Shown here: positions 1-64,000 of the stretch, piece after piece
How positions within the stretch are numbered: the first letter of the stretch is position 1
Layout of the letters: each line of letters starts with the position of its first letter
The notes under the pieces: generated by a model
Database searches by the model: none
Seen by the model: only the letters and a program-made list of their open reading frames with translations
What the model was told of the DNA's origin: nothing
From: a virus
DNA length: 64,000 nt
Reading direction: 5' to 3' (one strand)
IMG/VR virus record: IMGVR_UViG_3300022562_000124
Span: 1 to 64,000 of that record
Position numbers and translations under genes: made by a program

Positions 1-146
1 GAATGGTCTAGAACAGTAGAACAGCCCATACAGATTTCAAGCTCTAGTGGACCTTCGGCAGTTTCCAGACATAGCTTGCCTGTCTTGTGTTTCTTTTTAA
101 GAACTGTTTTACAGAGAGGACACTTCTTTCTTTTCCACCAACTCAT
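1..146 (-). CDS. small CxxC...CxxC zinc-finger-like protein, 3' end runs off the window
   Basis: Read by hand (not in the ORF track). ATG at 146 overlaps the gp44 stop (ATGA). Translates MSWWKRKKCPLCKTVLKKKHKTGKLCLETAEGPLELEICMGCSTVLDH, open to the window edge. Confidence 0.6.
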   Translation of the reverse strand, partial: MSWWKRKKCPLCKTVLKKKHKTGKLCLETAEGPLELEICMGCSTVLDH

Positions 147-1081
147 ACAAACTCACATTCTACCATTAGTTCAGTGACACATGCCATAAGGTTAATTTCT
201 GGATCAGCCACGAAAGCATGTTGGTACTGGTATTTAGATAGGATGAGAACAAGGTTTGGAATAGAATTCTTGGTGACATACATGCTTGCGTTGTCATAAA
301 GATTGCGGTAAAGAGCAGTGCAATCATTATCGACATTTTCAGCAACCCACTTGCGGGCTGATGTAAAGTCACGATCCTTCAGGAATCCGATAAGGTTCTT
401 GATAGTGGTTTCATTAAGGATTGCAATGATACCAGAATCGATCTTACCAGTTGCTGAATAACGCTGGATTTCGTTAATGGTCCTGCGCCAATCAGGATGG
501 AACTTTGTGATTACAGCAGCAATAGCAGCCTTGTCATAGTCCACGTTTTCCTGATCTAGGATTGTGGTGACACGCTTCATCATCTGCTTTGCAAGTGATG
601 GTAGGTCAGACTTCTTAATCTTGAAGTCAACCACAGAACAACGTGAGTCGGCAACAGCACCAATGATACGGTTTTTGAAGTTACATGTTAAAATGAAGCC
701 ACAGTTCTTTGAGAACTCTTCAATGAAGCCACGAAGAGCAGCCTGTGTCTGTTGTGTGAGATAGTCGGCTTCGTCAAGGATGACGTACTTGCGACCACCA
801 TTGAAGGAAATGGTAGAGGCAAACTGTAGGATATCGTCACGCAGAGTGGCGATGTTACCGTTCATAGAGCCGTTGATAAGAATGTAGTCACATCCTAGCT
901 CTTCTAGCATAGCGCGGGCTACAGTAGTCTTGCCACAACCAGCAGGACCAGAAAGTAGGAGGTTAGGGATATTTCCCTGATTTACAAATTCCTGAAAGGT
1001 GTTCTTTAGGTCTTCAGGAAGGATGGTGTCAGCGATAGTCTTTGGGCGATACTTTTCTACCCAGAGAAATTCATTTAGCAT
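143..1081 (-). CDS. gp44: clamp loader large subunit (T4 gp44-like AAA+ ATPase)
   Basis: LWVEKYRPK N-terminus, Walker A GPAGCGKT, Walker B ILDEAD, SRC motif; lies downstream of the sliding clamp. Confidence 0.97.
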   Translation of the reverse strand: MLNEFLWVEKYRPKTIADTILPEDLKNTFQEFVNQGNIPNLLLSGPAGCGKTTVARAMLEELGCDYILINGSMNGNIATLRDDILQFASTISFNGGRKYVILDEADYLTQQTQAALRGFIEEFSKNCGFILTCNFKNRIIGAVADSRCSVVDFKIKKSDLPSLAKQMMKRVTTILDQENVDYDKAAIAAVITKFHPDWRRTINEIQRYSATGKIDSGIIAILNETTIKNLIGFLKDRDFTSARKWVAENVDNDCTALYRNLYDNASMYVTKNSIPNLVLILSKYQYQHAFVADPEINLMACVTELMVECEFV

Positions 1082-1103
1082 AATAAAACCTCATCATAAA
1101 GTT

Positions 1104-1128
1104 GGGGACAGAGGGTTACTCTGCCCCC
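1104..1128 (-). terminator. GC-rich hairpin between gp45 and gp44 (weak terminator or RNA-stability element)
   Basis: Minus strand GGGGGCAGAG-TAACC-CTCTGTCCCC (10-bp stem with one G:U), followed only by AACTTT. Confidence 0.55.
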
Positions 1129-1136
1129 TGTGTCAC

Positions 1137-1796
1137 TTAACCATTATAGCTTGAACTGGACTCCATTGCAATCCAATATTCTACGTCACTACCCTTAAAG
1201 TGGCCGATTCCCTTTGAGGTTGCGGACACTTCATAGTCGCCAGCCAGAAGCTTAACGTTTTCTACTGAAAAGATAAAGCGGAAGCTCTTATCAGTCTCGC
1301 CAACCTCAACACGATAGAAAGACTTGCTGCTATCCTTGGAGTTGAAGCCTTCTAGGTAAATCTTACCGTCTTCACCAGTAATAGCGATTTCAGGCACAGA
1401 GATAATACCAATCGCCTTCTGTAGGCGGGCAAATACATCACCCTTCATAGTGAAGTTTACAACCGCATCCTGTACAGCAACTTCCTTGTCAGGAGCAGCC
1501 ATAATGTTATCTGGTGCGGTAAAGAAGTATTCCAGCTTTTCAGCACCAGATTCGATAACGACTGATCTTTCCTTAGTGACAAGATCGGGATTATCAAATA
1601 GAGTGACAGCACTTAGGAACTGACTAAGGTCATAAATTGCAAACTGTGACTCAATATGAGTACTGATAGTTGCACGTGCCATAATAGAGCGAGTAGTAGA
1701 AATTGTACGAACCTCATTACCCGGTCTAAAAAGAATACCCGGATTGATGGAAGTGAAGTTGCGTAGAATTTGGATTGCTCGTGAATCAAACTTCAT
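1137..1796 (-). CDS. gp45: sliding clamp (T4 gp45-like)
   Basis: ILRNFTSINPGILF, FAIYDLSQFL and C-terminal YWIAME motifs. Start moved to the ATG at 1796, which follows an AAAGGT RBS. Confidence 0.95.
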   Translation of the reverse strand: MKFDSRAIQILRNFTSINPGILFRPGNEVRTISTTRSIMARATISTHIESQFAIYDLSQFLSAVTLFDNPDLVTKERSVVIESGAEKLEYFFTAPDNIMAAPDKEVAVQDAVVNFTMKGDVFARLQKAIGIISVPEIAITGEDGKIYLEGFNSKDSSKSFYRVEVGETDKSFRFIFSVENVKLLAGDYEVSATSKGIGHFKGSDVEYWIAMESSSSYNG

Positions 1797-1814
1797 AATA
1801 TAGTTACCTTTCAA

Positions 1815-2669
1815 TTACTTCTTTTTCTTAAGCTGGCTAATGTCTGCCGTAGCAGGAGCACCAATTTGTGCTAGGTCAACCAGTGAACCACCAAACACAT
1901 ACATACCAACGTGCTGTAGCTGCATCCATGGGCAGAACCATACCTTCATACCAGCCTTACGTGACCATTGACAGAACATATAATCTTCTGATAGGTAACG
2001 ATTGGTTTCTGGACAAATTGGGGTATCAAAGAATGCCATAATCTGTCTAGAGCCATCAAACGCTTCGGTACGAATGTGGTCTGGTGTGTACATCTGTTCA
2101 GGATATGCTTCCTGAAACTTAAGGAAGGTTTCACGCTTGATCATCATGAAACCAGTACCAGCTTCAAGAACTTCTACAGGCTGGCCTAGCGGGATAGATG
2201 TAGAACCTTGGACAGGATTGAAAACGTAGTCACCAACATACTTTTCTAGGTTCTGTGGGTTCTCGTCAGCAAAGCCCTTGTCCACGGCTGTCTTGATCTT
2301 CTCCCATGATATACACTTTTTGGGATAAGGTCCAGCGATAATATCATATTCGTTGCTAGAATCTTCATTATCTGCCAGTGCCAGAAGTGCGATAACGTCA
2401 CGAGCATTAAACCCAATGTCAGAGTCGATGAACATCAAATGTGTGTCGCCAGAGCGAAGGAATTCATCGGCACAGTAGTTACGTGCACGTGTGATTAGTG
2501 ATTCGTTGAAAAGGAAGTAAAAACGAACCTGAATTCCGTAATGAGTTGCAAGGGCTGATAGGTCTGCAATAGATCGTGCAAACATACCAGAACACTGGCC
2601 ACCATACATAGGAGCAGCCACAAAAAGCTTACGCTGCTTCAGTTTTTCAATAGGTACCTTGATTTCCAT
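1815..2669 (-). CDS. GT-A fold glycosyltransferase-like conserved phage protein
   Basis: LFVAAPMYGG, ESLITRARN, HLMFIDSDIGF (DxD), GTGFMMI and YLSEDYMFC motifs typical of GT2-like phage proteins. Confidence 0.7.
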   Translation of the reverse strand: MEIKVPIEKLKQRKLFVAAPMYGGQCSGMFARSIADLSALATHYGIQVRFYFLFNESLITRARNYCADEFLRSGDTHLMFIDSDIGFNARDVIALLALADNEDSSNEYDIIAGPYPKKCISWEKIKTAVDKGFADENPQNLEKYVGDYVFNPVQGSTSIPLGQPVEVLEAGTGFMMIKRETFLKFQEAYPEQMYTPDHIRTEAFDGSRQIMAFFDTPICPETNRYLSEDYMFCQWSRKAGMKVWFCPWMQLQHVGMYVFGGSLVDLAQIGAPATADISQLKKKK

Positions 2670-2678
2670 AGTTTATCC

Positions 2679-3032
2679 TTAGTTCTTATCGGCTCTATCT
2701 TGTGCCTTCTGGTCACTATATGTGAGACCGTGATAGCGCACAGATAGCTTGGCGATATTCTGTTCAATTGTTTGTTCTCTTGTAATTCCAAGATTCTGGC
2801 GTACACCTTCCATGTAGAATTCAAGATCGCCAAGCTCTTCGATAACATTTTCGATATCAATGGGCTTGTTGTAGATAACGTGCTTCTTAACAGCGTCAAG
2901 CAGTTCACCGGCTTCACCAGCTACGCCAGTTGCCATGTGCCATAGGTCTGCCTTTTCTGGTGTAACGGTTGAAAGAATATCTTCACCCGGTTTTACCAGT
3001 GCAGCAACCATTTCAGAGTGTGTGATTGTCAT
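2679..3032 (-). CDS. MazG-like all-alpha NTP pyrophosphohydrolase
   Basis: GVAGEAGELLDAVKK...IEELGDLEFY (ExxE...EExGD) signature. Confidence 0.88.
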   Translation of the reverse strand: MTITHSEMVAALVKPGEDILSTVTPEKADLWHMATGVAGEAGELLDAVKKHVIYNKPIDIENVIEELGDLEFYMEGVRQNLGITREQTIEQNIAKLSVRYHGLTYSDQKAQDRADKN

Positions 3033-3322
3033 AGTGTATCCTTGCGTTCAAGATCATGTACATGTAGTGCAATAATGGCGTAATGGATGACCTTCATAAG
3101 GTCCTTGCGCCAATCTTCTGGGGTTCCCTTGTGCCCATAACGCTGTGCGTATTTTAGAATGTTTCCGATTGTGAAACCAATACCATGACCACCATCGATG
3201 ATAAATTCTGTGGCCTGATAGTTATTCTGGGAATAGTGCTCACCGTAAGTCTTGTTTACATAGTCGGTGATTTCTTGAAGGAGTTTTCCTTCGTTGTATT
3301 TATACTCGATTTTCTTGTCCAT
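3029..3322 (-). CDS. DUF3310-like conserved phage protein
   Basis: HYS...GFTIGNILKYAQRYGHKG...DLMKVIHY pattern. Start moved to the ATG at 3322, which follows an AGAGG RBS. Confidence 0.75.
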   Translation of the reverse strand: MDKKIEYKYNEGKLLQEITDYVNKTYGEHYSQNNYQATEFIIDGGHGIGFTIGNILKYAQRYGHKGTPEDWRKDLMKVIHYAIIALHVHDLERKDTL

Positions 3323-3338
3323 AATATATTTGCCTCTT

Positions 3339-3836
3339 TTATTTGTTGCGGCGGCTAGCAATTTTAGCATCTTTACGTGCCTTTTCCAAGTGAATTCTAT
3401 TAGCACGTTGCTGATAGTTAATACCGTCAAGATGGTCTAGTTCATGTTGGAATACTCGTGCAGTGATACCATCAAATACACGTGTAAGTGTTTGTCCATT
3501 TGGTTCTGTATAGCGAACCTTGATTGTGCGTGGACGTTTTACCTTGACAAGAAAGTTAGGATACGATAGGCATCCTTCTTCAAGGTAAATCATATCTGGG
3601 TCCTGATCGACAATGCGAGGATTGAATACAGGAATAAGTTCTGCCCCGTACATGATAAATGCACGATACGGTAGGCCACACTGGTTTGCAGCAAGACCAA
3701 TACCGCCATTATGAATCATGGTTTCGGCAAGGTTCTCCATCAATTCAAGTGGATCAATTGGTGGATTGGTGAAGTCAAATGGCCCCATCTTGGTTTTCAA
3801 GATGGGATCATTACAGTCAACTAAATCATAAATCAT
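3339..3836 (-). CDS. def: peptide deformylase
   Basis: All three PDF motifs are present: GIGLAANQCG, EGCLS, QHELDHLDG. Confidence 0.96.
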   Translation of the reverse strand: MIYDLVDCNDPILKTKMGPFDFTNPPIDPLELMENLAETMIHNGGIGLAANQCGLPYRAFIMYGAELIPVFNPRIVDQDPDMIYLEEGCLSYPNFLVKVKRPRTIKVRYTEPNGQTLTRVFDGITARVFQHELDHLDGINYQQRANRIHLEKARKDAKIASRRNK

Positions 3837-4350
3837 ATGCGTGTCTCAATAGGTCATAGATAACATAGCGGGCATCTGCATTTGCAGGGATCACGTGATA
3901 GTTGTACCCGCCTTCTTCTAGAAGTTCCTTGATTTGAACATCAAGTTCACGTGCTTCTTCTTCACTCTGATTACGACCAACCTGATGATATGGCTTTTCT
4001 CTTTCAAGAAAAATATTGATATTATCATAGGTATCGTATAGTTCGTAGATCATACTACGAAATGTCTTTGGGAGGTAATCTGGCTTGGAGTATACCATAC
4101 TTAGAAGCAAAGGGCTATCAGTAATTGCCCATTCTACCTGATCTTTTACACGATGAAGCTTACGATTCTGCTTCGCTGTAACGTATAGTTGGTCTTCGAA
4201 AATCTTATAACGCTGTTCCCAAGTAATTTCCTTGGCATATTCGTTAATTAGTTCTACACTCTTATTAGACCACTTCATAAGAGCAAATAGGTCTGCGGCT
4301 GTGGTAGATTTACCAGTACCGGGACCACCAAATAGGTTAATAACCTTCAT
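3826..4350 (-). CDS. P-loop nucleotide kinase / NadR-like AAA_28 ATPase
   Basis: VINLFGGPGTGKST Walker A, ITDSPLLL, GRNQSEEEA motifs. Confidence 0.8.
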   Translation of the reverse strand: MKVINLFGGPGTGKSTTAADLFALMKWSNKSVELINEYAKEITWEQRYKIFEDQLYVTAKQNRKLHRVKDQVEWAITDSPLLLSMVYSKPDYLPKTFRSMIYELYDTYDNINIFLEREKPYHQVGRNQSEEEARELDVQIKELLEEGGYNYHVIPANADARYVIYDLLRHAYDL

Positions 4351-4351
4351 A

Positions 4352-4579
4352 TCAAATCCTCTTGTTTAGGACAGCCTCAAATAGTTTATTCAGAATCTGA
4401 TCTAGATTAGAATCTTCCATACAACGAGCAACATACAGTTCATGTACGATTGCCTCAACATCTGGTGTATCGATAGGATCATCAGACACAAAATAACAAC
4501 GGGCACGTAGCTCTTCGATCAAGTCACTATCATCAAAATCGTCTAGGTCTACGTCAACATCTACACTGATTGTTGGCAT
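4352..4579 (-). CDS. hypothetical acidic protein
   Basis: 75-aa ORF packed tightly in the operon; VDVDVDLDDFDDSDLIEEL is a pattern common in phage small proteins. Confidence 0.7.
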   Translation of the reverse strand: MPTISVDVDVDLDDFDDSDLIEELRARCYFVSDDPIDTPDVEAIVHELYVARCMEDSNLDQILNKLFEAVLNKRI

Positions 4580-4767
4580 TACTTTTTCTTCCTATTTTCT
4601 TTTAGCCATTTCTTTTTATATTCTGGAAATGACATAGAAAACTCTGCACCAGAGTCCTTATACTCTTTCCATATTTTGGCGTTTTGGTTAGTAAACTTTG
4701 CTTTTAGTTTGCGTTTCTCGAAAGACAGTTCACGAGAGATATCATTTCCAGATTTTTTACTGACCAC
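4579..4767 (-). CDS. hypothetical basic protein
   Basis: 62-aa Lys-rich ORF overlapping both neighbours in the operon. Confidence 0.6.
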   Translation of the reverse strand: MVSKKSGNDISRELSFEKRKLKAKFTNQNAKIWKEYKDSGAEFSMSFPEYKKKWLKENRKKK

Positions 4768-5233
4768 TTTTGTCTCCCACTAAAATATGCTTAAGTGCTA
4801 CGGCATCCCACCATGCATTATGCTGTACGGCACCCTTGACTTCTGTAGGATATGCGTCTACACGAACTACATCAAATTGTAGGCGAGGAACATTAATCAT
4901 GAGACCGGGACCAGTGATAACAGCCTGACACATGTAGCGAACATCATCTGGCCAATCGGTAATGATGTAGGGAACGTGGTCATCTTCTGCAAGATATGCC
5001 TGAATTAAACGGGATGCTTCTAGGTCTGAATTGACTGAGTAGAGCATACCGGGTAAAGGCGATGGAACATCATACAGAATAGGCACGACATTCTTTTCTA
5101 CCCACGGATCGTTAATTTGATCCAGATTGTGATTGTAGATGATGTAAAGACTTTCATTGTCTTCACGTACTAGGGCTAGGGATAACAGTCTACCCCCAAA
5201 CCCGTCAAATTCTGTGTCAAGGAAGTACTTCAT
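4757..5233 (-). CDS. DEDDh 3'-5' exo(ribo)nuclease, RNase AS/DUF5051-like
   Basis: YFLDTEF (ExoI motif), DWPDD, HNAWWDA (ExoIII HxxxxD). Confidence 0.8.
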   Translation of the reverse strand: MKYFLDTEFDGFGGRLLSLALVREDNESLYIIYNHNLDQINDPWVEKNVVPILYDVPSPLPGMLYSVNSDLEASRLIQAYLAEDDHVPYIITDWPDDVRYMCQAVITGPGLMINVPRLQFDVVRVDAYPTEVKGAVQHNAWWDAVALKHILVGDKSGQ

Positions 5234-5462
5234 TTCTCACTCCATAACTGTCCATAAGCTCAAATATCTGTTCTTGGCTCATGGACATAAGTTGTTCCAT
5301 TTTCTTCATGTTATGTTCACACATACGAACATAAAGTTCCTTGGCAGTGTTCTTAGTTATAGTTCCCTCAATCATAGCAGAAACTATCAAAGCTTCCTGT
5401 TCCAGTAGGATTGGTCGTTGCATAAACTTATCCAAAAACAAATTAAAGTCTATGTCGCTCAT
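5217..5462 (-). CDS. hypothetical protein
   Basis: 81-aa ORF coupled to the gp46 stop (ATGA overlap). Confidence 0.65.
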   Translation of the reverse strand: MSDIDFNLFLDKFMQRPILLEQEALIVSAMIEGTITKNTAKELYVRMCEHNMKKMEQLMSMSQEQIFELMDSYGVRNEVLP

Positions 5463-7171
5463 GCTGCTATCCTACTGAAATTGCTGTTCTTCTCAAAGCG
5501 AATGACAGTGTGGAACTTGTCGAACAGGGCATCACCCTTATGACTGATTATAAACGTATTCGTTTCCTGTGTCAAGGTTTCGAGAATCTTAAGGAATTCT
5601 TCTGTACCAGCCGCATCCAGAGACGAATCAAAGATTTCGTCCATGATCAATAGGTTGGTGCTGGCACTATTACGCATTTTGGCAATTGCTCTCCACGTAA
5701 ACATAAGAGCAAGGTCAATACGTAGCTTCTCGCCTTCTGAGAAGGAAGCATAGGAGAATTCATCCCTATAGCGAGACTTAATAGTTTCGTTGAACGAATC
5801 GTCTAGCTGGAAATCAACAAAGAAGTCCATGGCGGCAAGATACTTGTTGATAAGCTTGTTCATGATAGGAATGTACTGCTTGACAATCTTGGTCTTAATG
5901 CCAGTATCCTTAAGAAGGACAGCAGCAACATCATGGACAGCCTTTTCCTTGTATAGGCGTTCCTTCTGATCATGATACCCAGACAAGGCGGTCATATACT
6001 TGGTAATGTCTATATCAGAAGTGATTTCAACTTCCTGTTCACGAAGACGCTTGATTTCAGCATTCAAGTCGCTGATGTAACGATTCAAGAAATTGATCTG
6101 TTGGTTGTTTGACTGAATAGCAGTATTGAACTTCTTAATCTGTTCATTAGTGCGATGAATAAACTCTAGACGCTCTTCTGTTTTCAGAATTTGCTTTTCA
6201 ATCTTTGCCATGGCAGTAGTGAATTCATCGATCTTTTGTGTCTTGTTGTCAATCGAAGTTTCACGAAATTCTGGCTGAATACCCTGTAGACAGGTAGGGC
6301 AATTTTCATTGTCCTTATAGAATTGAATCTCTTTCTTCAGCTTACGAATCTTGGATTCCGCCTTGGACTCCATACCAACAAGCTCTGAGTGGCGATCACT
6401 AACAGTCTTGCTATCCGCTATCTGATTTGATAGCTCTTCTACCTGACTCATCATCCCCTCTACATTAATTTCATGTAAAGCGATTGCGTCAGCATGTTCC
6501 TTGATCTTGGCTTCCTTTTCCGCAATCAAAGCATCGTTGTTGGTCTTCATCTTTTCAATATGAGCGTTGTGCATTTCAATGCGCTGCTCAAGTAGTTCAA
6601 TTTCCTTATCAACCGCCTTCAAGGCTTCCTTGTTGTTGGAAACCTTTTCTTTAAGAAGAGAATTCATAACAGAGAAAATCTGAATGTCTAATAGGTCTTC
6701 GATGACCTTGCGGCGATCAGCAGCGTTAAGCTGCATGAAAGGAATATAGTTAGCGGACCCAAGAACAACAATCTGTGAGAAGGTCTTGAAGTTCATCTTA
6801 AGAATGTTGGTTTCAAAGTGTTCCTGAAAATCCTTTGAAGCGGCAGACTGATTAATAGACTGTCCGTTCTGAAAGATTTCGAAGACATTTGGCTTCATAC
6901 CACGGCGAACCATGAATTCCTTACCAGCAACCTCAAACTCCAATTCCACCAGCAAATTTTTATTTGTGATGGTATTGACAAGCTGTGGCTTATTGATATC
7001 ACGGTATGGCTTACCGAATAGAGCAAAGGTAAGAGCTTCGATGATGGTTGACTTACCAGCACCGTTCTCGCCAACAATCAAGGTTGACTTAGCTCTATCT
7101 AGCTGAAGTTCAGTGAATTGATTACCAGTTGACAGAATGTTCTGGTAACGAATTGTCTTAAAGCGAATCAT
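5459..7171 (-). CDS. gp46: recombination endonuclease ATPase subunit (T4 gp46, Rad50/SbcC-like)
   Basis: GENGAGKST Walker A, coiled coil with CPTC zinc hook, FSEGEK signature, LIMDE Walker B. Confidence 0.98.
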   Translation of the reverse strand: MIRFKTIRYQNILSTGNQFTELQLDRAKSTLIVGENGAGKSTIIEALTFALFGKPYRDINKPQLVNTITNKNLLVELEFEVAGKEFMVRRGMKPNVFEIFQNGQSINQSAASKDFQEHFETNILKMNFKTFSQIVVLGSANYIPFMQLNAADRRKVIEDLLDIQIFSVMNSLLKEKVSNNKEALKAVDKEIELLEQRIEMHNAHIEKMKTNNDALIAEKEAKIKEHADAIALHEINVEGMMSQVEELSNQIADSKTVSDRHSELVGMESKAESKIRKLKKEIQFYKDNENCPTCLQGIQPEFRETSIDNKTQKIDEFTTAMAKIEKQILKTEERLEFIHRTNEQIKKFNTAIQSNNQQINFLNRYISDLNAEIKRLREQEVEITSDIDITKYMTALSGYHDQKERLYKEKAVHDVAAVLLKDTGIKTKIVKQYIPIMNKLINKYLAAMDFFVDFQLDDSFNETIKSRYRDEFSYASFSEGEKLRIDLALMFTWRAIAKMRNSASTNLLIMDEIFDSSLDAAGTEEFLKILETLTQETNTFIISHKGDALFDKFHTVIRFEKNSNFSRIAA

Positions 7172-7179
7172 TATATAAT

Positions 7180-8238
7180 TTACTCCACGTAAAGAGCTTC
7201 AGTATACAGGCTTGTGAGAAATTTGTCCAGTTCAATATTTTCTACACCAGCTTCGATGTTGGTGACAGCCTTTCGCAGGATAGTTAGCGTATCCTCTGCC
7301 TCATCGGCTACGTCCTCATCGGTCATATGTAATTCAACATAGTCACCGATTACCTGTATATCGATGGCACCAGCCGCTTCTAGCTTATTGATGAAAAGGT
7401 CAAACCAGTATGGATTTGTTTTGTTCTTGACAATGACCTTGACGTAGTTATCAGCAAACTCATCAAAATAAATGTCTAGAACATCATCCATGTTTTTGTT
7501 CTTATCATCATAATCAATCATCTTGAAAATGGTGAATGGGTTCTTAATGAATTTTAGATCACGTGTGTCAGTATCAAAGATAAAGAAACCACGAGGATCA
7601 TCATAGTCTGCCCATGTTAGCTCATACGGTGTTCCAAGGTAATGAATGTTTCCACGACTTGACTTGTGGTGATAATGACCAGAGCACACGATATCGAACT
7701 TGTCGAATACCGAAGCATCCATACCATGCTCACTATAGACACCACGATCCATTTCAAACCCCTTTAGTTCAAGGTGTCCAAACAGAATCTGTGCATCCGT
7801 TTCCTTGACAAACTTCATAATGTCTGCTTCATTGTCAGAACAAATCCAAGGAATAAGAGCAATCTTGATACCATCAAAAAGAATTTCTTGATGGGTACTG
7901 TACGTCTTAATGTTGTCGTATTCCCCTAGCAGAAGCTGTGGAGAATTGACTTGGTTGGTGTTCTTAAAGAAGGTGTCATGGTTGCCCACGAACACATGCA
8001 CATCAATCCCCTTACGCTTTGCCACTTCAAAGAAAAACTCTCTAGAGCGGTATAGTGTAAGGAAATTGATGTACTTACGGCGATCAAACAAGTCACCAAA
8101 CTGAACAATGGTGTCAATGTTATTCTCTTCAAGATACGGAAATAGTGTTTCGGTATAAAACTTTTCGAAGTGATTGTGAAATGCCGCATGGTCATTTCTC
8201 GCTCCGAAGTGGGTATCACCCAACAAACAAATCTTCAT
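7180..8238 (-). CDS. gp47: recombination endonuclease nuclease subunit (T4 gp47, Mre11/SbcD-like)
   Basis: DTHFG, GDLFD, GNHD, GHYH metallophosphoesterase motifs; adjacent to gp46. Confidence 0.97.
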   Translation of the reverse strand: MKICLLGDTHFGARNDHAAFHNHFEKFYTETLFPYLEENNIDTIVQFGDLFDRRKYINFLTLYRSREFFFEVAKRKGIDVHVFVGNHDTFFKNTNQVNSPQLLLGEYDNIKTYSTHQEILFDGIKIALIPWICSDNEADIMKFVKETDAQILFGHLELKGFEMDRGVYSEHGMDASVFDKFDIVCSGHYHHKSSRGNIHYLGTPYELTWADYDDPRGFFIFDTDTRDLKFIKNPFTIFKMIDYDDKNKNMDDVLDIYFDEFADNYVKVIVKNKTNPYWFDLFINKLEAAGAIDIQVIGDYVELHMTDEDVADEAEDTLTILRKAVTNIEAGVENIELDKFLTSLYTEALYVE

Positions 8239-8244
8239 AATGAA

Positions 8245-8421
8245 TTACCTACGCTTTTTGTTTTGTTCCTTAGTCCAATTTTTAAGTGCGAGGTCACAAA
8301 AGTCTCTAACTGTCTCAAGGACAGTCGCTTGATTATACTTTACATGTTCCGGTGTAGTCTTGGACTGTAAAGATTCAACCATTTGCTGTACTATGACAGG
8401 CACTGAATTAAATCTACTCAT
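8245..8421 (-). CDS. hypothetical protein (58 aa)
   Basis: The real start is probably the ATG at 8421/8424 after GGAGAAG (MSRFNSVPVIVQQMVESL...); the upstream part of the track ORF overlaps gp55. Confidence 0.6.
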   Translation of the reverse strand: MSRFNSVPVIVQQMVESLQSKTTPEHVKYNQATVLETVRDFCDLALKNWTKEQNKKRR

Positions 8422-8959
8422 CATCTTCTCCAATAAATTTGTCGATTCCTTTCTTTCTCTTTTGACGTTTTGCGGCTTGCTTTGCATCGTACTTTTCAGT
8501 AAGGTCAGTAAGCTTGTCCATATCCATCGTAACCATAATAGCGTTAAAATGAGAAAGGTCATCTGGTGATAGCTCTACCAGCGTGTTCATGGTCACGGAG
8601 TTTTCCATGGCCTTGTATTTAATGTACGTCTGCTTTCTTTCCTTGTCGATTCGACGCAGGAACGCATAGTACATGATCTGAGTGAAATATGCAAACGGAT
8701 TCGTAGATTTTTCTGGATCAAAGTTGTGGAGGTATCTCAGGCAGTTTTCCACAGCGTCCCCGATCATTTCCTCACGATAGGTGTAGCCTATGAAGTTACG
8801 ATTGGTCGAAAGTCTATTGGCAATTAGCCAGATACATTCCCCAATATAGTTACTCGGTGTAGGCGTTTCAACTCCCTTTGCCTTGGCACTGTTATATTCG
8901 TTAATAAATTTCACCATTTCGGTGTACAACTTTTTGTTGTCAACGTAATGTTTTGTCAT
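8414..8959 (-). CDS. gp55: late-transcription sigma factor (T4 gp55-like)
   Basis: HYVDNKKL, YIGECI, NFIGYTYREEMIGDA, NPFAYFTQI..YAFLRRI motifs; matching TATAAATA promoters occur throughout the window. Confidence 0.96.
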   Translation of the reverse strand: MTKHYVDNKKLYTEMVKFINEYNSAKAKGVETPTPSNYIGECIWLIANRLSTNRNFIGYTYREEMIGDAVENCLRYLHNFDPEKSTNPFAYFTQIMYYAFLRRIDKERKQTYIKYKAMENSVTMNTLVELSPDDLSHFNAIMVTMDMDKLTDLTEKYDAKQAAKRQKRKKGIDKFIGEDDE

Positions 8960-8970
8960 AAGTAATTACC

Positions 8971-9381
8971 TTAATGTTTTGTGTTTTTGGAATAAACAGT
9001 ATTCATGAAGTTTTCCCATGGATCGCTCTGTTCATTCATAATAGTTTCAAGTTCTCTGATAGCCCCTGTTATTTGTTTGTGGAGACGAGGCTTAGCATAG
9101 TTCTTGGCATAAACACTAGCTTTGGAATAATAATCGCAAAGCTTTGGAGCAGGTTTATAGTACGTTATAACATCTTTCTGTTTAAAAGTCAAGTATTCAT
9201 CATCAGATAATAGTAATGCATCTTCTAATCTCATGACAGAATGCCCTACTTCATCTTTCTGATCTACAATATACATGGGGTCGAGTAGATTGATTAGTTC
9301 TAGTTGATGTACAGGAACGTCATCATTTTCTACACACCCCACGATTTCTTCACCGTTAGTTAGTTTCAATACTACGATCAT
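8971..9381 (-). CDS. conserved T4-like hypothetical protein (possible Sm-like fold)
   Basis: VLKLTNGEEIVG N-terminus; position between uvsW and gp55. Confidence 0.7.
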   Translation of the reverse strand: MIVVLKLTNGEEIVGCVENDDVPVHQLELINLLDPMYIVDQKDEVGHSVMRLEDALLLSDDEYLTFKQKDVITYYKPAPKLCDYYSKASVYAKNYAKPRLHKQITGAIRELETIMNEQSDPWENFMNTVYSKNTKH

Positions 9382-10865
9382 TTTATCCCCACAGTGTATA
9401 TCTTATAGTCAAACTTTTCGTTATCATAAATCTTGACTCTTTCCGCAAAGTGGTCCAGAGTGAAGTTAGATTTACTTCCGTATGACAGGTTATCTACAAT
9501 ATCGTAGAGGATTGCGTGTTCCTTCTCAGCATGTTGTCTAAGCATACGGCCAATAGACTGTAGGACTTTGATCTTTGACTTTGAAGGAGAACCAGCAATC
9601 ATGTGGTGGAGTCTTTTGATTGAGACTCCTGTTGAAGTTGTTCCCATCGACGCAACGAGTATAGCTTCCTCAAGTTCTTCCATCGCCTTTCGTATCTCTT
9701 CTCGTCTATCGCCACTAACGTCACCGTCAATGTAAAATACATTAGGATGGCCAGATAGTGCAGCATATAGTACGTCTCCATGATCTTTAAGGCGGAAGAA
9801 CACAAGCTTATTACCCTTTAGTGAGAGTGCCAGATTCTTGATGAATTCTGTTCTCTTCTGGTAATTCACTAGGAATTCTACTTCTTCTTGGTAAGTCTTT
9901 CTTCTTTTCTTACCACTCTTCTTATCGGTTACTTGCTTATGAAATTCTTTACACACGTGCTCTGGGTATTGAAGCACGATGCATTTGATTTTAATATCAG
10001 CAGCATGGCCTTCGTCAATCAGTTCACGTGTGGTGACAGTCTGATACGGCGCACCAAACAACCCGTAGATTGTGCGCTTGTTTAATTCTGAGTTGTCAAG
10101 GGTGCCTGTGGTGCCGAATCTGTACGGCGTATTGACCATGTTAGACATGATGTTGATGAGGCTCTTGGCCTTCCAACCATGCGCTTCGTCCCCGAACACG
10201 ACTTTGAATTGTTGGTACCACGCTTTTGCCATTTTGGTCTTGCCATTATCGAGTGACTGCCATGTAGTGATGACAATATCAGATTTGATATCATTTGATC
10301 TATCCAATCCATTGATGCTAGTTGAAATACTTCCTGTGAAACCATAGGAACGAATGTCCTCTTCCATCTGTCTGACAAGACCAATGGTAGGAACGATAAT
10401 CAGGGTCTTCTTACGGTACCATGCCGCAATAAGGTAAATCATGAAGGACTTACCAGAGGATGTAGGGGATAGGAGTGTTCTGCGCTTTGAACGTAAACAC
10501 TTGGCTACAGCGTCTATCTGGTAGTCACGAATTTCTAGCCATTCTGGTAAATCAAGGCTCTTGACGAATTCTTTTACCTGATGTAGGGAAACATCATCAT
10601 AAGCAAACTCATGATCAAAAGAAAATGTGTATGAACGACTATCACAGAAGCGTTTAATCTCTTGAGCCAATCCAGCATAAATCGTTCCGCTAAGTCTGTT
10701 GACAAGCGAAATCTTACCATCCCACATTCTGGATTTGTACTTGGGGTGGAATTTATAGTTTTCGGCATAGTGAGTAAAATGCTCCGATAGTTCCATTAAA
10801 GTACCCGGATCGCATCTTACTCTACAATGCACTTCATTTATGTACTCAAGATGAACATCTGTCAT
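9378..10865 (-). CDS. uvsW: UvsW SF2 DNA/RNA helicase
   Basis: RDYQ Q-motif, SPTSSGKS, DEAH, TTGT, QSIGRMLR. Confidence 0.97.
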   Translation of the reverse strand: MTDVHLEYINEVHCRVRCDPGTLMELSEHFTHYAENYKFHPKYKSRMWDGKISLVNRLSGTIYAGLAQEIKRFCDSRSYTFSFDHEFAYDDVSLHQVKEFVKSLDLPEWLEIRDYQIDAVAKCLRSKRRTLLSPTSSGKSFMIYLIAAWYRKKTLIIVPTIGLVRQMEEDIRSYGFTGSISTSINGLDRSNDIKSDIVITTWQSLDNGKTKMAKAWYQQFKVVFGDEAHGWKAKSLINIMSNMVNTPYRFGTTGTLDNSELNKRTIYGLFGAPYQTVTTRELIDEGHAADIKIKCIVLQYPEHVCKEFHKQVTDKKSGKKRRKTYQEEVEFLVNYQKRTEFIKNLALSLKGNKLVFFRLKDHGDVLYAALSGHPNVFYIDGDVSGDRREEIRKAMEELEEAILVASMGTTSTGVSIKRLHHMIAGSPSKSKIKVLQSIGRMLRQHAEKEHAILYDIVDNLSYGSKSNFTLDHFAERVKIYDNEKFDYKIYTVGIK

Positions 10866-11299
10866 TAGAACCCACTTTGGAATTTAGCGAAGTCTATGGC
10901 ATTCTTGATCGCAAATCCACGGTTCATAATGTTTTTGATAATGGACTCTAGTAGTTCGATCTTTTCGTGCTGAATGCCAATCTTCAAGGTTAACTGGATA
11001 ATGTCAGGGTCAGCATCTACGTATGTACCAGCATCGGCTTTCAATACTTTACCGATTGGTGGTAGCTGCCATCCCTTTTCATGTGATTCTTTGGTTGGCC
11101 CCTGAGTATAGAATTCATACTTTTCGAGCCTGAGAGTCTTAAGTTCTGTTTCGAGCTTGCGAAGAACAAGACGCTCATTAGTGTAAATTTTATGGTACTT
11201 GTGGTGTAACGAAGCAGCAGCCAATGATTCCGTATCAAGTTGAGCACGGTCAATCTTGGAGTCCTGTCCCCACATGTCAAAAATATCTTCAAGTTTCAT
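10865..11299 (-). CDS. uvsY: recombination mediator UvsY
   Basis: DSKID...LHHKY and C-terminal RGFAIKNAIDF motif; directly upstream of uvsW. Confidence 0.92.
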   Translation of the reverse strand: MKLEDIFDMWGQDSKIDRAQLDTESLAAASLHHKYHKIYTNERLVLRKLETELKTLRLEKYEFYTQGPTKESHEKGWQLPPIGKVLKADAGTYVDADPDIIQLTLKIGIQHEKIELLESIIKNIMNRGFAIKNAIDFAKFQSGF

Positions 11300-11328
11300 G
11301 ATAAAATCCCTTATAACAAATAAGCCTT

Positions 11329-11357
11329 ATTATATACTAATTAAGACTTTCAATCAA
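11329..11357 (-). promoter_or_regulatory. sigma70-type promoter for the uvsY-uvsW-55-47-46 operon
   Basis: Minus strand TTGATT-N17-TATAAT about 30 nt upstream of uvsY. Confidence 0.7.
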
Positions 11358-11827
11358 GCATTAAATGGTTCAATATACCATCTTAGGAATCTAAATCTCG
11401 CTGTTGCTGTAGCATATTGGACTTCTTGTAGTGTAGAGTCCATGTCGATTCCTGATATTCCTACAGGGAATGCGTCTGTAAATCTTACATTGATATTTGC
11501 TTTTGATGAGCTATTCAGAATGATTACTGAACAGTCTGACAAAATATTCTGGTATTGTCCTAGTCTGTCTGGATAGCCAAGCTTTACCATCCAATCATAA
11601 ATTTCAAGATAATCCTTCATGTTTTCACCTACCATGAAGGTGACAGCAAACTCATCGTATTTGATATTTCCTGAGATAGGCATCTTGACAAACGGAGTTG
11701 GCAAGTCTACTGTTCCTAGCGTCATGCCGGGTAGGGATACCTTTTGAACACGAAATTCAAGCTCTGGCGTTTTGTCCAGTTTGAATTTGAAATTCAGCAA
11801 AGATAGGTTATTTTGGTTGAATGACAT
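11354..11827 (-). CDS. gp3: tail tube terminator / completion protein (T4 gp3-like)
   Basis: NFKFKL..TPELEF.VQKVSLPG, FMVGENMKDYLEIYDW, FTDAFPV motifs; late promoter upstream. Confidence 0.88.
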   Translation of the reverse strand: MSFNQNNLSLLNFKFKLDKTPELEFRVQKVSLPGMTLGTVDLPTPFVKMPISGNIKYDEFAVTFMVGENMKDYLEIYDWMVKLGYPDRLGQYQNILSDCSVIILNSSSKANINVRFTDAFPVGISGIDMDSTLQEVQYATATARFRFLRWYIEPFNA

Positions 11828-11834
11828 TTTGTGC

Positions 11835-11863
11835 TTGACTCACTTTGTTCGTATGGGTATAAT
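11835..11863 (+). promoter_or_regulatory. sigma70-type early promoter for the plus-strand cassette
   Basis: TTGACT-N17-TATAAT, near consensus. Confidence 0.8.
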
Positions 11864-11884
11864 CCATGTGTGGTGATAATATAG

Positions 11885-11892
11885 TATTTATA
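11885..11892 (-). promoter_or_regulatory. T4-type late promoter (gp3)
   Basis: Exact TATAAATA on the minus strand upstream of gp3. Confidence 0.8.
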
Positions 11893-11905
11893 TAAGGACC
11901 AAATT

Positions 11906-12079
11906 ATGATTACAGATGGAGAATGGGTATGCAAACGATGCTTAGATTATCGTTCAGTGTGCCAACTATGTGAAGGTATGGGTCCAGAACTCATTCCAAC
12001 CCCTCAATGGATAAAAGATGAGGAACAGAGGTTGACAGACTCTATGAAACCGATTAAGATGTTCCCACTATACCACTAA
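11906..12079 (+). CDS. 57-aa CxxC-x6-CxxC zinc-finger-like protein
   Basis: Read by hand (below the ORF-track cutoff). AAGGA RBS, then MITDGEWVCKRCLDYRSVCQLCEGMGPELIPTPQWIKDEEQRLTDSMKPIKMFPLYH; directly follows the sigma70 promoter. Confidence 0.65.
   Translation: MITDGEWVCKRCLDYRSVCQLCEGMGPELIPTPQWIKDEEQRLTDSMKPIKMFPLYH
12032..12060 (+). promoter_or_regulatory. second sigma70-type promoter of the cassette
   Basis: TTGACA-N17-TAAGAT, about 30 nt upstream of the GGAG-led ORF at 12093. Confidence 0.6.
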
Positions 12080-12092
12080 CGGAGTATTTATT

Positions 12093-12428
12093 ATGAGTAA
12101 TTTTGACGATATTGACGAACTTTTCCAACAGGCTCTTGACGAAGCTGGTGTTTCTGATGCAGATATCATGCAGCTTGCTATGATGCTGGATGAAACTCTT
12201 GCCAAGAGCCTTCCCGCATCTATGGGATTTCCTGATTGGACTTACAAGGATTTACCACGAATGATCCCTTCTGTCAAGGACGAATTTATCGCTCTTGTCG
12301 GTGAAGAGAATATTAAGTGGATTACTTTTGCTAATTACGATGATGGTTCTGTTCGTGGACAGGTTCTACTGTCTCCGACTGCCATGGCTATTGTCGAAAA
12401 GACCGCAACTTCACCGAGTATGAACTAA
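12093..12428 (+). CDS. hypothetical protein (early cassette)
   Basis: GGAG RBS, 111 aa, coupled to the next ORF (TAATG). Confidence 0.75.
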   Translation: MSNFDDIDELFQQALDEAGVSDADIMQLAMMLDETLAKSLPASMGFPDWTYKDLPRMIPSVKDEFIALVGEENIKWITFANYDDGSVRGQVLLSPTAMAIVEKTATSPSMN

Positions 12429-12772
12429 TGGATATTGAATATCGCTACGAAGGCTTTGACGAGCTAGATGAAGCTGGATTCAAGGTAAATTATATGTCCT
12501 TGGATAAAAAGAATGGTGTCATTCGTCCAGCTTTTCCATATGAACAGCTTGTTGAGGATGGTTTTCTTGGTAGGGGAAAGCGTGTGCGTTATCTTAATCG
12601 TAATGGTTATGACGCACATCGTGAATATGCTGCCAAGATGGGTATTACAGAAGGTATGATCCTTACTGTTGATACTTGCACTGTGGAAAGTTGGTCTTCT
12701 GATTACACTTTTTACGAAGTAGGCGGAAGCCACAACACTGTCATGTTTGAGGAAGTTGAAGATGGAGAATAA
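12428..12772 (+). CDS. hypothetical protein (early cassette)
   Basis: 114-aa ORF, translationally coupled to the previous one. Confidence 0.75.
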   Translation: MDIEYRYEGFDELDEAGFKVNYMSLDKKNGVIRPAFPYEQLVEDGFLGRGKRVRYLNRNGYDAHREYAAKMGITEGMILTVDTCTVESWSSDYTFYEVGGSHNTVMFEEVEDGE

Positions 12773-13115
12773 AATTCGTTTTTCAAAATACGTCTATGAT
12801 GAAATCATGGCGGGTAACTTCCATCACTATGATGCCACAACCCTATCACGTTTCTATGATGGACATGTTGGAACAAAGGTGTTCAACCTGTACTGTGGTT
12901 ACAGGTGGTTTGGTCTAAAGAAGTTTACTACACTTTCAAGAATTGATATGGATACTGATAATTGGCGTACCTACACTAGGATCAATCTTCGTCCTGATGA
13001 AGAAGATATGCTTTGGTCTGTGTGGCCTACGGTAGAAAAGATTATCAATGAACGTAGATCAGAAGAAACAAAAAAGCACCTAGAGTATACAGAAAGAATG
13101 GCTTGGTGGCCATAA
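12762..13115 (+). CDS. hypothetical protein (early cassette)
   Basis: Start moved to the ATG at 12762 (GAGG upstream); ends at the hairpin shared with gp23. Confidence 0.7.
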   Translation: MENKIRFSKYVYDEIMAGNFHHYDATTLSRFYDGHVGTKVFNLYCGYRWFGLKKFTTLSRIDMDTDNWRTYTRINLRPDEEDMLWSVWPTVEKIINERRSEETKKHLEYTERMAWWP

Positions 13116-13146
13116 AAAAGGTGGGGAACCTTTCGATTCCCCACCC
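13114..13146 (-). terminator. rho-independent terminator of gp23 (hairpin faces both convergent units)
   Basis: Minus strand GGTGGGGAATC-GAAA-GGTTCCCCACC followed by TTTTTT. Confidence 0.88.
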
Positions 13147-13174
13147 AAGTCTGTAACAACTTTTATCGTTATGA

Positions 13175-14554
13175 TTACATCAAGTTGTTGACGATCACAC
13201 GACGATAGTATACGTTGCTGTCTTCTGCAAGACGACCTTCACCAACGTCACCGCCTTCAGCAAATGGGTTTGCTACCATGCCGTAACGAGTCTTGAAGCC
13301 AATCTTTGGCTGGAAGGTGTTAGGATCGACAGCACGTACCATCTGTAGTGGAACGTATGGGCAGTAGAAGAGACCAGCGTCAAATGCGCTTGAACCCTTG
13401 TAACCAACTACTAGGTAGTTAGCACCTGCATATGGGTCAATGTATACACGTAGGCGACCATTTAGAACACCTGCGAAGGTGTTGCCAGTATCGTCAACCT
13501 GTAGGTTGTTGCTGTTAAGAGCAGGAGCGTAGTCAAGGACACCAGCCATCTGTAGAGCAGACGCAACGTCTGAAGAACAGATAACGATGTTACCCTTACC
13601 GCGTCTGGTTCCCTTAGCGATTGCGTTAGCTTCACGCTCTAGCTGGAACATAAGACCCTTGAACTTTTCAACTGACCAACGACCATTTGAGTCGGTGTCT
13701 AGGTCGAAAATACCTGCATTGGTTGTGCCGGTTTCAGCACCACGCTTAGCAGTGATAACAACTGTACGGACAACTTCACGGTTGATATCAGCTAGAATTT
13801 CTGAAGACAGAATGTTTGAAAGTTCTGTCTCTGCATCAAGACCATGAATTGCCTTTAGGTCCTGTGCAAGTTCTAGTGAGTATTCAGCCTTTAGTGCACG
13901 GCTCTTAGCAGTGACACTAACCTTCTCAATGGAGAAAGCCATTTCTGGGAAGATTGAAGTTGTGGTTGAACCTAGACCTTCAGCAAGTGAAGTCTTGATA
14001 CCACCAGCAAAGTTGTATAGGTCATTTGTTGCGTTTGTGTTAGCAGCAGGATATGTGCCAATGTTATTAGCAGCGCCACCAACAGTGTTTGAAGCTGCGT
14101 AGCCAGCGTCAGTTGCAGATGCGTTTGCACCACCACGAGCAGAACGGCCAGTCTGAACTTCATTGTAGAAGGTTTCTGGACCAGTCTGGTTCTCGTAACG
14201 TGCTCTCATTGCGAAGATAAGTCCGGTTGGACCGGTCATTGGCTGAACGCCGCAGATATCGTAAGCAACGAGGTTTGGCATAGCACGACGAACTAGTGAA
14301 ATCAATACAGGGTCAAATGTATCGATAGCACCGGTTGAAGCGGTTGATGAAGATGCGCCCATTGAGTTGGTTGGAGCAGCTTCACCTAGGAAACCACCAC
14401 CCATTGAAGCACGTGCTTCACGGATAGCATTCTCAGTATTCTCAAGAATCTGAGCGGTAACAGCGCGCTTGTGGCTGTCCTTAATTTCTGGAAGGTCCTC
14501 ATGCTCAAGGATTGGCTTCCACTTGGTTTGAACTGTTTCGTCTAGATATGACAT
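13175..14554 (-). CDS. gp23: major capsid protein (T4 gp23-like)
   Basis: LISLVRRAMPNL, CGVQPMTGPTGLIFAMR, KSRALKAEYSLELAQDLKAIHGLDAE, FQPKIGFKTRYG. Confidence 0.99.
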   Translation of the reverse strand: MSYLDETVQTKWKPILEHEDLPEIKDSHKRAVTAQILENTENAIREARASMGGGFLGEAAPTNSMGASSSTASTGAIDTFDPVLISLVRRAMPNLVAYDICGVQPMTGPTGLIFAMRARYENQTGPETFYNEVQTGRSARGGANASATDAGYAASNTVGGAANNIGTYPAANTNATNDLYNFAGGIKTSLAEGLGSTTTSIFPEMAFSIEKVSVTAKSRALKAEYSLELAQDLKAIHGLDAETELSNILSSEILADINREVVRTVVITAKRGAETGTTNAGIFDLDTDSNGRWSVEKFKGLMFQLEREANAIAKGTRRGKGNIVICSSDVASALQMAGVLDYAPALNSNNLQVDDTGNTFAGVLNGRLRVYIDPYAGANYLVVGYKGSSAFDAGLFYCPYVPLQMVRAVDPNTFQPKIGFKTRYGMVANPFAEGGDVGEGRLAEDSNVYYRRVIVNNLM

Positions 14555-14596
14555 TTTGTTTTCTTCTCCCTTGATAAAAAGCTTTTCAAGCTATTT

Positions 14597-14604
14597 TATT
14601 TATA
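14597..14604 (-). promoter_or_regulatory. T4-type late promoter (gp23)
   Basis: Exact TATAAATA in the gp22-gp23 intergenic region. Confidence 0.85.
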
Positions 14605-14610
14605 AAAATC

Positions 14611-15657
14611 TTATTTTACAGACTTCTTAATTGCCTGTAGGTAAAGGTCCATACCCGGAGCAGTGTAACCAGTGGTTCCTGCTTCAGTTGTGTCTTCGCC
14701 ATCAATCTCTTCGCTGATCAAGCCAGTTGAAGCTGTCTTGGTCTTCTTGAAGATATTTTCCTTGACAATCTCTAGCTTCTTGCGGTATGAGTCACCATCG
14801 GTATACTCAAGACCTTCTGCAAGTGTGCGGAGCTTTTCTGCCTGTGTTAGAGCAAGACCTTCGCAAACTTCGTCAATAGCTGCTTGCTTGGTTGCTTCGT
14901 TAATGACGGTTTCTAGTTCGATCTTTTCGTCTAGAGTTTCATTAAGCTTAGACTTAACTTCTTCTAGCTCTGCCTTCATTTCGGCAACAAGATCGATCTT
15001 CTCGTCAGGAACGCGAATATAATGCTCTGCAAATAGATCATGTAGACCCTGAATAAATCCTTCAGCAATGTCTGCACGAAGTGAATTTTCGATTGCAAGC
15101 TTATTCTCTTCCATCCACTGTTCTGCACAGTAGTCAAGATACTGGTCAAGCTTTGTGGTTAGGTCTTCGAAAATAGCAGCAGTTTCTTCTTCAAGACGCT
15201 GATTGAATGACTCTTCTAGTTCTTCAACCTTAGCATCAAATGCTTCCTGAAGACGAGCCTCTTCAATGGTAATACGAGTATTTACAGCAGCTTCGAAAAT
15301 GACACCAGCCTTTTCCTTCATATCTTCTGAAAGTTCTTCACCGAACATTTCATCGATATCTTCCTTGACAGCACCACCAGTTGCAGCACTTGGCTTTGTC
15401 TGGATTGTAGCAAGATTCTGTTGTGAATTGTCTACAGCGCCGGGTGCCTGATTTGGACCAAACTGTGCCTGTACCTGATTAAAGATATTGGACAAGTCTT
15501 CCTTACCAAGCTGTGCTAGAAGCTGTGTAAAAGTGGCAAGCATCAAAGCTTTTGATTCAGTACCACCAGAACCAGCACCGGGATTTAGAGTGTCAACAGC
15601 AGCGGTTTCTTGTAGATCACCGTTGTCAACAATCTCAGGTGTTTCCTTCTCGTTCAT
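14611..15657 (-). CDS. gp22: prohead core scaffold protein (T4 gp22-like)
   Basis: Acidic coiled coil, IFEAAV, YLDYCAEQWMEENKLAIE, LFAEHYI; lies between gp21 and gp23. Confidence 0.93.
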   Translation of the reverse strand: MNEKETPEIVDNGDLQETAAVDTLNPGAGSGGTESKALMLATFTQLLAQLGKEDLSNIFNQVQAQFGPNQAPGAVDNSQQNLATIQTKPSAATGGAVKEDIDEMFGEELSEDMKEKAGVIFEAAVNTRITIEEARLQEAFDAKVEELEESFNQRLEEETAAIFEDLTTKLDQYLDYCAEQWMEENKLAIENSLRADIAEGFIQGLHDLFAEHYIRVPDEKIDLVAEMKAELEEVKSKLNETLDEKIELETVINEATKQAAIDEVCEGLALTQAEKLRTLAEGLEYTDGDSYRKKLEIVKENIFKKTKTASTGLISEEIDGEDTTEAGTTGYTAPGMDLYLQAIKKSVK

Positions 15658-15685
15658 TTTTTACTCCTTTTAAGGTAATTTTATG

Positions 15686-15693
15686 TATTTATT
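15686..15693 (-). promoter_or_regulatory. variant late promoter (gp22)
   Basis: AATAAATA (one mismatch from TATAAATA) upstream of gp22. Confidence 0.5.
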
Positions 15694-16363
15694 AAAACGT
15701 AATCTTTGAAAGTCGATTGACGTATCTTTCGAAAAGCTTAAGCTTATTCTCTTGTATTTCACGAGAAGAAAGGCTTCTAATATGCTTCTTTGCTTCTTCG
15801 GCAAGTTCAACAGCTTTCCAACCCATTTTCTCATCATAGAACCATTCTACTGATTCCATAATACCATTAACCCAAGCACTAGGTGCAGAAGGATCAGCCA
15901 CAATATCAGCAGCAGTTGCTAGACGGAAGTCGTTCTGGACTTCGTTAACACCTTCTTTGTTAAGCTTAAGTGAACCCATACCACGTGATGAAACACCAAG
16001 TGAACCACCGGATTCAATAAGACCCTTAGCAGTGTTACCCATTGGTGTGTTTGTGATTAATGCCTTACCGATATAATCTGTGCCTTCCTTGCGGAGAGAA
16101 ACAGTGCGGTGTGAGACTAGATTAAGATTAATCTGTGGACCATTTGGATGCCCAAGTTCACCCCACGCACAATTTCTGTCAACGGCTTCCTTGACATATC
16201 GTGCAACTTCGCTATCCATGACTTCTTCTGGATACATACGACCATTGCGGTTTTTAATTGCTGACTGTAGGAAAACGCCTTCGATGTACATGTTCTTTGA
16301 GCCATCTTCCTTGGCTTCGGTCACATATCTAACGTCTTCAATTGTTTCCGTAATAAGTTTCAT
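15692..16363 (-). CDS. gp21: prohead protease (T4 gp21-like)
   Basis: YIEGVFLQ..KNRNGRMY, GELGHP, GVSSRGMGSL, DIVADPSAP. Confidence 0.97.
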   Translation of the reverse strand: MKLITETIEDVRYVTEAKEDGSKNMYIEGVFLQSAIKNRNGRMYPEEVMDSEVARYVKEAVDRNCAWGELGHPNGPQINLNLVSHRTVSLRKEGTDYIGKALITNTPMGNTAKGLIESGGSLGVSSRGMGSLKLNKEGVNEVQNDFRLATAADIVADPSAPSAWVNGIMESVEWFYDEKMGWKAVELAEEAKKHIRSLSSREIQENKLKLFERYVNRLSKITF

Positions 16364-16372
16364 TTTTACCTC

Positions 16373-16756
16373 TTAGACTTGGAAATAAGTTGAGTTAGCG
16401 TTAAGATTTGTGCCAACCTTCTGTAGCTCAAGCATGACATAAGCGTTAGCGGTTCCTACAAAATTGACTACGATATCAGATTCCTGATTTAATGTAAGTG
16501 CCATACCAGCACCGGCATAATCGAAAGAACCTGAGGAATCATATACGCCAACAAGTTCACCACCACGAGTAAGTGTGATGTGACCAGCGTTACCAGTGCC
16601 TTGAAAAATCTGTGCGATATATGCGCCTGTCAGTACTTCATTTCCATAAGCAATATCGCTTACAGAGCTATTACCGGCAACCACGATGGTATTACTACCA
16701 TTAAGGTGTACCACAGCAGATGTACCCGGCTTATTTGAAAGTACCTTCTTAGCCAT
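16373..16756 (-). CDS. hypothetical virion protein
   Basis: 127-aa beta-rich ORF inside the head operon. Confidence 0.7.
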   Translation of the reverse strand: MAKKVLSNKPGTSAVVHLNGSNTIVVAGNSSVSDIAYGNEVLTGAYIAQIFQGTGNAGHITLTRGGELVGVYDSSGSFDYAGAGMALTLNQESDIVVNFVGTANAYVMLELQKVGTNLNANSTYFQV

Positions 16757-17394
16757 TATTCGCCTCTCATTTCAATCGCAAAGTTAAGGAGTTCGATTAC
16801 GCCTTCACGAGTTTCCGCTTTGTCAAGCATTCTATACTGATTGTCTTCAGAAAGATTGCTGAATACGTCAAGCATAGTGTGGATATGGCTTTCTGAAAAC
16901 CCTTCCATCTTTGCTACAAGACGCTCTTCCAATGTTGGTGGAGTGTAATCAGCAATGTCTGGCATAAACTTCTCAAGGGTACGATTAACGATATCTTCCT
17001 TGGTTAGCTTCTTTTTCTTCTTAGCCATCTTGGTAGCTGTAGCATACATTACTTCATCAGCACGATCACCGTACTGATCTTTCCAGTTACCGCCCTTCAT
17101 CTTTTTGACAAGACTTTCGCGCTTCTTCTTTTGAGCAGCAGTAAGCTTCTTTTCTTCAAGCTCTTCTACTTCCTCATAAACTTTTTCGTCCTGACCCGGA
17201 TCATAGCCATGGCGAGTCTTACTACGGCTACCCATTTTAATATTGGTTGCCTGAAATACGTCATCACCATTTGCCTTACCGTTTACTTCGTTACGGTCAG
17301 CCTTCTTTTCGATTGTGTGCTTGTCAACAAACTTTTGCTCGTCTGGTGACTTTGGTCTATATACCTCGTTAAAGATATCCTTAAGCGTTTTCAT
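16756..17394 (-). CDS. prohead core / internal head protein (gp68-like position)
   Basis: N-terminus MKTLKDIFNE resembles the T4 capsid-targeting leader; highly charged, YATATKMAK motif; position between portal and protease. Confidence 0.6.
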   Translation of the reverse strand: MKTLKDIFNEVYRPKSPDEQKFVDKHTIEKKADRNEVNGKANGDDVFQATNIKMGSRSKTRHGYDPGQDEKVYEEVEELEEKKLTAAQKKKRESLVKKMKGGNWKDQYGDRADEVMYATATKMAKKKKKLTKEDIVNRTLEKFMPDIADYTPPTLEERLVAKMEGFSESHIHTMLDVFSNLSEDNQYRMLDKAETREGVIELLNFAIEMRGE

Positions 17395-17668
17395 CAGTGA
17401 TGCCCTCGTTGTCTAAATCTTCCAAGTCTTCCAAGTCAAGGTCGATATCGTCTAGGTCAAGATCATCAATGTCAATGTCTTCTAGATCATCTTCGACTTC
17501 ATCACCGATATCATCGTCTTCGCTGCCATAGATTGACTGTGCGTATTCAACACGCTTTGCGTCAAGTGCAGCCATAGCCTTTTCACGCATCAACTTATCG
17601 AATACATCTGTAAAATCTACAGGATTCTTGTCGATTGCTAGTCCAAGTAACTCATTTGTCTCTGGCAT
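17381..17668 (-). CDS. prohead core protein (gp67-like)
   Basis: Small protein with a very acidic C-terminus directly after the portal, as for T4 gp67. Confidence 0.65.
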   Translation of the reverse strand: MPETNELLGLAIDKNPVDFTDVFDKLMREKAMAALDAKRVEYAQSIYGSEDDDIGDEVEDDLEDIDIDDLDLDDIDLDLEDLEDLDNEGITDENA

Positions 17669-17695
17669 AAAATTGTCCTTTAATCCAAGTAATAA

Positions 17696-17703
17696 TATTT
17701 ATA
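17696..17703 (-). promoter_or_regulatory. T4-type late promoter (gp67-like)
   Basis: Exact TATAAATA. Confidence 0.82.
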
Positions 17704-17706
17704 AAT

Positions 17707-19266
17707 TTATTTTTTGTTCGTTTTTGCCATCTGGCTCACAGGTGCTGGAATTGCCTCACCCTCTGGACCCAACTCTGGTGGGTAATACTGAGGATTCTGC
17801 ATTTCGAATGGAATCTGTTCATCGATTTCTTCCATTTCTTCATCAGATTGGCGAAGAACCTTACGACGAATCCATTCATGTGAATAATACTTACCAGCAA
17901 ACGGATCAATTTCAGATAGCATAGCAATACGGTTACGAAGAATTTCAATTTCTTTTAATTCTGCGTAATAGTTGTCTTGTGAAAACTTGTAGCGAATCTG
18001 TTCTCTAATCTGATCCCATTCTTCAACAGTAATAATTCCCTTAAGGATTAGCTGTCTTTCTAGAATCTTAGTGAAGAGTTGTGCAAACTTATTACGCAAA
18101 CGGCTTACAAACTTAGAGAATTTAACTTCGTCACGAGTAATTTCTGAGGCACGACCAAAATTGAATTGCGCTTCAGGATCAAGTCTGCTAATAGGAACGT
18201 TCAATGACATGTATAGCTTCTTTTGGAAGTACATTACGTCATCCATCTGACCTAGGTTCTGCCCACCCGGTAGAGTTGTGATTTCTGTTCCCTTACCACC
18301 TTCACGGCGAGGAAGCCAGAAGTCTTCTAGCATGGTCATGAACTTACGGTCATCACGAATTTCGCCAGTAGCGGAATCGTAAACAAGTTTGTTCTTGAAC
18401 TTTGTCATAATATCACGTAGGTACTGTTCTGCCTTCATCTTAGGAAGGTTGCCTACGTCAATATAGAAAATACGGCGTTCTGGTGCACGGCTGATACGAT
18501 AGATAACCAGCGAGTCTTCCATAGAACGAAGTTGGTTTAGAGGCTTTATGGCCTTGTGAAGATATGATTGAACCAAGTCACCATTGAGTGAGGTAAGACC
18601 TGATGTGCAATGAATGATAGAGTCTTTAGCAATTTTTAGACCGCCAATTGAATTCGATGGTAGAGCAGAGCTACCAGACGTTTTCGAGAATCCCTTATCA
18701 TTGTAAATGTAGTATTCGCTAGCTGTCTGAGAGAAAGAAACGTTGTTAACAGCTTTCTTCTTACGGACTTCACGTAGCTTACGAATCTTACGTGGATCGA
18801 TGTAGCGAAGCTCAATAATACCATTCGCAGGATTTGCTTCGTCTAGAATAGCGTGATAGTATAAACGTCCATCAACATACCAGCGTCTAAAGATTTCATA
18901 AGAAAGCTGATTAAACTCTAGTAGGTTGATGACGTTTTTAAATTCTTCGATAAAGATTTTCTTTACTTTATCTGGCATTTCAATATCGTCAAGAATTAAT
19001 TCAACGACTTCTTGTTCTGCCTCTTGTGTAATAACTTCGTTTACGATATCATCAATGGCCTGATCGACTTCAGGATGTAGTGCCATTTCACGGTACTTGT
19101 TGACCAATTCTGCTTCTGTACGAATAGAACCATCAAGGTCAACGTAAGTACCGTAAACGCCACCTTCCGCAACGATTGCAGCCCCGTCATCACTCTGCCT
19201 AGGGGCGAATGAGACGGGTTCCGGCTGCTTTCTCTTAATTTCAAATCCAAATAGGTCAAGTGCCAT
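17707..19266 (-). CDS. gp20: portal protein (T4 gp20-like)
   Basis: YREMALHPEVD, FRRWYVDGR, IYRISRAPERRIFYIDVGNLP, EDFWLPRREGGKGTEITTLPGG. Confidence 0.99.
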   Translation of the reverse strand: MALDLFGFEIKRKQPEPVSFAPRQSDDGAAIVAEGGVYGTYVDLDGSIRTEAELVNKYREMALHPEVDQAIDDIVNEVITQEAEQEVVELILDDIEMPDKVKKIFIEEFKNVINLLEFNQLSYEIFRRWYVDGRLYYHAILDEANPANGIIELRYIDPRKIRKLREVRKKKAVNNVSFSQTASEYYIYNDKGFSKTSGSSALPSNSIGGLKIAKDSIIHCTSGLTSLNGDLVQSYLHKAIKPLNQLRSMEDSLVIYRISRAPERRIFYIDVGNLPKMKAEQYLRDIMTKFKNKLVYDSATGEIRDDRKFMTMLEDFWLPRREGGKGTEITTLPGGQNLGQMDDVMYFQKKLYMSLNVPISRLDPEAQFNFGRASEITRDEVKFSKFVSRLRNKFAQLFTKILERQLILKGIITVEEWDQIREQIRYKFSQDNYYAELKEIEILRNRIAMLSEIDPFAGKYYSHEWIRRKVLRQSDEEMEEIDEQIPFEMQNPQYYPPELGPEGEAIPAPVSQMAKTNKK

Positions 19267-19291
19267 ATTATATTATTCCAATCAAACTTTA

Positions 19292-19873
19292 TTACTTAAT
19301 TGTGCCACCGGCAGTAGGACCTTCGACTACATAATAGTCATAGGCAAACTGAACTTGGAACGTTTCAATTTCATCGGTTCTGTTCCAATCTAGATCAATT
19401 GGTGAGATTTCGGTTGGAAATAGACCGACGAATTTATAGGTACGAATAATTGCAGGTGTTGTACCAGATGCGCCACCAGACTTTGCATACTGATAAACAT
19501 ATGCGTCTGTCTTGTAGTTATTTGGTGCTGATGAACCTGTAGTATTTACGTTACCTTCAAGTGAGTTAATCTTGTTGTGCCATGTCTCAAGACCTTGACG
19601 AATTTTAAAGTCTTCGTCATTAAGAATTGATACTGACCATGGTTGGAAGGTTCTATCACCAGCAACACGAATCTTACGACCAAAATATGGAACTTCGATT
19701 GCAGAAATTGTTGAACCGGGGATTGCGCTAGCCTGAATCATAAAGCTAGCGTCTCTTGAAATATCCAGACCATTAGGTACAATTGATGGTAGTGTCAATT
19801 TGACTTGGAAGAGCGTTGGACGCGCCCCTCCAAGCTTCAATGCACCTCTGATATCTTCTATTCTAAAAGCCAT
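19292..19873 (-). CDS. gp19: tail tube protein (T4 gp19-like)
   Basis: GGARPTLF, PYFGRKIRVAGDRTF, FPTEISPIDLDW. Confidence 0.96.
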   Translation of the reverse strand: MAFRIEDIRGALKLGGARPTLFQVKLTLPSIVPNGLDISRDASFMIQASAIPGSTISAIEVPYFGRKIRVAGDRTFQPWSVSILNDEDFKIRQGLETWHNKINSLEGNVNTTGSSAPNNYKTDAYVYQYAKSGGASGTTPAIIRTYKFVGLFPTEISPIDLDWNRTDEIETFQVQFAYDYYVVEGPTAGGTIK

Positions 19874-19893
19874 TTAAGTGTTCTCCTTTATTC

Positions 19894-19901
19894 TATTTAT
19901 T
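19894..19901 (-). promoter_or_regulatory. variant late promoter (gp19)
   Basis: AATAAATA upstream of gp19. Confidence 0.5.
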
Positions 19902-19904
19902 CGA

Positions 19905-22136
19905 TTAGCCAACAATCTCAGAGAACTCGACACCGCTTCTAACAGCCACAAAGTTTAGCTGAATGAAGTTGATTGCTCTAGCTGGCTTGATATAGATATC
20001 TCCAACAAATCTGTTAGTATCAACGATCTGTGGTGTGTTATTTGATTCATCGCACACAACACGGAAGTCATAGATACCACGGCGACCCTGTACATCACGT
20101 AGGAAAGGTTCTACGAGGTTGATGAACTGAGCACGTGTGAATTCATCGTTGAATTCAAATAGGAATGACTTAGATGCTTGTGAAATAGTCTTTTCAAGAA
20201 TAATGAATAGTCTACGCACATTGATGCGGTCAAACGCACTTGGCTTAGATAGAAGAGTCTTATCGCCATATAGGATAATGCCCTGACCCGGTTGTGAAAT
20301 TACAGGGTTCACACTATTCTTATATAGAACGTCTCTCTGTGCTCTATTTGGATTAAATGCAAGTTTGATTGCGTTACGAATCTGACCACGTGAATTACCT
20401 GCTGGTGAATACCATGGATCACGAGTATTGTCAGTGCGTACACATAGACCTGCAATGTCACCGTTTAGAGGAATCCAGCGGTAAGTATCATTGTACTTGT
20501 CATACTGGTACTTATAGCCAGAATCCATTACAGCGTAAGAAGATGATCTTACTTCGTTGCGGAAAGCAACAACATTTTCTTCTGCACCAATTGGCTTATT
20601 GACAACAGTGTCAATTGTTGGTGAAACAAACACTACACAATCTCTGCGAACTTCAGCAAGGTTATCGATTAGATAGTTTGCTAGCTGTTCACCAACTGCA
20701 CCATCTTCCTTTCTTGACTTACCAGTAAGAACTAGTGCAATGTCAATGTCTTCTGGTGATACGAATGTGTCGTATGCAGTTGCAAGTGATGCGAATGGTA
20801 GATCAACTTCACTCACATCGCTACCACCAACAAATGATACTGTAAGCGGAGCATTTGCAGTAACTGAAGCAATGTTTACGGCAGTATTGGCTTCTGATCC
20901 AGCACGTTCACCAGCTACCCAGACATATTCTGACTGATCGTTGATGACTGTTCTGTAGTAGTTTCCAGTGCCATCAGGAAGCTTAGCATCGGTTGCTCTT
21001 GAAACGCCCTTGTAAACTTCAAGAACAGCACCCGGAGCACCAGTGAAAGCACCGTCTTCGTCTACGACAACAACATGTACTTCGTCCATCTGTGCGGTTG
21101 GATCGGCAAGCTGTAGAGCAGTGTTGCCGTATGCAGCAACGTATTCAGAACGACCCGGAGCAGCGTCTACCTGTGTGAAGTATTCCCAATAACGACCAAC
21201 AAAATTCTGATTAATATCAGATGATAGCTTTAGTGGCTGATCAAGTGTTAGTGAAATTGTCACAACACCAGTATTGACAAGTCCATTCTGTTCGACTACA
21301 GGTGCACCAACGGTAAGAACCTTTAGCTTCTGTGAAGAATTGCCAACCTTAACTTGGATATAATCGCCTTCATTGATCTTATCGGCAACTGCGGCAGCAT
21401 CGGCAGCAATAGTACCAGAATCTTCTGCTGTGAAGTTGAATGTTGTATTTGCTATTGGATCATAAATTGGAACGTTTACGTTTGAACCATCAAGAGTGAT
21501 AGTAGCAATTGAGGAACCAACAGGCAGAAAGAATCCAGTATTTGGACCACTGAATGCAGCATTTGCAGTAACGGTAACTGCGGTATTTCCTGTTCCATAT
21601 GTGTATGAAACATAGAACTTAGTTTCATCAATAATAACGTTTGATGAAAACTGTTCTGCGCTTTCACAGACAGATACCTTAAGTGAGTTACCAATTTCGC
21701 CGGGGAAACGAGCAACATATGCAAGATCGCTAGCAGCTAGGGTAGCTTCCTTAGTTGCAAAGTCATCTGCATTTAGTACTGTAAGTGTCGCTGAAGCAGA
21801 GCTTGCATTTGCGGTCTCACCACCTACGGCTGCGAACTGTGATGCAGTATTAGCAGCACGAGTTACGTATAGTGCATTTGAGTATGATAGAAAGTTTGCT
21901 GCTGTGAAAAAGGTCTCAGGGTTAAGGTTTGTTGGCTTCCCGAACTGCTTAACAAGATCGTTCTCGGAAGTTACCAAAGCTGGCTTATTAACTGGACCCC
22001 AACGGAATACACCAGCAAATGCGCCAACAGTAGTAGCTACGGCAGGTGTTACCGTAGTAAGATCGATTTCTGAGAAATTTACACCGGCACTTAGTTGATT
22101 ACCACCGCCACCGGTTCCAAAATTCTGAACGGCCAT
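19905..22136 (-). CDS. gp18: tail sheath protein (T4 gp18-like)
   Basis: AGVFRWGP, PWYSPAG..RG, YGDKT..SAFDRINVRRLF, FVGDIYIKPARAINFIQLNF. Confidence 0.98.
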   Translation of the reverse strand: MAVQNFGTGGGGNQLSAGVNFSEIDLTTVTPAVATTVGAFAGVFRWGPVNKPALVTSENDLVKQFGKPTNLNPETFFTAANFLSYSNALYVTRAANTASQFAAVGGETANASSASATLTVLNADDFATKEATLAASDLAYVARFPGEIGNSLKVSVCESAEQFSSNVIIDETKFYVSYTYGTGNTAVTVTANAAFSGPNTGFFLPVGSSIATITLDGSNVNVPIYDPIANTTFNFTAEDSGTIAADAAAVADKINEGDYIQVKVGNSSQKLKVLTVGAPVVEQNGLVNTGVVTISLTLDQPLKLSSDINQNFVGRYWEYFTQVDAAPGRSEYVAAYGNTALQLADPTAQMDEVHVVVVDEDGAFTGAPGAVLEVYKGVSRATDAKLPDGTGNYYRTVINDQSEYVWVAGERAGSEANTAVNIASVTANAPLTVSFVGGSDVSEVDLPFASLATAYDTFVSPEDIDIALVLTGKSRKEDGAVGEQLANYLIDNLAEVRRDCVVFVSPTIDTVVNKPIGAEENVVAFRNEVRSSSYAVMDSGYKYQYDKYNDTYRWIPLNGDIAGLCVRTDNTRDPWYSPAGNSRGQIRNAIKLAFNPNRAQRDVLYKNSVNPVISQPGQGIILYGDKTLLSKPSAFDRINVRRLFIILEKTISQASKSFLFEFNDEFTRAQFINLVEPFLRDVQGRRGIYDFRVVCDESNNTPQIVDTNRFVGDIYIKPARAINFIQLNFVAVRSGVEFSEIVG

Positions 22137-22183
22137 TTAGCTCTTCTCCTTTAAAGGGGTTAATTATGTTGTTTTACATGTCA

Positions 22184-22191
22184 TATTTATA
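22184..22191 (-). promoter_or_regulatory. T4-type late promoter (gp18)
   Basis: Exact TATAAATA. Confidence 0.85.
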
Positions 22192-22201
22192 AAAACAGGA
22201 A

Positions 22202-23854
22202 TTAGAAGAACATGAACTCTTTGGATGGATTCTCAGTAAGATCAATCACATCCTGATATTCAGTGAATACTTCCTGACCATCATCCAAGAAAAATGAATC
22301 TAATTGACTTTCCAATTCCTCTTCTGTTTTGTCTCTAAGCTTCATCAGCGTATTAATATCAGTTAGGTCTCTGAAATATTGCTGATCACTCATCCATCCG
22401 AAGAGAACAAGGCCCATAACTAGATCGTCTGTACAACCCGGCTCTGCTTCATATGACACGCCCTTCTTTGAAAAACGAGAAAGTTCAAAGATAGTATCGT
22501 TATCGTTAATAATTAATTGTCTTTGCTCAACAAGTAGTTTGAGCATTGAACAGCCAACAGACTTGACAGTTTTTGTTGTTCTGATACCTCTGTCTGTTCC
22601 ACCAGACTTATTGAATCCTGTGGAAATTCTCTTACCTCTGGCACCAGCATGTTCTGTATATACGATGCCTTCGTATTCATAATCAAAGTGTAATGAGTCG
22701 GCAACCTGTGCACCGATATCATTAATTTCTACTAGCACAGTAGCGTTATTGAAGGCTTTGGCTGTCCTGAATATGACACCAGCATAATCAAGCGGGGTTA
22801 TCATATTGCTACGGAAAGTGCAAACCTGTTGATACGGCATTTTGGTAACATCGATCAATTGGAATGCAGAGTAGTCTAGTCCTTTTCCTCTTGACACATC
22901 GCACACAATAACGTATTGGTGTCCTGCAATCTTATCTTCGTAGATATTTAGACCATCACCAGAATGAATTGGAGTCTTGGCAACCAATGTTTTCAGCACA
23001 GCACCAGAAATAAGGGTACCGGATGAACCAAGCCAAGCACATTCGAATTCCTGTGCAAACTTTTCTAGGTCGAAGTTCATAGCAGATAGGGTTTCGTGTC
23101 TCCACTTTTCATCACGGCCCGGTACACGCTGCCAAGGAACTTCAATGTATTCGTAACCATTGTACTCTTTGCTGTCTCTGTCGGCTTGTGCGCCCATACA
23201 GATACCGTAGAAGTGGTTCAATCCGTTTGGTGTTGAAGTGAATAGAATCTTGGTTGTCTGACCAGAAGAAATGGTAGGGAAAACGGATGCAAAGAATTCT
23301 TCCCATCCTTCAACGAATGCAGCTTCGTCAATGTATAGTAGTGAAATAGAACGACCACGAATAGCAGAAGATGATGTAGCAGCCGCAAGGACTTTACAAC
23401 CGTTCTCTAATTCGATATTACCCTTGTTCCATTCCACAACGCCCTGTTGTAGCCAATCAGGAAGAGATTCGTATGATAGCTTCACACGCTCTAGAATTTC
23501 ACGAGCAGCGTCACCCTTGTTAGCAAGTAGTGCGACTTCCTTGTGGTTATTAAAAAGAATGTAGTGAAGAATAATTGCTGCCGCTGTGGTAGTCTTACCT
23601 GCCTGACGGGAAGTACATACGGCGACTCGTCTTGACGTAGTGATCCTGTTTATGATATCTTTCTGGTAATCATAGAGCCTGATAGGAATTAGACCATGGT
23701 CAACGTGAACAATCTGAATATACTTTTCGGCAAAGTAAATTGGGTCTTGTGCACATTTTAACCATTCTTGTACCTGTTCAGGAGTCCAAGCAATTTTCTT
23801 TCGTGCTTTTTTGAGTAGCGGATTACCGTTGTAACCCTTATCCTGCATTTGCAT
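22202..23854 (-). CDS. gp17: terminase large subunit (T4 gp17-like)
   Basis: YNGNPLLK, SRQAGKTT, LYIDEAAF, TSTPNG, CDVSRGKGLDYS, DDLVM. Confidence 0.98.
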   Translation of the reverse strand: MQMQDKGYNGNPLLKKARKKIAWTPEQVQEWLKCAQDPIYFAEKYIQIVHVDHGLIPIRLYDYQKDIINRITTSRRVAVCTSRQAGKTTTAAAIILHYILFNNHKEVALLANKGDAAREILERVKLSYESLPDWLQQGVVEWNKGNIELENGCKVLAAATSSSAIRGRSISLLYIDEAAFVEGWEEFFASVFPTISSGQTTKILFTSTPNGLNHFYGICMGAQADRDSKEYNGYEYIEVPWQRVPGRDEKWRHETLSAMNFDLEKFAQEFECAWLGSSGTLISGAVLKTLVAKTPIHSGDGLNIYEDKIAGHQYVIVCDVSRGKGLDYSAFQLIDVTKMPYQQVCTFRSNMITPLDYAGVIFRTAKAFNNATVLVEINDIGAQVADSLHFDYEYEGIVYTEHAGARGKRISTGFNKSGGTDRGIRTTKTVKSVGCSMLKLLVEQRQLIINDNDTIFELSRFSKKGVSYEAEPGCTDDLVMGLVLFGWMSDQQYFRDLTDINTLMKLRDKTEEELESQLDSFFLDDGQEVFTEYQDVIDLTENPSKEFMFF

Positions 23855-23856
23855 GA

Positions 23857-24255
23857 TTATTCGCTCTTGTTTTTCATGTCCTCAAGCATCTGCTGCAATT
23901 CGGCTGTGGAGCCGACGAATAGATTGTTGGTAACATTTTGTTGTTCTTGCGCTGGTTTATTTACAATGCGCTTCTTTTTGATTTGCAATTCAGCCAATCC
24001 CATGCTAATGTCAGCCATGGTTTTGATAGCAGAATTTAATACTTCGTATGCCTTAGGGTGCTGTGATTGCTGTGCGATATTGACCATATCTTGAACAGCT
24101 TGTTTGCTCATTTCTAAAGCATTGTACAAGCCTTCTCGTGCCTGATCTACATCTTCCTCGCCCTGTTCTTCGCCTAGAGCAGGAAGGTTATCTTTCTCTT
24201 CATAAATCGCAGGTACTGTTCTCAGTCCTAATGCGTCATCTATTTGTTTTGTCAT
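23857..24255 (-). CDS. gp16: terminase small subunit (T4 gp16-like)
   Basis: AQQSQHPKAYEV and NNLFVGSTAELQQML motifs; upstream of gp17. Confidence 0.93.
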   Translation of the reverse strand: MTKQIDDALGLRTVPAIYEEKDNLPALGEEQGEEDVDQAREGLYNALEMSKQAVQDMVNIAQQSQHPKAYEVLNSAIKTMADISMGLAELQIKKKRIVNKPAQEQQNVTNNLFVGSTAELQQMLEDMKNKSE

Positions 24256-25307
24256 AGTCCGTCTATAATGTCTATAATGAATCCATAGTCACTGTTTGCG
24301 TAGATTTGGTCTGGTGAGACAGATAGTGGTGGAGCAATGACCGTATCGATGACTGTTCCTGTAGCACCTGTATCCGAACCAATCACGATATCACCGTTTG
24401 CAATTTGACCATGAATGTTTCTCGTAGAGAATGAAGTCGAATTACTTGCGGCAACATATGCATAATTATCAGCGTCAACGTATACTTTTTCTGTAATATC
24501 AAAAGTACCAGTAGTATTTGCTAATGTATATGTATACAAATGAACACTTGCAGAAGTTGCCATGCCATTTGCGAACATACCCGGAACAATGTGAACCACA
24601 CTAGCAGGGTCTGTATTGTTTGGATTAGCATCCCACACAGAAATGTTGGCTGGTGGATATGTAAGATTTAGTGTGATATCCTTAATAATACCATTTGAAG
24701 TGCTGTAGGTAGGACCAAAGAAATATGCCTTCATCGTGAACTTTAGTGTCCAGATGATCGCTCTTCTATTAATGAAGTCACCTTCATAGGTATCCTCTTG
24801 ATCTACCGTTTCAAGTGTGATAGGAATGTCGTGCTTTTGATTAAGATCAGTATTAAGATTTAGTGTCGCCGTCCATGTAGGATTGAAAAACGGAAGGATT
24901 TGCTCGACAATATACGTACCGTCTTCCACGTTTTTCGTCATAATTGACAACGTGAATTCGATGTTGTATGGAACGGGCTGATACTGGTATTTCACACCAT
25001 TTGGATTATTAGGATCAATGACAGTGACTCTATTAAAAGTTGGTAACTTTCTTGTAGGATCGTAATACATGTTGGTCATTTCAAATGTCATTCTTGGTAG
25101 CTGAATGGCAATTGGTCTATTCAAACCGGGGTTGCCTTCAAGACGAGCAAGAAACTTTTCACGAGGACCATAGTTCAATGGCACCTTCATGTTCTGAATC
25201 TGTGTACCAGTATTGTCGTATCTCTTTAACCAAATGTTATTAAAAAGAGTGCCGAAATAAATGACGTACTTACGCAGCGTACCATGTCCAAATGTAGTAC
25301 CGAACAT
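24252..25307 (-). CDS. gp15: tail sheath stabiliser / completion protein (T4 gp15-like) with C-terminal extension
   Basis: FGTLFNNI, VPLNYGPREKFL, LPRMTFEM, VEQILPFF, RRAIIWTL.F..K.YFFGP. Confidence 0.93.
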   Translation of the reverse strand: MFGTTFGHGTLRKYVIYFGTLFNNIWLKRYDNTGTQIQNMKVPLNYGPREKFLARLEGNPGLNRPIAIQLPRMTFEMTNMYYDPTRKLPTFNRVTVIDPNNPNGVKYQYQPVPYNIEFTLSIMTKNVEDGTYIVEQILPFFNPTWTATLNLNTDLNQKHDIPITLETVDQEDTYEGDFINRRAIIWTLKFTMKAYFFGPTYSTSNGIIKDITLNLTYPPANISVWDANPNNTDPASVVHIVPGMFANGMATSASVHLYTYTLANTTGTFDITEKVYVDADNYAYVAASNSTSFSTRNIHGQIANGDIVIGSDTGATGTVIDTVIAPPLSVSPDQIYANSDYGFIIDIIDGL

Positions 25308-25972
25308 TAAACGTTTCCTTCACTGAAAGGATCGATGGTAGACCAGTCAACGATATCCTCGCCATCTTCCTGAAATTCTTGGTTTGTAGCAAATACATCA
25401 GACATTGCTTCTTCAAACGCATTATTAGAATACACGTTTGATACAGAAAATCTTTCTTCAATGGCATCGATTTCATCAACACCAGTTTCGAATCTTTCGT
25501 TTGAGTATTCCCACACTTCGCAAACAACATCCCAAACCTGCAAGGAACCCATCTGATAGAAGAATGCAGAGTTGTTTACGTATTTAATGACAAAGATACG
25601 CTTCATCATTGTAGAGTAAACAAGGTCGCCTTCTCTTGGTCTCTGAATATCAGGACGCTGAGCGGCAATCTCATTACCGAATACTCTTCTGGATACGGTA
25701 AAAGTAATCTGGTCGCGGATTTCTAGATTAAATTTGGATAGGAATGTGCCGTCACCTTCGTATGAGTCATAGGACTTGACGTACATGTCAAATTCATATG
25801 CTGAGCGATATGTTGATAGGGTATCTTCGCCGTAGATATCATCCTTCTTCACAAGCTCTCGTGGAAGGTAATATACACTATGACCATAAATGGCAAGCGT
25901 TTCTACCACCAAATCATCGATAAGGCTTTGCTCTGCATAATTGTTGAAGGTGTCAAAATATAAATTTGGCAT
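25307..25972 (-). CDS. gp14: neck protein (T4 gp14-like)
   Basis: EQSLIDDLVVE, YYLPRE, RPREGDLVY, FFYQMG, EYSNERFETG, DPFSE. Confidence 0.93.
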   Translation of the reverse strand: MPNLYFDTFNNYAEQSLIDDLVVETLAIYGHSVYYLPRELVKKDDIYGEDTLSTYRSAYEFDMYVKSYDSYEGDGTFLSKFNLEIRDQITFTVSRRVFGNEIAAQRPDIQRPREGDLVYSTMMKRIFVIKYVNNSAFFYQMGSLQVWDVVCEVWEYSNERFETGVDEIDAIEERFSVSNVYSNNAFEEAMSDVFATNQEFQEDGEDIVDWSTIDPFSEGNV

Positions 25973-26319
25973 TATTTCGGTTCTCTATACATTGTTTCTC
26001 TTGTGGAGAAGTCTTTGTTTTTGCCTTTGTTTTCTACGTAACCATGACTCTTGTAAAACTTTACCAATCTAGATTTTGTCCCGCCAAAATCAGATGAAGG
26101 TGTCAATACTACCTTTAATTTATGTTTATCGGCATGAGCATTTATAGCTTTCATTGATTGTGAGCCAATACCCTGATTTCTTTTTTCTTTAGGAACGACA
26201 ATCTTTGAAACAGTTAATGTGTTTTTATTCTGATAAACACTATGATCAACGCCAATATTGTCTAAAGACTTTCTTAGCGATTCTACATTTTCAGATATAA
26301 ATTGCTCAAGTGTTTTCAT
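25972..26319 (-). CDS. GNAT-family acetyltransferase with T4-like capsid-targeting leader
   Basis: GNAT motif A VVPKEKRNQGIGS and motif B RLVKFYKSHGY; N-terminus MKTLEQFISE. Confidence 0.75.
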   Translation of the reverse strand: MKTLEQFISENVESLRKSLDNIGVDHSVYQNKNTLTVSKIVVPKEKRNQGIGSQSMKAINAHADKHKLKVVLTPSSDFGGTKSRLVKFYKSHGYVENKGKNKDFSTRETMYREPK

Positions 26320-27065
26320 TAGCCTATCATATCCGATACTGGCAAGCTGTAGCTGGAAATCATTTCTGCTTCCATCTTTTCGATTTCATTCATAGCATCG
26401 TTCAAAATCTTTTCACCATTGAACTCGACACCACCCGGTAGTTTCATGCCTGTAAACTTGGTTAGGTTAGTACCCCATTGATATTTGATCTTGGCTGTGG
26501 TATAATTTTGTAGCCAACGGTCACTCCATACGTCTGTCCAGACTTCAGGGTCAACAACTTCGTATGCTTCGACTACAAGGTATTCCAGATCGTTTGTCTT
26601 TGTGGTCCATTCCATATCGACATAGAGACGGTTTCTGTGTCGATTGTAGCGGATTGGCTGTTGACCAACTAGAAGTTCTGAGACAAGAGCAAGGTGTTCC
26701 ATGGTCATGTAATATGGTACCATTGAAACGCTTGTCAGTGTGTAAAGATCGTTAAGAGCAATCTGGTAGCGAATGTTAAATAGGTCATCGGAACGAACAA
26801 TAGGATCGGCAATAGGAAATACTCTCACCGCACCAATTACGTTCTCTGGTAGAGTGATATACTTGTTGATTTTATCTTCTGGCTGAATTGCATGTTTATA
26901 ATAAATTTTATCAGAACCGTCAAAGTGATAATCCCAATAATAGCGCAAAGCTTCATCAATACGATCCTCAACCTGATCGTCATCAACGTTGATTTCGATA
27001 ACAGGTTTGCCTAGCTTACGCAAGCAATATTCTTTGAATTCGTTTCTACTTGTTGGTACTGCCAT
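26319..27065 (-). CDS. gp13: neck protein (T4 gp13-like)
   Basis: YCLRKLGKPVIEINVDDDQVEDRIDEAL, KYQWGTNLTKF..LPGG..NG. Confidence 0.95.
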   Translation of the reverse strand: MAVPTSRNEFKEYCLRKLGKPVIEINVDDDQVEDRIDEALRYYWDYHFDGSDKIYYKHAIQPEDKINKYITLPENVIGAVRVFPIADPIVRSDDLFNIRYQIALNDLYTLTSVSMVPYYMTMEHLALVSELLVGQQPIRYNRHRNRLYVDMEWTTKTNDLEYLVVEAYEVVDPEVWTDVWSDRWLQNYTTAKIKYQWGTNLTKFTGMKLPGGVEFNGEKILNDAMNEIEKMEAEMISSYSLPVSDMIG

Positions 27066-27096
27066 TATTCCGTCCTATATACTATAGCGATCTATT

Positions 27097-27104
27097 TATT
27101 TATA
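27097..27104 (-). promoter_or_regulatory. T4-type late promoter (gp13 operon)
   Basis: Exact TATAAATA. Confidence 0.82.
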
Positions 27105-27117
27105 AAAGGTGATTATG

Positions 27118-28254
27118 ATGAAAGTTTGTATCATTGGCGATATTATTATTGACAACTACATTTATGGTACCGCAGAAAGGTTGTCGCCAGAGGCACCAAT
27201 CCCCATTGTAAAGTGTCAGTCAGCTACAGAAAAGTTGGGCGGCGCTGGTAATCTATACGAAAATCTATTGTCCCTTGGTGTTGACGTTGACTTGCTTGAT
27301 TTAAGTGAGCCACGATGTGTCAAGACACGTGTATTCTGTGACGGGCATTATGTTACCAGAATTGATGAAGACGAAATGACGGATGGTAGCAAGGTATTGG
27401 ATACCATTCGTGAGCTAGATTTTTCTGACTATGAGTATGTTATTCTCAGCGATTACGGTAAGGGTGTTCTCGAATACTCAGCATCTATTATCGAACACGT
27501 AAATCAATTTGGCTGTAAGGTAATTGTTGATCCTAAGAACCACTATTGGTTCTATGAAGGCGCATGGCTGGTTAAGCCAAACAGCGCAGAATTTACCAAG
27601 TATGAGTTTGACTCTTGGCAGGGCAATATTATCGTAACCGATTCTTCTAATGCTGTCACTGCCGATATCGATGGCAAGTTCTATCAGTCCTTTGTTGATA
27701 AGGTTGAAGTCAGCGATGTTACAGGAGCAGGAGATAGCTTCCTTGCTGCATTCGTATATGGCCTTACCATGGAATATGATTATCAGAAATGTCTTGACAT
27801 TGCAACTAAGGCGGCTACACATTCTGTCAAACATATTGGTACGTATACGCTAAAGCCGACTGATGTAGAGGAAATTGTTGTTTTCACAAATGGCTGCTTT
27901 GATATCCTTCATAGAGGCCATATAGAGTACCTAGAAGCGTCAAAGGCACTAGGGACTAGGCTGGTGATAGGATTGAACTCTGATGCTTCTGTAAAGCGTC
28001 TCAAGGGCGATTCTAGACCCATCCATACACAAGAGGACCGTAAGAAATCTTTGGAAGCTTTGTCCTGTGTCGATGAAGTCATAATTTTTGATGATGATAC
28101 ACCATATGATTTGATCAAGAGTCTCAGACCAAACATCATCACCAAAGGCGGCGACTACACAAAAGATAATGTTGTAGGAAATGATCTTGCACAGGTTGTC
28201 ATTTTGCCGTATAAGGAAGGTTATTCCACTACGGAAATCTTGGAGAAATTATGA
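27118..28254 (+). CDS. hldE: bifunctional D-glycero-D-manno-heptose-7-P kinase / heptose-1-P nucleotidyltransferase (HldE/RfaE)
   Basis: IGDIIID, RLSPEAPIP, GGAGN, LSDYGKG, DVTGAGD (PfkB kinase) fused to FTNGCFDILHRGH, GLNSDASVKRLKG, KGGDY, GYSTT. Start is the ATG at 27115 or 27118 after AAAGGTGA. Confidence 0.93.
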   Translation: MKVCIIGDIIIDNYIYGTAERLSPEAPIPIVKCQSATEKLGGAGNLYENLLSLGVDVDLLDLSEPRCVKTRVFCDGHYVTRIDEDEMTDGSKVLDTIRELDFSDYEYVILSDYGKGVLEYSASIIEHVNQFGCKVIVDPKNHYWFYEGAWLVKPNSAEFTKYEFDSWQGNIIVTDSSNAVTADIDGKFYQSFVDKVEVSDVTGAGDSFLAAFVYGLTMEYDYQKCLDIATKAATHSVKHIGTYTLKPTDVEEIVVFTNGCFDILHRGHIEYLEASKALGTRLVIGLNSDASVKRLKGDSRPIHTQEDRKKSLEALSCVDEVIIFDDDTPYDLIKSLRPNIITKGGDYTKDNVVGNDLAQVVILPYKEGYSTTEILEKL

Positions 28255-28610
28255 CTAGACTAACTGGATATGTAGAAAAGGGTTGGGGCCATGAATTGAT
28301 ATGGGCAACCAACGACAAGTATTGTGGTAAGCTGATGCACTTTAAAAAGGGTGCAAAGTTCTCTATGCATTTTCATGCAGAGAAGGATGAGACATGGTAT
28401 GTCCAGAGCGGTGTGTTTATTGTAGAGACAATCGACACCAAGGACGCAAGTGTCCGCAAGATGACTCTGTTTGAAGGGAATGTACATCACAATCCGCCTC
28501 TTGTTCCACACAGACTCATCTGTGTCGAGGAAGGCACCATCATTGAAGTTTCTACACCAGACAGCGTAGAAGACAACTATCGTGTAATGCCGGGAGATTC
28601 ACAGAAATGA
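28251..28610 (+). CDS. cupin (mannose-6-P isomerase/sugar isomerase-like)
   Basis: VEKGWGHE, SMHFHAEKDETW, PHRL, EVST cupin motifs. Confidence 0.85.
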   Translation: MTRLTGYVEKGWGHELIWATNDKYCGKLMHFKKGAKFSMHFHAEKDETWYVQSGVFIVETIDTKDASVRKMTLFEGNVHHNPPLVPHRLICVEEGTIIEVSTPDSVEDNYRVMPGDSQK

Positions 28611-29392
28611 TCGTGGTTACAGGATGCGAAGGATTCATTGGGAAGAACCTGATGAATTGTTTTGACAACGTGATGGGATTTGATATCACAGATTTTAATA
28701 CTGTGTTTGACATTAATCCTAAGCTTATCGATAGAGTTTATCACATGGGAGCACTGTCTTCCACCACAGAAACCGACTTCAATAAGATACATTATTATAA
28801 TGTGGACTATTCAATTCGCCTGTTTGAATGGTGCATTGAGCACGGCATTCCTGTGTCTTATGCCTCTTCTGCTTCTGTGTATGGAAACACCAACAATCAC
28901 ACAATCAATCCTCTTAACTACTATGCTTTGTCAAAGGCAACCGTAGACATGTGGGTAAAGATTAATAGGGACAGGTTTTCCAACATTCGTGGATATCGTT
29001 TCTATAACGTATATGGTCAGGGCGAAGAGCATAAGGGAAATCAGGCTTCTCCCGTTCAACAATTCACCAAGCAAGCTTTGGAAACTGGTAAGATTAAAAT
29101 TTTCGATAAATCAGGAAACGGTACTCGTGATTTTATCTGGGTTGGTGACGTATGCCGCATCATGATAAATGATGATAGAGAATCTGGTATCTATGATGTT
29201 GGTACAGGGAATCCCATATCGTTCTCAGATGTTGCTAAGCTGGTTGCAGACAAGTATGGCGCAAGCATCGAAGTAATACCATTCCCAGATCATCTTAAGA
29301 ATAAGTATCAGTTCTATACTTGCGCCAAGTATGAGCACGTTGATGAAACTTGTATTAGTGTAGAAGATTACCTATTAAGGCTCAACGATTAA
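28607..29392 (+). CDS. hldD: ADP-L-glycero-D-manno-heptose 6-epimerase (HldD/RfaD)
   Basis: VVTGCEGFIG, HMGALSSTTE, YASSASVYG, PLNYYALSK (YxxxK), RFYNVYG..E.HKG.QAS, RDFIWV, KYQFYTCA. Confidence 0.9.
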   Translation: MIVVTGCEGFIGKNLMNCFDNVMGFDITDFNTVFDINPKLIDRVYHMGALSSTTETDFNKIHYYNVDYSIRLFEWCIEHGIPVSYASSASVYGNTNNHTINPLNYYALSKATVDMWVKINRDRFSNIRGYRFYNVYGQGEEHKGNQASPVQQFTKQALETGKIKIFDKSGNGTRDFIWVGDVCRIMINDDRESGIYDVGTGNPISFSDVAKLVADKYGASIEVIPFPDHLKNKYQFYTCAKYEHVDETCISVEDYLLRLND

Positions 29393-29911
29393 CTTATAGC
29401 AATGAATTAGCTTGTGGTCAAATCGTTTGAATAGCCATGGGCGATAAAAGATAGCATCGTTTTCACGTAGATTGACATGCGTTTCCAGAACCCATTCCTC
29501 TGGATTGTTGTAGTCGAACTCGTCAAGCGGTGCTTCTTTTAGTGTGTTCTTTGCACCAGAAATGTGGCTGAATATTTGGAACGTAGTGTCTTCCAAAGCA
29601 ATTGCAAGTCGCCAATCATAAATGTTATCATAATATTCAAAGTGCACACAATCCCAAGGTCGGCGGAATGTTCCTGAGGCTTCCTTATCAAGCTTGACAT
29701 ACTCACCAATCATTTCACCAAACAACATATCAACGTCTGGCCATATCATATTGAACTTCGGAATTTCAAGACCGTAGTCCATTGGTTCGTATTTTAATTC
29801 ACCGACGATATGTTTATACTTGTGTGCGTCATCCTCATGAAAGAAGTCTCTTGCATGAATGAAATTCAAAACACTTTTATTAACAGTAAAATTACTTTTG
29901 GACTTTCCCAT
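29375..29911 (-). CDS. 2OG-Fe(II) oxygenase-like (DUF6445-like) protein, distal His apparently absent
   Basis: DFF N-terminal motif, GTFR, VHFE (HxE) and C-terminal AIFYRPWLFK. Family assignment is from recalled pattern similarity only. Confidence 0.45.
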   Translation of the reverse strand: MGKSKSNFTVNKSVLNFIHARDFFHEDDAHKYKHIVGELKYEPMDYGLEIPKFNMIWPDVDMLFGEMIGEYVKLDKEASGTFRRPWDCVHFEYYDNIYDWRLAIALEDTTFQIFSHISGAKNTLKEAPLDEFDYNNPEEWVLETHVNLRENDAIFYRPWLFKRFDHKLIHCYKLIVEP

Positions 29912-30785
29912 TACTCGTACAACTTTCTATTGATAATGTTTGATAGCTCACGAATTTGATCATCGGTAAACGTCATGATACCGTCATTACTGCGATCAGC
30001 AAACTCACAATCAATACCAGAAATGCGAATAGGACTGTAGACAGGTGTCTTTCCATTGCGATAAATGGTGAAATAATCTGGGTAAGAAACATTGACTTCA
30101 TCAGTTGAACCCATTATAACCACACCCGGTTTGTTGGTAGCGCGGGCCATATGCTGTCCTACGCTATCACATCCGACGAACAAATCACACTGTTCGATAA
30201 GTGACAGATACATTCTAAGGTCTGCACCCGGAGTGTTGCCGGGATTCTGTGAAATGCTATCCGCAGGATGGAAGAACTGAGAGTCACCGAAATAAATGAT
30301 CATCGCATCTTTATTGGTGCGAGTGATTTCTGTGACTAGCTTACCATAATCATCTACGTCTAGGCTTCTGTGACTCGAATCATATGGTCTGCCATTTAGC
30401 ATTGACATGCCACTACCATATGGTTGAACTACGATAATCTTTGACTTCTTTAGCTCTTGTTTTTTTTGTTCCAACAGCCACTTTGCTGTGTTCTTTTCAA
30501 GAGAAGACGTATACAGAACAGGAGCAGTCAGGTCGCTGTGATCGTGTGTCTTGTTGATTTCAACGTCAAACGCTTCGGCCAAAGACAACTCTTGATTATA
30601 ATAACAATAGAGAAGGTTCTATCCTGAAGAAGTGGGTGGCTCCAAAATAGGCTTTCCCATCCATAAACAAGAACTTTAAAATCATCATCTGGATTGAGGC
30701 GGGCAAACTTTTCCAGCGCAGGAACAGCAGCGATAACACGGCCAGCGCCGCCAGTGATGATGAATGTGGTATTAGATTTCGTCAT
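29911..30785 (-). pseudogene. GT9 (heptosyltransferase-like) glycosyltransferase split by a frameshift near 30605
   Basis: The N-half ORF 30528..30785 (GGAGRVIAAVPAL) and C-half ORF 29911..30588 (VVQPYGS, DLFVGCDSVGQHMARA..KPGVVIMGST) are in different frames and together form one GT-B protein. Confidence 0.7.
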
Positions 30786-31155
30786 ATTTTATTCCAACCC
30801 ATACTGTGTTCAATGCTTTCGCACATTTATTTAATTTTTCATATGTTTCATACGGCACGTTAGGCCAAAGCTCAACTACTTTAAGATATTGACTACCGTC
30901 TTCTGCATCGGCCACACTTACCATGATGCCGCACTTGTCAGGACGCATATCTTCGTCTAATATTCCCTGAGACCACGCACATTGATATTTGCGACATACA
31001 TTTGGTCTCTCATTATATATCGTGCATTTATTGTCAACCAAAAAGTAGCATGGTCTTCTGCCTTGTGCGAGATTACCATGGACATTGACAGCAAGGATGC
31101 CTTGACAGCACCCCGTACAGTCTCCACATGGTCTAAATTCAGTTGGCGTATTCAT
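30772..31155 (-). CDS. CxxCxxCC metal/Fe-S cluster protein (YkgJ-like)
   Basis: CGDCTGCC...CYFL...CTIYNERPNVCRKYQC. Start moved to the ATG at 31155. Confidence 0.8.
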   Translation of the reverse strand: MNTPTEFRPCGDCTGCCQGILAVNVHGNLAQGRRPCYFLVDNKCTIYNERPNVCRKYQCAWSQGILDEDMRPDKCGIMVSVADAEDGSQYLKVVELWPNVPYETYEKLNKCAKALNTVWVGIKYDEI

Positions 31156-31942
31156 CCCACCACTTTCTCCACTTGATGAAAGGATCAAGCTGACGATCAA
31201 ACTGCATATGCAGTGCTAGGCTAGGAACAGGATTAAAACGAATTGCTCTATTGGCTCTCCAAATATTCCAGATTGTATTGTCTTCCCATACACGAATTTC
31301 ACCCGGCTCTTCCTTGCGGAGATAATTGCCGTCATAATTCTTGGCAAGGGTTTCAAAAAGAATCCAGTTTGCTTTGAACAATTCTGGGGTTGTCATCATG
31401 ACATTTGTGGTGTAAATACCGGACCTCCAATGACGCTCTGTGCCGTGGACAAGCCAGCACATAGCCTCTGGTGGATCATACTCTTCTGGTGTGTCGAATG
31501 GGTATAGAACGATATCGCTTCTATCAAGTTTTTGTTCAAACAGATAAAAACTATCGATCATTTCACGAATAGCAGAAGTCTGATGTAGGTAATCATCTTC
31601 TACTGAATACACTAAATCTGCCTTTGAGTCTCTACACATTTGGAATTGAACAAGTGCAGAATGGCGGTATCCTTTTTCTTCAAGATGAATAAGCTCTGCG
31701 TTCATGTCCTTGATTTCTTCCTTGAGAAAGTTAATCAGGTCATCGGAGCTATGATCATCAAGAATAGTGAGACGAACATTGTGTGCACGTACATCTTTAA
31801 TTGAATTCTTTAGGGACTTGAAGCATCCCTTAATTAATGTATTTTTATCCATATCACAGTAGCGAACACGCCAATCATTATGGACGTTTCCACCATCATG
31901 TGTTCTCAAAATAATGTGGATATCTTTGATAAGGTCGTTCAT
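31139..31942 (-). CDS. GT2-like glycosyltransferase
   Basis: TILDDHSSD, VYSVEDDYLH, PSLALH motifs. Start moved to the ATG at 31942. Confidence 0.78.
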   Translation of the reverse strand: MNDLIKDIHIILRTHDGGNVHNDWRVRYCDMDKNTLIKGCFKSLKNSIKDVRAHNVRLTILDDHSSDDLINFLKEEIKDMNAELIHLEEKGYRHSALVQFQMCRDSKADLVYSVEDDYLHQTSAIREMIDSFYLFEQKLDRSDIVLYPFDTPEEYDPPEAMCWLVHGTERHWRSGIYTTNVMMTTPELFKANWILFETLAKNYDGNYLRKEEPGEIRVWEDNTIWNIWRANRAIRFNPVPSLALHMQFDRQLDPFIKWRKWWDEYAN

Positions 31943-31943
31943 A

Positions 31944-33542
31944 TTAAGCCTCAATAATTCTACCATTTAATACCAAAGCATCTACTCTGGCAGTTTCTAA
32001 AAATTTCAATGCGTCTTCTTCAGTTTCCAGAATAGGTTCGCCGTTACCGTTCAAGCTGGTGTTGATCAGAACAGGAACCCCGGTCAAATTATAGAATGCC
32101 TTCACAAGTCTATAATATGGCGGATTGTGTTCTTCATTGATAGTCTGGTGTCTTGCAGTGCCGTCTACGTGTGTTGCGGCTGGTATTTCCTTTGGCTGCA
32201 ATACAGGACACGTATAGAGCATATAGGGACTAGGACCATCAAAGTCAAACCAGTTATGCGCTTCTTCCTCTAAGACCACAGGAGCGAATGGGCGGAACCA
32301 TTCACGGTTCTTAACAACATGGTTAAGCTTTTCTCTGGTGTGATATGAGCGAGGATCAGCAAGGATGCTGCGATTGCCTAGAGCACGTGGTCCATATTCG
32401 CTGGCACCCATGAACCATGCAATCACCTTGCCATCGGCAATCATCTTTGCTATCTTGTCATAGTCTGGTTCAAAGTAATCGTACTTCTTTCCAGTGTAGC
32501 AAATCTCGCTGCTCTTATATGTATAACGTGGCTCATCAAACAAATTGTGTGCGACATAGAGTGCAGCACCAACGGCATTTCCATCATCCCCACAAGCAGG
32601 GAAGTGATGAATGTTTTTGAATGATGTGCTCTTTTTGATTCTGTAGTTCGTATTGCAGTTTAAGAGCGAACCACCAGATAGGCAAAGGTTTGGTGAGATG
32701 TGTTGAATTGCCTTGGTGACTTCTGTGATGCTCATTTCAAGCAGCAACTGAATAGTGGCAGCAAGGTCCGCAGCTTCCTTAAAAGAAAGTTCATGTGGAT
32801 GCTTGTTGCTCAGCTTGCCCCACATGTTACCCCAGAATTGACGATAAGTAAGTTCTGTCTGAATAGGGTCTTCATCGATTGGCATAGGATAGAACATATC
32901 TTGTAGATATTGATTTATGTTCATAATGACTTCTGGTAGCGGTGTGCCATATGCAGCAAGGCCCATGGTTGTACCTGCCTTGGCATACGCTGGAATGAAG
33001 CCAAGGCATTCTGTAAACACGGCATAGCCAATCCCAGAAATAAGTTTAGGACAATCGATAATTTCTAGCTTGGTTCCTTCGCCCTTAAAGATCAGACTAT
33101 TGTCAACTATACCGCCGAATGATGAGTCAACGCTTAGACACACTGCTTCGTCAAAGTTACTAGTATAGTATGCAGAGGCGGCATGACAGACATGATGCGG
33201 CAATACATGAACGTCAAATATTCTGCCTCTGATTCTTCCACGCATGACAAAACGATTGATGCCCATCTTATAGCTGGTAACATCAATCTCATTATCGTCT
33301 GGATCATAGAGACGCAAAGTGTTATGATTATATTCTTCCTTGTAGTCTGTCAAGGCGATGCAATCAATCTCATCAAGTGTGATTCCGGCCTCAGAAAGAA
33401 CGTAATCAATAACTTCGTCTGTCACTCCAAACTGTTTCTTTACACGAGTAATTCTTTCAGAAGAAATTGCAGTGACAAGCTTACCATCTTTCACGATAGC
33501 AGCGGCACCATCATGACTAAAATTCAATCCAAGAACGATCAT
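31944..33542 (-). CDS. O-carbamoyltransferase (NodU/CmcH/TobZ family)
   Basis: SHDGAAA, ERITRVK, HHVCHAASAY, MGLAAYG, SGGSLLNC, EYGPRALGNRSILADP, KNREWFRPFAP, HVDGTAR.QT, NTSLN. Confidence 0.95.
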   Translation of the reverse strand: MIVLGLNFSHDGAAAIVKDGKLVTAISSERITRVKKQFGVTDEVIDYVLSEAGITLDEIDCIALTDYKEEYNHNTLRLYDPDDNEIDVTSYKMGINRFVMRGRIRGRIFDVHVLPHHVCHAASAYYTSNFDEAVCLSVDSSFGGIVDNSLIFKGEGTKLEIIDCPKLISGIGYAVFTECLGFIPAYAKAGTTMGLAAYGTPLPEVIMNINQYLQDMFYPMPIDEDPIQTELTYRQFWGNMWGKLSNKHPHELSFKEAADLAATIQLLLEMSITEVTKAIQHISPNLCLSGGSLLNCNTNYRIKKSTSFKNIHHFPACGDDGNAVGAALYVAHNLFDEPRYTYKSSEICYTGKKYDYFEPDYDKIAKMIADGKVIAWFMGASEYGPRALGNRSILADPRSYHTREKLNHVVKNREWFRPFAPVVLEEEAHNWFDFDGPSPYMLYTCPVLQPKEIPAATHVDGTARHQTINEEHNPPYYRLVKAFYNLTGVPVLINTSLNGNGEPILETEEDALKFLETARVDALVLNGRIIEA

Positions 33543-34240
33543 TTCCAAACTTCCATATTAGAGTAGGCATTCACCAAGTCAGGCGGCAACACCATATTGT
33601 TTATTTTATATTCTACCATAGATGTGGTAGTGCAGTCAACTTCTTTATCAAGTTCATCCCAATCCATCTTGACATTCTTGAAGTCATGTGTATAATAGGT
33701 ATGTCCTGTAAAATTGTATATTGCTTTCATCATTCCTTCAGGGTTTGCACGAAGAACATCATAGTCCACAAACATAAACATGTCTCTATCAGGACCAGAG
33801 ATAGCTTGCTTGATACCATTGTATGCATGACCTACCATACCGTTCATTAGATCATTGGCACGAGAATATACATCACCAGATGCACCATGATTTCTTCTGT
33901 ATGCTAGCTCAAAACTATTCAGAACATCAGTAATATTTCTTACACAAATGAGCATCTTTGTTTTTGGAAACGTTTCTTTTAACGAATATGTGAGGAATGA
34001 CCAAGATATATTCGTATTGAATACAGTCGGCTTTTTGATATGCTCATAGTGACCATCAAATAAATGACGCAATGTGTTCTGTCTCTGAAATAAAGGCGTA
34101 TCCTGATTCAGGACAAAAGAAGTCATGTTGGCAAGATGATCAGTTTCATTAGCGTGAAACTTTGGATTTTGGTTAAGAATGCTTGATAGCAATGTACTAC
34201 CTGATCTTGGCAGACCAGTAATCAAATGATATTCTTTCAT
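33539..34240 (-). CDS. PAPS-dependent sulfotransferase (Sulfotransfer_3-like)
   Basis: 5'-PSB loop TGLPRSGSTLL, 3'-PB CVRN...S, YD.L..NP. Confidence 0.88.
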   Translation of the reverse strand: MKEYHLITGLPRSGSTLLSSILNQNPKFHANETDHLANMTSFVLNQDTPLFQRQNTLRHLFDGHYEHIKKPTVFNTNISWSFLTYSLKETFPKTKMLICVRNITDVLNSFELAYRRNHGASGDVYSRANDLMNGMVGHAYNGIKQAISGPDRDMFMFVDYDVLRANPEGMMKAIYNFTGHTYYTHDFKNVKMDWDELDKEVDCTTTSMVEYKINNMVLPPDLVNAYSNMEVWK

Positions 34241-35568
34241 ATCAAACCTTCAATAATCTTTCTCGCTTCAGCAAGTGGCTCAGCCCATGACCTTACCTTT
34301 GTTTGCTTGCACACATAGAAGTTTTCACCATACCATGGAGTTGAATTGTCTGTTCTTGTGCTATTCCATACGTAGTACTGTAGGATAGGCGGAAGAACGA
34401 TTGTGGTAACGCCCATGGCCCCAGCCGCATGTACGAGTGAAGTACATGAGCTTAGAACAATATCCATTTGACTTAAATAGTCAAGAGTATCGTCCCAACT
34501 ATTTATTTGGTCCTTCAGGCTATTGACACGGTAGTCTTCTTTGTCTATATCAAAGTAATAGATATCCGCATTCAATCCTTGAAGGCATTCGAGCATTTCA
34601 TCCATAGGAATGGAACGATAAACATCTTGACCAAAGTATTTGTTGCCGTTGCATTTGATGCCGATCTTAGGTCTTTTCGATTTTAATTTGTTCTTGCCGA
34701 TAGGTTTAATGTAAGGCCCATACCATAAATCCTTTTCTCTTACGTTAAGATCAATAGGAAGGTCCATGAGGAATGTCCACACTGAGTCATGGTCAATCTC
34801 AAGTGGATTTGTTATGACTTCAAAACCATTTCTTCTGAATACGGCAGCAAGATCATCACGCTCCAATATTGAGAATAGAATTGGAATCATGCCTTCTCTA
34901 CGAAGATGTTCAAAGAATCTAATATTAATGAATTCATCACCAATACCGCCGCCAGCATAGACGTATATTTTCTTGCCCTTTATTGGTACTCTATTCCAGC
35001 GGGGGATGTTAAGAAGGCTAAATGTAGTGACTTTATTATAGTCTGCTTCTTCTTTATAGAGATAGTATTCAATACCAAGACCAACATTACCGACTCGCAT
35101 ATTACGATCAGTGTATGTAATACGAAGCCCTTCACGTTGTTCTGGTGTGATGAAATCGCTATTATGTAATTTATCTATTAATTCTTCTGACTCTTTGACT
35201 TGACCGTTAAGTTTTAGTGCAGCGGCATACTGAACAATCTGATCAAAATCATATGGATTTATTTCCAAATTTAATTCAGTATATGCCAGTGCCTTTTCTG
35301 GATAGTTCATCGCGTAATATGCTTTGGCAAGATTTACCCTTGCCACAAAAAGTTCTTCATTGGTCTTTGCTAATGCGTATGAGTCTTCAGCACACTTGAC
35401 GATAAGGCCAGTGTGGTTTGTCTTTAATGCAAGCATACCAATAACGTCAAAGTCTTCTAGGGTCTTTGCTTTGGTATAATAGAAGTCGAGAATTTTAAAC
35501 GCAATCTCGTGCTGTTCTTTCTTGACAAGATCAAGAACAGTATCTACTATATGATATAGTTCACTCAT
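34237..35568 (-). CDS. TPR-repeat + GT9-like glycosyltransferase
   Basis: Helical TPR-like N-half (NLAKAYY..NYPEKAL); C-half GGGIGDEFINIRF, KIGIK..GN, DIVLSSCTSLVHAAGAMG, TPWY. Confidence 0.82.
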   Translation of the reverse strand: MSELYHIVDTVLDLVKKEQHEIAFKILDFYYTKAKTLEDFDVIGMLALKTNHTGLIVKCAEDSYALAKTNEELFVARVNLAKAYYAMNYPEKALAYTELNLEINPYDFDQIVQYAAALKLNGQVKESEELIDKLHNSDFITPEQREGLRITYTDRNMRVGNVGLGIEYYLYKEEADYNKVTTFSLLNIPRWNRVPIKGKKIYVYAGGGIGDEFINIRFFEHLRREGMIPILFSILERDDLAAVFRRNGFEVITNPLEIDHDSVWTFLMDLPIDLNVREKDLWYGPYIKPIGKNKLKSKRPKIGIKCNGNKYFGQDVYRSIPMDEMLECLQGLNADIYYFDIDKEDYRVNSLKDQINSWDDTLDYLSQMDIVLSSCTSLVHAAGAMGVTTIVLPPILQYYVWNSTRTDNSTPWYGENFYVCKQTKVRSWAEPLAEARKIIEGLI

Positions 35569-36121
35569 CCTTAATCACCATTAACTTGATATAGACTTCA
35601 TCGATAATATTGTTGTGTTGTTCGATATACTCTTCAGCTTCTTCCTTTGGAATCTGCTCGAATCTTTCTCTGTATTTTTCTACAGGACGATAGTTATAAC
35701 TAACAACTTCAAAGTCTACTTCAAGGTAATGGGCGAGTCTGGTGCAATGTACGTTTTGACGCTTGGCAAGATCACAGTACTTCATACCAAGCATCTTCAT
35801 ACCGTCAACCGTAATAGGTCTTCTATGTGTAGGATCGCTGAAGAAATCGTCATGTCTGTGATGAGGAACATGTACGTGAACGATTGCCTTGTCACGGCAA
35901 ATACGGTATAACTCCTTTAGACAGTGAAAGTATCCTTCTCCCAAATGCTCAAGCACGTGAGAGGCAATGACAATATCTACACTGCTATCTTCAAATGGGA
36001 ATGTGTCGGTTTCCAGATTGAAAGTATAATCTGGCTTTGTCTTGGGATCATAGTCGCATGTAACAAATCCGTCAATACGCTGATCACCAGCGCCAATAAT
36101 AATTTTCATAGGTGACTCCAT
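35561..36121 (-). CDS. class I SAM-dependent methyltransferase
   Basis: IIGAG motif I, FPFEDSSVD, SHVLEHL, ELYRI, DPTH. Start at 36121 or 36109. Confidence 0.88.
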   Translation of the reverse strand: MESPMKIIIGAGDQRIDGFVTCDYDPKTKPDYTFNLETDTFPFEDSSVDIVIASHVLEHLGEGYFHCLKELYRICRDKAIVHVHVPHHRHDDFFSDPTHRRPITVDGMKMLGMKYCDLAKRQNVHCTRLAHYLEVDFEVVSYNYRPVEKYRERFEQIPKEEAEEYIEQHNNIIDEVYIKLMVIKDE

Positions 36122-36138
36122 AATAACTATGTGTCACC

Positions 36139-36146
36139 TATTTATA
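36139..36146 (-). promoter_or_regulatory. T4-type late promoter heading the glycan-tailoring operon
   Basis: Exact TATAAATA 18 nt upstream of the methyltransferase. Confidence 0.8.
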
Positions 36147-37511
36147 TCATGAATTGGGGAAACCGTTCAACCCTACAGTGAACAATCCTGTAATCGATGC
36201 TGAAACGTCTGCCCATCTAGTAGAACAACTGATTCTACATGGGCATACAATATTTAGGTTAGTTACTGCACAATTTAGTTGTGTGGAGTTGTTGCCCCAT
36301 CCCCATAGTGAACCATCTTTTTTGATGGCCATTCCATAATTGCTTATGCCTGTTGGCGAGTTTCCACCCGCAGAAACCTTACACCATTCTGTTGATTTTA
36401 GAACTTCTTGTACAGGTGACGAGACTGATGTAATACCGGAATTACCAAGAGCATAACAAACTCCATTGCCCCAGCCCCACATTGTACCGTCTTTTTTCAG
36501 CGCAATTGTAAATGCGGGGGTGGAAGAAACATCACACCAGTTTGTTGATGAGCTAATTTCTCTTACTGGTGAAGATTTTGCAATGACAGAGTTATCACCA
36601 AGTTGTCCACAAGTATTCTGTCCCCATGACCACAATGAACCGTCTGTTTTAATTCCGACTGATGCACTTATTTTGCACCAATTACTGGATAATGAAGCTT
36701 CTCTTACTGGTGAAGACTTTGATAATGCTGTACCATCGCCTAATCTTCCAGTAGTTCCGTTACCCCATGACCATAGTGATCCATCTACCTTTAATGCTGT
36801 TGCGTGTGTTTCTCCTGAAGCTATTGCACACCAGCTATTACCAAAGGTCACTTCACGAGTCGGGGAAGACCTGCTTGAAACAGTACCGTCACCAAGTTGT
36901 CCTGATGAATTTAGTCCCCATCCCCATAGAGAATTGTCTTTTTTTAGAGCAAGTGTAAAGTCTGTTCCCGCAGATACTTGACACCAATTGTTCGAAGAAC
37001 TGGCCTCTCTCACTGGACTATTGTATGCTGCAAGAGCAGTATTTACGCCAAGAGAACCACTTGTGTTGGTGCCCCAACTCCATAAAGTACCATCAGACTT
37101 CACAGCAGTCACATGTGTCACACCAGCAGATATATGCCACCATTTATTATCACACGTTACTTCAGTATCTACTATTAGCTGATTTGTGTTTGTTCCTGTT
37201 CCCAATTGACCAGAAGAGTTAACACCCCACGCATACAGTCTTGCGCCGAGTTTGTCAAGCTTTCTACCGTCGATACCTTCCCAAGAAACACCAGTGTAAA
37301 TTACATAATTTTTAATTTCATCAACATAGTACAAAATGCCTTCAGTGATAAAGGTTGTTTGTGGATTTGGTAATTCTGCAAGAGTATCAACATAGTATGC
37401 TCTGTTTTGTGTAGTTGCTTTAATTTGCGCCGCCAAGACAGGGATAGTACCAGCTTGGTCGCTGTATGCTAGTCGATCTACGCAAACTTGCAATTCATCA
37501 GTAGTTGGCAT
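36147..37511 (-). CDS. RCC1/BLIP-II-type beta-propeller virion protein (paralog 6)
   Basis: About 7 repeats of K.DG(S/T)LW.WG.N..GQLG....SSPVRE....W..VSAG. Confidence 0.9.
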   Translation of the reverse strand: MPTTDELQVCVDRLAYSDQAGTIPVLAAQIKATTQNRAYYVDTLAELPNPQTTFITEGILYYVDEIKNYVIYTGVSWEGIDGRKLDKLGARLYAWGVNSSGQLGTGTNTNQLIVDTEVTCDNKWWHISAGVTHVTAVKSDGTLWSWGTNTSGSLGVNTALAAYNSPVREASSSNNWCQVSAGTDFTLALKKDNSLWGWGLNSSGQLGDGTVSSRSSPTREVTFGNSWCAIASGETHATALKVDGSLWSWGNGTTGRLGDGTALSKSSPVREASLSSNWCKISASVGIKTDGSLWSWGQNTCGQLGDNSVIAKSSPVREISSSTNWCDVSSTPAFTIALKKDGTMWGWGNGVCYALGNSGITSVSSPVQEVLKSTEWCKVSAGGNSPTGISNYGMAIKKDGSLWGWGNNSTQLNCAVTNLNIVCPCRISCSTRWADVSASITGLFTVGLNGFPNS

Positions 37512-37520
37512 GTCTAATCC

Positions 37521-38876
37521 TTAAAATGTTCTAATTTTTCTAGCAAGAGTGAACGCACAACCAGCAGATACGCTTACCCAATTTGATGCAGAAGTGGACT
37601 CTCTCACTGGTGAGCTTTTGGCGTTAACAGTTCCATCGCCAAGCTGGCCGCAGAAATTATTGCCCCATGTCCATAGTGATCCATCTGTTTTGATTGCGGC
37701 AACAAAACAATTTCCTGTACTGACTTGACACCAGTTGGTTGATGAGCTAATCTCTCTTACAGGAGAAGATTTTGAAATAATAGTATTGATTCCAAGCTGT
37801 CCACAGGCATTGTCTCCCCATGTCCATAGTGATCCATCTGTTTTAAGCGCAGCAACAACCCTACACTTACTAGAAACAGCACACCAATTACTAGAAGAAG
37901 ACGCTTCTCTTACTGGCGACGATTTGTTGACGACTGTATTATCACCAAGCTGTCCACAACCATTCCATCCCCATACCCATAGTGAGCCATCCGTTTTAAT
38001 AGCATATCCTGTGCCTTGTCCAGCAGCCAAGGCACACCAGTTGGTTGACAAACTCGATTCTTGCACAGGAGAAGATTTTGATATAGTTGTATTGTCGCCA
38101 AGATGACCAACACTGTTTGCTCCCCAACTATACAATTTGTTGTCTGTAGTTATACCCATACTATGTTCATAACCAGCAGCTATGTCTTTCCATAATAGAC
38201 CGCCAATGACCTGTACTGGTAATGATCTAACAATAACTGTTCCATCACCCAAAAGACCTGTAGTATTGCAACCCCATGTCCATAAGGTTCCATCATTTTT
38301 TAATGCCATTGTGTGCTGGCATCCGTGGCTGGCTTTTACCCAATTGCAGCTATAAGTTTTTTCTTGGCATGGGCGATCACCAAACCCACCAAGAAAATTT
38401 AATGCCAACTGTCCGCAGATATTATTGCCCCAAGACCACAGTGTTCCGTTTTCTCTAATGAAGGAACCAAACAATTCACCAGCAGCTATGCTCTTTACGT
38501 CTTTATCTCTTGGTGGCTCTTGAATAGGAGTATATGACGTATATGCGCCACCAAGAGCATAACATCTATTGTCGCCCCAAGACCACATCTGTTTTTGTGT
38601 AGTATCGCTGAGAAGAATAATATTTGCCGAATATATCCCACCACCAGTTTCAGTATTGGTTACGTAGTATAATCTGCCCTCCTGAACAACATAATATAGT
38701 CTACCATTAGCGGCAGTAGAAATATCAGTATAGGTATTGACTGTTGTGATCGTGCCCATTCTGAGTTGTTCGATAGCTTTTGCATAATACAATGCTTCTT
38801 TCTGCGAAAAGGCACAGTTTTTCATTTTATATGATAAAACATCGATTATGTTTGCAACATTAATTGTATCTGTCAT
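37521..38876 (-). CDS. RCC1/BLIP-II-type beta-propeller virion protein (paralog 5)
   Basis: Same repeat; N-terminal ANGRLYYV module. Confidence 0.9.
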   Translation of the reverse strand: MTDTINVANIIDVLSYKMKNCAFSQKEALYYAKAIEQLRMGTITTVNTYTDISTAANGRLYYVVQEGRLYYVTNTETGGGIYSANIILLSDTTQKQMWSWGDNRCYALGGAYTSYTPIQEPPRDKDVKSIAAGELFGSFIRENGTLWSWGNNICGQLALNFLGGFGDRPCQEKTYSCNWVKASHGCQHTMALKNDGTLWTWGCNTTGLLGDGTVIVRSLPVQVIGGLLWKDIAAGYEHSMGITTDNKLYSWGANSVGHLGDNTTISKSSPVQESSLSTNWCALAAGQGTGYAIKTDGSLWVWGWNGCGQLGDNTVVNKSSPVREASSSSNWCAVSSKCRVVAALKTDGSLWTWGDNACGQLGINTIISKSSPVREISSSTNWCQVSTGNCFVAAIKTDGSLWTWGNNFCGQLGDGTVNAKSSPVRESTSASNWVSVSAGCAFTLARKIRTF

Positions 38877-40255
38877 ACACAGTAACCTTGAACTACTTTC
38901 TTAATAGCATGACCAGCGGTATAATATCCACGACCCATTGCCATAGTTATCCAATTGTTTGATTTGGTATATTCTTGTACAGGGGAAGAATATACAGTAT
39001 AATGCTTTTGTCCTAACATAAGATTACCATACGCATTACATCCCCATCCCCATAGTGTACCATCTTGTTTTAATCCAAAAACACTAGATATACCACCAAC
39101 TACCTTTGCCCAATTGTTAGAACTGGTAATTTCTCTCACTGGCGAACTGCGGTTAATTACATCGCCTGTTCCAAGAGTCCCGGCAGCGTTGCATCCCCAT
39201 GACCATAGCGAACCATCTTTTTTAATAGCGTGTGCTGCGGTGCCATAACTGGATGCAACACTGGTCCAGTTAGTTGACAAACTCACTTCCTGTACAGGTG
39301 AAGATTTACTAACTATCGTATTGTCTCCAAGAAGACCACAAGCAGCAAACCCCCACGACCATAGGGTTCCATTTGTCTTGATAGCGTGAGTTACGATTCC
39401 ACCAGCAGCAACGGCGCACCAGTTGTTTGAACTGGTGATTTCTCTGGTTGGTACGTATTTAATTACAATACTGTTGTCTCCAATTTCACCGCAAGTATTC
39501 TGCCCCCATCCCCATAGTGAACCATCTTTTTTAACTGCCATGACATGGCATCTACCAACGCTCACGGCGCACCAGTTGTTTGAACTGGTAAATTCTCTAG
39601 TGGGGGTACAGAAAGATATTCCACCACCATTATAATTGTTTCCTAAAGTTCCACCGGCTGCGGACCCCCATGTCCATAGAGAACCATCAATTTTGATGGC
39701 AGAACTGACACAACTGCCCGCAGAAATTGTACACCAGTCATTTGATTGTAGTGCTTCTCTACTCGGCCCATATTTTATATTGTTTGAGGTATTATCTCCA
39801 ACTTGACCAGTAGTATTCCATCCCCATCCCCATAACGAACCATCTTTTTTTAGTGCTAACGAGTGATCCGCTCCACTAGAAATTTCTGTCCACTGATCTT
39901 CTGTATTGCCTATTCTTGTAAGTGTATTATGTGAGGTTCCCGGTGTCTGCCCAATGATTCCGCAGAGATTATTAGTGCCATTAACTCCATATAATATATA
40001 TCCTTCTGTCCCTTTAGAATTTGTGTCAGACGACCAAGCAGTGCCTTTACTATAGTAGTATGCTTTAGTCGGACCATCACAATATGCCACAAGACCTGTG
40101 CAATCAGACGGCAAAGCACCGTCAATTTTTTTCACAGGAATATTCATTATGATATTATTTGCATTTTCAAGTTGACATGACTCTAAAGCAGATATGGACG
40201 TATTCGCCAATCTATCATTTATTTCTGATTTTATTGATCCTAAACTAATTGTCAT
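38873..40255 (-). CDS. RCC1/BLIP-II-type beta-propeller virion protein (paralog 4)
   Basis: Same repeat. Confidence 0.9.
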   Translation of the reverse strand: MTISLGSIKSEINDRLANTSISALESCQLENANNIIMNIPVKKIDGALPSDCTGLVAYCDGPTKAYYYSKGTAWSSDTNSKGTEGYILYGVNGTNNLCGIIGQTPGTSHNTLTRIGNTEDQWTEISSGADHSLALKKDGSLWGWGWNTTGQVGDNTSNNIKYGPSREALQSNDWCTISAGSCVSSAIKIDGSLWTWGSAAGGTLGNNYNGGGISFCTPTREFTSSNNWCAVSVGRCHVMAVKKDGSLWGWGQNTCGEIGDNSIVIKYVPTREITSSNNWCAVAAGGIVTHAIKTNGTLWSWGFAACGLLGDNTIVSKSSPVQEVSLSTNWTSVASSYGTAAHAIKKDGSLWSWGCNAAGTLGTGDVINRSSPVREITSSNNWAKVVGGISSVFGLKQDGTLWGWGCNAYGNLMLGQKHYTVYSSPVQEYTKSNNWITMAMGRGYYTAGHAIKKVVQGYCV

Positions 40256-40259
40256 TTTA

Positions 40260-41681
40260 TTATCTACCCGGAATACACGTTGATGAGTTTATACCAACTA
40301 TATTAATGCTACTGTTTTCATGCTGGGATAGTGATATGGTTTTCCATCCATTAAAATATCTTGTTATCCATAGACGACACGTTGCACTAAGACCACCCGT
40401 TAAAGAACAGAGTCCACCAGAGTTGCCGTAGAGCCACGCATTACTGGTAGTGTCTGTATCAAGTGCTTGAGCATAAAGTATGCCATCACAGGTTATTGCG
40501 TTTGTTGCAGCAAAACCAGCACTAACCATCTTCCATGTATTGAGATTGGTTGCTTCTCTTACGGGTGATGAAGACATAGTAACACTCGAAAAACATGCGT
40601 TTCCCCACATCCACAAAGAACCATCCGATTTAATTGCAACAGAATGGCAATAACCGGCACTTACTTGGCACCATGTATTATCATTTGTGGTCTCTCTTAC
40701 AGGGGTGCATCGATCTATAGCACTGTTGTCTCCAAGCTGACCACAAACATTCCATCCCCATCCCCATAGTGAACCATCTTTTTTAATTGCTAATGTGTGA
40801 AACCCGCCGACAGAAACTTGATACCAGTTAGAGCTTGATGTTGCTTCTCTTACTGGCACTCTTGCTACTATGGTGGTACCAGTACCCAACTTTCCACAAG
40901 CATTCCATCCCCAAGACCACAATGAACCATCGGTTTTGATCGCGGCTGTGCTACAGTTTCCTGCACTAACTTGACACCAGTTTGAGGATATAGTACCTTC
41001 TCTTGTAGGAGTGGTTTTACATACTGTTGTACCATCGCCAAGCTGACCACAAATATTTGATCCCCATGCCCATAGCGAACCATCCGTTTTAATTGCAGCA
41101 GTATGCCATGAACCAGCAGCGATTTGACACCAGTTTGTTGATGATGTTGCTTCTCTTACAGGAGAAGAATAACAAGTAAAATCATTAGTGCCTAATTGTC
41201 CGAAATTATTAATGCCCCATGTCCACAGAGAACCATCAGATTTTAGTCCTACGGTATGTTGATGACCAGCAGACGCCTGTGCCCAATTTGTGGAATTTGT
41301 CGCTTCTCTAGTATTAAATGGAACAATACCAGTGCAATTCACACCAGAAGAGCCACAAATATTACAACCCCAACCATAAAGCGCATCTACTTTACAAAAC
41401 TGCATTTTTCTGCCGTCAAGCCCGATATACTCATTTCCGCTAACGGTAACTGGAATGCCCATATCATTGACATAAATTATTTGGCCATTTGCCAATGGTG
41501 TTGCAGAAAGAATAGGAAGAGTTGTCAATGCTGCGTTGGCAGTAAATTTAGTATTTGCTCTACAAGCACCGTAAGCCAGAACGCTAATGTCCTCATGTGA
41601 TTCAGTCACAGGAGTAACGTTCTGGTCTTCTATAATAGTTTGAAATCTATTATCAATACTTGTCTTACTGACGTTTGACAC
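40260..41681 (-). CDS. RCC1/BLIP-II-type beta-propeller virion protein (paralog 3)
   Basis: Same repeat; GTG start. Confidence 0.88.
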   Translation of the reverse strand: MSNVSKTSIDNRFQTIIEDQNVTPVTESHEDISVLAYGACRANTKFTANAALTTLPILSATPLANGQIIYVNDMGIPVTVSGNEYIGLDGRKMQFCKVDALYGWGCNICGSSGVNCTGIVPFNTREATNSTNWAQASAGHQHTVGLKSDGSLWTWGINNFGQLGTNDFTCYSSPVREATSSTNWCQIAAGSWHTAAIKTDGSLWAWGSNICGQLGDGTTVCKTTPTREGTISSNWCQVSAGNCSTAAIKTDGSLWSWGWNACGKLGTGTTIVARVPVREATSSSNWYQVSVGGFHTLAIKKDGSLWGWGWNVCGQLGDNSAIDRCTPVRETTNDNTWCQVSAGYCHSVAIKSDGSLWMWGNACFSSVTMSSSPVREATNLNTWKMVSAGFAATNAITCDGILYAQALDTDTTSNAWLYGNSGGLCSLTGGLSATCRLWITRYFNGWKTISLSQHENSSINIVGINSSTCIPGR

Positions 41682-41693
41682 TATCGTATATCC

Positions 41694-42317
41694 TTATTCA
41701 ATAACAATCGCATCAAGTTCTTGAAGTGTAGTTGCAGAATCAATCTCATCAGATTTATCAGATTCCCAATCAAAACAACTTTGTACATATAATGCGCCAG
41801 CATTGACTGCAATGCCTAATTCTGTTTTATTTATAGTCAACCATCCTTCAGGGAATTTCCACTTGACAGTATCGCCATCATTCATTATAGCATACTTTTG
41901 AACAAAAATGTCACGCGATCCTCTATTGGTGTCTACTGTAACTTCGATACCTTGGATTGTTACCTTAGTGCCAGCGATTTCTTTTTCATATCTTTTTGCC
42001 GCTGTGAGTGCTTTAAGGTCTCCCTTGACGAATTCAATCTCTTTATCTTTTACGAGAAATGATGCTACTGCCTTATCGCCTGTCAAATCCCAGAAAGGAC
42101 CATAAGTCATCTGAATCTTAGGATTAAATTCTGGTGGAGCAGATTCATCATATTCACAAATTCTTGTGTTTTCATCAATGACAAAAGGCATAGCACTTGG
42201 AATGCCAGAAGGAACGCTTGCCTGAATATTTTCTTTTGACAAGGCATAAACAAACATACCATAATCCCAATTGATCGGTCCAGTGATCACAGTATTGTTA
42301 TGAATAAGAACGTACAT
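41694..42317 (-). CDS. DUF4376-like tail-fibre assembly/associated protein
   Basis: AAKRYEKEIAG, WKFPEGW..I, YVQSCFDWE, C-terminal IDSATTLQELDAI, typical of DUF4376/Tfa-like proteins. Confidence 0.75.
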   Translation of the reverse strand: MYVLIHNNTVITGPINWDYGMFVYALSKENIQASVPSGIPSAMPFVIDENTRICEYDESAPPEFNPKIQMTYGPFWDLTGDKAVASFLVKDKEIEFVKGDLKALTAAKRYEKEIAGTKVTIQGIEVTVDTNRGSRDIFVQKYAIMNDGDTVKWKFPEGWLTINKTELGIAVNAGALYVQSCFDWESDKSDEIDSATTLQELDAIVIE

Positions 42318-42332
42318 TTAAATTGCTCCTAG

Positions 42333-43673
42333 TTAATCTCTAATTAGTCCGAGTGCGTGGGATGATCCGGCAGATGTTTCGCTCCATCCAAGTGAGCGTC
42401 TTGCTTCTTGACAAGGGGTTAATGTAATGGGAGATACACAATTTGATCCAGTTTGTCCTCTATTATTTTCGCCCCATCCCCACAGTGATTTATCTGTTCT
42501 TATCGCTGTAGTAAAACAATATCCGGCTGATACTGAGCACCAATTTGTGAATGAACATGCTTCTCTTACAGGAGAAGATTTACTTTGGTCTAAACCATAC
42601 GAAAAGGTACCCAATTGCCCACAGCAGTTGTCGCCCCATGCCCACAACGAACCGTCTGTTTTAAGTGCAGCGAAGAACGCATATCCGCCGCTCACTTGAC
42701 ACCAGTTTGTTGATGAGCTAATCTCTCTTACAGGTGTTGACTTACTTACTACAGTTCCATCGCCAAGCTGACCACATCCATTCCATCCCCATGTCCAAAG
42801 TGATCCATCCGATTTAATAGCCGCAGTTGACCATTGTGATGTTCCTACATAGCACCATGCAGAAGAAGTTGATTCACGAACAGGAGAGGATTTATCTACA
42901 ATTGTGTTGTCACCAAGTTGACCACAATTATTCAGACCCCATGTCCACAAAGAACCATCGGTTTTAATCGCGGCAGTATGATAGTACTGACTAACTCGAC
43001 ACCAATTTGTTGATGCAGAAATTTCTTGAACAGGAGAAGAACGATCCACAGTCGTACCATCGCCAAGCTGACCTCTTCCATTACATCCCCATGTCCACAG
43101 TGTGCCATCCGTTTTAATAGCCACAGCCGAATATGATCCAACAGCCACCCTTGACCAGTTGGTTGATGAGCTAATCTCTCTTACAGGAACCTGAGAATCA
43201 TTATTGTTATTTGTTGCTAGAACCCCGCAAGAATTCTGTCCCCATGACCACAGTGTACCATCTGTTTTAATAGCAGCAGATGAATTTAATCCAGCATATA
43301 CTGCATTCCAACGGGTGTTTGCTGTTGATTCTTGTGTTGGATACACTTTTTGTAGTTGACTGTTGTCACCAACTTGTCCATAGTCATTCCATCCCCATCC
43401 GTATATGATGTTTTGTGGAACAGCAGATGACGCAAATGAATTCCACACAGAACCATTAGACCAGTACATAGTCTTTTCTTGTTCTGCAAAATATAGTCTA
43501 CCTTCGTTTGAAGAAGCGGCAGGTAATGATGCAACGTTTGATGATGTAAACACGATATTGGTATTCACATGAGCAATTGCTTTTGCGTCTATCAGAATTT
43601 CGAGACTTGTAGAGTTTGTGTTTGCTGTTTTGTTTCCAACCGCAAGCTCTAAATTGCTAACATTAATTGTCAT
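42333..43673 (-). CDS. RCC1/BLIP-II-type beta-propeller virion protein (paralog 2)
   Basis: Same repeat; N-terminal [16 protein letters not shown] module. Confidence 0.9.
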
Positions 43674-45016
43674 GGCTGTCCAAAGAATCCTCTAGTTGTA
43701 ACTGTTTTAAGACCAATCGTAACTGAACCTGCCGAGCTTACGCTAGACCAGTTATTTGACAAAGTAGATTCTCTTACTGGTGATGATCTATTTGTGATAG
43801 TGCCATCTCCAAGTTGACTGCAAGAATTGTCGCCCCATGCCCATAGTGACCCGTCTTTCTTTATGGCTTTGGTTCCTGATACAACACACCACGTAGTAGA
43901 CGATGTTATTTCTTGAACGGGTGATGATCTATTTGCATCACTATTGTTTCCAATCTGCCCTTCCAAACCATATCCCCATGACCATAGGGTTCCATTTGTC
44001 TTAATTGCAGTCATTGTGTTTCCTACACCAGAAACACATTTCCAGTTCGAAGAAGAAGTGACTTCTCTAGTAGGAGTGCATTTATCAACAATAGTATTGT
44101 CGGCAAGCTGCCCATATAAGTTGCGTCCCCATGACCATAGTGAGCCGTCTGTCTTAATTGCAGAAATAGATGATCCACCATAGCTAAGTGCACACCAATT
44201 TGTTGATAGTGTTGATTCTTGTGTTGGTGTACATTTAGCAACTGTAGTTCCATCGCCAAGTTGCCCATATGTATTCTGACCCCACGACCACAATGTTCCG
44301 TCTGATTTTATAGCAGACACTGAGTCGATTGTTGCACCAGCACTAATCCAATTGGTGCTGCCAGTATACTCTTGAACGGGAGTACATTTTGTAGATGCAG
44401 TGCCGTCTCCTAATACACCATTGATACCAAAACCCCATGACCACAAGGTTCCGTCTGATTTAATACCTATGCCAGTAACACCGGTATTATATACTCTACA
44501 CCAATTTGTTGATTGTGAGTATTCTTGTACTGGTGTATATCTGTTTACATAGCTACCATCCCCAAGCTGTCCGAAATCATTTCTTCCCCATCCCCATAGA
44601 GTGCCATCGCCTTTGATAGCATAGGTAGATTCCCCGCTAGTAGTTACAGAATACCAAGTATTGGCACCAGTGAATTCTTGCACAGGAACAGAATAGTAGC
44701 CACCGATATTCCCGTTTGTTCCTATTACACCGCAAACATTTGATCCAAAACCATAGACTTGGTTACTTACGAGTGTAGTATCAAAATTATTGGTCCATGT
44801 CAATCCATCGGAATAACGATAACCGCCGATATCACAGACATAGAACATTCTTCCTTTGTTTAAAGAAGCATCAGGAAGTGAGCTAACGTTTGCCACAGTT
44901 GCAGCACCACCATTATTGATAGCATCATAAACACCCAGAATCTGAGCAGTCTGGATTGGATTTGAAGTGGTAATAGTGGTATTCGCTAAACGAATAATAT
45001 CTGCAACTGGAATCAT
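43670..45016 (-). CDS. RCC1/BLIP-II-type beta-propeller virion protein (paralog 1)
   Basis: Same repeat; N-terminal [16 protein letters not shown] module. Confidence 0.9.
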
Positions 45017-45017
45017 C

Positions 45018-45257
45018 TTATAGTCCTAGTAGAGCGATTGTTCTAGCGTACTCGTCTTCGGCAATACCAGTTGAACCGGTGTAGCCAAAGCCAGCAGAAC
45101 CAGTGTAGCCATTAGTACCAGCAGAACCAGTGTAACCGATAAGAGTAGTTGAAGTAATGCGCCATACACCGTATGCGGCATTATATGTCCAAGTGGTAGA
45201 ACCACTGGTATATGTCTGTCCATCTACGGGTGATGGCGGAAAATCTAAAGCAGCCAT
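45018..45257 (-). CDS. short fibre-like protein with GYTGS repeats
   Basis: N-terminal LDFPPSPVDG..Y.....W.Y....GVW module shared with 45298..46395; three GYTGS units. Confidence 0.8.
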   Translation of the reverse strand: MAALDFPPSPVDGQTYTSGSTTWTYNAAYGVWRITSTTLIGYTGSAGTNGYTGSAGFGYTGSTGIAEDEYARTIALLGL

Positions 45258-45285
45258 TAGTTAAACCTCTTGAATAATATTCTTC

Positions 45286-45293
45286 TATTTATA
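45286..45293 (-). promoter_or_regulatory. T4-type late promoter heading the RCC1 array
   Basis: Exact TATAAATA. Confidence 0.82.
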
Positions 45294-45297
45294 ATGA

Positions 45298-46395
45298 TTA
45301 GGAAACATTACCGTCCATAACACACAGCGTTCCGCTAATGAAAAGAACAGTAGTTTTTCCTCTGGTCGCCAGTGTAACAGATGCTTTATCAGAATCGACA
45401 CCTGCAATATATGCTGTTGTGATATTACATGTTATCGTCACATTGCCAGAAGTATTGTTGAAAATTGTGACGATATCACCATCAGTGAATGTGGCGTCTG
45501 GAATTACTATACTACCACCAGCACCTACGGTAATTAACTTACCAACATCGCTAGTTGCCAATTGATATGATGATGTTTTTTCAGAACCAGACAGCGGAAT
45601 CTTTGGAATACCCTGAGAACCAGTATATCCACTAGGACCGGGTGAAGTTTCCTGTACCCACTGTGCTGTAGCATTGTCATCGATATAATAGATGTATCTT
45701 ACACCGTCATCAGAATTATACCATGTGTCGCCATTTTCTGGGCTTGTAGGAGCCGTGTTGCTAATGAACGATCTACTACGAACACCAATAGAACCTGTAT
45801 ATCCCAATGGACCGGGTACTGTTGAAATGGAACCAGTGTATCCTCTTGGCCCCGGAGCAGATTCCTGTACCCACTGTGCCGTGGCATTTGCGTCAATGTA
45901 ATAGATGTATCTTACACCATCGTCTGAATTGTACCATGTATCACCGGGTGAAGGGGTTGACGGCGCTGTATTACTAATGTAAGATGAACCACCAATCGAT
46001 CCTGTATATCCGATAGAACCAGAGTAACCACGAGAACCAGAATATCCTTCAGCGGTAGAAGCGGAACCTGTATATCCTATTGCCCCGGCTGGACCTTCTG
46101 GACCCGGAGCAGATTCCTGTACCCATTGTGAAGAATCAAAGTCAACGTAATAAACATATCGAATACCGTCATCGGTATTGTACCATGTGTCTCCGTTAAC
46201 AGGAAATAACGGTGCGGTATTACTAATGTATGTTAGACCCTTAGAGCCTGTGTAACCTAAAGAACCAGAGTATCCTGTAGGACCTGAGGAAATGACATTC
46301 CACACCCCATAAACGGCATCATACTGCCATTGAATATCATTCTGTGTAAAAATATCACCATCAATTGGAAATGGTGGAAAATTTAGTGTTGCCAT
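45298..46395 (-). CDS. collagen-like (GYTGS) fibre protein with three repeated knob modules
   Basis: Three copies of ISNTAP..P..GDTWYN.DDG.RY.YY.D....QWVQE(S/T).PGP separated by Gly-X-Y segments. Confidence 0.82.
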   Translation of the reverse strand: MATLNFPPFPIDGDIFTQNDIQWQYDAVYGVWNVISSGPTGYSGSLGYTGSKGLTYISNTAPLFPVNGDTWYNTDDGIRYVYYVDFDSSQWVQESAPGPEGPAGAIGYTGSASTAEGYSGSRGYSGSIGYTGSIGGSSYISNTAPSTPSPGDTWYNSDDGVRYIYYIDANATAQWVQESAPGPRGYTGSISTVPGPLGYTGSIGVRSRSFISNTAPTSPENGDTWYNSDDGVRYIYYIDDNATAQWVQETSPGPSGYTGSQGIPKIPLSGSEKTSSYQLATSDVGKLITVGAGGSIVIPDATFTDGDIVTIFNNTSGNVTITCNITTAYIAGVDSDKASVTLATRGKTTVLFISGTLCVMDGNVS

Positions 46396-46417
46396 TTATC
46401 TTCTCTTCAGTTTAATA

Positions 46418-46425
46418 TATTTATA
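46418..46425 (-). promoter_or_regulatory. T4-type late promoter
   Basis: Exact TATAAATA overlapping the stop of 46421..47305. Confidence 0.75.
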
Positions 46426-47305
46426 GCTTTGTAATGATAACTTGACCAGAGCCAGTTCTTACGCCTGTAGACATAGTTCCACTCGTGACACCGCCAATAT
46501 AACCAGAGCCACCGCCGCCGCCTGAACCAAAGTTAGCGCCAGCAGATTGTGCGCCACCGCTACCACCACCATAGTACCCACCGCCACCACCGCCACCAGC
46601 CCCATAGGTATCAGTAGTAGTTCCACCAACACCTAGCGTACCGGGTTGACCAAAATAGTTACCATAACCAGCAATACCACCAGCAGTTTGTGTACCACCA
46701 CCGCCTGTATACGCCAAGCCACTACCATTGGTACCGGACCAGCCGCCTGTACCAGTTTCACCGCCACCACCACCCGGATAAACGTCATATGATGCGTTAT
46801 AGGCAGATGACCCCCCGCCGCCACCAGCGACAATAATTCGATTGGCTAGCGCAGTCCCCCCAACTCTAACATCTGAGGCACCGCCACCGGGACGGCCAAG
46901 ACCTAAGGCATTACCGCCGCCGCCCCATCCACCAGAAACGTTGGAAAGGTTTTGACCAGCTTGACCAACAATGATATTGATCTTTTGCCCAGCTTCAAGT
47001 AGAATATTTCCTTTTGAATATCCGCCCAAGCCACCAGTATCATTACCTGTGCCACCCTGTGCACCATAGCACTCAATTTGATAAAGACCAGTTAAAGGAC
47101 ATGTCCAAGTTTGAATACCGGTTGTTGTCACATTAAAATAGTCGGTGTTATTTAACCATGGGTTTAATGTGGTATTATATGATGCGAGACATTGCGCTCT
47201 GGTTGGACCCGTTGGCCCGATCAGACCAGCCGAAGTGAACGTAAATGAAGTAAAACTATAAAGAGCGTATGTGAAAAAGAAAGAATTCAATAGACCACCA
47301 GCCAT
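46421..47305 (-). CDS. glycine-rich virion/fibre-tip protein
   Basis: FTFTSAG..GPTGPT, GIQTWT.P..G.Y.IE..GAQGG, GGGASDVR, IIVAGGGGG, GGGGSGY: glycine-rich domain common in phage tail adhesins. Confidence 0.8.
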   Translation of the reverse strand: MAGGLLNSFFFTYALYSFTSFTFTSAGLIGPTGPTRAQCLASYNTTLNPWLNNTDYFNVTTTGIQTWTCPLTGLYQIECYGAQGGTGNDTGGLGGYSKGNILLEAGQKINIIVGQAGQNLSNVSGGWGGGGNALGLGRPGGGASDVRVGGTALANRIIVAGGGGGSSAYNASYDVYPGGGGGETGTGGWSGTNGSGLAYTGGGGTQTAGGIAGYGNYFGQPGTLGVGGTTTDTYGAGGGGGGGYYGGGSGGAQSAGANFGSGGGGGSGYIGGVTSGTMSTGVRTGSGQVIITKL

Positions 47306-47307
47306 TA

Positions 47308-50145
47308 TTATGCTTTCCTATAATATAGCGTTACCTTAAGACCAGTTGCCCCCGTTCCAGCAGCATCAATATCAAAAGTAATTTCCGCATCATCAGTAAT
47401 AGATGTGGTAGTCAATGTGGTTGGAGTTGTTGCTGTAACTGAAGTCTTTTCTGTAGCATCGATTGATAACTTATCAGTACCAAGAATGCTTGTGCCTTCG
47501 ACATTGATATCAACAGTAACAAGACCACTTGAGCTAGCTGTTTTTAGTGAAGCTCTTGGAATCTGATATAGTTCCATAGCAAATGGTGCTCTAAAGCTTA
47601 CCTTTGAAGCTCCTGTAGTAATTGCTGTACCTTCATCAGAAAGAGCAGTAATAAGGAAAATATCTTGAATACCAGCAGAACCGACATATCCAACACCACC
47701 AATAGGACCCGGAGCAGATTCCTGTACCCATTGTGAAGAGTCGGTGTCTGTGTAATATACGTATCTCTTGCCGTTATCAGAATTATACCAAGTGTCACCC
47801 GGTTGAATTCCTGTTGGTGCTGTGTTACCAACATAGGTCTTGCCAACAGAACCAGTATAACCGATAGAGCCTGTATAACCTACAGAGCCGTCATATCCGC
47901 GAGAACCATCATAACCACGTGAACCATCATAACCCGCACCAGCAGAACCAGTGTAGCCATCCTGACCTTGGAAACCACGTGAACCATCGTAACCACGAGA
48001 ACCAGTGTAGCCCTCAAAACCACGAGAACCAGTATAACCAAATTCACCCTGTGGACCTGTATCACCCTTGGAACCATCATAGCCACGAGAGCCATCATAG
48101 CCTACAGAACCTGTATAGCCTGTTAGACCAACAGAGCCAGAGTAACCAACAGAACCAGTATACCCTAGATCGCCACGATCACCCTTGGAGCCTGTGAAAC
48201 CAACAGAACCAGTATACCCTAGATCGCCACGATCACCAGCAGAACCAGTATAGCCAATGGAACCGTCATATCCACGAGAACCAGTATAACCATCTGTACC
48301 CTGATATCCATCGATACCGCGAGAACCAGTATATCCCGTATCGCCCTGTGGTCCAACAATCTGACCCACATCGTTCCAATTTGTTCCATCATATACCCAA
48401 AGATTTCCGGTAGCAAGATCAATTACAGAGTTACCAGATACGGCAGATGGGTAATAATATTTTAAATATCCGTCTGGATTGTTTGGACCGCCTGTGGGAT
48501 ATACTGCATTAACATCAGGTTCAGAACCAATAATTGTAATTGACGTACCTTGCTCACCCTTGGAACCAGTGTAGCCAATAGAACCATCGTAGCCACGTGA
48601 ACCATCATAGCCTACAGAGCCTGTATAGCCTACAGAACCAGTGTAACCCAGAGAACCGGCATATCCAGTAATACCGGCATCACCCTTGGACCCGGTATAA
48701 CCTAAAGAACCATCGTAGCCAGTATTACCGATTTCACCCTTGGAACCATCGTAACCACGAGAGCCAGTATAACCAGTAATACCTTGTGAACCAGTATAAC
48801 CAATAGAACCAGAGTAACCAAGGTCGCCGCGCTCACCCATAGAGCCAGTATAACCCATCGGCCCTTGAACACCGCGAGAACCAGCATAACCAACAGGAGA
48901 AGGCTTATTAATCCATCTTTGGTTTATACCATCATAACCAAGGTAATCATCATTCTGTGCATCAGTGATTTGTACATCACTTAAGTTACCAAGGTTATAC
49001 CCTGTGCGAAGATTGACAAATACGCTGCCAGATGTAGCTACCCTACTTACTCGTGCAACTTCAATCTTATAATCTGGCGCGGTTGGTTCGGTATCTGTAA
49101 GTTTACCCGGAATGTCGGGATCAAGATATAGTCGTGCACCAGCAAGATAAGCAGTAGTATTTAAATCGTGAACCTTACCATAACTTGTAACATAACCCAA
49201 CTCACCAACATCCATGTCATGGGTAGCGATACCCAAAACGAGATTAGGTCTGAATCCTTCCGAATTCATGTCAGCAGGTTTAAACTGTGTCTGCCCAAGA
49301 TCGTTTACGCCAGCATACATGACAACTTGACCATTATTAATGGCTACGTTAGCAGTACCTTGGGCATGTAATTCCTGACCAAGCTGAAGAACAACTACGT
49401 CATTTAGCTGTAGGTCAACAGTGCCATATCTACTATTCCAAGAAAAGTACTTTGTTGGAGTATTGTTGGCATCATTGGTATTAAGATATAAAACATTCGC
49501 AGTAAGCGAAGTAGCATTGACGCTATTCGCTATAGTTTGACCAATAGCACCCGGAGTTTCCCAAGTCAACCCCTGTAGATAATTTGAATTATTTGCTGTG
49601 TATGAGAATATAGAGTTGACAGCAAAGGTCGCACTGTTTACATTAAGTGTGCTTTCACCTTTACCATATGCATAGTTGGCAACGTTAGCAAAGTAAGCGA
49701 ATTGAGAATTGGTTGCATAAACGGCACTGCGAACATCAAGTTTATCTTCTGTTTTGCCGTATGCATAGACAGAATTATTTGATGTTGCATACTGAAAGAT
49801 ATATGCAAGGTCAAGTGAAATAAACAGATTACCAGAGTTGCCGCCGCCAACAATACCGTCTTGTCCAGTGATAGACAGAATCGGAGTATCCCAGAATACT
49901 CCATTAGAGCCAACGGTCAGTACTTGATTGATGTTACCAATTGTGTTGTTTGCTTCAACATACTTAACGACAAGGTTAGAAGACCAGTATCTTCCCCCTG
50001 AAGTATTGGAGAGCAAAAACTGATTATCTGTTAGAGCAACCCCTAGATTAGGTTCTGCCTGAGAAGGATGTAGGTAAGAATATCTATCAGCAGAAACATC
50101 AGTAGGTAGGGTGACTGATATTCTATCAGATAATAATTTAAACAT
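47308..50145 (-). CDS. long collagen-like tail fibre protein (GYTGS/GYDGS repeats)
   Basis: AEPNLG N-terminal motif, LSDV..DAQN motif, two long Gly-X-Y runs rich in GYT/GYD/GS; one knob module shared with 45298..46395. Confidence 0.85.
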   Translation of the reverse strand: MFKLLSDRISVTLPTDVSADRYSYLHPSQAEPNLGVALTDNQFLLSNTSGGRYWSSNLVVKYVEANNTIGNINQVLTVGSNGVFWDTPILSITGQDGIVGGGNSGNLFISLDLAYIFQYATSNNSVYAYGKTEDKLDVRSAVYATNSQFAYFANVANYAYGKGESTLNVNSATFAVNSIFSYTANNSNYLQGLTWETPGAIGQTIANSVNATSLTANVLYLNTNDANNTPTKYFSWNSRYGTVDLQLNDVVVLQLGQELHAQGTANVAINNGQVVMYAGVNDLGQTQFKPADMNSEGFRPNLVLGIATHDMDVGELGYVTSYGKVHDLNTTAYLAGARLYLDPDIPGKLTDTEPTAPDYKIEVARVSRVATSGSVFVNLRTGYNLGNLSDVQITDAQNDDYLGYDGINQRWINKPSPVGYAGSRGVQGPMGYTGSMGERGDLGYSGSIGYTGSQGITGYTGSRGYDGSKGEIGNTGYDGSLGYTGSKGDAGITGYAGSLGYTGSVGYTGSVGYDGSRGYDGSIGYTGSKGEQGTSITIIGSEPDVNAVYPTGGPNNPDGYLKYYYPSAVSGNSVIDLATGNLWVYDGTNWNDVGQIVGPQGDTGYTGSRGIDGYQGTDGYTGSRGYDGSIGYTGSAGDRGDLGYTGSVGFTGSKGDRGDLGYTGSVGYSGSVGLTGYTGSVGYDGSRGYDGSKGDTGPQGEFGYTGSRGFEGYTGSRGYDGSRGFQGQDGYTGSAGAGYDGSRGYDGSRGYDGSVGYTGSIGYTGSVGKTYVGNTAPTGIQPGDTWYNSDNGKRYVYYTDTDSSQWVQESAPGPIGGVGYVGSAGIQDIFLITALSDEGTAITTGASKVSFRAPFAMELYQIPRASLKTASSSGLVTVDINVEGTSILGTDKLSIDATEKTSVTATTPTTLTTTSITDDAEITFDIDAAGTGATGLKVTLYYRKA

Positions 50146-50609
50146 TAAATGACCCCGATATGTTCGTTAGATAGTTTCTCTTCGGCAGAAGTCCATACGT
50201 CAAATACGTTATTCGCTTCCGCTCTAACCTGAATAGCATCCCCGTTCAATGAGTCGGGATTTCTCTTAAAAATACTTCTACCCTGAATAGGAATAAAAGC
50301 AGTGTCATATGGAGGCACAGAAATTTTACCAAAGCTAATCGCAACATTCGCTTCAGTATAAAGCTGAACTTCAACCCAATAAGTATTTGCTGTCTTGTTT
50401 CTTGCGGAGATAGGAGTAATGAAGAATACTTCACCCGGTCTTACGGCACGAGTGGTGTCCGTAGGGTCTCTATTGGCAAATGTGTTTGAAGGATCAGGAA
50501 CCGAAAAGTCTGGTGCTTCCGCAATGGTTTCATAATTGGTTGTTACATCAACTTTAGTAACCAAAAGCGGCTTTCCTGTTGATGGTGTCTTACACTTAAT
50601 TCTTGTCAC
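50145..50609 (-). CDS. hypothetical virion structural protein
   Basis: 154-aa beta-rich ORF coupled between two large virion genes; GTG start. Confidence 0.75.
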   Translation of the reverse strand: MTRIKCKTPSTGKPLLVTKVDVTTNYETIAEAPDFSVPDPSNTFANRDPTDTTRAVRPGEVFFITPISARNKTANTYWVEVQLYTEANVAISFGKISVPPYDTAFIPIQGRSIFKRNPDSLNGDAIQVRAEANNVFDVWTSAEEKLSNEHIGVI

Positions 50610-53600
50610 TTAGAAACTCCTTGAAATGGCGGTCTTCGTTGCTATTCTATTTACCGCAGTATCAAATGGTGGACCAGAAAGTTCACCAGTATCAGCATTA
50701 ATTTGCATACCACCAACGAACAGCGCGGAACCCTGATCATCCTGTCCACTTGCAATAACAATACCCTGATCCAGTTCCAAAATACTATCTTGGATAGTAG
50801 CTTGGTTTAATACTGGTGGAATCTTTGTAAGAGCAACACCAGCAAGAACAGCAGTCCAAGTATGACCAATCGCAGTAATGACAGATGGCTGTACAGTAAA
50901 GGACGGGTTTTTCGCAGTATATATCAAAGCAGCAATCAACGAAGAAATAATATCTCTTGTAGTGTTATTTATATTAAGTGCGTTTATATCGTCTCTCATC
51001 GTATTCCATGAGAAGATGAATGCACTAAGCTTATCAGCATCAATAACACTGACACCATTGGTATCAAAGAATCCCTTGGCAAAGTCAAGTGCTGGCTTTT
51101 CATTTGCTGACTGTAGAACCCATGTCAATACTTGAATAAGGTTTCCTGCGTCTCGTCTTGTGTAAGCTTCGTCTTGTGCTGTCCAACCAGTTGTGTATCC
51201 ACCATCAACCAGAGCATTCCACATACTATCAATAATAGCTTGTCTTGCTGCAAAGATTGTGGTAGCATCTGAGGATTGTTGTGACAATAGAGTTGTGACA
51301 AATGAAGGATAACGAAGCGTGAATTCAATTGAGGTTAAGAACTCATCGACCATCGTAGCCGCACTTCTGCTTACACCCGGAATGCTATAAACATAATTTC
51401 TGATATAACGATAGCAGAATAGGAATGCTTCTAGTTCGTTTGAAGGGAATACAGCAGTACCATTTGCATAGTACAGACTCTTTACGAAATTAATAATGTA
51501 TGTTTGATCAGCGTTCTGAAGTGCTCTTGTTATTGCTAGCAATAGTGTTGCGGCATCACGGCGAGTGAATGCTTCTAGCTCATTAGACCATCCGGCAGCA
51601 AGCCCTTCTCTGTAAAGCTGATACCACATACCGTCAATAATATCTTGCTGTGCCGCAGTGATTGCACTAGCAGCATCTGTCTGTGTGGTAAATGCAGTTT
51701 GAAGCAGAACAGGATATTCTACAGTTGCCACAAGAGCATCGAAAATCTTATCGACAACCGTCTTGACAGAATTGTCAATTGATAATAGATTGATGTTTGT
51801 GTTTAGATAATCGTATGCAAATAGGAATGCGGATTTCTTTGATGGCTCAATTACTGAGGTACCATCAAGGTAGAACAATCCTCTAATAAATGTACGCAGG
51901 TAATTTTCATTGCCTGTTTGAAGTGTTCTTGCAATTGTATTAAGAAGATTTGTTGCGTCTCTCTTAGTTAGCTGCTCTTCTTCGGCTGTCCAAAGCTCAA
52001 CATAGTCATTGTCTACAAGAGCAGTCCACATACCATTTACTAGGGTGGTAGATGCTGTAACGATTTCATTACCCGCAAGAACTTGTAGTGCAGGGATAGA
52101 AGTCAATGGTGTTGACGTAATTGCATCAGCAATGATTCCAGAAATTTCCGTAGAAATAGTTGTTTTTGAATTGACAGATATAGCTAATGCATTTAAAGCA
52201 GTGTCAATATAATTGAATCCAAATTCAAATGCGTCTAGCTTGTCTGAGTCGATTACAGTATATCCAAAAACATCAAACAATCCCCATCTGAAGCTATCGA
52301 TGTAGCTCTTGTCTCCTGTATGAAGGTATCCAGCAAGAGCCTGAATTAATAGGCCAGAATCTCTTTTAGTAAATTCTTCATCTTGTGGTGTCCATCCAGC
52401 GGTATATCCGCCATTTACAAGAGCAGTCCACATATCATTAATGATAGTTGTTTTAGCAGCATCTACAACTAGAGCATCTTCAATTCCGGTCACAATATTT
52501 GAAGTGGCAGGTGTTGACACCATGTCACTTACGAGTGTAAAAGATGATGAAACAATTGTCTGTGCGCCTGAAGTCATACCGGGTAAAGTATTGATTTCAG
52601 TTTCAAGATAACCATATGACGCTAGCACGGCATCTACAACAGCAGGAGAAAATACGGAAGTGCCATCATATAGCAACAGACCTCTCGCAAAGTTTTCGAC
52701 ATATTTACTGTCGCCAGTGCGTAGAGTCCCTACGATTGCTTCGATCAAATTTCCAGCATCGCGCTTGGTGAAATCTTCCTGTTCCTGTGTCCATCCTGTG
52801 ACGTAATTGTTGTTGACAAGTTCTGTCCACATGTTATCAATAATAGATTGTTTTACGCCAATGACGATATCGCCAGAAGCAACTTCCAAGGAACCTGATG
52901 CAGTATATGAAACCGCCTGAGGAAGCACAGCATTGGCTGGTGCCTGTGGATCGATTACACTGGTATTTTCGACTTCTGTTGGTGAAACAAGCTGTCTTGT
53001 TCCCTTTGAAATCATGGTGTAGTCACCAAACTGTGTAGAACAGGATGAAAGAATAATTTGACCGCCGCTTAGAGCATAGAAGTGCTTATGTGCCCAGATA
53101 GAAACAGCGTTAACAGCGTTGATAAGAGCACCATTCTTAGCGCAGTACCCAATACCATTCTGTGTGACAGGAGTAGCACCCCATGTCATGATGTTAGGGA
53201 ATATGGAGTATGGTGAGCATACAGCGCCATCAGCAAGAACAACGCCGCCGCCCTTGCCTACTAGAGGGTTTCCGTTATCTCTGTCAAGTGGTGGAGCAAT
53301 ATAATCCCATGATGGAATTCTTCTGATAGCGCACTTGTGGGCATATGGTGTACGAACAATGACTGCACCCGGTCTGAATGAGAAAGCGAATCCTTCTGTA
53401 GGATCGTCAAAGTCATCAACCTCAAACCCTTCAATCATCAAGCCTTCAACAAAGCAACCAGAACCCATTCTGAATACGTTTCTTTGTTCGTATCCAGCTA
53501 CTGGACGGATAAATACAGTACGGTGAACAGAACGAATTGCACAGTTGTCTGGCATGTCAATGTGACCTTGAGTATAGTATGTACCCGGCCCAATGTCAAT

Positions 53601-53912
53601 TAGGGTAGGTATGCCATTTCTCAATGCTACTGCTTCCATCGCCCTTTCAATAGTGGCAAAAGCTCTTTCCCAAGATGTACCTTCGTTGTTTACATCGTCG
53701 CCATTGACTGATACATAGAATGTATTTCCAACGGGAACTTTGCTGACAAACTGTACGATTTCGTCAACAGGATCGCCCTCGACCTCATATCTACGGCGAG
53801 TAAAAATCTTCCCGTCATAAATGTTGAGAGCAATTTCACCTAGCAACAAATCACTGACTGTAGGTGTTACGCCAGTATTGGAGCTACGCTTAAATAAGAT
53901 TTTATCCGCCAT
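50610..53912 (-). CDS. large late virion protein: fibre-attachment N-motif, beta-helix-like region, five tandem phycobiliprotein/globin-like repeats
   Basis: KILFKRS....P....L..GEIALN..DGKIF head; FYVSVNGDD...G.SW..AFATIE.A; five about 134-aa repeats II..MW..L....Y..GW...E..T(K/R)RDA..L.......L..G; C-terminal SGQDDQG..FVG...INADTG. Start moved to the ATG at 53912. Confidence 0.8.
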   Translation of the reverse strand: MADKILFKRSSNTGVTPTVSDLLLGEIALNIYDGKIFTRRRYEVEGDPVDEIVQFVSKVPVGNTFYVSVNGDDVNNEGTSWERAFATIERAMEAVALRNGIPTLIDIGPGTYYTQGHIDMPDNCAIRSVHRTVFIRPVAGYEQRNVFRMGSGCFVEGLMIEGFEVDDFDDPTEGFAFSFRPGAVIVRTPYAHKCAIRRIPSWDYIAPPLDRDNGNPLVGKGGGVVLADGAVCSPYSIFPNIMTWGATPVTQNGIGYCAKNGALINAVNAVSIWAHKHFYALSGGQIILSSCSTQFGDYTMISKGTRQLVSPTEVENTSVIDPQAPANAVLPQAVSYTASGSLEVASGDIVIGVKQSIIDNMWTELVNNNYVTGWTQEQEDFTKRDAGNLIEAIVGTLRTGDSKYVENFARGLLLYDGTSVFSPAVVDAVLASYGYLETEINTLPGMTSGAQTIVSSSFTLVSDMVSTPATSNIVTGIEDALVVDAAKTTIINDMWTALVNGGYTAGWTPQDEEFTKRDSGLLIQALAGYLHTGDKSYIDSFRWGLFDVFGYTVIDSDKLDAFEFGFNYIDTALNALAISVNSKTTISTEISGIIADAITSTPLTSIPALQVLAGNEIVTASTTLVNGMWTALVDNDYVELWTAEEEQLTKRDATNLLNTIARTLQTGNENYLRTFIRGLFYLDGTSVIEPSKKSAFLFAYDYLNTNINLLSIDNSVKTVVDKIFDALVATVEYPVLLQTAFTTQTDAASAITAAQQDIIDGMWYQLYREGLAAGWSNELEAFTRRDAATLLLAITRALQNADQTYIINFVKSLYYANGTAVFPSNELEAFLFCYRYIRNYVYSIPGVSRSAATMVDEFLTSIEFTLRYPSFVTTLLSQQSSDATTIFAARQAIIDSMWNALVDGGYTTGWTAQDEAYTRRDAGNLIQVLTWVLQSANEKPALDFAKGFFDTNGVSVIDADKLSAFIFSWNTMRDDINALNINNTTRDIISSLIAALIYTAKNPSFTVQPSVITAIGHTWTAVLAGVALTKIPPVLNQATIQDSILELDQGIVIASGQDDQGSALFVGGMQINADTGELSGPPFDTAVNRIATKTAISRSF

Positions 53913-53966
53913 GGTATCCCTTAATAAATAGATGTGTGCGAACACGGTTCGTAGTAATCTGTCATT

Positions 53967-53974
53967 TATTTATA
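53967..53974 (-). promoter_or_regulatory. T4-type late promoter heading the 53912-46421 virion operon
   Basis: Exact TATAAATA. Confidence 0.82.
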
Positions 53975-54007
53975 ATAGATACTTTTTGTTGAAGAAGTGA
54001 GAACGAA

Positions 54008-57000
54008 ATGAAAATTTGTTTTATTGATACCCTAGGTCTTTGCTATGACGGCACTACGCTAAGCAAGCGTGGCTTAGGTGGCTCAGAATCAGCCGTCATC
54101 CTCATGTCAAAAGAACTTGCCAAGATTGGGTTTTCTGTCACAGTTTATAATGACTGTACTTCGGATGATACTAAACCCGGAGTATATGATGGTGTAACCT
54201 ATCGTCCTTTAAAGTCTGTTGAAACGGATGCACCAGACTATGACGTAATGATTGGTTCCCGCTCTGTAGCTGCATTTGCACCCGCATACATGAAAGAGCG
54301 TTTTAAAACATTCTCATACGTTCCAGACTTTACCAGATTCCAGCAGAATATCAAGCACAAGATTTTGTGGATGCATGATACTTTCTGCGATGGTGACGAT
54401 TTAATTGAGCCGTTCCTACTTGACGGTTTAATCAATGAAGTTTTCGTTCTCTCTGACTTCCATCTTGACTATGTGACAAACTGTGATCATGGTAAGAAGC
54501 GCATGTTCGAAGTCCTGAAGCGTTATATGTTCCAGACTCGCAACGGCATTGGTGCGATGAATCCCGGCTGGATCGATATCAAGGACAAGGACCCCAATCT
54601 ATTTGTCTACAATTCATCCCTCACAAAGGGCATGGTCCCGCTTGTAAACGATATCTGGCCTAAAGTCAAGGAACAAGCACCAGACGCTAAGCTCATTGTG
54701 ATTGGCGGTTTCTATCGTTTTCGTGAAGGACATACACCCGATCAGCAGGAACTAGATTGGCGCGAAATGGTCAAGCGCAATGAAAACGCAGGGCTTGACA
54801 TTACATTCACTGGTGTTATACCACAGCAAGAAATTTCTGATATCCTTCGCAAGGCATCGTACATGATTTATCCATGTGCATTCCCTGAGACGTTTGGTAT
54901 CTCCACACTAGAAGCATTGGCGCACAACGTTCCTATCATTACCTGTAACTTTGGTGCAGAAGAAGAAACCGCTATTGACTCTGCGTCATATAAGATTCCG
55001 TTCCCTGTTGAACCTAATGGTCTATTCCCATGGGTAAACAAGGAAGATCAGGTTAACCGCTTCGTTGACATGACACTTCGCGCTTATTATGACAAGTATC
55101 TACATCAGCAAAAGATGTACGCATGTAATGCCGTCAAAGACATTTGTGGATGGAATTCTGTTGCCAAGCAGTGGAAGCAGCACCTATTCCATAAACTAGG
55201 CGAATTCTTGCCAGTTGACGAGTATCGTGAAGTTCAAAAGATTAATCATGATGTTCGTAAGACATTTGGTCGCCGCTTCACAAATCTTGAAGAGCTACAG
55301 GAACCAAGACAAAGACAAAAAGAAATTGCGATTCTGACAGCCGTGTATAATGCAGAAGATTATGTTGGTAAGTGTATTCGCTCTGTTGCTGCACAGGACT
55401 ATTACGATTATACAATGTACATCGTAAATGATGCATCTACGGATAACACCCTAAATGCAATTAAACAGACAATTAATTCTTTACCAGAAAAGATTCGTCA
55501 TAAGTTTGTTGTCATTAACAACGAAGAAAATATCGGTGCTGTAGCTAATCACTACAAGATCATCGATGAATATCTTGGTGAAGAGCAGTTCATCATGATC
55601 CTAGATGGTGATGATTGGCTTGTCAATGATCCAAACATTTTCCATAAGTACAACAATCTCTATCATGATGGTGCAGAGTTTACCTATGGGTCATGTTGGT
55701 CTCTTGCTGACAACATTCCTCTCATCGCTCAGCCATATCCGCCAGAGGTAAAGGAAGCACGTTCTTATCGTGACTACAAGTTTAATTGGAACATGCCATA
55801 TACTCACCTTCGCACTTTCCATGCTAAGCTTCTAAGAGGGCTTGACAGCAGTGATCTAATGGTGAATGGAGAATGGCCAAAGGCTGGTGGTGATACCGCA
55901 CTATTCTATCACTTGATCGAAAAGGCTGATCCCGATAAGATCGTATGTGTGCCAGATGTTGTTTATGTTTATAACGACAAGAATCCATTGAACGACTATA
56001 AGATCAATGGCGATGAGCAGACCAAGACAGCGAATGCTATTATGGGCAAGGGCAAGGCCGTGGAGAAGTTTTCTGTCATTGTGCCTACCATGTGGCGCTG
56101 TAAGGACGTATTCTCTAAGGCACTACAGAGCTATATCGATCATGACTTGGTAGATGAAATCATCATCATTAATAATGACAAGAAAGAAACACCAAACTGG
56201 CTAGGACTTGATCATCCTAAAATCAAGATGCTAACTCAGGAGCAAAACATTTACTGTAACCCTGCATGGAATCTTGGTGCGGAAGTTGCCGTAAACAATA
56301 AGCTATGTTTTGTCAACGATGATATTGAATTTGACACCAAGCTATTCGATAAGATTCATTCTCGTGTCATTCCAGAACTTGGTGTTCATGGTATGGTGAC
56401 AGGGGAAGAAAAGTTTGGCCATCCACAGTCAACGGACTTTTCCATCGACTTTACAAAGTGGTATTGGGGTGATAATATTCATGGATTTGGGCAGTTATTC
56501 TTTGTCCACAAGCACAATTGGATTCCAGTACCAGAAGGTCTAGACCTTTATTATGGTGACGATATGATATTCCATCAGCATCTTCATCGCGGTCTAGATA
56601 ATTACCTAATCTACAATCTTCGTTTCTATTCACCAATGGCACAGACAACTTCCGATCCTGCTATTCGTGGAAACAAGATTGAAACAGAACGTCCTATTTT
56701 TGACAAGTGGATGAGCGAAAACCAACTAATGAGTATTACTCAATGGTTGCGCCCAGAACCAACACCAGAGGAAGCAGTAGTACCAGTTATGGACCAAAGA
56801 GTAAAGCGCATTCTAATCGCAATTCCATGTAAGAATGATATCGAAGCTGATACATTTAAATCGATTTATGACCAGATCATTCCAGATGGTTATGAGACCG
56901 ATTTCCAGTACTTCTATGGTTATGCCGTAGATCAGGTTCGCAACTTGATTGCAGATTGGACAGTCAATGGTTATGATTACCTATTCGCTGTTGACCATGA

Positions 57001-58762
57001 CATTACCTTTGCCCCTGACACATTAGCAAAGCTTCTATCACATGACAAGCCTGTGGTTGGCGGTATCTATCGTCAAAGACTAGAACCACAGCGCCTTGAA
57101 GTTTACGATCATAACTTTAGAACCCTTGCTTATGAAGAACTACATGGTAAAGGATTAGTTGAGATTGGTGGTCTAGGGTTTGGCTGCGTTCTTGTCAAGA
57201 GAGAAGTATTTGCTGATATCGGATATCCACAATTTGTATATCATCAGGCACTTCGTCACGAACACACGTTCAGCGAGGATTTGGATTTCTGTTGCAAGGC
57301 ACGTGACAAAGGATACACCATCTGGTGCGATACGTCAATAGTATGTGGTCATATTGGCCGTCACACCTATCAGATTTCGTTACCCGCAAATTTTAATCAG
57401 CAGGTAGATGTAGTAGAAGAAAAACTACTTAAGATCGCGTCTGAAAAGCATCTACCTGAGGGTCTTGTAGAGTACACCAACAACCTTGACATTGACGCGC
57501 CCAAGGTTATCTATGATATCGGAGCGAATGCTTTAGAGTGGACCAGACTTGCCAAGAACAAGTGGCCAGAAGCTAAGGTGATTGCCTTCGAAGCCATGGA
57601 CGATTTCAATAAGCTTTATAAGCATTTTGATTTTGATAATTATGTTGGTGTTCTATCTGATCAGGACGGAAAGAAAGTCAAGTTCTATGAGAATCCTTTC
57701 CTTCCATGGGGTAACTCATACTACATGGAAAATGAAAACGAATCTCCACCCGGTTGTGAATTTAATGAAGGACATGCTAAGGTAAAGACTGCCCGTACAC
57801 TTGACGCTATTGTGGCTGAAAGAAACTGGCCTCTTCCTGACATGATCAAGATTGACGTTCAAGGTGCTGAGAAGGATATTTTGAAGGGCGCTGAGAACTG
57901 CCTAAAGAACTGCAACGATATCATCATTGAAATTCAGCATAAGGAATACAATAAAGGTGCTCCTATGCTAGATGAAATGTTTGATTATCTTGCTTCAATT
58001 GGATTCTATCTTGTGACCAATATTCATAAGAAAGAATGTGACGGAGATTACCATTTCAAAAAGATGGATAAGGTTCCTACAAAGGCATTCATTCTACACA
58101 CATCAAATTCAAAGTCAATGGAATATTCGCATACTGCTATTATGTCTTGTGAAAGAGTGGGGATTCAGCCCATATTGTTCAATGGTTTTGAAAATGAAAC
58201 ACCAGAAGAACTATCAAGGATATTTGGGTTTGAATTTGGTTCTGATATGAACCACGGCGCTGCTAGAGCTACCGCAGGGCATTTCAAGATGTGGAATATC
58301 ATTGCTGAGCTTGATGAACCGATCATCGTATTGGAGCATGATGCAATCATGTTACAGCGTATCATGCTGCCAATTCCAGATGGCAAGATCGTTGCTCTAG
58401 GATATAAGCTTCATGATCCTTTTGCCTACGATCATGTCATGGCAGGAGAACCCAAAGAGATAGTTGACATTAAGCGCCATTCTGGTGCACATGCATATGT
58501 CATTACACCAAAGACGGCAAGAATGCTTCTAGATGAGCTAAAGCGTGTAGGTGCACCTAGAGCCATTGACAACTATTACTTTATGAGAATAAACAATCCA
58601 GAGGACACTGAGTCAGAAGTTCCCCTTGCAATTATGGACCCGACACCAGCAATCGGATGGCTTCGTGAATCCACCATCTGGGAAGGATCGTGTGATATCA
58701 ATTATGACTTCTTGGATTCTTTTAAAAGAAACCACCATCCAAAACAGGAAGTCTCTCGTTAG
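54008..58762 (+). CDS. 1584-aa multidomain enzyme: GT4 + GT2 + GT2 + GT2 + FkbM methyltransferase + GT25-like
   Basis: GLGGSESA / ETFGISTLEA (GT4); YNAEDYV..CIRSV..Q, ILDGDDWL (GT2); FSVIVPTMW, FVNDDI (GT2); ILIAIP, FAVDHDI, GFGCVLV, SEDLDFC (GT2); IYDIGAN, IKIDVQGAE (FkbM); VLEHDA, GAHAYVITP (GT25). Confidence 0.88.
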   Translation: MKICFIDTLGLCYDGTTLSKRGLGGSESAVILMSKELAKIGFSVTVYNDCTSDDTKPGVYDGVTYRPLKSVETDAPDYDVMIGSRSVAAFAPAYMKERFKTFSYVPDFTRFQQNIKHKILWMHDTFCDGDDLIEPFLLDGLINEVFVLSDFHLDYVTNCDHGKKRMFEVLKRYMFQTRNGIGAMNPGWIDIKDKDPNLFVYNSSLTKGMVPLVNDIWPKVKEQAPDAKLIVIGGFYRFREGHTPDQQELDWREMVKRNENAGLDITFTGVIPQQEISDILRKASYMIYPCAFPETFGISTLEALAHNVPIITCNFGAEEETAIDSASYKIPFPVEPNGLFPWVNKEDQVNRFVDMTLRAYYDKYLHQQKMYACNAVKDICGWNSVAKQWKQHLFHKLGEFLPVDEYREVQKINHDVRKTFGRRFTNLEELQEPRQRQKEIAILTAVYNAEDYVGKCIRSVAAQDYYDYTMYIVNDASTDNTLNAIKQTINSLPEKIRHKFVVINNEENIGAVANHYKIIDEYLGEEQFIMILDGDDWLVNDPNIFHKYNNLYHDGAEFTYGSCWSLADNIPLIAQPYPPEVKEARSYRDYKFNWNMPYTHLRTFHAKLLRGLDSSDLMVNGEWPKAGGDTALFYHLIEKADPDKIVCVPDVVYVYNDKNPLNDYKINGDEQTKTANAIMGKGKAVEKFSVIVPTMWRCKDVFSKALQSYIDHDLVDEIIIINNDKKETPNWLGLDHPKIKMLTQEQNIYCNPAWNLGAEVAVNNKLCFVNDDIEFDTKLFDKIHSRVIPELGVHGMVTGEEKFGHPQSTDFSIDFTKWYWGDNIHGFGQLFFVHKHNWIPVPEGLDLYYGDDMIFHQHLHRGLDNYLIYNLRFYSPMAQTTSDPAIRGNKIETERPIFDKWMSENQLMSITQWLRPEPTPEEAVVPVMDQRVKRILIAIPCKNDIEADTFKSIYDQIIPDGYETDFQYFYGYAVDQVRNLIADWTVNGYDYLFAVDHDITFAPDTLAKLLSHDKPVVGGIYRQRLEPQRLEVYDHNFRTLAYEELHGKGLVEIGGLGFGCVLVKREVFADIGYPQFVYHQALRHEHTFSEDLDFCCKARDKGYTIWCDTSIVCGHIGRHTYQISLPANFNQQVDVVEEKLLKIASEKHLPEGLVEYTNNLDIDAPKVIYDIGANALEWTRLAKNKWPEAKVIAFEAMDDFNKLYKHFDFDNYVGVLSDQDGKKVKFYENPFLPWGNSYYMENENESPPGCEFNEGHAKVKTARTLDAIVAERNWPLPDMIKIDVQGAEKDILKGAENCLKNCNDIIIEIQHKEYNKGAPMLDEMFDYLASIGFYLVTNIHKKECDGDYHFKKMDKVPTKAFILHTSNSKSMEYSHTAIMSCERVGIQPILFNGFENETPEELSRIFGFEFGSDMNHGAARATAGHFKMWNIIAELDEPIIVLEHDAIMLQRIMLPIPDGKIVALGYKLHDPFAYDHVMAGEPKEIVDIKRHSGAHAYVITPKTARMLLDELKRVGAPRAIDNYYFMRINNPEDTESEVPLAIMDPTPAIGWLRESTIWEGSCDINYDFLDSFKRNHHPKQEVSR

Positions 58763-59567
58763 GAAGAGTACCGCTACTCATATTTGACGCATTGGTGAAG
58801 AAGACTGCTTGCTGACCTTGTAGCTGACCGGCATTATCTGCCCATGATGCAGAGTTGACATTCAAGTCTCCTTCGCCTTTGCCAAACGCATAATTGGCTA
58901 CGTTAGCAGTATATGCAAAGTTTGAAACGTATGAGAAGTTTGCATTAACAGCAAGAACCGCTGTCTGTACTTCTAGGGTATCTTCTGTTTTACCATTAAG
59001 GTAAGTAGAATTATTAGAGGTATACGCAAAGTTTGCATTAACAGCAAATACAGCAGACTCTACGCTAAGTCTATCTTCCGTTTTACCAAATGCATGAATT
59101 GCATTGTTGACAGTAACAAATTCTTCCATGTATGCAGCATTGACGTACAATACCACATTAGCAGCGCCTTGTCCACCACCAGAAAGACCATTACCAGAAT
59201 AAACGGTAGTGATTGTATCTTTCCAATAGGTATGTGTGCCGTTTGAGGCAAGAACCTGATCATTCGCACCAGAACTAGGGCCAGTAGTATTACCAGCCCA
59301 AATAGTAGAAATGTAAAGATTACCTACGGTAAGATTTGGTAGGTTATCAAGTAGTTTTACGTCATATTCAAAAGTATTTGCATTATAGACGAGTGTTGCC
59401 CCGTCTACTCTCTGTGTTTTATTAACACCCGGAAGGTCATCAATAGTTCTGATTTCACGAATCTGATTCTTTACGGTGATTGGATCATTAGCAAGAATCT
59501 TACCGCCCTTTTTATTGACGGTAATCGTGAAGTCTGATTTTTGAACTAAGACATTTGTATTAGACAT
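58722..59567 (-). CDS. virion/fibre-associated protein with NANFAY / GKTED repeats
   Basis: The repeat GK(T/G)E..L.V.SA..A.NANFAY is shared with the N-half of fibre 47308..50145; C-terminal NASNMSSGTLP..RL, LDGG. Confidence 0.75.
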   Translation of the reverse strand: MSNTNVLVQKSDFTITVNKKGGKILANDPITVKNQIREIRTIDDLPGVNKTQRVDGATLVYNANTFEYDVKLLDNLPNLTVGNLYISTIWAGNTTGPSSGANDQVLASNGTHTYWKDTITTVYSGNGLSGGGQGAANVVLYVNAAYMEEFVTVNNAIHAFGKTEDRLSVESAVFAVNANFAYTSNNSTYLNGKTEDTLEVQTAVLAVNANFSYVSNFAYTANVANYAFGKGEGDLNVNSASWADNAGQLQGQQAVFFTNASNMSSGTLPNERLPVLDGGFF

Positions 59568-59895
59568 TACGTGTTACCTGTGGTGTGATTGTTACGATAC
59601 CTTCAAGTACACGAGATACTACATTATCTGTTGAATATAAAACACAGTCATAAACATATCTACCGGGAGAGATTACGCTTGTGGTAGCAGAGTTCATTGC
59701 CAGCGTAACAGTACCAGCTTCAGGAGCAATCAAGACCTGAAAGTCTACCGCAGTGGATGATGTGAAGTATTTACGAAGCTGTGCTTTACCAGTATATCCT
59801 GTTAAGTCAATAGGAGAGGTATTAGCGTCTCTCATATTAATAGTGACTTCGTAATCTACACCCTGATCAATGATTATATTGCTTTTAATTGCCAT
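59560..59895 (-). CDS. conserved T4-like virion protein (small beta-sandwich)
   Basis: NIIIDQG.DY, DLTGYTGKAQLRK, GRYVYD, RVLEGIVTITPQVT. Confidence 0.82.
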   Translation of the reverse strand: MAIKSNIIIDQGVDYEVTINMRDANTSPIDLTGYTGKAQLRKYFTSSTAVDFQVLIAPEAGTVTLAMNSATTSVISPGRYVYDCVLYSTDNVVSRVLEGIVTITPQVTRNV

Positions 59896-59926
59896 GTGTC
59901 TCTTCCAAGAAAATTGTTATTCTGTG

Positions 59927-59934
59927 TATTTATA
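59927..59934 (-). promoter_or_regulatory. T4-type late promoter
   Basis: Exact TATAAATA upstream of 59895. Confidence 0.82.
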
Positions 59935-59963
59935 ACTTGACAGGGAAAAGCATTCTGATATAA

Positions 59964-60497
59964 TCACTGTGTGGGTTTATGATACATTCCTTCTGGATGA
60001 CGATCTTGAATCTCATCCATGATATCCAGTAGTGCTTGGAAACATGCTCTAGCTTCATCGGTGATATCGTCTCTAGTACGGAATGTCTGAAGGAATGCAA
60101 GAGAAGATTTACGATCTTCCCATTCAAGATGTTCTGTAGGGAATCCTTCAAGTCTTCTTCTCATGATTTCACCACCCATTAAATGGGCACCAGTAAGAAC
60201 ATAGATTGCACCAGCAAGTGCCTTTTCATTATCTAGGGTCTTGACATATTCACTAGCAGCGGTAAAAGGTTCAATACCAAGATTCATGGCAACCATGTCT
60301 GATTCGAGTCTTTCTACTCGTCTTACATTATCTGGTACATCTTTGTCAATAACTAAATGAATTTGATGAAGAGCCTGAAGCCAAGCAGCATACCATACTC
60401 TTGGTGGGTTTCCTGTTGACATTGCTCCACCAACAGCATGTTGTTCACAGGCATGATGTAGATCACGTGTTTCTTCCCAAAGTGGTTTCTTTGCCAT
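59964..60497 (-). CDS. heme oxygenase (biliverdin-producing, HemO/BphO-like)
   Basis: Proximal helix LWEETRDLHHACE (heme-ligating His), R..RLE.D, distal helix GAIYVLTGAHLMGGEIM (compare YVLEGSTLGG / YLGDLSGG), C-terminal EARACF. Confidence 0.82.
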   Translation of the reverse strand: MAKKPLWEETRDLHHACEQHAVGGAMSTGNPPRVWYAAWLQALHQIHLVIDKDVPDNVRRVERLESDMVAMNLGIEPFTAASEYVKTLDNEKALAGAIYVLTGAHLMGGEIMRRRLEGFPTEHLEWEDRKSSLAFLQTFRTRDDITDEARACFQALLDIMDEIQDRHPEGMYHKPTQ

Positions 60498-60512
60498 TGT
60501 AATTTACCTCAT

Positions 60513-61154
60513 TTAAAATGTTGTTATATCTGTAACAGGTACGTCAAATTTGAATGTAACGTTCTTTTTAATATTTGTGGGACCATCAAAATCATAACCA
60601 AATGCATCCATATCTATTTGGAATATCGGAGTTACGATATCGATTAATTCTTGGGTGTAGTGTGATCTATAATCGCCACTTGCTTTTGTACTAAAATTGC
60701 CGCGCTGTGGCATCGCTTTGTAATGAAGCATTTGTTCAAATGGAAATCCAAGATTTGAAGAAATTTCGTCTATTGATCTTTCACGATCTTCAAATTTAAA
60801 TATGTGAGCTTTTAACTGCCCGTTTACATCACAAAAATACCCATACTGAGGTCCAGTATATTGTGTAATCTCTTTGGTTACATAACGTTTATTCACCCAT
60901 TCTTCAAAAGAATAATCAATAGACGTAACGTGCTTATGTAGATAATATAGGCTTACTTCACGACTGAATGGATTTCTAACAAATCCAAACGTATAAAAAT
61001 TTGATGGATCAATATCACTTATCATAGCATAAATGGAATGCTTTTGAAGAAAATATTTCCCACCTCGCCATATCAAATATGCTTCTAATGAGGTACCACT
61101 TGTTCTTGGATTGTGAATGAAAATGTATGGTATTTTATTTTCTCTATAAATCAT
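60513..61154 (-). CDS. sulfotransferase (Sulfotransfer_2-like)
   Basis: FIHNPRTSGTSL (5'-PSB), FGFVRNPFSREVSLY (3'-PB), DYRSHY, D..AFGY.F. Confidence 0.88.
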   Translation of the reverse strand: MIYRENKIPYIFIHNPRTSGTSLEAYLIWRGGKYFLQKHSIYAMISDIDPSNFYTFGFVRNPFSREVSLYYLHKHVTSIDYSFEEWVNKRYVTKEITQYTGPQYGYFCDVNGQLKAHIFKFEDRERSIDEISSNLGFPFEQMLHYKAMPQRGNFSTKASGDYRSHYTQELIDIVTPIFQIDMDAFGYDFDGPTNIKKNVTFKFDVPVTDITTF

Positions 61155-61762
61155 GATCTTTCCTTATATGGAACCCAAGCTGTATCACCGTCAGGATTTT
61201 GTATCTTTTGGTAAATAGGAACACCAAAAGTCATATTTTTATAATATTGTTCTTTGACTTCTGATGAAAATTTCTTCGCTTCATCTAAAGACAATGGTTC
61301 TGAGTACTGGCCGCTCAATGGATTGAATACGAAAATATTTTCTGTTATATCGGTATTATTTAAGTCTACCTTTATAGTAGTCTCAAATCCATATTCATCT
61401 AAAATAAATGTGCGGCAATTAAAAAGACCGGGATTATGAAGATGAAGAACATTTTTATATTCTTCGTAAAGGTTCAAAGCATCTTGATATGATGATGCGA
61501 AGTCAAATCCACCAGCAAGATCATTGACACGATATTCCTCAAGATATGTATGGTCATTGTAAAACGAAACTGCTATGGGATTTGATGGTAAAGATTTATA
61601 CCATAAAATCCAATCTTGTGGAACATTATTTTGTAATAAAAATTCCATACCCTCTTCATAGGTAATTTCGTCTTTATTTAAGCTTGCCTTTATGTCAAGA
61701 GTCCATCTGTATGCATCGGCGCATGGCAAGCATTTTTTCAAAAGTTCCTGTGTTATTTTCAT
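61151..61762 (-). CDS. hypothetical protein
   Basis: 203-aa ORF coupled to both neighbours; N-terminal ITQELLKK..PC.DA..W motif. Confidence 0.75.
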   Translation of the reverse strand: MKITQELLKKCLPCADAYRWTLDIKASLNKDEITYEEGMEFLLQNNVPQDWILWYKSLPSNPIAVSFYNDHTYLEEYRVNDLAGGFDFASSYQDALNLYEEYKNVLHLHNPGLFNCRTFILDEYGFETTIKVDLNNTDITENIFVFNPLSGQYSEPLSLDEAKKFSSEVKEQYYKNMTFGVPIYQKIQNPDGDTAWVPYKERS

Positions 61763-62958
61763 TATAGAATAGCTCCAAATACACGGCTAGGATTAAAACC
61801 ACCTATCCAAGATAAAGTCCATGTCCCCCCTGATGGGGGCACATATGTTCCCGGCCAATACCAGCTACCACCATAATAGCCACCGGGAAAGTAATCGCTA
61901 GTGTCAATTGCAGCACCACCAGCGGCACCCGGTTGATCGCCACCTGTAGTATTTAGGGCATTACCACCACCAGCAGCGCCCCAACCGCCGCCGCCCCCGC
62001 CAGCTTGCCCGAAGCCATTGTTACCGTTCCATGTTGGATTACCACCGGTATTATTACTACCGCCACCAGAACCACCAGTTACCAGAACAATAGGATCGGA
62101 AGCGTTGGTTTTTGCCGCAGTGGCCGCGCCGGAACCGCCACCAGAACCACCATTTCCTCCAACACCAGTTTTTGTAGTCGAATTGTTAGTACCAGCGGTT
62201 GGTCCAACTGTTGTGGACCCCGGTATAATACGACCACCACCGCCACCAGCACCAAGCCCACCACTAGCCGCACCGGTTGAGCCTACCTGTCCCGGACCAC
62301 CACCGGGTGTCCATGCTGATGTAGCAGGATCGAATGTGCGACCACCTCGACCACCACCCGCACCGCCGCCCCCGCCAGCCCAACCGCCGCCAGTTGCAGA
62401 GCCAGCAGGACCGGCAGCGCCACCACCGCCGCCACCGCCACCAATATAACCGTTGGTGTTATCGATTGTGGTGTTACAATTTAATTGTAGTGCGACCATA
62501 CCTGCGCTAGCAGGACCAGAGGTCGCCTGATTATTATAATTGGTGTATGAATATCCACCATCACCACCTTGTCCAATAATGAATCCTTTATTAATGATAA
62601 AAAGCATTCCCGGAAAGGTGCCTGTTGAATTATATCCGTTGCTGCCATAAATGAATACTCCGGGAGCAATGATAATTTGTGCATCGCCTGATCCGGGATA
62701 ACCATTAGCAACAGCCCAATTATAAAAATTAAAGTTGGCCTGATTTGTGGTTACAGTTGCCGTCCATATTGCACTAATACCAGCAAACTGTGAAAGTTTT
62801 AATGGGCTTGATGGTGTGCCATAACCAATTTGTGTAAATGATTCTGGCACAATACCACCGCCTCTTCTGTACGCATAGAGGTTGGAAGCAAGTCCCATTC
62901 CTTTACTTGAAAACTCATTTCTCACAGAAGAGAATGATGGGGGATTTGAAACTGCCAT
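61762..62958 (-). CDS. glycine-rich receptor-recognising adhesin (T2/T6 gp38-like)
   Basis: IINKGFIIGQGGDGG, TTIDNTNGYIGGGGGGGG, repeated polyglycine motifs, GGAAI near the C-terminus; immediately follows a fibre with an S74 chaperone. Confidence 0.75.
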   Translation of the reverse strand: MAVSNPPSFSSVRNEFSSKGMGLASNLYAYRRGGGIVPESFTQIGYGTPSSPLKLSQFAGISAIWTATVTTNQANFNFYNWAVANGYPGSGDAQIIIAPGVFIYGSNGYNSTGTFPGMLFIINKGFIIGQGGDGGYSYTNYNNQATSGPASAGMVALQLNCNTTIDNTNGYIGGGGGGGGAAGPAGSATGGGWAGGGGGAGGGRGGRTFDPATSAWTPGGGPGQVGSTGAASGGLGAGGGGGRIIPGSTTVGPTAGTNNSTTKTGVGGNGGSGGGSGAATAAKTNASDPIVLVTGGSGGGSNNTGGNPTWNGNNGFGQAGGGGGGWGAAGGGNALNTTGGDQPGAAGGAAIDTSDYFPGGYYGGSWYWPGTYVPPSGGTWTLSWIGGFNPSRVFGAIL

Positions 62959-64000
62959 TATCTATTCTCCAAATCATCAACTTTCTTAGAAAGTTCCTTG
63001 ACGGCTTCGATCAGTAGTGCTACAAGTCGGTTGTATGTTACAGACTTATAACCAGTTGATTCGTCAAAGTAAACTACTTCAGGAATAAATTGTTCAATTT
63101 GTTGAGCAAGAATGCCTACTTCCACCTTATCGCCATCAAATCCTAGTTTCTGTGCGTTTTCATTCCATGTGTACTTGACACCATCAATGTTCTTGACAAT
63201 ATCAAGTGCATTGTCTATGTAGCCAACAACAGTCTTAAGATTTTGGTCAGAAGCAACGATGAAGTCGCCAGCATAGATTGAAGCTCCGCCAGTAGCCGCA
63301 CTTAGTGTTGTGCTGCCTGTGTAGTATGCTGCATAGTTAATAGTGCCAGCATTTACGATGCCAGTTCCCGGAGGTCCCGCAGGACCGGTTGGACCAGTTG
63401 GCCCCGGACTACCGCTTGGACCAGTTGGCCCCGGAGGACCCGCAGGACCGGCAGGGCCGGTTGCACCAGAGGGACCGGCAGGACCCGCAGGACCGGCAGG
63501 ACCCGCAGGACCGGCAGGGCCAGATGGACCCGCAGGACCGGCAATACCTTGTGATCCAACATAACCGGTTGGTCCGGTTGGTCCACTTGGTCCAGTTGCA
63601 CCAGTTGGTCCAGTTGCACCAGTTGGTCCGGTTGGACCCGCCGCGCCTTGTAGTCCACGAGAACCGGTATACCCTATTGGACCGGGACCGCCCACAGGGC
63701 CAGTAGGACCGGTTGGACCGGCAGGGCCGGTTGGTCCCGGAGGACCCGCAGGACCGGCAGGACCTATTGGACCAGCAGGACCGGTAGAACCCGCAGTGCC
63801 AGATGGACCGGTTGGACCGGCAGGACCGGTTGGGCCAATAGGACCGGTTGCACCAGTTGGACCAGCAGGACCGGTAGGACCAGCAGGACCAGTTAAACCA
63901 ATCGAACCAGTATAACCAACGGTTCCAGAAGGACCAGCCGCACCAGATGGACCGATAGGACCCGGAGCACCAATATCACCTTTAGAACCAGTATAACCCG
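62958..64000 (-). CDS. collagen-like tail fibre with C-terminal intramolecular chaperone (peptidase S74); 5' end outside the window
   Basis: The frame is open from 63998 through the GTG at 63695. Long GPT/GPA/GPS triplet run; [42 protein letters not shown]. Confidence 0.9.

Follow-up and report, generated by a model that had tools for sequence, protein, structure and literature searches.

The tail-fibre gene described here, from a T4-like phage, encodes five tandem globin domains that are probably homologous to phycobiliproteins, with threonine at the chromophore cysteine position in every copy. The gene lies in the window, the whole 64,000-nucleotide stretch analysed (positions 1 to 64,000 of IMG/VR record IMGVR_UViG_3300022562_000124). 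The explanation that best accounts for the data places the domain within, or adjoining, the bilin-binding globin clade of phycobiliproteins, BBAGs and photoglobins. The fuller reading, in which the fibre globin array is a bilin carrier, is the best overall explanation available, and we put it at about even. The features are listed in the table.

Table. Features of the fibre gene and the heme-oxygenase-like gene
Feature	Position	Strand	Remarks
Fibre gene	50610..53912	(-)	1100 aa from ATG at 53912
Fibre ORF P0001, longest form	50610-53945	(-)	1111 aa, GTG start at 53945
TATAAATA, T4-type late-promoter-like motif	53967..53974	(-)	55 nt upstream of fibre ATG
N-terminal fibre adaptor and right-handed beta-helix	52911..53912	(-)	aa 12-345
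Globin repeat 1	52494..52892	(-)	aa 352-484; TKRD at 52758-52769
Globin repeat 2	52092..52493	(-)	aa 485-618; TKRD at 52359-52370
Globin repeat 3	51690..52091	(-)	aa 619-752; TKRD at 51957-51968
Globin repeat 4	51285..51689	(-)	aa 753-887; TRRD at 51555-51566
Globin repeat 5	50880..51284	(-)	aa 888-1022; TRRD at 51150-51161
Conserved C-terminal module	50613..50879	(-)	aa 1023-1111
Heme-oxygenase-like gene, divergent	59964..60497	(-)	177 aa; same fibre gene cluster

The sequence-only reading of this DNA had described five repeats about 400 nt apart with T(K/R)RD cores, and that count held. The fibre ORF contains the motif T[KR]RD five times and no more, at residues 393, 526, 660, 794 and 929, giving a spacing of 133-135 aa (~400 nt). 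The five units are all-helical and about 134 aa each. Compared in pairs they are 30-40% identical, and 11-14 columns are invariant. A profile made from repeat units of the family detected each of them with E values between 4e-44 and 2e-57, and the similarity between the repeats is far beyond chance. Repeat 5 gave the best profile score (E 2e-57) and is the nearest to the single domain of ~545-aa orthologues. Tandem Repeats Finder detected no ~400-nt period at the DNA level, the repeats being visible in the protein alone. The Arg and Asp of the core are invariant in all five copies, each of which has Thr at the Cys position, as had been claimed. Fourteen residues after the RD, repeats 1 and 2 have GD, repeat 3 GN, repeat 4 AD and repeat 5 AN. 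The exact RD-x14-GD spacing previously reported for repeats 1 and 2, and likened to phycocyanin beta, is indeed identical in a real phycocyanin beta gene, Acaryochloris cpcB.

The domain belongs to a family of at least 176 clusters at 50% identity, among them the cultured phages S-PM2, P-HM2 and DSL-LC03. No Pfam family covers it and we found no published description of it. Proteins of the family carry 1, 2, 3, 5 or up to 11 globin copies, both tandem and nested, and orthologues with the same N- and C-terminal modules have 2-6 nested CxRD domains. Conservation was assessed over 328 domain copies from 170 representative proteins. The Asp is the best-conserved core column (98%), the Arg is present in 83%, position 85 is K or R in 79%, and the Cys position is occupied by Thr in 67% and by Cys in 26%. 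The domains are otherwise less than 30% identical across the family.

These figures bear on a reading in which the domains are phycobiliprotein-like globins that bind nothing. The domains would then act as stiff helical modules of a spacer or shaft, and the length or surface of the fibre would depend on how many there are. Conservation of the Arg-Asp pair would be due to folding or to salt bridges between the subunits of a trimeric fibre. The free variation in copy number, from 1 to 11 in tandem and nested arrangements, is typical of fibre spacer modules, and most of the domains lack the Cys. However, a charged helix Asp kept at 98% among domains of such low identity is unusual for a spacer, and it is kept alongside the Arg and a second basic residue, with an exact CxRD in one copy out of four. 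We regard this reading as somewhat unlikely.

The fold was modelled with AF2 for repeat 1, using an alignment of 44 repeat units without any phycobiliprotein, and the model was of high quality (pLDDT 94.6, pTM 0.88). When this model was compared with the PDB by Foldseek, the best ~46 matches were all phycobiliproteins or smURFP, with TM scores of 0.66-0.76 and E values of 0.015-0.06. A second structure search, with VIA-align (all-against-48,161 chains, independent of Foldseek), gave phycobiliproteins as all of the best 8 matches, at Z scores of 13.3-15.4, where helical models can reach Z ~13-14 through common arrangement. Allophycocyanin scored 15.4 (rmsd 2.3 A, 119/133 residues), the ApcE bilin domain 14.2 and phycoerythrin 13.3. 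Photocobilins (Z 12.2-12.6), sensor globins (10-12) and heme globins (7-9) ranked lower, so that the clades were ordered phycobiliprotein, then photocobilin, then RsbR. The globin fold proposed for the repeats was therefore recovered, and the suggested AlphaFold and Foldseek check of a single repeat returned phycobiliproteins as the top group.

The top phycobiliprotein superpositions cover 119-128 of the 133 residues at an rmsd of 2.3-2.6 A (2.0-2.6 A among the phycobiliprotein matches at Z 13-15), and the repeat model has the phycobiliprotein helix arrangement A-B-E-F'-F-G-H. The alignments begin at residue 31-51 of the phycobiliprotein chains, or at profile column 38-40. The X-Y helical hairpin, through which the alpha and beta subunits of phycobiliproteins dimerise, is absent from the repeat, which is just 133 aa long. 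On this modelling, each domain would be a truncated phycobiliprotein-type globin, equivalent to phycobiliprotein residues of about 35-160.

Profile comparison points the same way. With hhalign, the T-type domains alone matched a set of nine real phycobiliproteins with a probability of 35% (E 4e-4), rising to 85.6% (E 5.5e-6) when CxRD-type domains were added. In both runs [T/C]xRD was aligned with CxRD, and G(D/N) with GD. The register that the sequence-only reading had drawn by eye, from the motif and the flanking helices, was thus reproduced (Thr opposite the bilin Cys, with R, D and GD each opposite its own counterpart). As a control, the domain profile was compared with a heme-oxygenase alignment, and the probability was 0.14%. 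The homology is remote, because a six-frame search of the record gave no match to Pfam PF00502 with E <= 0.001, and a search of PDB sequences with the repeat profile returned no phycobiliprotein.

Convergence would account for such remoteness, the repeats being an unrelated five-helix bundle in which T-x-R-D falls on C-x-R-D by coincidence. Identity to phycobiliproteins is just 10-20%, the Foldseek E values are as modest as given above, the common arrangement of helices can raise Z scores into the range seen here, and the PDB-sequence profile search gave just a weak match, to IpaD. Against this, phycobiliproteins are uniformly at the top in two independent aligners, over the whole domain and above other globins. 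The 85.6% profile match keeps the same register, as against 0.14% for the helical control, and agreement extends to the motif, to the G at +15 and to the order of the helices. We consider convergence very improbable and homology to phycobiliproteins the probable origin of the repeats. We discount the IpaD match itself (E 0.003), since it covered half of the domain and IpaD was missing from the structural matches.

The domains very probably reside in the virion. The N-terminal part of the fibre protein matches PHROG 17885, 'tail fiber protein', over aa 12-332 (E 1.2e-18), and tblastn matched it to cyanophage ORFs for tail fibres or 'gp7' and to no others. The adaptor and beta-helix part is all-beta in the full-length AF2 model (pLDDT 80-96), and Foldseek matched the beta-helix to rhamnogalacturonan and pectate lyases, phage tailspikes and tail fibres of phage 7-7-1. 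This tailspike-like beta-helix, with its polysaccharide-degrading look, could supply receptor function alone, which would suit globins that act as spacers. The C-terminal module, mixed beta/alpha with pLDDT 37-74, has invariant columns and is common to all family members at any globin copy number. Repeat 2 and the C-terminus were poorly modelled in the full-length run (pLDDT 24-50), which we attribute to misaligned repeat columns in the alignment and not to disorder. The whole fibre protein gave nothing useful against Pfam and PDB sequences, with no Pfam match on the protein.

The true start of the gene is likely the ATG at 53912 and not the GTG at 53945, since a 98% identical protein, P0002, is 1100 aa long and homologues begin MA(N/D)..I..KRS. 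Upstream lies a copy of TATAAATA, which we take to be the T4 late-promoter consensus. It occurs 13 times in the window (3.9 expected), on the (-) strand in 13/13 cases. The neighbours of the fibre gene are collagen-like fibre genes, and sheath, portal and capsid genes are also present in the window. A fibre-type N-terminus, a beta-helix and a late structural module are thus found together, as in a tail fibre or tailspike, and the cultured-cyanophage proteins with homologous domains are annotated as tail fibre or structural protein. The terms 'virion' and 'late' follow from the PHROG match, the gene position and the TATAAATA motif. The closest relatives of the record's capsid protein are from phages of Stenotrophomonas, Pelagibacter, Synechococcus and Methylophilales, and blastn against phage genomes gave no match.

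On the favoured explanation, the gene product is a late virion protein of tail-fibre or tailspike type, made up of an N-terminal attachment segment, a pectate-lyase-like beta-helix, the five globins and the C-terminal module. In the likeliest mechanism, each globin domain would hold one linear tetrapyrrole non-covalently, the simplest ligand being biliverdin, which might come from the neighbouring heme-oxygenase-like enzyme or from the host. By analogy with the Cys-less photocobilins, the pyrrole nitrogens would be bound by the conserved Asp and the propionates by basic residues, and the fibre might thus carry a stack of five pigments. We infer bilin binding by the domains from these features, and judge its chances to be just short of balanced. 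Its biological role, whether light sensing, photoprotection or other, is speculative.

The sequence-only reading had offered heme as a second candidate ligand. Heme binding by the repeats is unlikely, because no conserved His column was seen in domain alignments of 44, 28 and 356 sequences. The same observation weighs on a broader alternative, in which the cleft would take some other ligand (heme or porphyrin, a carotenoid or a host-surface molecule; in the last case the domains would bind receptors or act as sensors and have nothing to do with bilins). Globins are a versatile fold, and sensor and heme globins do match at Z 7-12. A protein-language-model search also gave weak leads to the sensor domains RsbRD_N and HisK_N. 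But the best structures and the motif register are specific to bilin-binding globins, and we rate another ligand as improbable. The RsbRD_N and HisK_N scores (0.84-0.88) were below the reliability line of the tool.

A source of biliverdin is suggested by the heme-oxygenase-like gene, which lies 6 kb from the fibre gene in the window. PF01126 matched its product at 13.7 bits (E 0.0017), under the cut-off. It could be aligned with 11 viral homologues, and their joint profile reached HO-1/HO-2 at E 2e-26. The divergent subfamily alone matched almost nothing but heme oxygenases (E 7e-4). The protein retains the proximal-His motif, and the catalytic GDLSGG is changed to GAHLMGG, because of which the activity of this putative enzyme is uncertain. 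With its altered motif the protein could handle heme and not make biliverdin, as a different cleft ligand would allow.

A co-oriented heme-oxygenase-like ORF was found within 5 kb of the fibre gene at 17/84 loci, representing 13/39 lineages. The gene linkage that marks bilin-binding globins is therefore present in the family, the window's copy being divergent and putative. Heme oxygenase and bilin reductase occurred together in 3/40 records, and two records with nested-CxRD orthologues also carry heme oxygenase and ferredoxin-dependent bilin reductase. Neither bilin reductase nor psbA was found in the window's own record, which is 42% complete. No heme oxygenase was found in S-PM2, DSL-LC03 or S-SKS1 despite their globin domain, while P-SSM2 and Mosig have no detectable globin domain though heme oxygenase is present. 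In P-SSM2, ho1 adjoins a globin-less fibre homologue, the C-terminal half of which showed no relation to the domain profile. Because domain-bearing phages can lack heme oxygenase, and P-SSM2 and Mosig show the reverse, the linkage may reflect a fibre/AMG island instead of the globin. That many domain-bearing phages are without heme oxygenase also suits non-binding spacers, a reading that leaves the linkage in a third of lineages needing another explanation.

Phycobiliprotein-type globins are antenna subunits, and since 2023-2024 they are known also as small bacterial bilin binders and photoreceptor domains. Their occurrence in phage fibre proteins, as tandem and nested arrays, is a new setting for this fold, and if the bilin-carrier reading is right, phage particles may carry bile pigments. 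The purpose of phage-made bilins has been left open, with BBAG-like acceptors mentioned as a possibility (PMC11480375), and the domains are a candidate answer to what those bilins serve. Light is needed for adsorption of the cyanophages S-PM2 and P-HM2, and P-SSM2 and P-SSP7 adsorb in the dark (PMC6628666). The giant tail-fibre proteins of S-PM2 and P-HM2, both cultured cyanomyoviruses, contain 9 and 4 CxRD-type copies respectively, and no CxRD-type globin domains were found in P-SSM2 and P-SSP7, a correspondence over n=4 phages. The domains are thus a candidate cause of light-dependent cyanophage adsorption independent of host photosynthesis. That the arrays are pigment-loaded photoreceptors in cyanophage-type fibres, making adsorption light-dependent, is an unlikely idea at present. 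If true, it would mean that phage heme-oxygenase and bilin-reductase genes serve at least in part to load virion proteins, rather than to support host antennae. A further possible use of small globin modules of the Cys-less or CxRD kind is as fluorescent-protein scaffolds, like smURFP.

Among known systems, the fibre protein resembles beta-helix tailspikes and fibres (cyanophage PSSM2_293, Klebsiella and Acinetobacter depolymerases) in its N-terminal adaptor and right-handed beta-helix, and phage tailspikes and tail fibres in that a late-promoter motif precedes its gene, which is surrounded by genes for collagen-like fibres. It differs from the P-SSM2 fibre homologue, which is without globin domains, and we know of no tailspikes that contain them. 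The repeats are unlike heme globins, having no conserved proximal His (F8) and matching them at just Z 7-9. They share with the photoglobin domain (PDB 8j2w, 8j2y; Z 12.2-12.6) a five-helix globin and the lack of a thioether Cys. Photocobilins are Cys-less and bind biliverdin non-covalently through a key Asp270, and an Asp-to-His change weakens binding (PMC10979010). From the aligned ranges of VIA-align, D45 of the model falls at about photocobilin residue 269-270, near Asp270. Unlike the repeats, the photoglobin domain is a single copy fused to a B12-binding domain in bacterial photoreceptors, and it is a weaker match than phycobiliproteins.

BBAGs (bilin biosynthesis-associated globins) are remote paralogues of phycobiliproteins that do not belong to antennae, and what defines them is that their genes are linked to those for heme oxygenase or bilin reductases. 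CXRD is present in some and absent in others, and those without it bind biliverdin (PMC10151467). Phages are mentioned in that paper (Rockwell, Martin and Lagarias 2023) for PcyX and PcyA alone. By the description of BBAGs alone, the phage domains are like them in fold, motif logic and heme-oxygenase-like linkage, and differ in that BBAGs are small stand-alone bacterial proteins. Phycobiliproteins and the phage domains have a common globin fold, with helices in one and the same order from residue 35 or so to the C-terminal end. They also share the Arg-Asp of CxRD on the helix E equivalent with a Gly 15 residues on, and about a quarter of the phage family domains have the Cys as well. The phage domain is shorter (133 aa versus 160-175), is without the X-Y hairpin, has Thr for Cys in all five copies here and gives no Pfam-level match. 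Phycobiliproteins are free antenna subunits, whereas the phage domains form tandem or nested arrays within fibre proteins.

The window's fibre protein carries T[KR]RD motifs at residues 393, 526, 660, 794 and 929, so that the five T(K/R)RD repeats of the sequence-only reading were borne out at exactly the nucleotide positions it gave. The five units, each of ~134 aa, are 30–40% identical to one another with 11–14 invariant columns, and the family profile matched each of them with E values from 4e-44 to 2e-57; no DNA-level repeat was detectable across the five. A sixth, more divergent copy with the motif ATRD was found in a 668-aa paralogue in the same record, outside the window. This paralogue, which proteins P0024–P0026 resemble, combines a related beta-helix with the one divergent globin domain and a C-terminal module of another kind.

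Repeat 1 was modelled with AlphaFold2 from an alignment of 44 repeat units (from the window and the viral loci), with no phycobiliproteins among them. The model (pLDDT 94.6, pTM 0.88) has helices at 4–27, 36–59, 63–70, 83–101 and 108–126, with TKRD at 42–45, early in the long central helix. In Foldseek against the PDB, the ~46 listed top matches were all phycobiliproteins or their derivative smURFP (TM 0.66–0.76, E 0.015–0.06). VIA-align, which is independent of Foldseek, compared the model with all 48,161 representative chains and placed allophycocyanin first (Z 15.4, rmsd 2.3 Å over 119 residues, model 1–126 onto chain 35–159), followed by the ApcE bilin domain (Z 14.2), phycoerythrins (Z 13.3), the globin domains of photocobilins, photoreceptors with a bilin-binding globin domain (Z 12.6 and 12.2), the non-heme sensor globins pXO2-61, DosC and RsbR (Z 10–12) and ordinary hemoglobins (7–9). 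Z values of ~13–14 can be reached by helical models through common arrangement; here the top ranks were one family, the whole domain was covered and all other globins scored lower. The phycobiliprotein-like globin fold claimed from sequence is thus the predicted one by both searches, and as far as prediction allows we regard it as established, with very little doubt.

The register was examined with reference phycobiliprotein genes from cyanobacterial plasmids (Acaryochloris cpcBA, Fischerella apc, Nostoc cpeBA). Profile–profile alignment of the T-type repeats, which have Thr at the position equivalent to the bilin-attaching Cys, gave 35% probability (E 4e-4, 113 columns). Adding the CxRD-type domains of orthologous proteins, which have Cys there, raised this to 85.6% (E 5.5e-6, 115 columns), and the same profile gave 0.14% against heme oxygenases, an unrelated helical family used as a control. 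In both alignments with the phycobiliproteins, C-x-R-D is matched by [T/C]-x-R-D, and the Gly of GD by the Gly that lies 15 residues past the Asp. A sequence method thus recovers the earlier by-eye placement of Thr at the chromophore Cys, in line with the structural superposition. Remote homology of the phage domains to bilin-binding globins is likely, and it is very improbable that the resemblance to phycobiliproteins arose by convergence.

Conservation was counted over 328 copies of the domain drawn from 170 representative proteins. The Asp of the motif (D in 98%) is the top conserved column of the domain core; the sole column ranked above it lies at a boundary and was scored on 66 sequences. 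At the Arg position 83% have R, and the residue before it is K or R in 79%. At the position equivalent to the Cys, Thr accounts for 67%, Cys for 26% and Ala or Ser for 5%. None of the twenty columns with the strongest conservation is a His, which speaks against heme ligation; that the domains hold some other ligand than a bilin is improbable.

The family was surveyed in 80 fetched viral loci with proteins of the basic fibre form, of ~545 aa, in which the beta-helix is followed by one helical domain and then by a C-terminal module that is strongly conserved. The helical domain is expanded in tandem to 2, 3 or 5 copies; other lineages have an outer domain interrupted after about position 83, with further copies nested inside. 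There, 1–6 complete globin domains lie between the two halves of the outer domain. The nested proteins with CxRD-type insertions are orthologues sharing N- and C-terminal modules, with 2–6 CxRD domains inside a T-type split outer domain. When 1.84 billion representative proteins were searched by profile, 176 reached E ≤ 0.001; these are up to 4957 aa long and contain as many as 11 matched stretches. No Pfam family was found to cover the domain.

The N-terminal part of the protein is of tail-fibre type. Residues 12–332 match PHROG 17885 'tail fiber protein', and among cultured phages this part occurs only in cyanophage tail-fibre or 'gp7' ORFs. The full-length model contains a confident beta-helix (residues ~20–345), for which Foldseek listed rhamnogalacturonan and pectate lyases, depolymerase tailspikes and phage 7-7-1 tail fibres. 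Capsid, portal and sheath genes of T4 type are present in the window, and the closest cultured relatives of the capsid protein infect Stenotrophomonas, Pelagibacter, Synechococcus and Methylophilales. The 79.7 kb viral record that contains the window has an estimated completeness of 42%, and no psbA is present in this fragment.

An ATG at 53912 gives the N-terminus MADKILFKRSS, in agreement with homologue starts, so the gene probably encodes 1100 aa. Upstream lies TATAAATA, the T4 late-promoter consensus; 13 copies against 3.9 expected were counted in the window, every one on the fibre-gene strand. One of them, within repeat 5, precedes the next ORF by ~360 nt and is a possible internal late promoter. 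The window's arrangement after the fibre gene, a small ORF and then a large fibre protein, recurs by size and order in 8 other loci, where the small ORF is of ~170–190 aa.

Coordinates of the fibre gene, its neighbours and related loci
Feature	Location	Strand	Remarks
Fibre ORF	50610-53945	minus	1111 aa counted from GTG
TATAAATA motif	53967-53974		upstream of fibre ATG
TATAAATA motif	50966-50973	minus	within repeat 5
154-aa ORF	50145-50609	minus	directly after fibre gene
Collagen-like fibre protein	47308-50145	minus	945 aa
1584-aa ORF	54008-58762	plus	opposite strand, between fibre gene and heme-oxygenase cluster
Heme-oxygenase-like ORF	59964-60497	minus	177 aa; 13.7 bits, under Pfam heme oxygenase cut-off
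Divergent globin domain (ATRD) of 668-aa paralogue	record position 67480-67884	minus	outside window; paralogue at L106 1198-3204
Nested architecture, first group	L007, L008, L040, L083		
Nested architecture, inserted copies CxRD-type	L044, L046, L049, L051, L074, L075		
S-PM2 giant tail-fibre proteins	NC_006820 53491-63507 and ~166-170 kb		multiple K-C-x-R-D globin domains
S-PM2 'short tail fiber protein' frame	NC_006820 165928-177267		L115; 3792 aa
P-HM2 giant tail-fibre proteins	NC_015284 ~54.7-57.5 and ~83 kb		multiple K-C-x-R-D globin domains
P-SSM2 ho1 and fibre homologue	NC_006883 213721-216727		L120

The heme-oxygenase-like ORF aligns with 11 short viral homologues, and their joint profile matched HO-1 and HO-2 (E 2e-26); a profile of the divergent subfamily alone matched essentially only heme oxygenases (E 7e-4). 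The proximal-His motif is retained, and the distal catalytic GDLSGG reads GAHLMGG, which makes catalytic activity uncertain. Members of this short subfamily (168–188 aa) are co-oriented inside tail-fibre gene clusters in the window and in L095–L099. Of 84 loci searched with a family-specific profile, 17 have a heme-oxygenase-like ORF within 5 kb of the fibre gene; these represent 13 of 39 non-redundant fibre lineages, where a rough estimate for random placement in a 150–200 kb genome is ~2 of 39. Every linked ORF is on the fibre-gene strand, frequently in the order fibre, ~180-aa ORF, collagen-like fibre, ~180-aa ORF, heme-oxygenase-like. A heme oxygenase match was obtained in 12 of 40 records (among them 5–6 of the 7 with ≥60% completeness), and three large records have a heme oxygenase with an adjacent ferredoxin-dependent bilin reductase, two of them carrying CxRD-type orthologues. 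Heme oxygenase was not found in S-PM2, DSL-LC03 and S-SKS1, which have globin domains, and no globin domain was detectable in P-SSM2 and Mosig, which have heme oxygenase. In P-SSM2, 550 nt separate ho1 from the beta-helix fibre homologue PSSM2_293 downstream of it, and the C-terminal half of that homologue shows no globin domain. Given these counterexamples, the linkage may be to the fibre module or an AMG island and not to the globin itself.

Among cultured cyanomyoviruses, S-PM2 has by profile 9 domains (in S-PM2p091 'tail fiber protein' and a second giant frame), P-HM2 and DSL-LC03 4 each and S-SKS1 1, with Cys at the relevant position in almost all, mostly as K-C-x-R-D. Structure matches in BFVD include tail or structural proteins of S-WAM2, S-H9-1, S-CAM1, S-ShM2, S-PM2 and Syn30. 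The S-PM2 feature table puts 14 tRNA genes inside the stop-free 'short tail fiber protein' frame, and its coordinates there appear inconsistent. Adsorption of S-PM2, P-HM1 and P-HM2 requires light independently of host photosynthesis, and P-SSM2 and P-SSP7 adsorb in the dark (PMC6628666). Both light-dependent phages searched (S-PM2, P-HM2) have the domains and P-SSM2 and P-SSP7 have none; with four phages, a tie between the globin domains and light-dependent adsorption is only a lead.

Photocobilins provide a precedent for binding without Cys: their five-helix globin holds biliverdin non-covalently via a key Asp270, and changing Asp270 to His weakens binding (PMC10979010). By the aligned VIA-align ranges, D45, the motif Asp of the repeat 1 model, falls at about photocobilin residue 269–270. 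Together with the conservation of Asp and Arg, the relatives that contain Cys and the heme-oxygenase linkage, this precedent gives bilin binding by the phage domains something approaching an even chance. The main rival, an apo module with a structural role, seems rather unlikely. What phage heme oxygenase and bilin reductase are for has been left open, with acceptors like the bilin biosynthesis-associated globins (BBAGs) merely a possibility (PMC11480375); in the BBAG study of Rockwell et al. phages are mentioned for bilin reductases only (PMC10151467). No relevant paper on globin-like or phycobiliprotein-like domains in virion or cyanophage proteins came up in literature searches. Whereas phycobiliproteins possess an X-Y hairpin, the phage domain does not, and since the window's protein also lacks the Cys and a Pfam match it stands outside the phycobiliprotein family proper. 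The fibre domains are best described as a new, predicted virion-borne branch of phycobiliprotein-like globins.
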